Assembly: GCA_019428855.1 (NCBI GenBank)
Contig: JAHYJV010000006.1
Location: 17,934 to 49,933 of the forward strand
Reading direction: 5' to 3'
Source: Patescibacteria group bacterium
GTDB lineage: Bacteria > Patescibacteriota > Minisyncoccia > JAHIHE01 > JAGLIN01
DNA length: 32,000 nucleotides
Under the pieces are notes generated by a model. That model saw only the letters and a list, made by a program, of their open reading frames with translations, searched no databases and was not told the origin of the DNA. Numbering within the stretch: the first letter of the stretch is position 1; each line of letters starts with the position of its first letter. This document shows, piece by piece, positions 1 through 32,000 of the stretch. A program made the position numbers and the translations under genes.

Positions 1-1
1 C

Positions 2-1345
2 TCAGATATATATCTGACATTACACATTGCAAGTACTTTGAAAAATATCAAAGATGCTGGTTATAATATCAATGAAGAAAGTTTAAGAAGAGCATTCGAA
101 TATATAAATAGGATGATTAGCTACGATATTGAACTACAAAAAAACAAAGATTTTATGATATTGGCAGTTTATACATTAACTGAACTGGAAGACTACGGAG
201 AAATAAAAGATAATCTGTTAACATATATAAAGTCTTTTGAAAAAGATAAAACTTTCTTAAACGAAGATATTAGCAATACTTCCTTGACGACTCTGGCTAT
301 ATTAACAACCAAAAAGGAAAGTATTTTTGGGAATAAATTTAAAAACGAAATATTCGATATTTTGGAAAACAGAATAGATATTGATTCTAGAGGAGCATTT
401 TTACCTGCTGGGAAAAAAGTAATCTGGCAATATTATGGGAATCCAGTCAAAGACACAGCACTACTTCTTAAGGCCTTGGTTGCAGATGAGAGGGATAATG
501 AAATTTTAGATAAGCTTTTACGGTGGATTTTGAATAGTAGAAATAAAGATGGTGCCTGGGGATCGACAAATAATACAATTACAGTTTTAGATTCACTGAC
601 TGATTATCTTTTTTGGAAAAGAGAAATGGAATCTAATTTTACCTTGAAAATATCATTAGATAATGTCGAAGAACAATCTTATAATTATAATGCAGAAACG
701 ATATTAAATCAGAATAGTTTTGAAAAGCCTATCAGTGAAATGAAATTTGGTACTTTATTGAGACTCCAGTTACAGAAAGAAAATCAGAACAAACTGACGA
801 ATAATTTCTATTATGATATATCTTTAAAATATTTTCTGCCGATTGAGAAAATTCCACCTCGAGATGAAGGATTCTCAATTACGAGAGAATTTTATGCTCT
901 GGAAGATAAGAAGAATGAAAATCCCTTGATACAAGCAAAAGTAGGAGATGTCCTCAGGGGTCATATAAAAATTCTGGTTCCTAAATATCGCAATTTTGTC
1001 TCCGTTGAGGATTTTATACCTGCTGGCGTAGAGCTGATAAATTTTGATTTATCAACTTCTGATAAGTCTTTAATCGCCGAAGAAGAGAATGATAATAGAT
1101 ATTATTATGATTGGCGATTAAGTTACAAGAATGAAAGAAAATTCTATCCTGACATGAAAGAATATAGAAATGATCGGTTGTTCCTTTTCAGAGAAAATTT
1201 ACCAGAAGGAGAATACGAGTTTGATTATTATGTCAGAGTACTTGTTCCTGGAAAATTTCATCACTTACCGGCAGTGGTTTCGGAAATGTATTTTCCCGAA
1301 AACTTTGGAAGAACGAGTGGAAGATATTTTCAAGTGGTTCAGTAA
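2..1345 (+). CDS. alpha-2-macroglobulin family protein, C-terminal part (5' end outside window)
   Basis: The frame is open from the window edge (nt 2) to the TAA at 1343-1345. It contains a DGAWGSTNNT toroid-like segment. FIPAGVELINFDL and DRLFLF...PAVVSEMYFPENFG match C-terminal blocks of bacterial A2M (YfhM-like) proteins. A hairpin plus T tract follows. Confidence 0.75.
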   Translation, partial: SDIYLTLHIASTLKNIKDAGYNINEESLRRAFEYINRMISYDIELQKNKDFMILAVYTLTELEDYGEIKDNLLTYIKSFEKDKTFLNEDISNTSLTTLAILTTKKESIFGNKFKNEIFDILENRIDIDSRGAFLPAGKKVIWQYYGNPVKDTALLLKALVADERDNEILDKLLRWILNSRNKDGAWGSTNNTITVLDSLTDYLFWKREMESNFTLKISLDNVEEQSYNYNAETILNQNSFEKPISEMKFGTLLRLQLQKENQNKLTNNFYYDISLKYFLPIEKIPPRDEGFSITREFYALEDKKNENPLIQAKVGDVLRGHIKILVPKYRNFVSVEDFIPAGVELINFDLSTSDKSLIAEEENDNRYYYDWRLSYKNERKFYPDMKEYRNDRLFLFRENLPEGEYEFDYYVRVLVPGKFHHLPAVVSEMYFPENFGRTSGRYFQVVQ

Positions 1346-1366
1346 ATTAAAAACTTATTTACAAAA

Positions 1367-1393
1367 TAAAGCGACCTTCAAAAGGTCGCTTTT
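1367..1393. terminator. intrinsic terminator hairpin (usable in both orientations)
   Basis: Stem gcgacctt / aaggtcgc at 1371-1389, T run at 1390-1393, A-rich run upstream. It lies between the convergent A2M and pbpC genes. Confidence 0.7.
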
Positions 1394-1430
1394 AATTAGG
1401 GTAAGCTGATTGTCAAAATAATGAAACTTC

Positions 1431-1509
1431 GTTGGCTCTAGTCTTCTGACTGGAGCCGTTTGTCAAACTTCACTCTGTTGGCTCCATACTCTGCTGTGGA
1501 GCCGTTTGT
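1431..1509 (+). repeat. two tandem ggctcYa...tggagcc hairpin modules
   Basis: gttggctcta-N10-tggagccgtttg at 1431-1464 and gttggctcca-N10-tggagccgtttg at 1477-1509. The stems and flanks are conserved while the loops differ. A third module starts at 1544. Confidence 0.8.
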
Positions 1510-1543
1510 GATTTTCAGTAAACTTCTTTCCGGTTCACATAAT

Positions 1544-1679
1544 GCTCCACAGGGCTAATGCCACAGTGGAGCCAATGTTGATGTTTTTAAAATTTATAAT
1601 TTTCAAACTTTTGATAAGAGGCAAAGCATCTGTCATCCTGAATTTAATTCGGGATCTTTTGTCTATAACCCCTAGCTTA
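1544..1679 (+). repeat. 136-nt mosaic palindromic element, copy 1
   Basis: Aligns end to end with 9065-9200, roughly nine in ten positions identical by eye. It contains a ggctcca/tggagcc hairpin and the tgtcatcctgaatttaattcgggatc hairpin module (1631-1656). Its last 3 nt are the pbpC stop codon. Confidence 0.85.
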
Positions 1680-3800
1680 TTGTTCATCCTCAATATAAAT
1701 TACGACAGTTTCTTCAGTGCCATTTTCTTGCATTGCTCTGATTTCATAACGCCCATACTTCGCAGGCTTAAAGTTTAATTCTGAATTATTATCCCAAAAA
1801 AGATCATTCACAAACCATTTTACATTTTCTCTCGCTCTTAAGGGAATTCGAGTATCCTTTTCCAAAAGAAAAACATCTCCATCGTGTGGATTTATTATGA
1901 GATTATTATTTTCAAGCAGATATTTTGATTTTTCAAAATCATCATCTAATAAACCATATTCTATAGTATTGTTGTCGGCATACTCCTTTATTAAATCAAA
2001 ATTAAGCGGAGAATTTTTGTTGTAATTAGAGTTTATCAATAAGTTCATAATTTCATTCCAAATTCTACCAGCGCCACTTTGACCAGAAATATTTTCCATA
2101 GGAGTATTATCACTATTCCCAACCCAAACACCCACCAGAAAATCAGGAGTATAGCCGATTGTCCAGCTGTCATGATATTCTCGAGATGTACCAGTTTTAA
2201 CGGCATAGTTGTCTTTTGAAATATTTAAATTGCTCTTAATTCCAAATTGTTCAATTCCAGTATTTCTATCAGAGGTAATTTTATTAATAAGTTGAATATA
2301 TTTTTTTTCCGCAATCTGTTTTTTTTGAGAAAAATTCGTATCTATACTTGTTTGAAAATTATTCTTATCTTTGTAAATTTTCAAAGGTTTAAGCTCACCC
2401 TTGTTTGGGAAGATTGTAAAATAGTAAGAAAGAGTGGTTAAATCCATTTCAAGTGCACCAAGTGCGATGCCGAGCTGATAGTTTTCTATGTCCTGAACTG
2501 GTTTAAATTCGAGATCATCAAGTAAAAAATTATTAAAGTTATCAATACCAGCATACTCTAATACTTTTACCGAAGGAACATTTAAGCTATTGGTTAAAGC
2601 ATAATGTAAATTGACTTTTCCTCTGTATTGATAATCATAATTTTTTGGATAAAAAGAGAAACCAGTGCCAATCGTATATTTATATTCCTTGTCTTCTACT
2701 ATTGTATAGGGTCTTAACTGTTTTTCAAAACCTTTCAGATATATGAATGGCTTCACGGTCGATCCGATAGGTCTAGGTTTTATAGCCATATTAATTTGAT
2801 ATCCATAAGATGGGACTTCTGGTTGTGGAGAACCTATAATCGACAGGAGTTCGTTTTCAGGAAGTTTAATAATGACAATTGCTCCATTGGTGACACTTTT
2901 TTTGTCCAGTAAAAGAAGGTTCCTCTTGAGAATTTCTCTTGAGTTCATGCTCAGGTCTTGATCAATGGTTAGGTTGCAATTTATTTGACATTCAATACCA
3001 AATGATTCTAATTCAAAAAAAGTATTATTTTTGATATAGTTATTAAAAGCTTCCTTTCTTTGGATAATTTCATTTGTCTCAAAAGATTTTATCTCTCTTG
3101 CGTTTTCTTGAAGTTTTTCTGCCAGAATATTCGCTGCAAGAGCATTATTTGCAGAAAAAGGATGGTTCGTAGATGGGTTACTCAATGTGGCAAGTAGTTG
3201 CAAAGATTGTTCCTTGGTAAGTAAATGGGGGGTTGTGTCAAAGTATAATCTACTTGCTTGATTTATGCCTTGAACATTATTTCCCAAATAAACCGAATTA
3301 AGATACATTCTTAACACATCTTCTTTACTTGAAAATAATTCCAAATTGATAGCATAGACAGTCTCTACTAATTTATTGTTTATTGATCTTTCAGACTCAT
3401 TTTGAAGTAAAATTTTTGCAAGTTGCTGAGTTAAGGTGCTTGAGGCGAGATTATCTTTTCCTAAAAATAAATTATAAAATGCCCGCAAAGTGCTGATTGG
3501 ATTAACTCCAAAATGATAATAAAAATATTTATCTTCTTTTTCAAGCAGCAAGTCGCTGAATTCACTGGGAATATTATTTGAATATACGGAATGATAGCCG
3601 AGATGATTTGGTTTTATATAAATGTTCAATCCTTCTCTGTCTTGCATTGATATAGATTGACGATTTTCATAGGCTAAGATCATTTTATGATTCATTGTTT
3701 TGCCAAAAAATAAAAACCAGATGACTATAAAAAGAGATAATAAAAAAAAGGTCAAAAATATTCCTTTTTTAAATCTATTTAAATTTGATTTGTTATTCAT
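1677..3800 (-). CDS. pbpC: bifunctional penicillin-binding protein, PBP1C type (GT51 transglycosylase + transpeptidase)
   Basis: N-terminal TM anchor. GT51 motifs EDKYFYYHFG, SSTLTQQLAK and RMYLNSVYLG. Transpeptidase motifs STVK (SxxK), SLN (SxN) and KTGTS. C-terminal extension like the PBP1C C-terminal domain. Confidence 0.85.
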   Translation of the reverse strand: MNNKSNLNRFKKGIFLTFFLLSLFIVIWFLFFGKTMNHKMILAYENRQSISMQDREGLNIYIKPNHLGYHSVYSNNIPSEFSDLLLEKEDKYFYYHFGVNPISTLRAFYNLFLGKDNLASSTLTQQLAKILLQNESERSINNKLVETVYAINLELFSSKEDVLRMYLNSVYLGNNVQGINQASRLYFDTTPHLLTKEQSLQLLATLSNPSTNHPFSANNALAANILAEKLQENAREIKSFETNEIIQRKEAFNNYIKNNTFFELESFGIECQINCNLTIDQDLSMNSREILKRNLLLLDKKSVTNGAIVIIKLPENELLSIIGSPQPEVPSYGYQINMAIKPRPIGSTVKPFIYLKGFEKQLRPYTIVEDKEYKYTIGTGFSFYPKNYDYQYRGKVNLHYALTNSLNVPSVKVLEYAGIDNFNNFLLDDLEFKPVQDIENYQLGIALGALEMDLTTLSYYFTIFPNKGELKPLKIYKDKNNFQTSIDTNFSQKKQIAEKKYIQLINKITSDRNTGIEQFGIKSNLNISKDNYAVKTGTSREYHDSWTIGYTPDFLVGVWVGNSDNTPMENISGQSGAGRIWNEIMNLLINSNYNKNSPLNFDLIKEYADNNTIEYGLLDDDFEKSKYLLENNNLIINPHDGDVFLLEKDTRIPLRARENVKWFVNDLFWDNNSELNFKPAKYGRYEIRAMQENGTEETVVIYIEDEQ

Positions 3801-4380
3801 CCTTGTTTATAATAATAAATTTATCACTTTTTTTTGCTTGGGTAGCAAGTTCGATAATTTTTCTGCGAACCGTAACAGGATGAGGGACAGAGGGAAGTTC
3901 AAATTTATTTTCTTGAGAAGCTGTTTGAATTTTTATGTTTCCAAAACCAAACATTGTTTGAAAAAGACCATGAACATTACTTGTTATGTCTTGAATATTT
4001 TTTAGATCCAACTCAGAAACAGTGCGATTGAAAAAACCAATTTGTTCAATGTCTAGCAATCTTTGGTTGGTCACAATACAAACATCTAAATAGTAATCCA
4101 CCCAAATTCTAAAAGTTAGAATCCAGAGGAAGCCATAATAAACTATCGAAAGATGTAGAAAGACCTTATTATACGGTGCTAAGGATAATGCTGGTAATAT
4201 AAAAGGTGCAATCATTGTATAAAATAGTATAGGTAGTAAAGAGAATACAATAATTTGGATAATATGTGGAAGAAGAATTAAGATGTGTTTTCTGACTACT
4301 AAGACAACTTTTTCTGCAGGATGTTGACTGGGAAATTTAAATTTATCTTCTTTGGCTAAATTTATTGAATTCTTTTTCAT
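3793..4380 (-). CDS. membrane protein with bacterial PH (bPH/YdbT-like) domain
   Basis: Two central TM helices followed by a soluble domain (VTNQRLLDIEQ...IKIQTA) laid out like bPH_2 family proteins. Its stop overlaps the pbpC start by 8 nt. Confidence 0.45.
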   Translation of the reverse strand: MKKNSINLAKEDKFKFPSQHPAEKVVLVVRKHILILLPHIIQIIVFSLLPILFYTMIAPFILPALSLAPYNKVFLHLSIVYYGFLWILTFRIWVDYYLDVCIVTNQRLLDIEQIGFFNRTVSELDLKNIQDITSNVHGLFQTMFGFGNIKIQTASQENKFELPSVPHPVTVRRKIIELATQAKKSDKFIIINKDE

Positions 4381-4640
4381 ATTTTGATTAATAAATTGTT
4401 GCTTGATTTGTCAATAAAATCTTGAACAGTAAGAATATCCCAATCAATAGTCAAGAAAGTGACAATTATAGCCAGTGATATTATAATTAAAATTATCGCA
4501 AAAAAATACGCAACATTCTTTGTCGAATCTCCTTTGATTCCATAACGACTTAGATGATAAAAAATTAGCAAACCAAAAAGAAAAAATAGTCCGAGGGGAA
4601 TAAAGACAAAGGCGAGAAAGTCTACAAAAGGAAAATCCAT
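4377..4640 (-). CDS. small two-TM membrane protein
   Basis: 87-aa ORF with two hydrophobic helices. It shares an ATGA stop/start overlap with the downstream ORF and starts 16 nt after the ruvB stop. Confidence 0.45.
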   Translation of the reverse strand: MDFPFVDFLAFVFIPLGLFFLFGLLIFYHLSRYGIKGDSTKNVAYFFAIILIIISLAIIVTFLTIDWDILTVQDFIDKSSNNLLIKI

Positions 4641-4656
4641 AATATTTAATTACAAG

Positions 4657-5670
4657 TTATAATAATGTATTTTCGCTGTCATCTGGCCAGGCAATATCTA
4701 AGTGTTTGTAAGCCAACTTTGTGACTTTCCTGCCACGTGGGGTTCTGATGATAAATCCAAGTTGAAGAAGATACGGTTCATAAACATATTCAACGGTATC
4801 TTCCTGTTCGCTAAGACTGGCAGCGATAGTGGAAACACCAACAGGCCCTCCGCCAAATTTTTCAATTATAATCTCTAGAATTTTTCTATCAGTGTGTTCT
4901 AGACCCGATTCGTCTATTTCGAGGTATTCAAAAGTTTGTTCAACAATCTCTTCATTAATTATACCATTTCCTTTTACTTGAGCAAAATCTCGAACTCTTT
5001 TCAAGAGGCGGTTCGCGATTCTTGGTGTTTGCCTTGAACTTTTGGCAATTCTTTTTGCACCAGCAGAATCAATCTCGATATCGAGTATTCTACTCGATCT
5101 TTTTATAATATATTCAATCTCTTCATTATTATAGAATTCTAGTCTTTGAGAAATTCCAAAACGGTTCAAAAGGGGGGGCGAGATTAAGTCGATTCTAGTT
5201 GTTGCTCCAATGAGAGTAAACTTGGGCAGGTCAAGCCTAATAGTTCTAGCTGATGGTCCTTTACCGACAATGATATCAAGAGCATAGTCTTCCATAGCAG
5301 GATACAAGACTTCTTCAATCAGTTTATTTAATCGATGAATTTCATCAATAAACAAAATATCGCCATCTTCCATATTTGTCAGAATGGCTCCGAGATCTCC
5401 AACTTTTTCAATGGCCGGACCGGAAGTAATTCTTATGTTTTGCCCCATTTCATTAGCAATGAGGTGGGAGAGAGTCGTTTTCCCAAGCCCGCTAGAACCA
5501 TGAAACAAGATGTGTTCGATTACTTCATGTCGTTTTTTGGCAGCTTGCATTAAAATGTCTAGATTTTTTTTTATTTTTTCTTGTCCAGTAAAATCAGCCA
5601 GACATTTTGGTCTGAGGGACAGTTCAAAATTAGTATCATCAATATTCTCCTTTGGATCTGTTATTTTCAT
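4657..5670 (-). CDS. ruvB: Holliday junction branch migration helicase RuvB
   Basis: [16 protein letters not shown], Walker [10 protein letters not shown], Walker [11 protein letters not shown], and a RuvB C-terminal winged helix. The ORF is open to 5709, but a -10 box overlaps that ATG, so I prefer the MKITDP start at 5670. Confidence 0.9.
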
Positions 5671-5707
5671 GAAATTTTCTAGTAAATTATGATTAATCTT
5701 ATACTTC

Positions 5708-5735
5708 ATTATACTAAATTCACAGGTATTGACAA
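5708..5735 (-). promoter_or_regulatory. sigma70-like promoter for ruvB operon
   Basis: On the minus strand: TTGTCA, 16-nt spacer, TATAAT. Its -35 box overlaps the -35 box of the divergent plus-strand promoter. Confidence 0.5.
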
Positions 5736-5757
5736 GATTAGAAATATATGATAGGCT
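5729..5757 (+). promoter_or_regulatory. sigma70-like promoter (extended -10) upstream of candidate sRNA
   Basis: TTGACA at 5729-5734, 17-nt spacer ending in TGa, then TAGGCT at 5752-5757. Confidence 0.4.
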
Positions 5758-5783
5758 GATTAGTCAAGTTAGAATAATCATTA

Positions 5784-5941
5784 AAAACACTTAACAATTT
5801 GTAGACAGTCGGGGATATTATCCCAGACCTGGGTAGTTTGGGTTCCTGTATTGGAATTTCTGGTCTATTCCTCGGAAGTTTCTCCACCCTCATTCTTTTA
5901 AAAGCTGAGGACCTAACTGTCTGCAAATTATTGAGTGTTTT
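5784..5941 (+). ncRNA. candidate structured small RNA (class unknown)
   Basis: A 26-position closing stem pairs 5784-5809 with 5916-5941 (23 Watson-Crick pairs, 2 GU, 1 mismatch). It encloses about 106 nt containing local hairpins. A promoter lies upstream and a T-rich tract (attttattt) follows. The 62-aa antisense ORF here looks spurious. Confidence 0.4.
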
Positions 5942-6004
5942 ATTTTATTTGTGTAAATGATATACTGTTAAAGTAAGATAAAATTTATTTTGTATATATT
6001 AATT

Positions 6005-6964
6005 ATGAACATAAAAGCAAAAGATAAACAATCTTTGATAATATTTATAATTTTCATCGCAGTAGTTATTTTTAATAAGTGGCAAATTTTTACATCACAT
6101 AGTTATCTAAAACTAGGAGATGATAACATCTCCGGTGGCAACACAGTTGATTCACTTCATGATTATAAATATGCTGCTGTCATAGATGGAAATAGAGAAG
6201 TAGTCTATCAAGCGAGAATCAAAAGAGCAGAAATATTTTTGAAATATAATCAGCTTGATAGTGTTCAAAATGAAATAAATATTGCACTGAAGGAGAATAA
6301 ATTTGATTACAGGGCTTATGAAATTATGGGAGATGTTTATTATAAAAAAAGAGATATTTTGAGTGCTTTAAAATCATATCGTGAAGCAATTGACTTAGAA
6401 AATAATGAAGAGATAAATATTAAAATGGTCAAAACCTTAATTGCAAATAATGAAAACGAGCAAGCACAGGAATTGCTCTTGGAGCTTTTGTCGGAAAATA
6501 GTGATAATATTGAAATAATATATTATTTAGGTCTTTTGGAATATTATATTAATGCAGACTTTAATGATTACTTTAAAACAATTGAAATAATTGAAAATAA
6601 CCAGTATAAAAATAGGATAGCGGTTATTAAAGATCATTATAGAGACGATGAGATTATAAAATTAAAAAAGCTTAGCGATATTTTAGTTATCTCCTCTTTT
6701 AATGAAATAGATGAACCATATTTTGCAATAAATAAAAGTAGAGAGGTGTTAAAAATTAATCCGAATTACCGGGATGCATGGATTCAACTTGGCAAGTCAT
6801 ATTTTATTCTTGAAGATTATCAGAGTGCAAGCGATAGTTTTAGTAGTGCCTTAGAGTTAGATAGTAATAATCCTGAAATATTGTTTTGGCTGTTTAAGGT
6901 ATTTGAAAAAATGGGAAATGTTCTGCAAGCCGATGAATATTTGGAAAAATATAATCAATATTAA
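6005..6964 (+). CDS. TPR repeat protein with N-terminal TM/signal anchor
   Basis: N-terminal hydrophobic helix, then repeated TPR-like units (e.g. YEIMGDVYYKKRDILSALKSYREAIDLENN and AWIQLGKSYFILEDYQSASDSFSSALELDSNN). The ORF is open from a TTG at 5990; ATG 6005 is preferred. Confidence 0.65.
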   Translation: MNIKAKDKQSLIIFIIFIAVVIFNKWQIFTSHSYLKLGDDNISGGNTVDSLHDYKYAAVIDGNREVVYQARIKRAEIFLKYNQLDSVQNEINIALKENKFDYRAYEIMGDVYYKKRDILSALKSYREAIDLENNEEINIKMVKTLIANNENEQAQELLLELLSENSDNIEIIYYLGLLEYYINADFNDYFKTIEIIENNQYKNRIAVIKDHYRDDEIIKLKKLSDILVISSFNEIDEPYFAINKSREVLKINPNYRDAWIQLGKSYFILEDYQSASDSFSSALELDSNNPEILFWLFKVFEKMGNVLQADEYLEKYNQY

Positions 6965-7093
6965 TTTTAGAATATATTAAGTTAATTTCCCGTGATTTAT
7001 AGATGGAATTAATCACAGAGAAAAAAGGGAATATTATAAATTATCTCTTCATCATAGATGGCGAAGAGCTAATAAATTTTATTCTTAAATTAT

Positions 7094-7120
7094 AAAAACC
7101 TTGCTAAATGCAAGGTTTTT
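7094..7120. terminator. bidirectional intrinsic terminator
   Basis: aaaaa-ccttgc-taaat-gcaagg-ttttt, between the convergent TPR and pilB-like genes. Confidence 0.75.
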
Positions 7121-7145
7121 ATAAAAAAGATAGTAATTTAAATTA

Positions 7146-8879
7146 TTAGCTTGTAGTAAAAACTTCTCCTGTTACCCTTCTGATTTCCTCTAGGGAAGTT
7201 CTGCCCTCAATAGCTTTTAAGATGCCATCTTCTTGCATTGTTATCATGCCATCTTCTCTAGCAGCTTGCATTGCTTCTGAGGCGGAAGTATTACCAAGAA
7301 TAACTTTTTCTATGTTCGTCGTCATGGTGAATATCTCATAAATTCCAATTCTGCCCGAATAGCCAATGAAATTACATTTTGAACAGCCGCTACTTCTGTA
7401 AATAAACTTTATGTCAGTTGGAATCTCCATTCGCTTGTTTCGTGGTATATTTTTTAGAACTGATTTTATTTTATCGATGGTTTCTTGAGCAGGTACATAT
7501 TCTTCTTTACAGTGTTCGCATAATGTCCTGACCAGTCTTTGAGCAATTACAGCATTGATAGCAGGAGCAATTAATGCTGGGTTAACTTTTAGATGTAATA
7601 GTCTCGGGATAACACCAGCGGCATCATTCGTATGAAGGGTTGAGAGAACCATATGTCCAGTAAGTGCAGCTTGGATTGAAATTTCAGCAGTTTCTGGGTC
7701 TCTTATTTCCCCAACCATCACGATGTCTGGATCTTGACGCACGACAGCTTTTAGACCATCTGCAAAAGTAATACCGGTTCTAGTGCCAGTGCCAGCAGCA
7801 CTAAGGCCAACTTCTGTTTGAGAAATTCCTTCTACTCTATATTCCACGGGATTTTCCAGGGTAATGATTTTTACACTTGGTTGATTTAATCTTCTGATAA
7901 AAGAATATAAAGTAGTTGTCTTACCGCTTCCAGTTGGACCAGTAGTCAGAATCATACCAGTAGGCTTGATAAGTTGTTCTTCTAATATTTCTAAGTAGTA
8001 TTGATTAAATCCCAATTCATCTAGCTTTAATCCTGTTCCTTCGTCAGAAAGAATTCTCAAAACTATACTTTCACCAAAACTACTGGGAAGAATAGAGGAT
8101 CTGACATTTATGCCAGTATTTTCCAGCTCAATGTTGAAGTGACCATCTTGAGGCGTATCAGAGACATTGAGTTTCATTTTGGAGAGCATTTTTACCCTTG
8201 AAACGATTATTTTGTGAACTTTTTGTGGCAAATTTACAATATCTTGTAATACTCCATCAACTCTGTAGCGAAGTCTGGTATAATCTTTATTAGGTTCAAT
8301 ATGGATATCACTCGACTTTGTTTTTATAGCACCTGCCATTATAATATTAAAAATCTCGGTCGTATTTATCTCAGTAATTCTTTTTTTCAGATCAATAATA
8401 TTTGTAATTCCCGTTTCAAATTCAGTTAAATCTTCTTTTTTTAATACTACACTTTGATTTTCAAATTTTTCAGTTACGGTCACTTTGTCATAATTTGCCC
8501 AAGCCCTTTTTAAACTATCCCTTGACACAACTACCAAGCTATAACTAAGACCATCTTCTTTTTTCAAATTATCAAGAAAACTTTTTGTTTCATAATTTTC
8601 AGGATCAGTTACAGCAATTTTATATTTTTTTCCCACCTTATAAACAACTGCGATATTTGCTTTTTGGGCGGTCTCTTTTGGAATTGAGTTTAGTATATCA
8701 GAGTTTATTGGTACTAAACTAAGATCGACATATGGAAGCTGATGTTTATTTGCCAGAGCCGTTGCTCTTTCTTCTTCGCCTTTATGATACAGACTTCTAA
8801 TGGTTTCATTTTGAACTTTATTTTTCAGTTCTTCTCTTTCTTCTTCTTCATTACCCAAACCTTGAATTACTTGTTTCAT
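7146..8879 (-). CDS. pilB: type IV pilus / type II secretion assembly ATPase (PilB/GspE family)
   Basis: T2SSE_N-like N-terminal domain, Walker A GPTGSGKTT, Walker B/Asp box IVMVGEIRD, His box LSTLHTNDA, and a tetracysteine motif CEHC...CSKC. The promoter at 8912-8940 places the start at MKQVIQ (8879) rather than the ORF maximum at 8966. Confidence 0.9.
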   Translation of the reverse strand: MKQVIQGLGNEEEEREELKNKVQNETIRSLYHKGEEERATALANKHQLPYVDLSLVPINSDILNSIPKETAQKANIAVVYKVGKKYKIAVTDPENYETKSFLDNLKKEDGLSYSLVVVSRDSLKRAWANYDKVTVTEKFENQSVVLKKEDLTEFETGITNIIDLKKRITEINTTEIFNIIMAGAIKTKSSDIHIEPNKDYTRLRYRVDGVLQDIVNLPQKVHKIIVSRVKMLSKMKLNVSDTPQDGHFNIELENTGINVRSSILPSSFGESIVLRILSDEGTGLKLDELGFNQYYLEILEEQLIKPTGMILTTGPTGSGKTTTLYSFIRRLNQPSVKIITLENPVEYRVEGISQTEVGLSAAGTGTRTGITFADGLKAVVRQDPDIVMVGEIRDPETAEISIQAALTGHMVLSTLHTNDAAGVIPRLLHLKVNPALIAPAINAVIAQRLVRTLCEHCKEEYVPAQETIDKIKSVLKNIPRNKRMEIPTDIKFIYRSSGCSKCNFIGYSGRIGIYEIFTMTTNIEKVILGNTSASEAMQAAREDGMITMQEDGILKAIEGRTSLEEIRRVTGEVFTTS

Positions 8880-8911
8880 ATTATTAAATGTATTTGTTAT
8901 CTTATATTTAT

Positions 8912-8940
8912 ATTTTACAAGATAGTGTCGTTTTTGGCAA
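8912..8940 (-). promoter_or_regulatory. sigma70-like promoter for pilB-like gene
   Basis: Minus strand: TTGCCA, 17-nt spacer, TAAAAT, about 30 nt upstream of the ATG at 8879. Confidence 0.5.
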
Positions 8941-9064
8941 TAAGTTTTGACTCTCCCCGAATTCAAACCCCGAAGCCCCTTTTTATGGTATCATATACTG
9001 ACAAACAAATAATTCAGACCACTCCTTGCTGATAATCCTGGATTTAATTTTCAATTCTTTGTTG

Positions 9065-9200
9065 GCTCCACAGGGCTATTGCCACAATGGAGCCAATGCT
9101 GATGTTTTTTAAATTTCTAATTTTCAAACTTTTGATGAGAGGTAAAGCATCTGTCATCCTGAATTAAATTCAGGATCTTTTGTCTGCAACCTCTAACTTA
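9065..9200 (+). repeat. 136-nt mosaic palindromic element, copy 2
   Basis: Collinear with 1544-1679. It contains a ggctcca-N17-tggagcc hairpin and the perfect palindrome module tgtcatcctgaattaaattcaggatc (9152-9177). Confidence 0.85.
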
Positions 9201-9296
9201 TATCATTTAATACAATGCTTTCTTTTACAATCAAAACACAGTTGAACGATTTATGGGATAATTCAGCGTAATATATTGGAGCTTCTTAATCAAGTC

Positions 9297-9317
9297 TTCG
9301 ACAAGCTTAGACTGACA
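9297..9317 (+). repeat. solo remnant of the MITE core arm
   Basis: ttcgacaagcttagactgaca resembles ttcgacaagctcactatgaca, the right arm of the 122-nt element at 18845-18966. Confidence 0.5.
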
Positions 9318-9392
9318 TTGTTCACAGTGACATTGTTATATAAAATCGCTGAAGGAGTTTCCTTTGATATCTTATTTAGTCTAAGACTAATC

Positions 9393-9428
9393 AAAAAATC
9401 TCTGCGAGAAAACTGACAGAGATTTTTT
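9393..9428. terminator. bidirectional intrinsic terminator downstream of the DHH-like gene
   Basis: aaaaa-atctctg-N11-cagagat-tttttt. A runs precede it and T runs follow it. Confidence 0.7.
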
Positions 9429-9448
9429 ATCAAACATTCGCTAAGCTT

Positions 9449-10585
9449 TTACAATAAACTATCTTTCCAGCTTTTAATCTTTTTAAGAACATCTTTTTCA
9501 GCAAGTTCAAGCTTAGCCTGATCAGATGTGAAAAATATTTGATTTTCTTCTATTCTGCCATTGAAGATATTCTTAAAATCATCAATTTTAATTTTTTCAG
9601 AAAAATTTATTATGCCCTTGATTTTTTCCTTATCTTTATATAATAAAAACATTAAATCAAATTCAGGAGAGCTGTTTGCTAATTCATTGACAACCAGATT
9701 AATATTTTCAGGAGAAGTGTTTGTTCGAAGAAAATCTTCATCCTCGACAATGCTCCATCCTAATTTATGTTGAGAATTGTATTTGAGGTTGGACATAATA
9801 GTCCCCATTAATTTTAATGTTGAAATCGATTTTGTTTTATATAGGTAACGGATAATTTCTTCTTTATTAGCCCCTTTTGTAATTAGAGAAGCAGCTGCTA
9901 AAAAAGCTTTGGGGGTTGTATTCTTGTTTTGAAAGCTGTCAGTTTTTATAATAATTCCTGTTAAAAGATTGGTGGCAACTTTATCGTCGATTAACTTCTC
10001 ATCAATGCCAGAAATTATTCCATGTACAATTTCTGAGGTTGAAGAAACCGCCACATCTACTAAGTTAATTTTGCCAAAATATTCGTTTGAGGGGCTATTA
10101 TCAATATTGATAATAGGAGCTTCATAAAAAAGTTCTGGGTTTTCATCATAAAGACTACCAAGGTTTTCTAAATCCGAGGTTCCTAAAACAATAATTAAAT
10201 CATATTTAAACTTTGAAGATTCCAGGCTTATATTTTTTTCTTTTAAATCTCCATTTTTTGCTGTTATGAAAATCTTCAATTTGTTATCTTCTACCTCGTA
10301 TCTGAGTTGCTGGAGCTTATCTTTTCTGATGTCAACTGAGAAAATATAGTCGCGAGCACCTTCGAGTTTATGGGTGATTAGTTGTGAAGAGGGTAGGTAG
10401 GAAAATTTTTCTAAAATCGCGGTGGGACATACAACATCTGTTTTTTTCCCTAATTTTTTTAGAGCCAGATAAAAACCTAAAGCAGCACCCAGGGCGTCGC
10501 CAGTGGGGTTTTTGGCCATACAAAGCAATATTGTCTCACTTTTATTGATTTGGTCAATTATTTGTTCTTTTGATGAAAATCCCAT
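9449..10585 (-). CDS. DHH-family phosphoesterase-like protein (NrnA-like fold, degenerate motifs)
   Basis: Length and layout match NrnA-type DHH/DHHA1 proteins: NPTGDALGAALG, IIVLGTSD, INIDNSPSNEYFG, LLTGIIIKTDSF. The DHH histidines are replaced by NS, and I cannot see a GGGH motif. Confidence 0.65.
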   Translation of the reverse strand: MGFSSKEQIIDQINKSETILLCMAKNPTGDALGAALGFYLALKKLGKKTDVVCPTAILEKFSYLPSSQLITHKLEGARDYIFSVDIRKDKLQQLRYEVEDNKLKIFITAKNGDLKEKNISLESSKFKYDLIIVLGTSDLENLGSLYDENPELFYEAPIINIDNSPSNEYFGKINLVDVAVSSTSEIVHGIISGIDEKLIDDKVATNLLTGIIIKTDSFQNKNTTPKAFLAAASLITKGANKEEIIRYLYKTKSISTLKLMGTIMSNLKYNSQHKLGWSIVEDEDFLRTNTSPENINLVVNELANSSPEFDLMFLLYKDKEKIKGIINFSEKIKIDDFKNIFNGRIEENQIFFTSDQAKLELAEKDVLKKIKSWKDSLL

Positions 10586-10746
10586 GTATTTAAGATTTAT
10601 TGAAGATTAAGTTATTATTTTGTTGATTAGTTAATTTATCATATCTAAAAAATATGTCAAGTATTTGTGCAAGATGAGTACATAGGTAACACATTACTAA
10701 ATTCTAACGGGACATTAGCACATACTTATCATAAATTAAAAAATCT

Positions 10747-10775
10747 TTGATTATTATTATGTTAAGCGGTATAAT
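10747..10775 (+). promoter_or_regulatory. sigma70-like promoter for tsaE
   Basis: TTGATT, 17-nt spacer, TATAAT, 30 nt upstream of ATG 10805. Confidence 0.6.
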
Positions 10776-10804
10776 GAAGGTGTAATTTGGTTTTAAATAG
10801 TTGT

Positions 10805-11284
10805 ATGAATCAAAAGGAAATCGTAACAAAAAATGGGCAAGAAACGAAGGAGCTTGCAAGAATACTCTGCAGTCAATGGCTGGAGATTAATAAGTCCAAA
10901 AATTCGAATTGGTTAGTTTGTCTTTATGGAGATCTCGGTGGAGGAAAAACAACTTTTTCACAGGGGATTGGTGAGGAGTTGGGTGTCAAAGAAATTGTAA
11001 ATAGTCCGACTTTTCTGATTATGAAAAAATATTTGTCAGCTCGGAAGGCAAACAAGAAATACACTTTATATCATTTTGACTGCTATCGAATTTCTGATGC
11101 ACAAGAGATTTTGGACTTAGGTTGGGAGGACATCATCAACGGAGAAAACAATATCATTCTCGTTGAGTGGCCAGAAAGAATTGAAAAAATATTGCCAAAG
11201 ACAAGGTTGAATTTGAAGTTTGAAGTTATAGGTGAGGATGAAAGAAAAATTGTTTTTGAAAAATCGCCAATATTAAAATGTTAA
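10805..11284 (+). CDS. tsaE: tRNA t6A37 biosynthesis ATPase TsaE (YjeE)
   Basis: Walker A GDLGGGKTT, SPTFLIMKKY, and HFDCYRI...WPE, the characteristic TsaE blocks. The ORF is open from a TTG at 10787. Confidence 0.85.
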   Translation: MNQKEIVTKNGQETKELARILCSQWLEINKSKNSNWLVCLYGDLGGGKTTFSQGIGEELGVKEIVNSPTFLIMKKYLSARKANKKYTLYHFDCYRISDAQEILDLGWEDIINGENNIILVEWPERIEKILPKTRLNLKFEVIGEDERKIVFEKSPILKC

Positions 11285-11293
11285 AATAAATCT

Positions 11294-11602
11294 ATGATTA
11301 CAAAAACATATCTTGATGGAAAATTAAACCAACTTGAAGAAAGTTTGAAAAGAAGGATTGAAACAAACGAAAATATGCAAACGGAAGAGATTGATAAAAA
11401 GATTGCAGACTTAAGAGAGGACGTGGAATTGATAAATGAAAAACTTATTGAGAACAAAGATATTATTGATAATTATTTATTTAAACATAATGGTTTAAAA
11501 CAAAGAGTTGAGGTTCTGGAAGGAATGTCTGAGGAAATAAATGAAAATGATAACCAGCAGAATAATAATGATATAGAACAAATAACCAATGATTTACAAT
11601 AA
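11294..11602 (+). CDS. hypothetical acidic coiled-coil protein
   Basis: 102-aa ORF starting 9 nt after the tsaE stop. It has heptad-like E/K/L-rich composition and an N/Q/D-rich tail. I recognise no family. Confidence 0.45.
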   Translation: MITKTYLDGKLNQLEESLKRRIETNENMQTEEIDKKIADLREDVELINEKLIENKDIIDNYLFKHNGLKQRVEVLEGMSEEINENDNQQNNNDIEQITNDLQ

Positions 11603-11714
11603 TTAATAGATGGGAAAATCCTTAAAAAAATATTTTAATGGTAACCTTATTCTGTGTCTGAATAATATATAGAATTAAAATAAAGGTGATAAACTGGTAA
11701 AAAATAAAAAGACT

Positions 11715-11993
11715 ATGAAGGTAAGTCCGTGTTTTGCGGCACAAATAATGTTATTGCTTTTTAAAGGAAAAGCACTGCCAGAATTGGACAGTGAAATTAA
11801 GATTAACACAATTCAATGGCTGAAGCATAAAGCCCTCCTGACAAAAGAAAGCGAATTGACAAACAAAGGGGAGAGAATTACAAAGGGGATTAGGGATGAA
11901 GAAATAATCGTTATATATTTTAAAAGAATATTTTTGAAAAAACAGATTAAACGAGAAAATCAAATCTCGTTTATTTTTTTGCCTAAAACCTGA
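11715..11993 (+). CDS. hypothetical protein (doubtful)
   Basis: 92-aa ORF whose 3' end runs through an intrinsic terminator hairpin. The middle section (IQWLKHKALLTKESELTNKGERI) is vaguely winged-helix-like. The region could instead be non-coding. Confidence 0.25.
   Translation: MKVSPCFAAQIMLLLFKGKALPELDSEIKINTIQWLKHKALLTKESELTNKGERITKGIRDEEIIVIYFKRIFLKKQIKRENQISFIFLPKT
11949..11980 (+). terminator. intrinsic terminator
   Basis: aaacgaga-aaatcaaa-tctcgttt followed by attttttt. Confidence 0.65.
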
Positions 11994-12041
11994 AAAAAGC
12001 TATAATAAAGACAACGATAATTTGTGGTAAAGAAAATTTAT

Positions 12042-14789
12042 ATGGATAATAAAAAAAGATTAATCTTGATAGATGGGAATGCTTTGATGCATCGGGCCTA
12101 TCATGCCATTCCACCACTGACCACGCGAAACGGAGAAATGATTAATGCCGTTTATGGTTTTACATCGGTTCTTTTGGGAGTTATCAAAGAGCTTAAGCCG
12201 GATTGTATTATCTGTACCTTTGATGTGGAGGGCGGGACTTTTCGTGATGAAATTTATGCTGAATATAAAGCAGGAAGAAAAAAACCGGAACAAGATTTTT
12301 ATGATCAAATTCCGAAAATCAAAGAAGTTGTCAAAGTTTTGAATATTCCCATTATTGAGAAAAAAGGTTTTGAGGCTGATGATGTGATTGGCTCACTGGC
12401 CAGACAACTTGGAAAAAACGGACAATATGAAACTATTATTGTGACTGGAGATTTGGATACTTTACAGTTAGTAGACGAGAATACGAAAGTTTTTACTTTG
12501 CGTAAAGGTATCAAAGATACGATTATTTATGATGAAAAAGGAGTTTTCGAAAAGTATGGTTTTTCTCCAGAGTTTGTCGTGGACTATAAAGGTTTACGAG
12601 GAGACCCATCGGACAATATTCCTGGAGTAGCGGGGATTGGAGAAAAGGGAGCGACCGAGTTGTTGCAAAATTTTGGGTCCATTGAAAAACTTTATGAGGC
12701 AATTGAGAAAGACAAAACGCAAGATTTGATTAAGCCTCGTATCAAGGAAAAATTAATTGCTGAAAAGGAAAAAGCCCTGATGAGCAAGAAACTGGCCACG
12801 ATTGATTGCGAAATGAATATTGATTTTGATTTGGAGTCCTGCACTTGGGGGGACTATAACAAGTCGGAGTTGAATAAATTATTTCGAGAATTTGAGTTTT
12901 ATTCTTTGATGGATCGAGTTGAAGATGCCAATAATAATCAAGAAAAAAAAGACATTGTGCCAGAAAAAAAGATTGAAAATATAATCATAGATTCAAACGA
13001 GAAAATTGATATTTTTTTAGCTAAGCTCGAAAAACAAAAAAAGTTTTTTTTCCAAACAAAAAGTAGCGACGGGAATCTGGTAGAAAAGGATTCAATCGGC
13101 CTTACATTTTTTTGGCCTCAAAGTTCAATTTATACTATTCCGCTTGTTCTTTCTGATAATAATCAAAATTTGTTTTGTACTAACTTTACGGCTGATAATT
13201 TAATTTTGAAAAAAATTCAGCCTTTTTTAGAGGATAAAAAATATCAGAAAATTGGTTTTTTTTTGAAGCGAGACATTGAAACTCTTTTTGATCACGGGAT
13301 TAAAATTCGAGGGCTTTATTTTGACATTATGCTGGCTTCCTATGTGCTTGATCCAGGTAGGAGAGATTACAGTCCCGAAAAAATCATTTTTGATTGCTTG
13401 GGATATAAAATTCAAGAGCAAGCTATTGTAACGAAAAATAGTAGCTTGGCTTCTTTCGGCTATATGTTTGAAGTTTATGACGAGCTTCAGAAGAGATTGA
13501 AGGAAAAAGATATGGAAGATCTTTTTTTCAAAATTGAGATGCCCCTGGTGGAAATTTTGGTAAAGATGGAAATGAATGGAATTAGTTTAGATGTGAAGCT
13601 CTTGAACATTCTTTCGCAAGAGCTGAAGGAAAAAATATTCAAGCTGGAAGAAAAAATTTATTCACTTGCAGGAGAGAAAAATTTCAACATCAATTCATCT
13701 CAACAGTTGTCGGTTATTTTGTTTGAGAAAATGAAATTGCCCACCGAAGGTGTCAAGAAAACAAAAACAGGCTATTCCATTGCCGCACCTGAAATGGAAA
13801 AGTTAAAAGAGCAACATATTATAATTAGTTTTATCTCCGAGTATAAAGAATTGGTTAAATTGAAAAATACTTATGTGGACACTTTGCCAAAATTGGTCAG
13901 CCAAAAAACAAATAGACTCCATACGACCTTTAATCAAACCATCACGGCCACGGGGAGGCTTTCGTCTTCGGACCCGAATTTGCAAAATATTCCCGTGCGT
14001 ACGGAAGTGGGGCGAAAAATTCGCAAGGCTTTTATTTCTGAGCAGGGGAGAAAACTTGTTTCAGCGGATTATTCTCAAATTGAATTGCGAGTGGTGGCGA
14101 TGGTGGCAGATGACCAAAAAATGAAAGAAATTTTCAACAGTGGTCTTGATATTCACAGTGCGACGGCGGCGGAAGTCAATCAAGTTTCTCTCGACGAAGT
14201 AACTGCTGAGATGAGAAGGGCAGCCAAGGCTTTAAATTTCGGAATCATTTACGGGATGAGCACTTTTGGATTTGCTCGTTCGGCGGGGATTGAGAATGAT
14301 AAAGCGAAAGAATTTATCAAAAATTATATGGAAAAATTTTCTGGCGTTGCTAAATATATTGAAAAGTCAAAAGAAGACGCCCGCAAAAATGGTTACGCGG
14401 AAACGATTTGGGGTCGTCGCAGATATTTACCTGAAATCAATTCTTCGAACGGTCTAATTCGCAGCTCAGCCGAAAGAATGGCCATCAATATGCCCATTCA
14501 AGGGGCAGCCGCGGATATTATGAAAATAGCGATGCTCAAGATTGATAATTGGGTTAGTGAGTATAATTTGAAAAATCCTGATGCTATAAAACTGCTTTTG
14601 CAAGTTCATGATGAACTAATCTTTTCTATTAAAGAAGAAAATATCATCGAAGCCACAAAAAAAATTTGTGAAATTATGGAAAGTAGTCACTTAGAGCTTG
14701 ATGGCAAAAAAATCGATTTCCCCGTGCCAATAGTAGTGGATGTAAAGGCGGGGGATAATTGGGAGGAGATGAGTTATCTAAATTTTTAG
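12042..14789 (+). CDS. polA: DNA polymerase I
   Basis: 5' nuclease domain (LILIDGNALMHRAYHA, GDPSDNIPGVAGIGEKGA). Polymerase motif A LVSADYSQIELRV, motif B RRAAKALNFGIIYG, motif C LLQVHDEL. The ORF is open from a GTG at 12024. Confidence 0.95.
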   Translation: MDNKKRLILIDGNALMHRAYHAIPPLTTRNGEMINAVYGFTSVLLGVIKELKPDCIICTFDVEGGTFRDEIYAEYKAGRKKPEQDFYDQIPKIKEVVKVLNIPIIEKKGFEADDVIGSLARQLGKNGQYETIIVTGDLDTLQLVDENTKVFTLRKGIKDTIIYDEKGVFEKYGFSPEFVVDYKGLRGDPSDNIPGVAGIGEKGATELLQNFGSIEKLYEAIEKDKTQDLIKPRIKEKLIAEKEKALMSKKLATIDCEMNIDFDLESCTWGDYNKSELNKLFREFEFYSLMDRVEDANNNQEKKDIVPEKKIENIIIDSNEKIDIFLAKLEKQKKFFFQTKSSDGNLVEKDSIGLTFFWPQSSIYTIPLVLSDNNQNLFCTNFTADNLILKKIQPFLEDKKYQKIGFFLKRDIETLFDHGIKIRGLYFDIMLASYVLDPGRRDYSPEKIIFDCLGYKIQEQAIVTKNSSLASFGYMFEVYDELQKRLKEKDMEDLFFKIEMPLVEILVKMEMNGISLDVKLLNILSQELKEKIFKLEEKIYSLAGEKNFNINSSQQLSVILFEKMKLPTEGVKKTKTGYSIAAPEMEKLKEQHIIISFISEYKELVKLKNTYVDTLPKLVSQKTNRLHTTFNQTITATGRLSSSDPNLQNIPVRTEVGRKIRKAFISEQGRKLVSADYSQIELRVVAMVADDQKMKEIFNSGLDIHSATAAEVNQVSLDEVTAEMRRAAKALNFGIIYGMSTFGFARSAGIENDKAKEFIKNYMEKFSGVAKYIEKSKEDARKNGYAETIWGRRRYLPEINSSNGLIRSSAERMAINMPIQGAAADIMKIAMLKIDNWVSEYNLKNPDAIKLLLQVHDELIFSIKEENIIEATKKICEIMESSHLELDGKKIDFPVPIVVDVKAGDNWEEMSYLNF

Positions 14790-14848
14790 ATAATATTTTT
14801 TTGTGACATTAACAGCATACGAAAACCTTTATATAAAGTTGACTAGAC

Positions 14849-14877
14849 TTGACATAAATTTTTTTGTATTAGAATAA
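14849..14877 (+). promoter_or_regulatory. possible promoter of an orphan short transcript
   Basis: TTGACA at 14849-14854, followed either by TAGAAT after a 15-nt spacer or by GAATAA after a 17-nt spacer. The spacing is suboptimal. Confidence 0.35.
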
Positions 14878-14879
14878 AA

Positions 14880-15062
14880 TTAATGAATAAAAATCGCCTA
14901 ATTATGCGGACGGAATTAAGGCATATTGCAAGGGAGGAGACTCCTGAAGGTATGTCTTAATATGGATGTAAGCACAGTGAGAAATGAAAAAAAACAAGAT
15001 TTTCTTGGGCGGTGATACCATCTAAATCAACAAAAGTGATCATATCACTTTTGTTATTTGTT
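14880..15062 (+). ncRNA. candidate small RNA or leader (class unknown)
   Basis: About 180 nt between a candidate promoter and a 12-bp-stem terminator. It has internal stems (cctaatt/aattaagg and taaggcata/tatgtctta). Only 17-25 codon ORFs without a visible SD are present. Confidence 0.3.
15029..15062 (+). terminator. intrinsic terminator
   Basis: aacaaaagtgat-cat-atcacttttgtt followed by atttgtt. Confidence 0.55.
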
Positions 15063-15086
15063 AAAGAAATCCCAAATCTCAGTAGT

Positions 15087-15115
15087 TTGTTTTTGTTTGA
15101 GTAATATTATATAAT
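15087..15115 (+). promoter_or_regulatory. sigma70-like promoter for the DUF3048 gene
   Basis: TTGTTT, 17-nt spacer, TATAAT. Confidence 0.45.
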
Positions 15116-15142
15116 AAAAGCAGGTAAAATGATAATTGTGGT

Positions 15143-15183
15143 AACAGGGGCTAAACCTCTGATTCAGGGGTTTAGCCCCTGTT
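15143..15183 (+). promoter_or_regulatory. 18-bp GC-rich hairpin in the 5' leader
   Basis: aacaggggctaaacctct-gattc-aggggtttagcccctgtt: 17 Watson-Crick pairs plus 1 GU and a 5-nt loop, with no T tract after it. It ends 17 nt before ATG 15200. Confidence 0.6.
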
Positions 15184-15199
15184 GCTTAGTAATTTTGTA

Positions 15200-16300
15200 A
15201 TGAATATAAATATGATAAAAATAGTCTTAAATGATATTCAAAAAAAATATATAATTATTGCGGTGGCATTATTAATTCTGGTAGTTATTTTTTTTGCCAC
15301 AATAGACAAGTGGCTTTGGAGTAGAACAATAACGATTGAGAATGAAAGTCAGGATAGAATGGCTTTAAGTGATGATAAAAGCGAAGAAGAGGAGAAAGAA
15401 GCAGATGTTAAAGATCAAAGCTTAATAAATGGAATTGAATGTGACAGTGCCAAGGCAAGACCCTTTGCCATTATGCATGCCGGAGACTTAGAAGCCTGGC
15501 CCTTAAGTGGTATTGCTGATGCTGATTTGGTTGTAGAAATGCCCGTCGTGACAAATGGAATTACGCGCTATATGTCACTTTATGTTTGCCAAGAGCCAGC
15601 TGAAATCGGCAGTATCAGAAGTGCGCGACACGATTTTATTCCCCTAGCAATGGGATTTGATGCGATTTTTGCTCATTGGGGTGGGTCGCACTATGCCCTT
15701 GAAAAGTTGAACAACGGCATTATGGACAATGTAAATGCTTTATATCTTGACGGTAGTGTGTTTTTCCGCAAGCCAGGTCTTCCGAAACCACATGATGGCT
15801 TTACTACCGTGGAAAAATTGAGAGAATATTCTGAGCGTCAGGGATACAGATTGGAAAGTAATTTTGCAGGATATAAATTTTATGACCAAGAAAATCCGAC
15901 CGAAAAAAATGGAAAAATAACCATTGGCTATCCATCGGTCTATAAGGTTGCTTATCACTATGATTTTACAAAAAATCTCTATTATCGATTAAAAGGAGAT
16001 AAGATTGATAAAGACAAGTTAACTTCAGAACAAATTAGTGCGAAAAATGTGGTGATTATGTTTGCTGCATCAAGGCAGATTGAAGGGCAGTATAATGACA
16101 TGGACATTGAAGGAGAGGGTGAGGCGATTGTCTATCAAAATGGTTCGGAAATCAGAGGGAAATGGAGTAAAGATAAAAAAGATATGAAATCGAAATTATT
16201 CTTTTTCAATCAGGCAGGCGAGGAAATCAAGTTTGTTCCAGGAAAAATTTGGATTCAAGTTGTGCAAACAAATCAGGAGGTGAGTTGGAAGGTGGAATAG
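15200..16300 (+). CDS. DUF3048 domain protein (YerB-like, membrane-anchored)
   Basis: N-terminal TM helix. RPFAIMHAGDLEAWPLSGIADADLVVEMPVVTNGITRYMSLY and IGSIRSARHDFIPLA match the conserved DUF3048 blocks. The ORF is open from a TTG at 15182. Confidence 0.75.
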   Translation: MNINMIKIVLNDIQKKYIIIAVALLILVVIFFATIDKWLWSRTITIENESQDRMALSDDKSEEEEKEADVKDQSLINGIECDSAKARPFAIMHAGDLEAWPLSGIADADLVVEMPVVTNGITRYMSLYVCQEPAEIGSIRSARHDFIPLAMGFDAIFAHWGGSHYALEKLNNGIMDNVNALYLDGSVFFRKPGLPKPHDGFTTVEKLREYSERQGYRLESNFAGYKFYDQENPTEKNGKITIGYPSVYKVAYHYDFTKNLYYRLKGDKIDKDKLTSEQISAKNVVIMFAASRQIEGQYNDMDIEGEGEAIVYQNGSEIRGKWSKDKKDMKSKLFFFNQAGEEIKFVPGKIWIQVVQTNQEVSWKVE

Positions 16301-16306
16301 TAGAAT

Positions 16307-16334
16307 TTGACAATAGTTATAAAATAGGTATAAA
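16307..16334 (+). promoter_or_regulatory. sigma70-like promoter for fic
   Basis: TTGACA at 16307-16312, 16-nt spacer, TATAAA at 16329-16334. Confidence 0.5.
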
Positions 16335-16357
16335 CTAGGTATAGTTATACCTATTTT
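16321..16357. promoter_or_regulatory. perfect 12-bp inverted repeat overlapping the fic -10 box
   Basis: aaaataggtata (16321-16332) and tatacctatttt (16346-16357), separated by 13 nt. The octamer taggtata occurs twice directly and once inverted. The site could also terminate the upstream gene. Confidence 0.55.
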
Positions 16358-16375
16358 ATTATTATAAATATAAAT

Positions 16376-17722
16376 ATGCTATATAAGTTGGAAAAGCCTG
16401 ATTTATCAAAAGTTGATAAGAAAAAAATACTTGAAACTATATTAGAAAAAGAAGAAAGTGCTGTTCAAGTCCTTTCTTTAATTCAAAAAACTTTTCAAGG
16501 AGAGTATCTTTATTGGGATAAAATAAAATATAAGACATTGCCAAAGAATATATCAAAAGAAGAATTTTGGTCGATAATTAAGATATTCAGAAGAGCACAA
16601 TCTACCAAAAGTCCGATTAAAGATAAAAGCGGAAAATATTTCAATTGGATTAAATTGCCAGAGTATGAAGAATTTTTTCACGAAATTGATATGAACACGG
16701 GTGGATATCTTTTTACTTCCAAACAAGATGTCGATGTAAAAAATAAGCAGAAATTTATTTCTCGAGGAATAATGGAAGAGGCAATCGCTTCATCACAACT
16801 TGAGGGGGCGAATACAACAAGAAAAGCTGCGAAACAATTTTTGAGAGAAGGAAAAAAAGTAAGAAATGAATCAGAACAAATGATTTTCAATAATTATAGA
16901 ATGATGCAGTTGATTGAAAGTGATTATAAAGACAGGAAAATGGGATTAGATTTAATCCTTGAATTGCATAGCATCATTACCAAAGACATAATTTCAATTC
17001 CAGAAAATAAAAAAGGGGCATTGAGAAAATCTCAAGATGAAATCGTAGTTTCTGATAATAAAGGTGAAATTTATCATGAAGCTCCAAAAATGGAATTCGT
17101 AAAAAATGAACTTGGAAGGTTTGTGAACTTTGCCAATGATGAACTCAGCGGACCGTTTTTTCATCCAATTATTAAGGCTGTTATGCTTCATTTTTGGATT
17201 GGTTATCTTCATCCATTTACAGACGGTAATGGCAGATTGGCAAGAGCAATATTTTATTGGTATTTAGCTAAAAAAGATTATTGGGCATTTGTTTATTTAC
17301 CAATCTCAAGAGTTATTAAAGAATCTTCCATCCAATATGGTAAAGTCTATGTTTATTCTGAGCAAGATGATTTAGATTTAACTTATTTTATTGATTATAA
17401 TATTCGGAAAATAAAAACAGCTATTAGTAATTTTGAAGAATATCTTGAGAAAAAATCAAAAGAAAATTTGGTAATAAATAAACTCTTAAAAACAGAATAT
17501 AATATTAATGAAAGACAAATTCAGCTTCTGCAATATTTCCATAGGGATAAAAATAAAAAAACATCTCTCAGAGTGCATATGAATATTTATCAAGTCACGA
17601 AGACAACGGCAATTAAAGACTTGAAAACCTTAGAAAAATCTGGATTTTTATTTTCAAAAAAACAAGGTCGAAATATTTATTATTTTGCAACGGAGCAGGT
17701 CGAAAAACTATTTAAACAGTAG
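16376..17722 (+). CDS. fic: Fic family protein (AMPylase-type motif) with C-terminal winged-helix-like region
   Basis: Fic motif HPFTDGNGRLAR (17210-17245). N-terminal inhibitory-helix motif SSQLEG fits [ST]xxxE[GN] (about 16790-16807). The N-terminal region is Fic_N-like. Confidence 0.85.
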   Translation: MLYKLEKPDLSKVDKKKILETILEKEESAVQVLSLIQKTFQGEYLYWDKIKYKTLPKNISKEEFWSIIKIFRRAQSTKSPIKDKSGKYFNWIKLPEYEEFFHEIDMNTGGYLFTSKQDVDVKNKQKFISRGIMEEAIASSQLEGANTTRKAAKQFLREGKKVRNESEQMIFNNYRMMQLIESDYKDRKMGLDLILELHSIITKDIISIPENKKGALRKSQDEIVVSDNKGEIYHEAPKMEFVKNELGRFVNFANDELSGPFFHPIIKAVMLHFWIGYLHPFTDGNGRLARAIFYWYLAKKDYWAFVYLPISRVIKESSIQYGKVYVYSEQDDLDLTYFIDYNIRKIKTAISNFEEYLEKKSKENLVINKLLKTEYNINERQIQLLQYFHRDKNKKTSLRVHMNIYQVTKTTAIKDLKTLEKSGFLFSKKQGRNIYYFATEQVEKLFKQ

Positions 17723-17736
17723 CCTATAGAAAACAT

Positions 17737-18819
17737 ATGACTATCTCAAATACTAAAAACATAAATCTCTATTTCGGCGATGATGATTTTTCAATGGCGG
17801 AAGAAATGAAAAAAGAAAAAGTGCTTTTCGGGAAAAGCGGGGACCAGATGAGCGTCATTGAAATTGATTGGCAAAATCAAAGTCTTTCGCAGAGTGAAAA
17901 AATGAGCAAGCTGCAAGATGCACTGATGGGAGCTTCGCTATTTAGTAGTGATAAATTAGTTATAATAAAAAATAGTTTATTTTCCGGCCCAAAGAAAAGA
18001 AAAGATAAATCGGACAAGGAAGATGAAAAAAATGTAACTGATGCAGGGAGTGAAATAATACTAAAATATTTCCAAAATAAGCAAGAAGGAATAAAAATAT
18101 TTTTCATAGAAGAAAGTTTGGATAAAAGGAAAAAGGTTTATAAAGAATTAGTGAAGCTTGAAAAAATAGGAGATGCCATGATGAAAGAATTTATCGTACC
18201 AGCAAATGCGGCGTTTGATAATTGGATAAAAAAAAGAATCGAAAAAAAAAGTGGTCGAATTAGCCGCGAAGCTTTGAATATTTTTTCAATTACACTTGGA
18301 AAAGGTCTTGCCCAAAAAGACAAAAACGGCAAAATGAGTCAGTCGTATAATTTATGGGAAACAGCCAGTGAAATTGAAAAACTTCTTAGTTATTGCGAAG
18401 GCAGAGAAATTAAAAAAGAGGATGTGAGTTTGCTTATTAAATCAAAGGTTGATATGAGTATATTTAATCTTATTGACAGTATGAGTTCAAAAAATAAAAG
18501 CAAAGCGACTCTGCTCTTGAACCAGCAAATTGAAGAAGGGATAAATGAAAATTATATTCTTACTATGTTCGTTTATCAATTTCGTAATTTGATTAGAGTG
18601 AAGAGTTTGCTCAATCAAGGAATTTCTTCGGGTGAAATAACATCGGAAACAAAGATGCATCCTTATGTAGTTCAGAAAAGTATTGAGCAATGCCAGGGTT
18701 TTGAAATTGAACATCTTAAAAAAATATATCAAAAACTTTATGATGCAGATTTAGCCATAAAATCAGGAAAAATTAAACCAAGGCTAGCACTTGAACTCTT
18801 AGTAGTTTCCGTATCTTAA
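17737..18819 (+). CDS. holA: DNA polymerase III delta subunit
   Basis: Size and block pattern fit HolA: LYFGDDDFSMAEE at the N terminus and ALELLVV at the C terminus. It carries a K/E-rich insertion. The call is by overall pattern only. Confidence 0.6.
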   Translation: MTISNTKNINLYFGDDDFSMAEEMKKEKVLFGKSGDQMSVIEIDWQNQSLSQSEKMSKLQDALMGASLFSSDKLVIIKNSLFSGPKKRKDKSDKEDEKNVTDAGSEIILKYFQNKQEGIKIFFIEESLDKRKKVYKELVKLEKIGDAMMKEFIVPANAAFDNWIKKRIEKKSGRISREALNIFSITLGKGLAQKDKNGKMSQSYNLWETASEIEKLLSYCEGREIKKEDVSLLIKSKVDMSIFNLIDSMSSKNKSKATLLLNQQIEEGINENYILTMFVYQFRNLIRVKSLLNQGISSGEITSETKMHPYVVQKSIEQCQGFEIEHLKKIYQKLYDADLAIKSGKIKPRLALELLVVSVS

Positions 18820-18844
18820 AAAAATATTATTTTCTAAGAAATTA

Positions 18845-18966
18845 CCTTGAATTACGAAATGCAATATATTTGTCACCCTGAGCTTGTCGAAGGGTAGAAA
18901 ATGCGTCAAATTTATCATAGTTCGACAAGCTCACTATGACAAATTTAGCTATTTCGTAATTCTAAG
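18845..18966. mobile_element. 122-nt MITE-like palindromic element, copy 1
   Basis: Terminal inverted repeats ccttgaattacgaaat and atttcgtaattctaag. Internal arms tgtcaccctgagcttgtcgaa and ttcgacaagctcactatgaca. It differs at only 3 of about 118 aligned core positions from 22515-22636. It lies between the holA stop and the terminator. Confidence 0.8.
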
Positions 18967-18981
18967 AAATTAGATAAAAAG

Positions 18982-19009
18982 AAAACCACCTAGTTGCTAG
19001 GTGTTTTTC
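18982..19009. terminator. bidirectional intrinsic terminator (holA / rpsT)
   Basis: aaaac-cacctag-ttg-ctaggtg-ttttt, between convergent genes. Confidence 0.7.
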
Positions 19010-19050
19010 TTGGGTCTATTCCTCGAATTTTCTAATATATTAAATTCAAC

Positions 19051-19362
19051 TTATTTTTTAGATTTCTTTTTTTGAATAGAATTCACTTTTTTGGCTAGTG
19101 ATGATTTCTTTCGAGCAGCGGTGTTTTTCTTGATAATTCCCTTTTTCGCTGTTTTGTCTATCTGTTTATAGGCGTTTTTTAGTATTTCTTCAATATTTTT
19201 TAGCTTTTCATCAGTAACGGTTTCAGTCTTTTTTTCAAGAGAACCAACAAGTCCATCTAATTCTTTGATTGTTTTTTTCATCATAACCTTAGATCTTGTG
19301 TTAATCTTCTTTCTTCTTTCATTTTTCCTTAATTCTTTCTTTGCGGATTTAGTATTAGGCAT
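19051..19362 (-). CDS. rpsT: 30S ribosomal protein S20
   Basis: MPNTKSAKKELRKNERRKKINTRSK...KGIIKKNTAARKKS matches the S20 N- and C-terminal signatures. The ORF maximum extends to 19425, but the S20 homology starts at MPNTK. Confidence 0.85.
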   Translation of the reverse strand: MPNTKSAKKELRKNERRKKINTRSKVMMKKTIKELDGLVGSLEKKTETVTDEKLKNIEEILKNAYKQIDKTAKKGIIKKNTAARKKSSLAKKVNSIQKKKSKK

Positions 19363-19525
19363 ATTTGTTGATAATTTAATTATTATTGATACTTGAATAC
19401 TATTACAATTTGCTAGAATTGTCAAATAGCAGTATCATAATCATATAATGTATGACACTCAACATGTAACATAAGTTACATAAATATTTTATACATTATA
19501 AGTTATACATTTTAATTTATAGGAT

Positions 19526-20104
19526 ATGATTGCTTATTTAAAAGGAAAAATAATTTTTAAAAACGAAAAATTTATCATTTTGCTTTGTGGTGGTGTTGGA
19601 TATAAAGTTTTTATGTTATCTTGTGAGAATAAAATTGATGATGAAGTGGAATTTTTTACTTATTTGAATGTTAAAGAAGATGCTTTAACTTTGTATGGAT
19701 TTACAAGCTACAATGAGCTTGAATTATTTGAACATCTAATTTCAATTTCTGGTATTGGACCAAAAGCTGGTCTTGGAATTTTATCTTTGGCAGACCCTGA
19801 AACTGTCAAAGTTGCTATTGCACAAGGGGATTCAAGTATTTTGACTCGTGTGTCTGGAATTGGCAAGAAAACTGCAGAAAGAGTTGTTCTGGAGCTTCGC
19901 AACAAATTTTCATCTTTAGAAAGTGATGATGTTCTACAAGAGAAGAGTCAAGAAATAAACGATCACACCGATGTTATCGAAGCCTTGGTTAGCTTGGGAT
20001 ATAGTGCACAGCAAGCAAAAAAGGCGCTTGCCAACATTCCAGCTGGAATCAAGGATGTCAGCGAAAGAATTAAAATGGCTTTGAAAGAGTTGGGAAAAAA
20101 ATAA
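19526..20104 (+). CDS. ruvA: Holliday junction DNA helicase subunit RuvA
   Basis: MIAYLKGKI...GGVGYKVF OB-fold start, two HhH motifs (ISGIGPKAG and VSGIGKKTAERV), and C-terminal domain III (ALVSLGYSAQQAKKAL). Confidence 0.9.
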   Translation: MIAYLKGKIIFKNEKFIILLCGGVGYKVFMLSCENKIDDEVEFFTYLNVKEDALTLYGFTSYNELELFEHLISISGIGPKAGLGILSLADPETVKVAIAQGDSSILTRVSGIGKKTAERVVLELRNKFSSLESDDVLQEKSQEINDHTDVIEALVSLGYSAQQAKKALANIPAGIKDVSERIKMALKELGKK

Positions 20105-20315
20105 TGGTTTTATGGTCCTTTATAGTTTGGACCTCCTTTTCTTTACTAACATTATTCATCTTCTTCTCGTTTAATTGAGAGACTGTGTTTTTATTTTTCG
20201 TTTGTTTGTTTTTTGTATCATGATTATAATCAAATTTCAATACAAAAACAATCGCACATATTGTAAATATTACAAATATAATTGTAGCTAAGCGTAATTT
20301 ACATTTTCTTTTCAT
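20070..20315 (-). CDS. hypothetical small membrane-anchored protein (doubtful)
   Basis: MKRKCKLRLATIIFVIFTICAIVFV TM start followed by a K/N-rich tail. Its 3' end overlaps the ruvA 3' end by 35 nt. I recognise no family. Confidence 0.25.
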   Translation of the reverse strand: MKRKCKLRLATIIFVIFTICAIVFVLKFDYNHDTKNKQTKNKNTVSQLNEKKMNNVSKEKEVQTIKDHKTIIFFPTLSKPF

Positions 20316-20454
20316 AGAAATGATTTTAATTAAATTATAAATTGTCACTCTGGAAAGAGAGCAAAATGACTGAGAGAATCTTGTGTTATAATAAGGCCTT
20401 ATATTTTGTTTTGTGTGCATAGATTTGCGATTCCACTTTGTTCTTGGTGCCGTC

Positions 20455-20627
20455 TGTCATTGCGAAGAAGAGGTGTAACCGTTGGGGGTATCGCTCAGGG
20501 CAAGCTCGGCAATCCCGTTGTTATCCTGAATTTATTTCAGGATCTGTCAGGTGATAGATTTTGTCCGTGACTTATTTCACAGGACTAAGGGTTGAAAATA
20601 ATAAACCCTGAAATAAGTTCAGAATGA
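20455..20627. repeat. cluster of four palindromic repeat modules
   Basis: tgtcattgcgaag...ggcaatccc (20455-20516), ttatcctgaatttatttcaggatc (20521-20544), tgtccgtgacttatttcacaggac (20562-20585), and the inverted module accctgaaataagttcagaatga (20605-20627). Confidence 0.8.
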
Positions 20628-20840
20628 AAAAAGAAAGTTTATCTCAGTCCTATTATACTCATTTTATAATCTTTCTTTGTAAATTGCAAAATATCTGTTA
20701 TTTTTAAAATATAATCTATTAATTTTGGGCATGAATATTAGTCAAGAAATAAAAATTATGTGGAGATAATTTTTTGAGGAAAACCTAGTAAAAATCATGA
20801 GCATGAAGCTTGAAGAGCTTGCGGAAGTAGATACCGCACA

Positions 20841-20872
20841 AAATAAAAACAGGATATGATAATCCCGTTTTT
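20841..20872 (-). terminator. intrinsic terminator downstream of htrA
   Basis: Minus strand: aaacggga-N8-tcctgttt (one mismatch) followed by tttttatttt. Confidence 0.5.
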
Positions 20873-20895
20873 ATTTTTTAGATAAATTAATTTGG

Positions 20896-22125
20896 TTATT
20901 TTCTTTCTTCTAATGTTATTTTTATTTCCTTTTCTTCTCCCTTGCTGAGAACTTTGAGGGTAATTTCATCATTTGAGTTAAATTTGGCAATCATTCTATT
21001 GAGGGGATTTTTATCGTTAATTTTCTCACCATTGATTTCAAGAATAATATCATTTTCCACAAGTCCAGCTTTGTCGGCCGGGGAGCCCGGCACAATCGCA
21101 AGGTCACTAATTTTCTTACCTCTGATAATTAAGGCACCATAATCAATATCTAAATTATTTTCTTTTTTCATTACTTCATTTAATTGAACATAGCGGACTC
21201 CTAACCATGGCCTGACAATCTTGCCATATTTTTCAACGCTTTCAATAATATTTTTTACTTCGTTTATTGGAATTGCAAATCCGATATTTTGGGCATTAGA
21301 GGCAATAGCGGTATTAATGCCAATAACTTTTCCAGAAATATCAAGCAGTGGACCTCCTGAATTTCCCGGATTAATCGATGCATCTGTCTGAATGACATCG
21401 ACAAGTTCTTCAGTACCAGTTGAACCGCCAGAAGCAATAATTGAGCGGGATAGTCCAGAGATTACTCCCGTAGAAACTGTGTTACTAAATTCTCCTAAGG
21501 CGTTTCCAATGGCAATTGTTTTTTGTCCCACTTTTAAATTTGAGCTATCTCCGAGTTCAACGGTTGGAAAATTTTCCCCTTCAATTTTGATAATCGCCAT
21601 ATCGCCAATTGTATCTCGGGCAATAATCTTCGCCTCAAATTTCTCTTCGTTGTTCATTAAAACCGTATACTCTGCATCCTCAACACTAACTACATGTTTA
21701 TTGGTTACGATATAACCATCAGTTGAAACAATAAAACCTGTCCCATTACCAATTTCTTTTTTTTCAATCTGGTCGCCTTGGGGATTGTTAGGGATAGAAT
21801 ATTCATCGCCAAAAAAATTTCGAAAAAATTCATCATCAAAAAAAGGATTTCTGTAATATTGCTGTATTTTTGGTAAATCCTTAGAAGCAACAATGTTCAC
21901 CACGGCCGGAGAAACTTTTTCAACGGCTGAAATAACGGCTGATTCTTCTTCGGTGATGCTGATAGTTTTTATTTCAGTGTTTGTTTCTACATTTTTCATT
22001 TTTTTACTTTCTTGATTAAAATATAAAGAAGAAACTACGCCACCTGAAATTCCGCCAAAAATTGTTCCTATTATAACTGAAATTACGACTATTTTTTGTA
22101 GAGAATTTGTTTTTTTATTTTCCAT
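20896..22125 (-). CDS. htrA: HtrA/DegP-family serine protease with one PDZ domain
   Basis: N-terminal TM helix. Catalytic triad contexts VTNKHVV (His), DMAIIKI (Asp) and GNSGGPLL (Ser). C-terminal PDZ domain (GSPADKAGLVENDIILEINGEKI). Confidence 0.9.
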   Translation of the reverse strand: MENKKTNSLQKIVVISVIIGTIFGGISGGVVSSLYFNQESKKMKNVETNTEIKTISITEEESAVISAVEKVSPAVVNIVASKDLPKIQQYYRNPFFDDEFFRNFFGDEYSIPNNPQGDQIEKKEIGNGTGFIVSTDGYIVTNKHVVSVEDAEYTVLMNNEEKFEAKIIARDTIGDMAIIKIEGENFPTVELGDSSNLKVGQKTIAIGNALGEFSNTVSTGVISGLSRSIIASGGSTGTEELVDVIQTDASINPGNSGGPLLDISGKVIGINTAIASNAQNIGFAIPINEVKNIIESVEKYGKIVRPWLGVRYVQLNEVMKKENNLDIDYGALIIRGKKISDLAIVPGSPADKAGLVENDIILEINGEKINDKNPLNRMIAKFNSNDEITLKVLSKGEEKEIKITLEERK

Positions 22126-22239
22126 ATTTTTGAAATTTATTGATTAATATTTTAGACAAGAATATTGTAACAAAATAATTTTCATTTGTGAATATTTCAT
22201 TTGTGTATATCTTATGGACATTATTTGTTGTCAAATTAT

Positions 22240-22272
22240 CAAAAATAATCCTTCATTAATGAAGGATTATTT
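22240..22272 (-). terminator. intrinsic terminator downstream of tRNA-Glu
   Basis: Perfect 12-bp palindrome aataatccttca-ttaa-tgaaggattatt, with a T run on the minus strand. Confidence 0.7.
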
Positions 22273-22279
22273 AGACTTG

Positions 22280-22351
22280 TAGCCTCAAGGGGAATCGAAC
22301 CCCTATTGCCAGGATGAAAACCTGGCGTCCTAACCATTAGACGATGAGGCC
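22280..22351 (-). tRNA. tRNA-Glu (anticodon UUC)
   Basis: The reverse complement GGCCTCATCGTCTAATGGTTAGGACGCCAGGTTTTCATCCTGGCAATAGGGGTTCGATTCCCCTTGAGGCTA folds as a cloverleaf: 7-bp acceptor stem, anticodon loop UUUUCAU, and a GGTTCGATTCC T arm. It closely resembles E. coli tRNA-Glu. CCA is not encoded. Confidence 0.95.
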
Positions 22352-22447
22352 AAAAAACATTTTAATATGCTAAAACGATTACTGAAATATAGTAACAGGA
22401 AAATCGGAGCTTGTAAAGAGTGAGATATCAATCGAGATAGCAATTGG

Positions 22448-22474
22448 CACCCTTATTTGAAAGGTGCTTTTTTT
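22448..22474 (+). terminator. orphan plus-strand intrinsic terminator
   Basis: gcacctt-atttga-aaggtgc followed by seven T. There is no plus-strand ORF upstream, since the tRNA and htrA are on the minus strand. Confidence 0.55.
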
Positions 22475-22493
22475 ATGATATTATTGTAATATA

Positions 22494-22502
22494 TGCTAGA
22501 AT
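22494..22502 (+). promoter_or_regulatory. extended -10 promoter element upstream of MITE copy 2 and tsaD
   Basis: TGcTAGAAT. No good -35 box is present. Confidence 0.4.
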
Positions 22503-22514
22503 ATTAATATATTT

Positions 22515-22636
22515 CCTTGAATTACGAAATGCAATATATTTGTCACCCTGAGCTTGTCGAAGGGTGGGAAATGCGTCAAATTTATCATAGTTTGACAAGC
22601 TCACTATGACAAATTTAGCTATTTCGTAATTCAAAG
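22515..22636. mobile_element. 122-nt MITE-like palindromic element, copy 2
   Basis: Same element as 18845-18966, with terminal inverted repeats ccttgaattacgaaat and atttcgtaattcaaag. It ends 24 nt before the tsaD start codon. Confidence 0.8.
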
Positions 22637-22660
22637 ATATTTAAAAAATAAAACAGTTTT

Positions 22661-23707
22661 ATGGTTATTTTGTCAATTGAAACTTCCTGCGACGAAACAG
22701 CAGTTGCTATTGTTGAATTCAAAAATAAAAGTGCCAAGGTTTTGGCGAATATAGTTTCCTCACAGGTAAAAATGCACAGTAAATTTGGTGGAGTGGTTCC
22801 TTCTTTGGCTTCGCGAATGCATTTGAAGAACATCATTCCAATCCTGGAAAGATCTTTGTGCAAAGCCAAAATTTCCAAAAAGAAAATTGATTTTGTGGCG
22901 GTGACGAACGGTCCTGGATTGATTCCTGCTCTTATGGTAGGTGTGGGAGCGGCGAAAGCCCTTGCTTATGGATTAGGAAAGCCGTTGATTGGCATTCACC
23001 ATATTGAAGGACATATTTATGCCAATTGGTTGAAAAAATACGATGCGAAAAAAAATAAATTATGGGAAGCCGAGTTTCCAATTATTTGTCTGACGGTTTC
23101 AGGGGGACATACTCAAATCATTCTGATGAAAAAAGATTTAAATTATCAGATTCTCGGAGAAACTTTGGATGATGCAGTGGGGGAAGCATTTGATAAGGTT
23201 GCCAAGCTTTTAGATTTAGGATATCCGGGCGGACCTATAATTGAAAAGATGGCCCAAAAAGGAGATGAAGAAAAAATCAAATTTCCGCGACCGATGGCAA
23301 GCAGTGGTGATTATAATTTTTCTTTTTCAGGATTGAAAACGGCGGTTTTATATGAGGTGAGGACGCAGCAAGAAATTAATAAGCAATATAAATGTGATGT
23401 GGTAGCCTCATTTCAAAAAGCGGCATTTGATGTTCTTGTTTCCAAGACTATAAAAGCGGCCCAAGAATATAAAGTGAAAAATATTGTTTTAGGAGGAGGA
23501 GTGTCGGCAAATAAAAAATTACAAAAATTATTAGCCGGAGCGATTGAAGCAAATTTACCAACTTGTGGTTGTTCTTTTCCGCTGGCAAAATTAACTTCGG
23601 ATAATGCTTTGATGATTGCTCTGGCAGCTTATCGGCACATTGAGAATAGTAAAGGAATGAAAGATTGGAAAAGTGTGCCAGCAGATGCAAATTTGAAATT
23701 AAAATAA
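22661..23707 (+). CDS. tsaD: tRNA N6-adenosine threonylcarbamoyltransferase TsaD
   Basis: ILSIETSCDETAVAIV, the metal-binding HHIEGHI motif, VSGGHTQI, and GGGVSANKKL, the characteristic Kae1/TsaD blocks. Confidence 0.95.
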   Translation: MVILSIETSCDETAVAIVEFKNKSAKVLANIVSSQVKMHSKFGGVVPSLASRMHLKNIIPILERSLCKAKISKKKIDFVAVTNGPGLIPALMVGVGAAKALAYGLGKPLIGIHHIEGHIYANWLKKYDAKKNKLWEAEFPIICLTVSGGHTQIILMKKDLNYQILGETLDDAVGEAFDKVAKLLDLGYPGGPIIEKMAQKGDEEKIKFPRPMASSGDYNFSFSGLKTAVLYEVRTQQEINKQYKCDVVASFQKAAFDVLVSKTIKAAQEYKVKNIVLGGGVSANKKLQKLLAGAIEANLPTCGCSFPLAKLTSDNALMIALAAYRHIENSKGMKDWKSVPADANLKLK

Positions 23708-23860
23708 AAAAACACGGGAGTGGAGAATGCAATAAAATGTAATTCTGCCTGAAAGCGGGAATAAAATAATGCCTCAGCCAAACTCTGCTCTCGCTCCGCT
23801 TCACACTCTCATGAGATTTAATCTTCCCAGACTGTCTAATCTTTTAATAAATTTTAGTTT

Positions 23861-25072
23861 ATGAAAATAATCAATATGCAACAAAATCAAAAAGAAAGGT
23901 GGAATCAATTTGTTGCTTTGAATAGTTTAGAGAGTTTTTTGCAATGTTGGGAGTGGGGGGAGTTTCAAAAGGCAATCGGTAAAGAAATATTCAGAATTGG
24001 CATTGAAGACGAAGGTGAAATTTTGGCGGTTGCTCTTTTGGTAAAATATGATTTGCCATTTGGAAAAAGCTATTTATATTGTCCGCGCGGTCCAGTTATA
24101 AAATCGGAAAATCAAGATCAGAAATCAGAAAGGTCTGATTTGTTATTTTCTGAAATAAAAAAAATGGCCGAGAAAGAAAAAATTATTTTTTTGAAAATTG
24201 ATCCGCCCGTTGAACGAAAACAGAAATATCTCAAGAACTTTAAGAAAGCCTCTACTGAAATTCAGCCCAAAGACACCTTGATTCTTAATCTTGAAAAATC
24301 AGAAGAAGATCTTTTAAAAGAGATGAAACCAAAGACACGCTATAATATCCGACTGGCTTCCAAAAAAGGAGTTAAGATAATTTCAACTTCAAACTATGAA
24401 AAATATTTTCCAAAATTTTGGAACTTAACAGAAGAAACTTCAAAGCGTGATAAGTTTGTTTCTCATAACCAGGATTATTATTGGAAAATGCTTAAAAATT
24501 TGAGTAAGGAGATTTGTCATTCTGAATTTATTTCAGAATCTATCAAAAAAAAGGATTTAGATAGTGCTTGCTTTACAAGACAAGGGTCGGAGAAAATAGA
24601 AAAGATTGGTAATTTCAAAAAAAAGATTCTGAATCAAGTTCAAAATGACGATATGTATTTTGATAATGATTTTGGCAATAACGAAAGCAAACAAAATCTT
24701 CATGCCAAATTATATCTCGCAGAATTTGAAGCGAAAATTATTGCCGCCAATATTGTTTTGTATTTTGGAGATTTGGCAATTTATCTTCACGGAGCATCAT
24801 CAAATGAACAGCGTAATCTCATGGCTCCCTATCTCCTGCAATGGCAACAAATTCAAGATGCAAAAGTTGCGGGATATAAAAAATATGATTTTTGGGGAAT
24901 TACCATCGCAGGTGAAAAAGAAAGTTGGCAGGGGATTACGAAGTTTAAAAAAGGTTTTGGTGGCATGGAAAAAAGATATATTGGCACCTACGATTTAGCA
25001 ACTGATAAATTATTATATAATTTATATCAAACAGTGAAAAAAGTTAAAAGAAGTTGCCATGCAAAATCATAG
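23861..25072 (+). CDS. FemAB-family peptidoglycan interpeptide-bridge aminoacyltransferase (FemX/MurM-like) carrying an in-frame repeat insertion
   Basis: FLQCWEWGEFQ, YCPRGPV, KPKTRYNIRLASKKGV, YLHGASS, and YDFWGI...FKKGFGG are Fem family blocks. A non-homologous segment of about 45 aa is encoded by 24515-24650. Confidence 0.8.
   Translation: MKIINMQQNQKERWNQFVALNSLESFLQCWEWGEFQKAIGKEIFRIGIEDEGEILAVALLVKYDLPFGKSYLYCPRGPVIKSENQDQKSERSDLLFSEIKKMAEKEKIIFLKIDPPVERKQKYLKNFKKASTEIQPKDTLILNLEKSEEDLLKEMKPKTRYNIRLASKKGVKIISTSNYEKYFPKFWNLTEETSKRDKFVSHNQDYYWKMLKNLSKEICHSEFISESIKKKDLDSACFTRQGSEKIEKIGNFKKKILNQVQNDDMYFDNDFGNNESKQNLHAKLYLAEFEAKIIAANIVLYFGDLAIYLHGASSNEQRNLMAPYLLQWQQIQDAKVAGYKKYDFWGITIAGEKESWQGITKFKKGFGGMEKRYIGTYDLATDKLLYNLYQTVKKVKRSCHAKS
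24515..24650. mobile_element. MITE-like palindromic element inside the femX-like ORF
   Basis: Left end tgtcattctgaatttatttcagaatc. The right end gattctgaatcaagttcaaaatgacg is an imperfect reverse complement of the left end. The same module occurs at five intergenic sites in this window. Confidence 0.7.
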
Positions 25073-25152
25073 CTCTTTTTTCTTGGGAAATATAATTAAT
25101 ATATTATAACATTGCTTATTTTTCGAAAAACCAATTAACTTAAATTATAAAA

Positions 25153-25956
25153 ATGGAAATTACTGCTAAATTGTTTTTTGTATTTTTCCTCGCCTTGCTT
25201 CCGAGCCTTTTTTGGTTGAGAGTTTTTTTGAAAGAAGACTATCGAGAGCCCGAGCCAAAAAAGTTAATAGCAACTTTTTTTGCGTTGGGAATTGTGGCTG
25301 CACTAGCAAGTCTTGTTGTGGAGATGTTCATCTCAAATATTTTTTTGGGAGGCATCATAATTGCAATATATGAATACAACTTTGACGAAATTTGGACCGG
25401 TAGCAATATTTTGAAAGTTGTGTTTGTTAGTCTTTTTTTGCCTCCCATAGTGGAAGAATTTTTTAAGTGTAGGATGGTGAAAAAATTCGGAATGAAATCT
25501 TTGCATTTCAATCAAATCATTGACGGAATGATTTATGCGATTGCGGTCGCTTTGGGATTTGCTTTTCTGGAAAATTATATTTATTTTATGGCATATATTC
25601 AAAAAGGAGCAGACGCCTTGGCTGGCGTTTTTATTGTGAGATTTCTGGCCAGCACCCTGCTCCATGCTCTTGCCACAGGTACTTTTGGTTATTATATAGC
25701 CAAGGCTAAATTTTCACCTCCACAATTAGCGCAGAATGGTTTTTTGAGTTCTAAGCAAAAATATATTCTGAAGGGTTTTGTTTTGGCAGTTGTAATTCAC
25801 TTTGTTTTTAATTTTTTATTAATTTTTGGATTTGCACAATATAGTATACTTATTTCACTTTTTATCGGATTATCTTTTTTTGAAAAAATGCGAAGCTCTG
25901 AATCGCAATCTTTTTGGTATTCGGAGAAGAAAGGCGAAGATATAATAAATCAATAA
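25153..25956 (+). CDS. prsW: PrsW-family intramembrane metalloprotease
   Basis: Polytopic membrane protein with the EEFFK (EExxK), FAFLEN and LLHALATG motifs typical of the PrsW/CAAX-like protease fold. Confidence 0.65.
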   Translation: MEITAKLFFVFFLALLPSLFWLRVFLKEDYREPEPKKLIATFFALGIVAALASLVVEMFISNIFLGGIIIAIYEYNFDEIWTGSNILKVVFVSLFLPPIVEEFFKCRMVKKFGMKSLHFNQIIDGMIYAIAVALGFAFLENYIYFMAYIQKGADALAGVFIVRFLASTLLHALATGTFGYYIAKAKFSPPQLAQNGFLSSKQKYILKGFVLAVVIHFVFNFLLIFGFAQYSILISLFIGLSFFEKMRSSESQSFWYSEKKGEDIINQ

Positions 25957-26013
25957 TTATAAAAAAGCTGAGCTTGATTTTATAATATCAACAATAAATA
26001 TTAAAATAAAAAT

Positions 26014-28209
26014 ATGGAAAATGAAGTCTATCGCAAAGAAAACTTTACGAGAGAGAGTTCTAATTTTGATTCACAATATCATTCTCTAGATAGCCAGGAG
26101 ATAAAAAATCCTTCAGCTCAAGTGTTATTAAGCCCAAGGGAAATATTGCGAAGATCGTGGTTTTTATATAAATCAAAATTTAAAACTTTATTAGGGCTTT
26201 CAATTATTAAGCCACTGGGATCACTGATTATTGCAATAAGCACACCAATTTTATATGCTCTTTTTTTATATTTAATACCGTTTTTGAGTTTAGAAAAATC
26301 TCGAGAAGTAACTATTATAAATATATTAAATTTGATTTTCATTGTGATGATTTTACTCTCTTTTCTTGTGATGATTTGGTTTGTTATGTGGAATCAAGTT
26401 GCTGTAATTTATGCAATCAGAAATAGCGAAGAAAATATTAATATCAAAGAATCATTCAAGAGAGGTAGGCCGAAAGCAAAGCAAGCACTTGTTATTTCAC
26501 TATTGACTGGTTTTATAGTTAGTGCGGGTTTTGCACTGTTTTTTATACCAGGCTTAATTTTTTCAATTTGGTTCACTTTCGTTTTGTTTGTTGTAGTTGA
26601 AGAAGAATATAAAGGTATGGCGGTGCTGTTTTTGTGTAGAGAATATGTTCGTGGTTATTGGTGGCAAGTCTTTTGGAGAAATTTGTATATCGGAGCTATT
26701 ATAATTGGTTTAGAAATTTGTTTTATAATTTTAGAATCAACTTTTTTGTTTTTCAAATTACCAGTGCTTGGAGATGTAGTTAGTTTAGCCAATGGAATTA
26801 TCATCGTTATTATCGCTCCACTGGTAATAATTTATCAGTTTCTTTTGTATAAAAATATAAAAGCAATCAAAGGAGATTTTGTTTTCACACCTTCCCGTGG
26901 TTTAAAAATTAAGTTAATTATTGTCAGTATTCTTGGCAGTATTTTGGGAATCTTAATCGTAATTTCCATATTCATTCTAATTTCTTTTTTTGGAAATAAT
27001 TTAGATCAAGAGAGCAAAGCTTATGTGGATATGACAGTTCCAATTATTATTAGCTCATGGGATTCGCAAGAATTAATCAGTCGGGCCAGCTGGGAATTAC
27101 GGGAGAGTACCCCCAGCGAGAAGATTGAATTATCATTTATTGCATTTTCCAATAAATTTGGACAATTTAGAGAATATAAAGGCTCTACAGGAGAAATAAG
27201 CATTAGCCATGAAAATATAACTGCAACTTATGATGCCGAAGCTGTATTTGAAAATGATTTGGCTGTAATTCAAATTCAAATAATAAAAACAGATGATGAT
27301 TGGAAAATTAGAGGATTTCAGATATGGCCAATTTCAGATTTAGATGATTGGGAAAAAACAAATATCAATCTCGAGCAAAGAAATCAATATTTTGCAGATC
27401 TGAGGGAGATTGAAAATTTATGGAGTGGGGAAAAATATCAGCAATCCTTGGATAAAGCCAGTGAGGTATTGCCAAAGGCACAAACCAAGAAGGAAAAAGC
27501 GTGGGCTTACTATTGGATTGGATTAAGTCAATACAAGTTACAAAATTATGCCGTTGCTGAATCAGAATTACAGCTGGCAGTTAAATTAGACGAAAATTAT
27601 GCAGCTCCCTATGTCACTTTGGCTGCCATAGAAATGAACAGTAAAGGAAATTATTCCAAGGCATTAGAATATTCACAAGAGTGTCTAAGCTTGGATCCAG
27701 AATATGGCTGGTGTTATCATAGTTATGGATTGGCTCTCTTTTCTCTAGGACGGGAAGATGAAGGAATAAAAGCATTAGAAAAGTCCGTTTCTTTAGATTC
27801 TGATAATTATTTTTTTCGCGATAGTTTAGCCAGAGCAGAACAAATGATGAAACAAAATAAAGGAGCAGAAAATAATATTTCAATTAATCAAAATGACGAA
27901 AAACGAAAAACAGATTTAGCGACTATTTCTATTTTGTTGCAGGAATATAAAAATAAAAATGGTCAATATCCCATAAGCCCCGCAGTGACAAAGCTTAATC
28001 AAATTAATAATGAAGTTGTTAATCAAATCAAATCAATCTCTCCATCCTCAGCTATTCCGATTGATTCTCAATTAGGAAATTATTATGGCTATGTCTCCAG
28101 TGACGGGAAAAATTTTGAATTGACAGCAAAACTGGAAAATATGAATGACCCAGATTGTAGTCTGGATATAATGAACTTGTGTATATATAAGCTACAATTT
28201 GATTTATAA
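26014..28209 (+). CDS. multidomain membrane protein: polytopic N-terminal domain, NTF2-like module, TPR repeats, C-terminal pilin/GspG-like head domain
   Basis: At least 6 TM helices (about 26150-27000). A DDDWKIRGFQI beta-rich module. TPR units (AWAYYWIGLSQYKLQNYAVAESELQLAVKLDENY and others). The C terminus KRKTDLATISILLQEYKNKNGQYP...YYGYVSSDGKNFELTAKLEN resembles the soluble part of type II secretion pseudopilins. Confidence 0.6.
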   Translation: MENEVYRKENFTRESSNFDSQYHSLDSQEIKNPSAQVLLSPREILRRSWFLYKSKFKTLLGLSIIKPLGSLIIAISTPILYALFLYLIPFLSLEKSREVTIINILNLIFIVMILLSFLVMIWFVMWNQVAVIYAIRNSEENINIKESFKRGRPKAKQALVISLLTGFIVSAGFALFFIPGLIFSIWFTFVLFVVVEEEYKGMAVLFLCREYVRGYWWQVFWRNLYIGAIIIGLEICFIILESTFLFFKLPVLGDVVSLANGIIIVIIAPLVIIYQFLLYKNIKAIKGDFVFTPSRGLKIKLIIVSILGSILGILIVISIFILISFFGNNLDQESKAYVDMTVPIIISSWDSQELISRASWELRESTPSEKIELSFIAFSNKFGQFREYKGSTGEISISHENITATYDAEAVFENDLAVIQIQIIKTDDDWKIRGFQIWPISDLDDWEKTNINLEQRNQYFADLREIENLWSGEKYQQSLDKASEVLPKAQTKKEKAWAYYWIGLSQYKLQNYAVAESELQLAVKLDENYAAPYVTLAAIEMNSKGNYSKALEYSQECLSLDPEYGWCYHSYGLALFSLGREDEGIKALEKSVSLDSDNYFFRDSLARAEQMMKQNKGAENNISINQNDEKRKTDLATISILLQEYKNKNGQYPISPAVTKLNQINNEVVNQIKSISPSSAIPIDSQLGNYYGYVSSDGKNFELTAKLENMNDPDCSLDIMNLCIYKLQFDL

Positions 28210-28237
28210 AAAAGCGAAAAAGATGAATTTCAGATAA

Positions 28238-28271
28238 TAAAAAACAGGCCTATTTCAAAACCTGTTTTTTT
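28238..28271. terminator. bidirectional intrinsic terminator
   Basis: aaaaa-acagg-N12-cctgt-ttttttt, between convergent genes. Confidence 0.65.
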
Positions 28272-28288
28272 GTATTGAAAAGATTTAT

Positions 28289-28726
28289 TTAAAAAAATTT
28301 AATCAACAAAATTGTCAGAATCAATCCCAGAATACCTCCCGCCAAAATTTCTAAGGGCTTGTGTCCAACTCTTTCTCTTAAGATTGGATAATTCTCCTTC
28401 TTTATTCCGGGAATTTCTTGAATAAGTTTGTTGACGATTTTTCCATTTTCGCCAATATTCATCCTAATTCTAACAGCATCATGAATTACGATAAAAGCAA
28501 AAACTATGCTAATCGTGAAGGTTGATGAATTTATGCCATCAAAATAGGCCATGCAAGTTGCCAGAGATGTAACAAATGCAGTATGAGCAGAAGGCATATG
28601 CCCCGAAGTGATAAGATATTTCAATTCAACTTTCTTATGCCTAAAAATAGAAAATATAAATTTCAGTACTTGAGCTGATAAACCAGCCAGAATTGGAATC
28701 AGCACTATGGGATAAATCATAATCAT
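28289..28726 (-). CDS. divergent PAP2 / DUF212 (YuiD-like) membrane protein
   Basis: AQVLKF, SGHMPSAHTAFVTSLA and IVIHDAVRIR match the DUF212 blocks of the acid phosphatase/vanadium-haloperoxidase-related family. Confidence 0.7.
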   Translation of the reverse strand: MIMIYPIVLIPILAGLSAQVLKFIFSIFRHKKVELKYLITSGHMPSAHTAFVTSLATCMAYFDGINSSTFTISIVFAFIVIHDAVRIRMNIGENGKIVNKLIQEIPGIKKENYPILRERVGHKPLEILAGGILGLILTILLIKFF

Positions 28727-28801
28727 TTATTAATAATAAGTATTTTTATTATAGCATATAACAGTAAAAAGGTAAGTTCAAGGCATCTTTTTGATGTAGG
28801 C

Positions 28802-28830
28802 TTGAGAACTTTTTAATATTACTGTATAAT
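28802..28830 (+). promoter_or_regulatory. sigma70-like promoter for the HTH-TM gene
   Basis: TTGAGA, 17-nt spacer, TATAAT. Confidence 0.55.
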
Positions 28831-28863
28831 AAGTGTAGATTAAATTATTAGAAAAGAAATATT

Positions 28864-29472
28864 ATGCAAAATTCTGAAATGGATAATAATTACATATCAC
28901 TTCACGAAGCAGCAAAACTTACAAATTATTCTCAGGATTATATCAGCTTGCTTTGCCGTCAGAAAAAATTACAAGGAATTAAATTAGGAAGAAACTGGGT
29001 CACGACCAAAGAGTGGGTTGAAAAATATATCAATAAAACAAAAGGCAGTGGGGGAATTGTTATACCTGTGAAAATTAATATTGAAAAGAAAATAAAGCTA
29101 GAAAAAAAGATTGACTTGAAAGAGAACACTTGCCATCAGAAGAAAACAGAAAGAAGAGATGTTGGCTCGCAAATTGAATTAGGCAAGAATCTTGGTTCAA
29201 TCAAACCATATCAATCTCAGATGAAATTTTCTTTTACTGACAATATAATCTTTGTCAGCTTTTTAGTTGTTTTTATTATTGCTAATCTAATGATTTTTAA
29301 TTTATACTCCTCAGTTTTAAATAGGTCTCTTTTAGAATATTCACAAACTGCCCAGGGTTCCAAAAATTTACAAAATCTTTCATCTTTGATTGCAAAAGAT
29401 TTGAAATTAGAAAATATTTTCCAAGATGAAAAAGGGCGAGTTGCAGGTGCTTCAGATTCCAAGGAAGAGTAA
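28864..29472 (+). CDS. membrane-anchored protein with N-terminal excisionase/MerR-type helix-turn-helix
   Basis: YISLHEAAKLTNYSQDYISLLCRQKKLQGIKLGRNWVTTKEWVEKYI is an HTH_17-like domain. One TM helix (FVSFLVVFIIANLMIF) follows. Confidence 0.5.
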   Translation: MQNSEMDNNYISLHEAAKLTNYSQDYISLLCRQKKLQGIKLGRNWVTTKEWVEKYINKTKGSGGIVIPVKINIEKKIKLEKKIDLKENTCHQKKTERRDVGSQIELGKNLGSIKPYQSQMKFSFTDNIIFVSFLVVFIIANLMIFNLYSSVLNRSLLEYSQTAQGSKNLQNLSSLIAKDLKLENIFQDEKGRVAGASDSKEE

Positions 29473-29555
29473 AAGTAATATTTTTGATAACGTTGGTCAG
29501 ACCTTCGCAAAAGGAATAAACATAAAGTAATGGTTTTCACGATATAAATCAAACT

Positions 29556-29900
29556 ATGACATATAAATTAAAAATTAATATCATTGCAGATCAAGTAAGC
29601 TTAATGCTCTATGACAAAAGAGAGGTTGAAGTTTCAAAAATTGTTTGGATTGATCAAAGAGATTTATCTGAAAAAATTCTTGTCAAGATTGATAAAATAT
29701 TAAAAAAAAATAATATTACTTTTTCAAATTTAAGCGGAGTTGAATTTGATTGTGACTCTCCCTATTTTAATAGAAAAGAAAAAAAAATGTCGCTTGATGA
29801 AAATCTGTCTTCAAAAAATAAGTGTGGTTTTATGGCCTGGCAAATTGGAGATATTACGGCAAAAACGATGAATTTGGTGTTGACCAAAAGAAAAAAATAG
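29556..29900 (+). CDS. hypothetical protein (weak TsaB-like N-terminal layout)
   Basis: 114-aa ORF. The block order (LKINIIADQVSLMLYD...LSEKILVKIDKILKKNNITFSNLSGV...FMAWQIGDITAKTMN) loosely parallels the TsaB N-terminal domain, but the GPGSFTG motif is absent. Confidence 0.35.
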   Translation: MTYKLKINIIADQVSLMLYDKREVEVSKIVWIDQRDLSEKILVKIDKILKKNNITFSNLSGVEFDCDSPYFNRKEKKMSLDENLSSKNKCGFMAWQIGDITAKTMNLVLTKRKK

Positions 29901-30016
29901 TGTATACTGAGGGTATAACAATTTGAATCTCAATAAGAAGGGTGGCTTATCGCTGCTTTTTTATTGAGATAAATTGTTCAAAAACAAAAGGGTGACCTTA
30001 AACATAAAGGTCAATT

Positions 30017-31072
30017 ATGGAAAGAAAAAGCAAAAAAATAAGAAAGATTAAAACTGGTTTATCGTTGGCTATCTTTTTTATTCTGATTCAAATTAGTTTT
30101 GCACATTCTGTTTCTGCTGCATCAATTGAGGTTCAAGATGTGATTAATTTAACTAATAAATCAAGAATTGAGGCTGGATTGGATGCACTTGTTGTCAATG
30201 AAAAATTAATGCAAGCGGCAATCGCCAAAGCAAATGATATGTTCGCAAATCAATATTTTGATCATAATAGTCCTCAAGGATTAACTCCTTGGGATTTTAT
30301 TAAATCGGCAGGATATGAATATCAGTATGCTGGGGAGAACTTGGCTATTGATTTTATCACAGCAGGAGGTGCTCACAAGGCCTTGATGGAAAGTTCGTCA
30401 CATAGAGAAAATATCCTTAATTTAAAATATTCAGAAATTGGCATCGCCGTAGTTGAGGGACTTTTTGAGCAAGGTCGTAGCATTATTATTGTGGAAGAAT
30501 TCGGAGCACCATTTTTTAAAAAACAACCATCAAATATCAGCTTGCAGGAATTAGATATCAAGCTTGAGGAAAAGATAAAGGAGATTGATAATAACGAAAT
30601 CGCCTCAGAAAATATTCAAAAGGTAAAAAGTGAAACAATCTTAAATCAAGAAATAATAATTAAATTAGAAAAGTTGCCAAGGAACCAAAATTTTATCGGC
30701 GACAGTGCGGAGTGTCTTGATCACGAAAAACTGGAGTTCATCGAGATTAAGGCAACAGGTGTTTGTCAAATGGAGAGAAAAAATGATTTTACTGCATTTT
30801 TTTTGAGGGAGAAAAACATTGGTTTTGCTTTTCAAGTAGAGAATAAACAAAAAATAAATAACACAAAAAAAGAATATAAATTAGGCGAAAAAGAAAATCC
30901 GTTCTTACTGAAAAAGGCTTCTGCCGAAGATAATAATTTTCACAGTAAATTAGCCGTTGAAGTGGAGAGGGGATTAGACGAAAATGAATTATTAGTCAAA
31001 TTGACATTTTTTAACACCATAATCATCTTTATGCTGATGAGTGGTACAGCCCTATTTATGTCTTTTTTTTAG
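30017..31072 (+). CDS. CAP/SCP (PR-1-like, YkwD-type) domain protein with N- and C-terminal hydrophobic anchors
   Basis: Signal/TM segment, then NKSRIEAGLDAL...NEKLMQAAIAKANDM...YFDHNSPQG...YAGENLA...SSSHRENILNLKYSEIGIAV, which are CAP domain blocks. A C-terminal TM helix is present. Confidence 0.75.
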   Translation: MERKSKKIRKIKTGLSLAIFFILIQISFAHSVSAASIEVQDVINLTNKSRIEAGLDALVVNEKLMQAAIAKANDMFANQYFDHNSPQGLTPWDFIKSAGYEYQYAGENLAIDFITAGGAHKALMESSSHRENILNLKYSEIGIAVVEGLFEQGRSIIIVEEFGAPFFKKQPSNISLQELDIKLEEKIKEIDNNEIASENIQKVKSETILNQEIIIKLEKLPRNQNFIGDSAECLDHEKLEFIEIKATGVCQMERKNDFTAFFLREKNIGFAFQVENKQKINNTKKEYKLGEKENPFLLKKASAEDNNFHSKLAVEVERGLDENELLVKLTFFNTIIIFMLMSGTALFMSFF

Positions 31073-31124
31073 ATTAACTCTCAGTTTTTTTAAATAAACA
31101 CCAAGCCTTTTAATGTGGATAGTA

Positions 31125-31660
31125 CTTTGAATTACGAAATGAGCATTTCTTTTTTTGTCATCCCGAAAAAGTGGTAGCGACGGAGGGATCTAAAAGTAAA
31201 TTTAGTTTCATTTCCCCTGTTCTAAGATCTCTCACTTCGTTCGAGATGACAGGTTGGAACAACTATTGTCATCCCGAGCCACACTTGTCACCCTGAGCTT
31301 GTCGAAGGGTTGAAGTCTCACAAAACAACCTCTGACACAAAAACTCACCATACACTGTCATCCCGAAAGAGCGGTAGCGACGGAGGGATCTAAAAGTAAA
31401 TTTAGTTTCATTTCCCCTGTTCTAAGATCTCTCACTTCGTTCGAGATGACAGGTTGGAACACCTTTTGTCACCCTGAGCCACACTTGTCACCCTGAGCTT
31501 GTCGAAGGGTTGAAGTCTCAAAAAACAACCTCTGACACAAAAACTCACCATACACTGTCATCCCGAAAGAGCGGTAGCGACGGAGGGATCTAAAAGTAAA
31601 TTTAGTTTCATTTCCCCTATTCTAAGATCTCTCACTTCGTTCGAGATGACAGGTTGGAAC
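31125..31660 (+). repeat. composite repeat: MITE left end followed by 2.5 copies of a 200-bp tandem unit
   Basis: ctttgaattacgaaat at 31125-31140. Unit starts (tgtcatcccgaaa) are at 31156, 31356 and 31556. Units 1 and 2 differ at about 8 of 200 positions. Each unit is a ~105-nt imperfect hairpin plus ~95 nt carrying two tgtcaYccYgagc modules. Confidence 0.9.
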
Positions 31661-31683
31661 CATCTTGATTTTTCGAGGCTCTG

Positions 31684-31707
31684 AAGTAGTGCTACTACTT
31701 TTTTTTC
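31684..31707 (+). terminator. weak intrinsic terminator after the tandem array
   Basis: aagtag-tgcta-ctactt running into a run of about 9 T. Confidence 0.4.
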
Positions 31708-31722
31708 TTATCCCTCACTTAT

Positions 31723-31751
31723 TTGTGATAATTTAAAAAAAATGCTATAAT
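31723..31751 (+). promoter_or_regulatory. sigma70-like promoter with extended -10
   Basis: TTGTGA, 17-nt spacer ending in TGc, then TATAAT. It lies about 140 nt upstream of ATG 31892. Confidence 0.55.
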
Positions 31752-31891
31752 TTAAAAAAGAAAATAAGTTTGTTCTGACTTGCTAATCTTAGTGCAGCAA
31801 TTGTCAGGGCAAAAGACATAGTTTATCTTCTAAATCAAACAACAAAATATAAAAATCAAATTGAATTTCAATTAACTTATAAATAAAAATT

Positions 31892-32000
31892 ATGAAACTA
31901 TTAGTTCTTTACGAAAAACTACAATTAAAGAAAAACAAATTAACTAAAAAGAAAGATGAAGTGAAAAGAAAAAAGAAAATCTTTCTTTACGCTTTATCTT
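31892..32000 (+). CDS. possible start of a hypothetical protein (runs off window)
   Basis: ATG at 31892, open to the window end (MKLLVLYEKLQLKKNKLTKKKDEVKRKKKIFLYALS...). It is too short to judge. Confidence 0.2.
   Translation, partial: MKLLVLYEKLQLKKNKLTKKKDEVKRKKKIFLYALS

Follow-up and report, generated by a model that had tools for sequence, protein, structure and literature searches.

How can a gene of the cell-wall FemAB family carry a stretch of palindromic repeat DNA in its middle and still be read from end to end? The question is posed by a 403-residue open reading frame in a Patescibacteria group bacterium, for which a reading of the DNA alone, hereafter the sequence-only reading, proposed that a palindromic, MITE-like element had inserted in frame into a femX-like gene. 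We followed up this proposal within the window, the 32,000-nucleotide stretch of DNA that was analysed, and across homologs, other genomes and the repeat literature. It is very probable that a dimer of CGTC/TGTC-tagged REP hairpins was inserted in the linker of the FemX-like protein, and that it is translated as a tolerated, disordered loop.

The host gene and its insert

The host protein matches the FemAB family in Pfam (PF02388, E 2.7e-55) and retrieves the S. aureus FemX structure 6snr with phmmer (E 1.7e-25). An AlphaFold2 model (pTM 0.83) shows a confident FemX fold, and its best Foldseek matches are again S. aureus FemX (6snr, E 8e-22) and Weissella FemX (TM 0.79-0.80 by target), a protein of 335 residues on which the core of the model superposes. 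From these matches and the model, the protein is a FemAB-family member with a FemX fold and putative catalytic activity. The pairing of tsaD and femAB is found in all orthologous loci examined, and the PrsW-protease Pfam match for the other neighbour was found on the syntenic gene of locus L005.

As the sequence-only reading stated, the open reading frame crosses the segment with neither stop nor frameshift, which the list of open reading frames confirms. The insert, estimated there at about 45 residues, spans bases 24515-24649, exactly 45 codons, which specify residues 219-263 (CHSEFISES...KILNQVQND). The gene stays intact because the block is 45 codons long with one open frame, and just one of its six reading frames (+0) is open. 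A structure prediction had been suggested as a way to see whether the insert forms a surface loop. In the AlphaFold2 model, pLDDT falls below 50 at residues 219-266 only, a segment with no secondary structure or helices, so that a disordered surface loop is predicted, with the rest of the FemX fold unaffected. On this reading, 45 residues of an annotated cell-wall enzyme are derived from a repeat and are not a functional domain, which affects annotation, alignments and structure inference in Patescibacteria.

Table 1 Features of the window discussed in the text.
Feature	Position	Strand	Basis or remark
FemAB-family (FemX-like) host ORF, 403 aa	23861..25072	+	ORF list, Pfam, fold matches, synteny
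tsaD	22661-23707		one neighbour of the femX-like ORF; the other is a gene for a PrsW-like membrane protein
Element: dimer of TGTC/CGTC-tagged REP hairpins, tags outward (5'-TGTCA...TGACG-3')	24515..24650	+	
Left REP module, encodes CHSEFISES	24515..24541	+	
Spacer of the dimer, ~81-82 nt, coding for the variable central part of the insert	24542..24623	+	
Right REP module, encodes (K)ILNQVQND	24624..24650	-	
109-nt intergenic relative of the complete element	20519..20627	+	nhmmer, alignment
Single intergenic REP module, TGTCATCCTGAATTTAATTCGGGATCT	1631..1657	+	inside the 137-nt repeat D3 (1544-1680); hairpin z = -4.0
Single intergenic REP module, TGTCATCCTGAATTAAATTCAGGATCT	9152..9178	+	inside the second D3 copy (9065-9201); hairpin z = -4.1

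The element consists of two 27-nt modules in opposite orientation around the spacer; in each of them an unpaired tag precedes an 8-bp stem that encloses a 5-nt loop and is followed by a short tail. Its left end, TGTCATTCTGAATTTATTTCAGAATC, is exactly as the sequence-only reading gave it, and the module there has the tag TGTC (24515-24518), the stem ATTCTGAA/TTCAGAAT (8 bp, 24519-24526 and 24532-24539), the loop TTTAT and the tail CT. This module matches the intergenic copies in sequence and folds, as DNA, into a hairpin (-5.4 kcal/mol, z = -3.3). At the right end the sequence is GATTCTGAATCAAGTTCAAAATGACG; the module there, read on the minus strand, is CGTC-ATTTTGAA-CTTGA-TTCAGAAT-CT, with one stem mismatch in the source genome. 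Inverted copies of the module do bound the segment, as had been claimed, since 21 of the 26 positions of the left end are the same in the reverse complement of the right end; a search allowing three mismatches did not pair the two ends because they match at no more positions than these. In loci L001 and L008 the terminal inverted repeats are near perfect. The description of both ends as copies of a hairpin needs correction for the window, where the right module no longer folds by itself (-1.1 kcal/mol, z = +0.5) and has decayed; its hairpin is perfect in L001, L007 and L008 and carries a compensatory CC/GG change in L005, a locus whose left hairpin has two changes. Taken whole, the 136-nt segment has a folding energy of -30.3 kcal/mol (z = -3.6), which none of 200 shuffles reached.

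Six modules of the family lie in the window, two of them coding, whereas shuffled sequence is expected to give no match. A full-length intergenic counterpart, at 20519-20627, aligns with the coding element from end to end (nhmmer E 7.6e-10, profile positions 1-134) and comprises a left module (20519-20545), a middle hairpin (20560-20586) and a right module on the minus strand (20601-20627). The hairpin z-scores within it are -7.9 and -5.3, and it has stops in all six frames. Of the intergenic copies listed by the sequence-only reading, the two single modules of Table 1 and the two outer modules of this relative stood, while the middle one is only a degenerate TGTC-tagged hairpin. The list of copies is based on alignment and not on hairpin scans of the window, of which the perfect-stem version was too strict (2 matches) and the tolerant one noisy (14 matches against 4.1 expected). 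The TGTC hairpins had no Rfam match in the window, either at the gathering threshold or at E <= 1. RF02901 gave weak, sub-threshold matches only, on a different repeat.

Filled and empty orthologs

The same 135-nt (45-codon) block occurs, in the same phase and at the same codon position, in six copies at about five to six orthologous loci, and the six assemblies that carry it come from different projects (NCBI, JGI, ENA). Identity among the filled orthologs is 52-79%. Palindromes can cause misassembly, and the source is a metagenome-assembled genome; nevertheless, this recurrence at one codon in six assemblies, together with the intact frame, a host dN/dS of 0.16-0.27 and the confident fold, makes an artefact of assembly or annotation, or a pseudogene split at the segment, scarcely credible.

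Empty sites, for which the sequence-only reading had proposed a search among orthologs, are readily found. The segment that links the conserved Fem blocks has modal lengths of 15 and 19 residues and is short in most of 120 homologs, and two close relatives, P0008 and P0006, are without the insert. The most direct comparison is between L001, which is filled, and L003, which is empty: once two insertion blocks (net 72 nt and 165 nt) are left aside, the aligned gene DNA is ~96% identical, and synteny is the same except for a Y1-transposase gene in L001 only. The difference at the element site is the 165 nt and not 135-136 nt, and the surrounding linker sequence differs as well. A single study yielded both a filled allele (L002) and the empty allele of L003. 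We found no flanking direct repeat of the kind left by target-site duplication in any of the six copies, nor in the comparison of L001 with L003. Together with the intergenic relative at 20519-20627, the empty-site orthologs bear out the claim that the segment is repeat DNA, not native coding sequence, inserted between the Fem blocks. The finding named in advance as telling against it was a distant ortholog with a homologous peptide and no palindrome; the distant ortholog P0016/L008, at 52% identity, has the homologous peptide and carries the palindrome as well.

The further claim, of a linker that is normally short in the family, is right for the Patescibacterial orthologs and fits Weissella FemX, but S. 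aureus FemA and FemX (1lrz, 6snr) have a stretch about as long as the insert at the corresponding place in the alignment, between the conserved Fem blocks. We take this stretch to be their coiled-coil arm. The staphylococcal arm folds into a helical hairpin, whereas the insert is predicted to be disordered, is derived from a repeat and is missing from close relatives. If the stretch is indeed the coiled-coil arm, the linker site would be the known permissive and variable site of the Fem family.

In the gene tree, the element is found in one clade that has empty members nested within it, and on the distant branches P0016 and P0068, a pattern that could come either from a single ancient gain followed by several losses or from insertions repeated at a hot-spot. 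The same linker holds at least five unrelated repeat peptides in other orthologs, and the FemX linker thus appears, from sequence, to be a hot-spot entered by at least six repeat families, the case of P0031 being confirmed in DNA. These families, the patchy distribution, element flanks that differ from clade to clade, and a copy with a homologous core in a different gene (L200) from the same metagenome as P0016 would all follow if the element had inserted independently several times, through a target preference combined with selection for the only tolerated site. We regard this as rather unlikely, since length and phase are identical in six of six copies, similarity of the element core tracks both host subclades of the main clade, and the seemingly decayed remains in P0013 imply that an element once resided there and was then lost. 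On the explanation we favour, the dimer would have entered a surface linker between the two lobes of the FemX-like enzyme, been translated without touching the fold, and then been passed down with the gene, save for occasional deletions. The FemX linker can in any case serve as a model locus for the ways in which small genomes tolerate, retain and shed selfish palindromes.

Drift of the spacer and conservation of the hairpins

Among orthologs, the element does not diverge evenly. Nucleotide divergence is 4-6% in the termini (4.4% in the left module), as compared with 27% in the host gene and 34% in the spacer, and only 4 of 325 windows of the host gene are as conserved as the termini. This conservation extends to silent sites, as pairs with the same residue use different codons in 8% of cases in the termini and in 37% in the host. 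In the spacer, by contrast, dN/dS is 0.5-1.7, against the much lower host values given above, and 3 of 27 residues are invariant; from these values it appears to drift without constraint at the protein level. One ORF thus offers a natural experiment, a drifting spacer against hairpins fixed at silent sites, that separates constraint on protein from constraint on nucleic acid. In the trio formed by the window, L005 and L006, a tract of low divergence reaches well past the element into the flanks, and part of the conservation in this trio may reflect recombination or local constraint; the robust signal is that of the termini alone. Low dS of the core within clades suggested that the element is younger than the gene, a proposal we set aside as it is undercut by these low-divergence flanks.

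This pattern bears on whether the insert is an exapted, adaptive domain that replaces the staphylococcal arm, for instance in binding tRNA or a partner, with its peptide under selection. The position of the extra stretch in S. aureus FemX and FemA, the retention of exactly 45 codons across the filled orthologs, and the near invariance of the terminal peptides CHSEFISES and ILNQVQND are what such a domain would show. Selection on protein would not need the termini to be conserved at synonymous sites too, and the relaxed spacer, the predicted disorder with no helices, the close relatives P0008 and P0006 that do without the insert, and the unrelated repeat peptides in the same linker elsewhere further make the proposal improbable.

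The hairpins are near constant in DNA, and this therefore points to a cause at the level of nucleic acid, which we infer to be either selection that acts on the hairpins as mRNA or as single-stranded DNA, or gene conversion with other REP copies of the genome as donors. The first could mean that the hairpins are kept as a cis-acting RNA or DNA element, acquired for regulation, that acts in mRNA stability or processing, in translational pausing, or as a site for a protein or gyrase, as has been suggested for REPs outside genes. Consistent with this, the termini are conserved in nucleotides well beyond their flanks, stems have changed in compensatory fashion (in L005, and across copies, where pair 2 is C-G in 325, T-A in 105 and G-C in 25), and RNA-level roles have been proposed for REPs (PMC3733652). 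Two features described below, loop conservation across phyla and the single-strand arrangement of copies in viral contigs, also lean this way. The decayed right hairpin of the window and the two changes in the left hairpin of L005 are harder to reconcile with such a role, and gene conversion from other copies predicts the same conservation; we hold a cis-acting element to be possible, with the balance against it.

Copies beyond the femX-like gene help to define the unit that is shared. Homologous spacer cores were found in femAB orthologs and in one Wzy_C O-antigen-ligase-like gene only, where the L200 copy (80 bits) lies in frame. A related dimer is present in an NlpC/P60 gene (L219), and other in-frame module copies occur in LigA, HsdM, GltB and PMT_2/TPR genes. 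Metagenomes hold at least 120 outward-tag dimers of 119-147 nt; spacers are unrelated between most copies, so that the shared unit is the 27-nt hairpin. Dimers are also spanned by high-GC metagenomic ORFs (L131, L176, L181, L233), which we discounted as open frames that probably arose by chance. Modules also turned up in genome records under the titles Gastranaerophilales, Elusimicrobiota, Dehalococcoidia and others. Position -1 is T in 53% of 142 cross-phylum copies and C in 37%. Across phyla, the tail begins with C, followed by T (76%) or C (21%) and then by A (39%) or C (35%). Among 463 loose matches, pair 1, which follows the fixed A-T, is T-A in 451. The loops CTTGT, CTTGA, CTCGA and TTTAT dominate across phyla, and the loop is conserved even at positions that the search pattern left free. 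Several viral contigs carry 7-10 module copies each, all on the same strand.

The peptide was less productive as a query. A word-index protein search with the 46-residue insert profile returned four candidates only and missed the source proteins themselves, and hmmsearch with this profile against 1.84 billion cluster representatives gave no match. The full-length insert peptide is therefore not widespread, with the proviso that the 9-residue terminal motifs are too short for a profile and that representatives may be without the insert. Searches of the literature with nucleotide and peptide strings of the module returned primers or nothing.

Taken jointly, these observations would tentatively allow that REP hairpins are functional and selected even in coding sequence, and that palindrome families repeatedly colonise permissive loops of essential proteins (FemX, TsaD, Wzy, NlpC/P60). 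If so, repeat insertion would be a major source of protein-length variation in the reduced genomes of Patescibacteria, and the near-identical 27-nt module in many phyla and in phages would imply a conserved machinery that recognises the hairpin.

Relation to known repeat systems

The label MITE-like suits the terminal inverted repeats, which match at the positions noted above, but we found neither a target-site duplication nor a parent insertion sequence. Classical MITEs, such as Coxiella QMITE, ERIC and the Anabaena MITEs (PMC5896051, PMC10969869, PMC3184786), are likewise small, non-autonomous and bounded by terminal inverted repeats, with occasional in-frame fusions; here, by contrast, it is the hairpin and not the whole element that is shared between copies. 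No related autonomous insertion sequence with the same termini was seen in a non-exhaustive survey of ~240 module-bearing loci, no protein family was enriched within 2.5 kb of the modules in these loci, and inverted module pairs 0.4-3.5 kb apart enclose ordinary genes only.

A second comparison is with the REPIN/RAYT system, in which doublets of GTAG-tagged REPs are mobilised by IS200-like Y1 transposases (PMC3116915). The element resembles REPINs in the unpaired 5' tag of its hairpins, in the inverted pair as the presumed mobile unit and in the lack of a target-site duplication, but differs in that its tag is [C/T]GTC and not GTAG, and in that its module is conserved across phyla whereas REPINs are lineage-specific. 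The Y1_Tnp gene beside femAB in L001 (PF01797, 31.8 bits) is IS200-like; it is flanked by a different repeat of ~100 nt and not by the hairpins of the element, and no other Y1 gene was present in the loci examined. An association with GIY-YIG proteins, an idea taken from L007, was rejected, as a homolog occurs in 2 of 120 loci and is adjacent in neither. No transposase is known for the CGTC class of REPs, and our guess is a single-strand mechanism that depends on the hairpin and acts in trans.

By its tag, stem, loop and dimers, the module fits the superfamily of CGTC/TGTC-tagged REPs (Di Nocera, De Gregorio & Rocco 2013, BMC Genomics 14:522; PMC3733652). CGTC REPs have an unpaired CGTC tag, with TGTC or CCTC allowed, that abuts a stem of 8-9 bp starting A-T, T-A; the element has TGTC on the left and CGTC on the right (minus strand), and an 8-bp stem, ATTCTGAA/TTCAGAAT, with the same first two pairs. 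Published loops are of 4-5 nt and of few major types, and those of the element are TTTAT on the left and CTTGA on the right, the latter being also the loop implied by back-translation of the published peptides RHPGLDPGS and WTPDQVRGD. The short unpaired 3' tail has the consensus CCA, to which the C-T-A or C-T-T of the element is similar and not identical. Published REPs often form dimers of opposite orientation with spacers of 20-100 bp, as does the element with outward tags and ~81 nt between modules. They are dispersed and chiefly intergenic, with an in-frame intragenic minority and no dedicated transposase, and the modules studied here agree, with six in the window and 22% of genomic copies in open frames of at least 450 nt, against 85% of random positions. 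The intragenic peptides listed (VIPAKAGI, CHSRESGNP, RHPGLDPGS, DSRFRGND, WTPDQVRGD) share three frames with the modules of the element, and published intragenic dimers, too, have a tag-first peptide at the start and end in ...RGND. The differences are in the distal stem, which is CTGAA/TTCAG here and of the CCGCG type in CGTC-1 (implied by back-translation of VIPAKAGI and CHSRESGNP), and in the host, as Patescibacteria lie outside the five phyla of the survey. The CGTC REP/RPE phenomenon thus reaches a phylum that neither the 2013 survey nor the text of the 2025 RepRanger census includes.

The sequence-only reading had likened the element to Rickettsia palindromic elements (RPEs; Ogata et al. 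2000, cited in PMC10969869), and the likeness is closer than it knew, as the module fits the superfamily to which RPE-6 (CGTC-1) and RPE-4 (CGTC-4) belong (PMC3733652). It probably reflects this shared membership. RPEs, like the femX element, are in-frame palindromes in unrelated housekeeping genes, PBP1C, MurB and AmpG included, with intergenic copies and with peptides tolerated at the protein surface; in our case the ORF is unbroken and no segment other than the insert is disordered in the model, as expected of an insertion compatible with the fold. The two differ in host phylum, distal stem and loop, the link to RPE-4 and RPE-6 being by the description in PMC3733652, and in that the element is a single insertion kept across orthologs of 52-79% identity with hairpins conserved in DNA. 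Its notability must be adjusted to match: the in-frame palindrome in a cell-wall gene is real, but intragenic CGTC REPs were already documented in several phyla and in the cell-wall genes just named (PMC3733652). The observation is therefore real and largely explained, its behaviour being known from Rickettsia and other bacteria, and what it adds to these systems is a host among the Patescibacteria, an element that has persisted vertically for long while its hairpins stayed conserved, a related copy in a Wzy_C gene and a linker that is a hot-spot for at least six repeat families.

A repeat element inserted in frame within femAB

The in-frame repeat insertion in the FemX-like (femAB) gene of the window is real. 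As the sequence-only reading had claimed, the ORF runs without a stop through a segment bounded by inverted copies of a hairpin module, and that module recurs between genes. The left end, TGTCATTCTGAATTTATTTCAGAATC, is a TGTC-tagged hairpin with stem ATTCTGAA/TTCAGAAT (DNA, -5.4 kcal/mol, z = -3.3). The right end, tagged CGTC, is an inverted, slightly decayed copy matching at 21 of 26 positions (counted by hand), and its hairpin alone does not fold significantly in the window genome. The whole 136-nt element folds at -30.3 kcal/mol (z = -3.6), a value equalled in 0 of 200 shuffles. An intergenic relative in the window aligns to it end to end (nhmmer E 7.6e-10), with every one of its six frames interrupted by stops.

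Features and their coordinates
Feature	Location	Strand	Remarks
Host ORF, 403 aa	window 23861-25072	+	FemAB domain PF02388, E 2.7e-55
Element	window 24515-24650		within host ORF
Intergenic module copies	window 1631-1657; 9152-9178; 20519-20545; 20601-20627 (minus strand)		0 matches expected in shuffled sequence
Intergenic relative of element	window 20519-20627
Single in-gene module	L033 2185-2209		VILNLFQDP
Single in-gene module	L072 3752-3776		RHSELVSES
Single in-gene module	L064 5125-5149		CHPELVSGS
Single in-gene module	L056 2393-2417		WILKQVQDD
Single in-gene module	L113 717-741		KILKQVQND
Y1 transposase gene	L001 2191-2727		PF01797, 31.8 bits
~100-nt structured repeats	L001 2055-2190; 2728-2835; 2870-3000		same orientation
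Solo ~100-nt repeat	window 23700-23810		just upstream of femAB
GIY-YIG protein gene, 86 aa	L007 1299-1559	-	upstream of tsaD
Second insertion in P0004	L001 3354-3450		femAB codons ~118-150
Hairpins resembling it	window 1426-1509; 1544-1575		intergenic
Long tsaD genes	L008 1567-2844; L322 197-1504		425-435 aa
Tandem 200-nt units	window 31156-31755		three copies
149-nt repeat	window 18835-18983; 22505-22653		91% identical
137-nt composite repeat	window 1544-1680; 9065-9201		91% identical

Across 120 homologs, linker length, measured from the conserved L..L block to the L.A[KR]L block with those 8 flanking residues counted in, peaks at 15 and at 19 aa. Six orthologs (the window protein, P0002, P0003, P0004, P0005 and P0016; 79% down to 52% identity) carry the element block, which in their DNA measures exactly 135 nt and keeps phase 0 and an identical position; +0 is the sole frame that stays open in all six. 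As these are six assemblies from three sources, an assembly artefact is ruled out. All the femAB genes examined, with the element (filled) or without it (empty), lie directly downstream of tsaD and are therefore orthologs. We regard one pair as decisive for insertion: filled locus L001 (P0004) and empty locus L003 (P0008) are ~96% identical in aligned gene DNA outside two insertion blocks, one of net 72 nt and one of 165 nt that contains the element. Filled allele L002 and empty allele L003 come from one and the same study. The 165-nt difference at the insert site is not the 135-136 nt of the element, and no target-site duplication is visible in this comparison; the mechanism of insertion is something that we infer. 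The homolog P0013 keeps ~36 nt resembling both termini (FHSEYIKQVQNN), apparently what is left of a decayed element. The empty orthologous sites, which the sequence-only reading had proposed to look for, and the repeat copies outside genes support its interpretation of an in-frame repeat insertion.

The host protein and constraint on the hairpins

The window protein is 100% identical to an annotated protein of a Patescibacteria-group genome. Its AlphaFold2 model, computed from an alignment of 110 sequences (mean pLDDT 86.9, pTM 0.83), matches the fold of S. aureus FemX 6snr (E 8e-22) and that of Weissella FemX (335 aa; TM 0.79-0.80 by target). Residues 219-266 are the sole segment with pLDDT below 50 and have no secondary structure; the element encodes residues 219-263, so that structure prediction, also proposed at the outset, places the insert in a disordered segment between helices 204-214 and 274-278. 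In a sequence alignment, the insert lines up with a similarly long stretch of S. aureus FemX and FemA, the coiled-coil arm of these proteins, suggesting that it occupies what appears to be a permissive, variable site of the family.

Selection pattern of the host gene and of the element's parts
Region	dN/dS	Nucleotide divergence	Same-residue pairs with different codons
Host gene	0.16-0.27	27%	37%
Spacer (81 nt)	0.5-1.7	34%	18%
Two 27-nt termini	about 0-0.32 where defined (dN = dS = 0 in two pairs)	4-6%	8%

Only 3 of 27 spacer residues are invariant, which argues that the spacer peptide is not under selection as protein. Nine-codon host windows as conserved as the termini are rare (4 of 325), and the right hairpin of L005 carries a compensatory double change, from ATTCTGAA/TTCAGAAT to ATCCTGAA/TTCAGGAT. 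Between L001 and L007, divergence is 0.22-0.31 in the upstream flank, 0.15-0.20 in the downstream flank and 0.04-0.09 in the terminal windows. This conservation of the hairpin ends as DNA, together with the compensatory change, suggests that the termini are constrained as nucleic acid or have been homogenised by conversion. Among the window, L005 and L006, low divergence continues past the element into the flanks, so we make no claim of an element younger than its host gene.

Mobility, history and other repeats

A Wzy_C O-antigen-ligase-like gene (L200, whose contig shares its metagenome of origin with P0016) carries an in-frame copy with a clearly homologous spacer peptide (nhmmer 80 bits), and an NlpC/P60 gene (L219) carries a related dimer; the unit has thus resided at more than one locus. 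On a host-gene tree built with the insert masked, the element is found in one clade with nested empty members and on the distant branches P0016 and P0068, a pattern that could come from a single ancient gain followed by several losses or from recurrent insertion at a hot-spot. P0068 has the element at residues ~216-270 with a broken right terminus (KKILKQ-ACLPGRQ-AQDD), as if another GC-rich hairpin repeat had inserted within it. Between tsaD and femAB, L001 and L002 contain an IS200-like Y1 transposase gene (HUH motif HYHIIIKT) that is absent from L003; in L001 it is flanked by ~100-nt repeats, of which the window has a solo copy. A GIY-YIG protein gene in filled locus L007 showed no consistent association with REP (repetitive extragenic palindrome) modules elsewhere.

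In other orthologs, the linker holds in-frame peptides of at least five other repeat families (VILRRNDEES...SLSLAQDD, KAPQP.GTMEP, NPPSPLFQRGN, QDTRYKNQKN, AGAGLQPVPN). The P0031 linker insert, confirmed in DNA, is another TGTC-tagged dimer (-47 kcal/mol), and a further module cluster lies at a second site of that protein. A further palindromic insertion, also in frame, makes P0004 a net 72 nt longer than P0008 at another site; its GGTTCCATAG...CTGTGGAACC-type hairpins resemble intergenic ones of the window (GGCTCCACAG...CTGTGGAGCC), and related peptides occur at the equivalent site of P0007 and P0009. TsaD is longer in L008 and L322 than in most other loci (347-354 aa) through several extra in-frame segments (e.g. 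KHTPAPLKRGIH, ...LPTGRQV..., ...CLPDRQALPEGE...), some resembling repeat-derived FemAB-ortholog peptides; the window's own tsaD has no such extra segments. The window's tandem 200-nt units (copies 2 and 3 are 97% and 64% identical to copy 1) each hold several TGTC-tagged hairpins of other types, GTCATCCCGAAAGAGCGGTAGCGACGGAGGGATC and GTCACCCTGAGCTTGTCGAAGGGTT. Its 149-nt repeat has inverted TGTCACCCTGAGCTTGTCGAAGGGTG-type hairpins with covarying stems (CACCCT/AGGGTG vs CATAGT/ACTATG) and a weak, sub-threshold match on both strands to Rfam RF02901, Aggregatibacter sRNA 41 (40.8 bits; gathering score 97). In the composite repeat, a GGCTCCACAG...CTGTGGAGCC hairpin is combined with a TGTC-tagged REP module; of its two copies, one lies between convergent and the other between co-directional genes.

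The module in other genomes and its relation to CGTC-tagged REPs

A scan of species-representative genomes with GTCATYCTGAA-N5-TTCRGRATC gave at least 120 stretches, from many phyla among the matches listed. In 142 copies among these, the loop, although free in the pattern, is conserved (CTTGT 59, CTTGA 28, TTTAT 21) and position -1 is T or C. In loose matches, stem pair 2 is C-G (325), T-A (105) or G-C (25), and all four variable stem pairs are paired in 463 of 486. Copies among the matches listed are mostly intergenic (22% in open frames of at least 450 nt vs 85% of random positions). Single in-frame 27-nt modules occur in conserved genes, also in other phyla: those for the LigA HhH domain (L033, Nomurabacteria), HsdM N6_Mtase (L072, Lacinutrix), GltB (L064, Treponema), a PMT_2/TPR membrane protein (L056, Patescibacteria) and a Fer4 protein (L113). 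Two-terminus elements in metagenomes, among the matches listed, span 119-147 nt (mode 140), most with spacers that are unrelated or hold more modules. No protein family is enriched in the neighbourhoods of module-bearing loci, and no autonomous parent element was found among those examined. Some IMG/VR viral contigs, 16-30 kb in length, have 7-10 copies each on a single strand (L274 and L263, L271 and L282, L291 and L286), mostly intergenic, often antisense to adjoining ORFs and typically trailed ~15 nt on by another TGTC-tagged hairpin (TGTCATTTCGAGCG...).

Compared by described features, the window module appears to match the CGTC-tagged REPs of Di Nocera et al. 2013 (PMC3733652). These have an unpaired CGTC (often TGTC) tag, an 8-9 bp stem whose first pairs are complementary A-T pairs, a loop of 4-5 nt and a short tail; they form mainly opposite-orientation dimers with 20-100 bp spacers, are known from five phyla and have no dedicated transposase. 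In-frame intragenic copies are common, in hosts such as PBP1C, MurB and AmpG. Their tabulated peptides (VIPAKAGI, CHSRESGNP, RHPGLDPGS, DSRFRGND, WTPDQVRGD) use the same three reading frames as VILNLFQD, CHSEFISES and ILNQVQND of the present module, and RHPGLDPGS, back-translated as GTCATCCCGGACTTGATCCGGGATC, would be that module with the same loop and a GC-richer stem. As Rickettsia palindromic elements (RPE) RPE-6 and RPE-4 are CGTC-1 and CGTC-4 (PMC3733652), the analogy first drawn with RPEs goes beyond resemblance and probably reflects one shared superfamily. Neither PMC3733652 nor the 2025 RepRanger census mentions Patescibacteria. The window element is an instance of the described intragenic CGTC-tagged REP/RPE-like dimers in a new phylum and host gene, with added interest in its deep vertical persistence, its hairpins conserved at the nucleotide level within an ORF, and a hot-spot shared by several repeat families.
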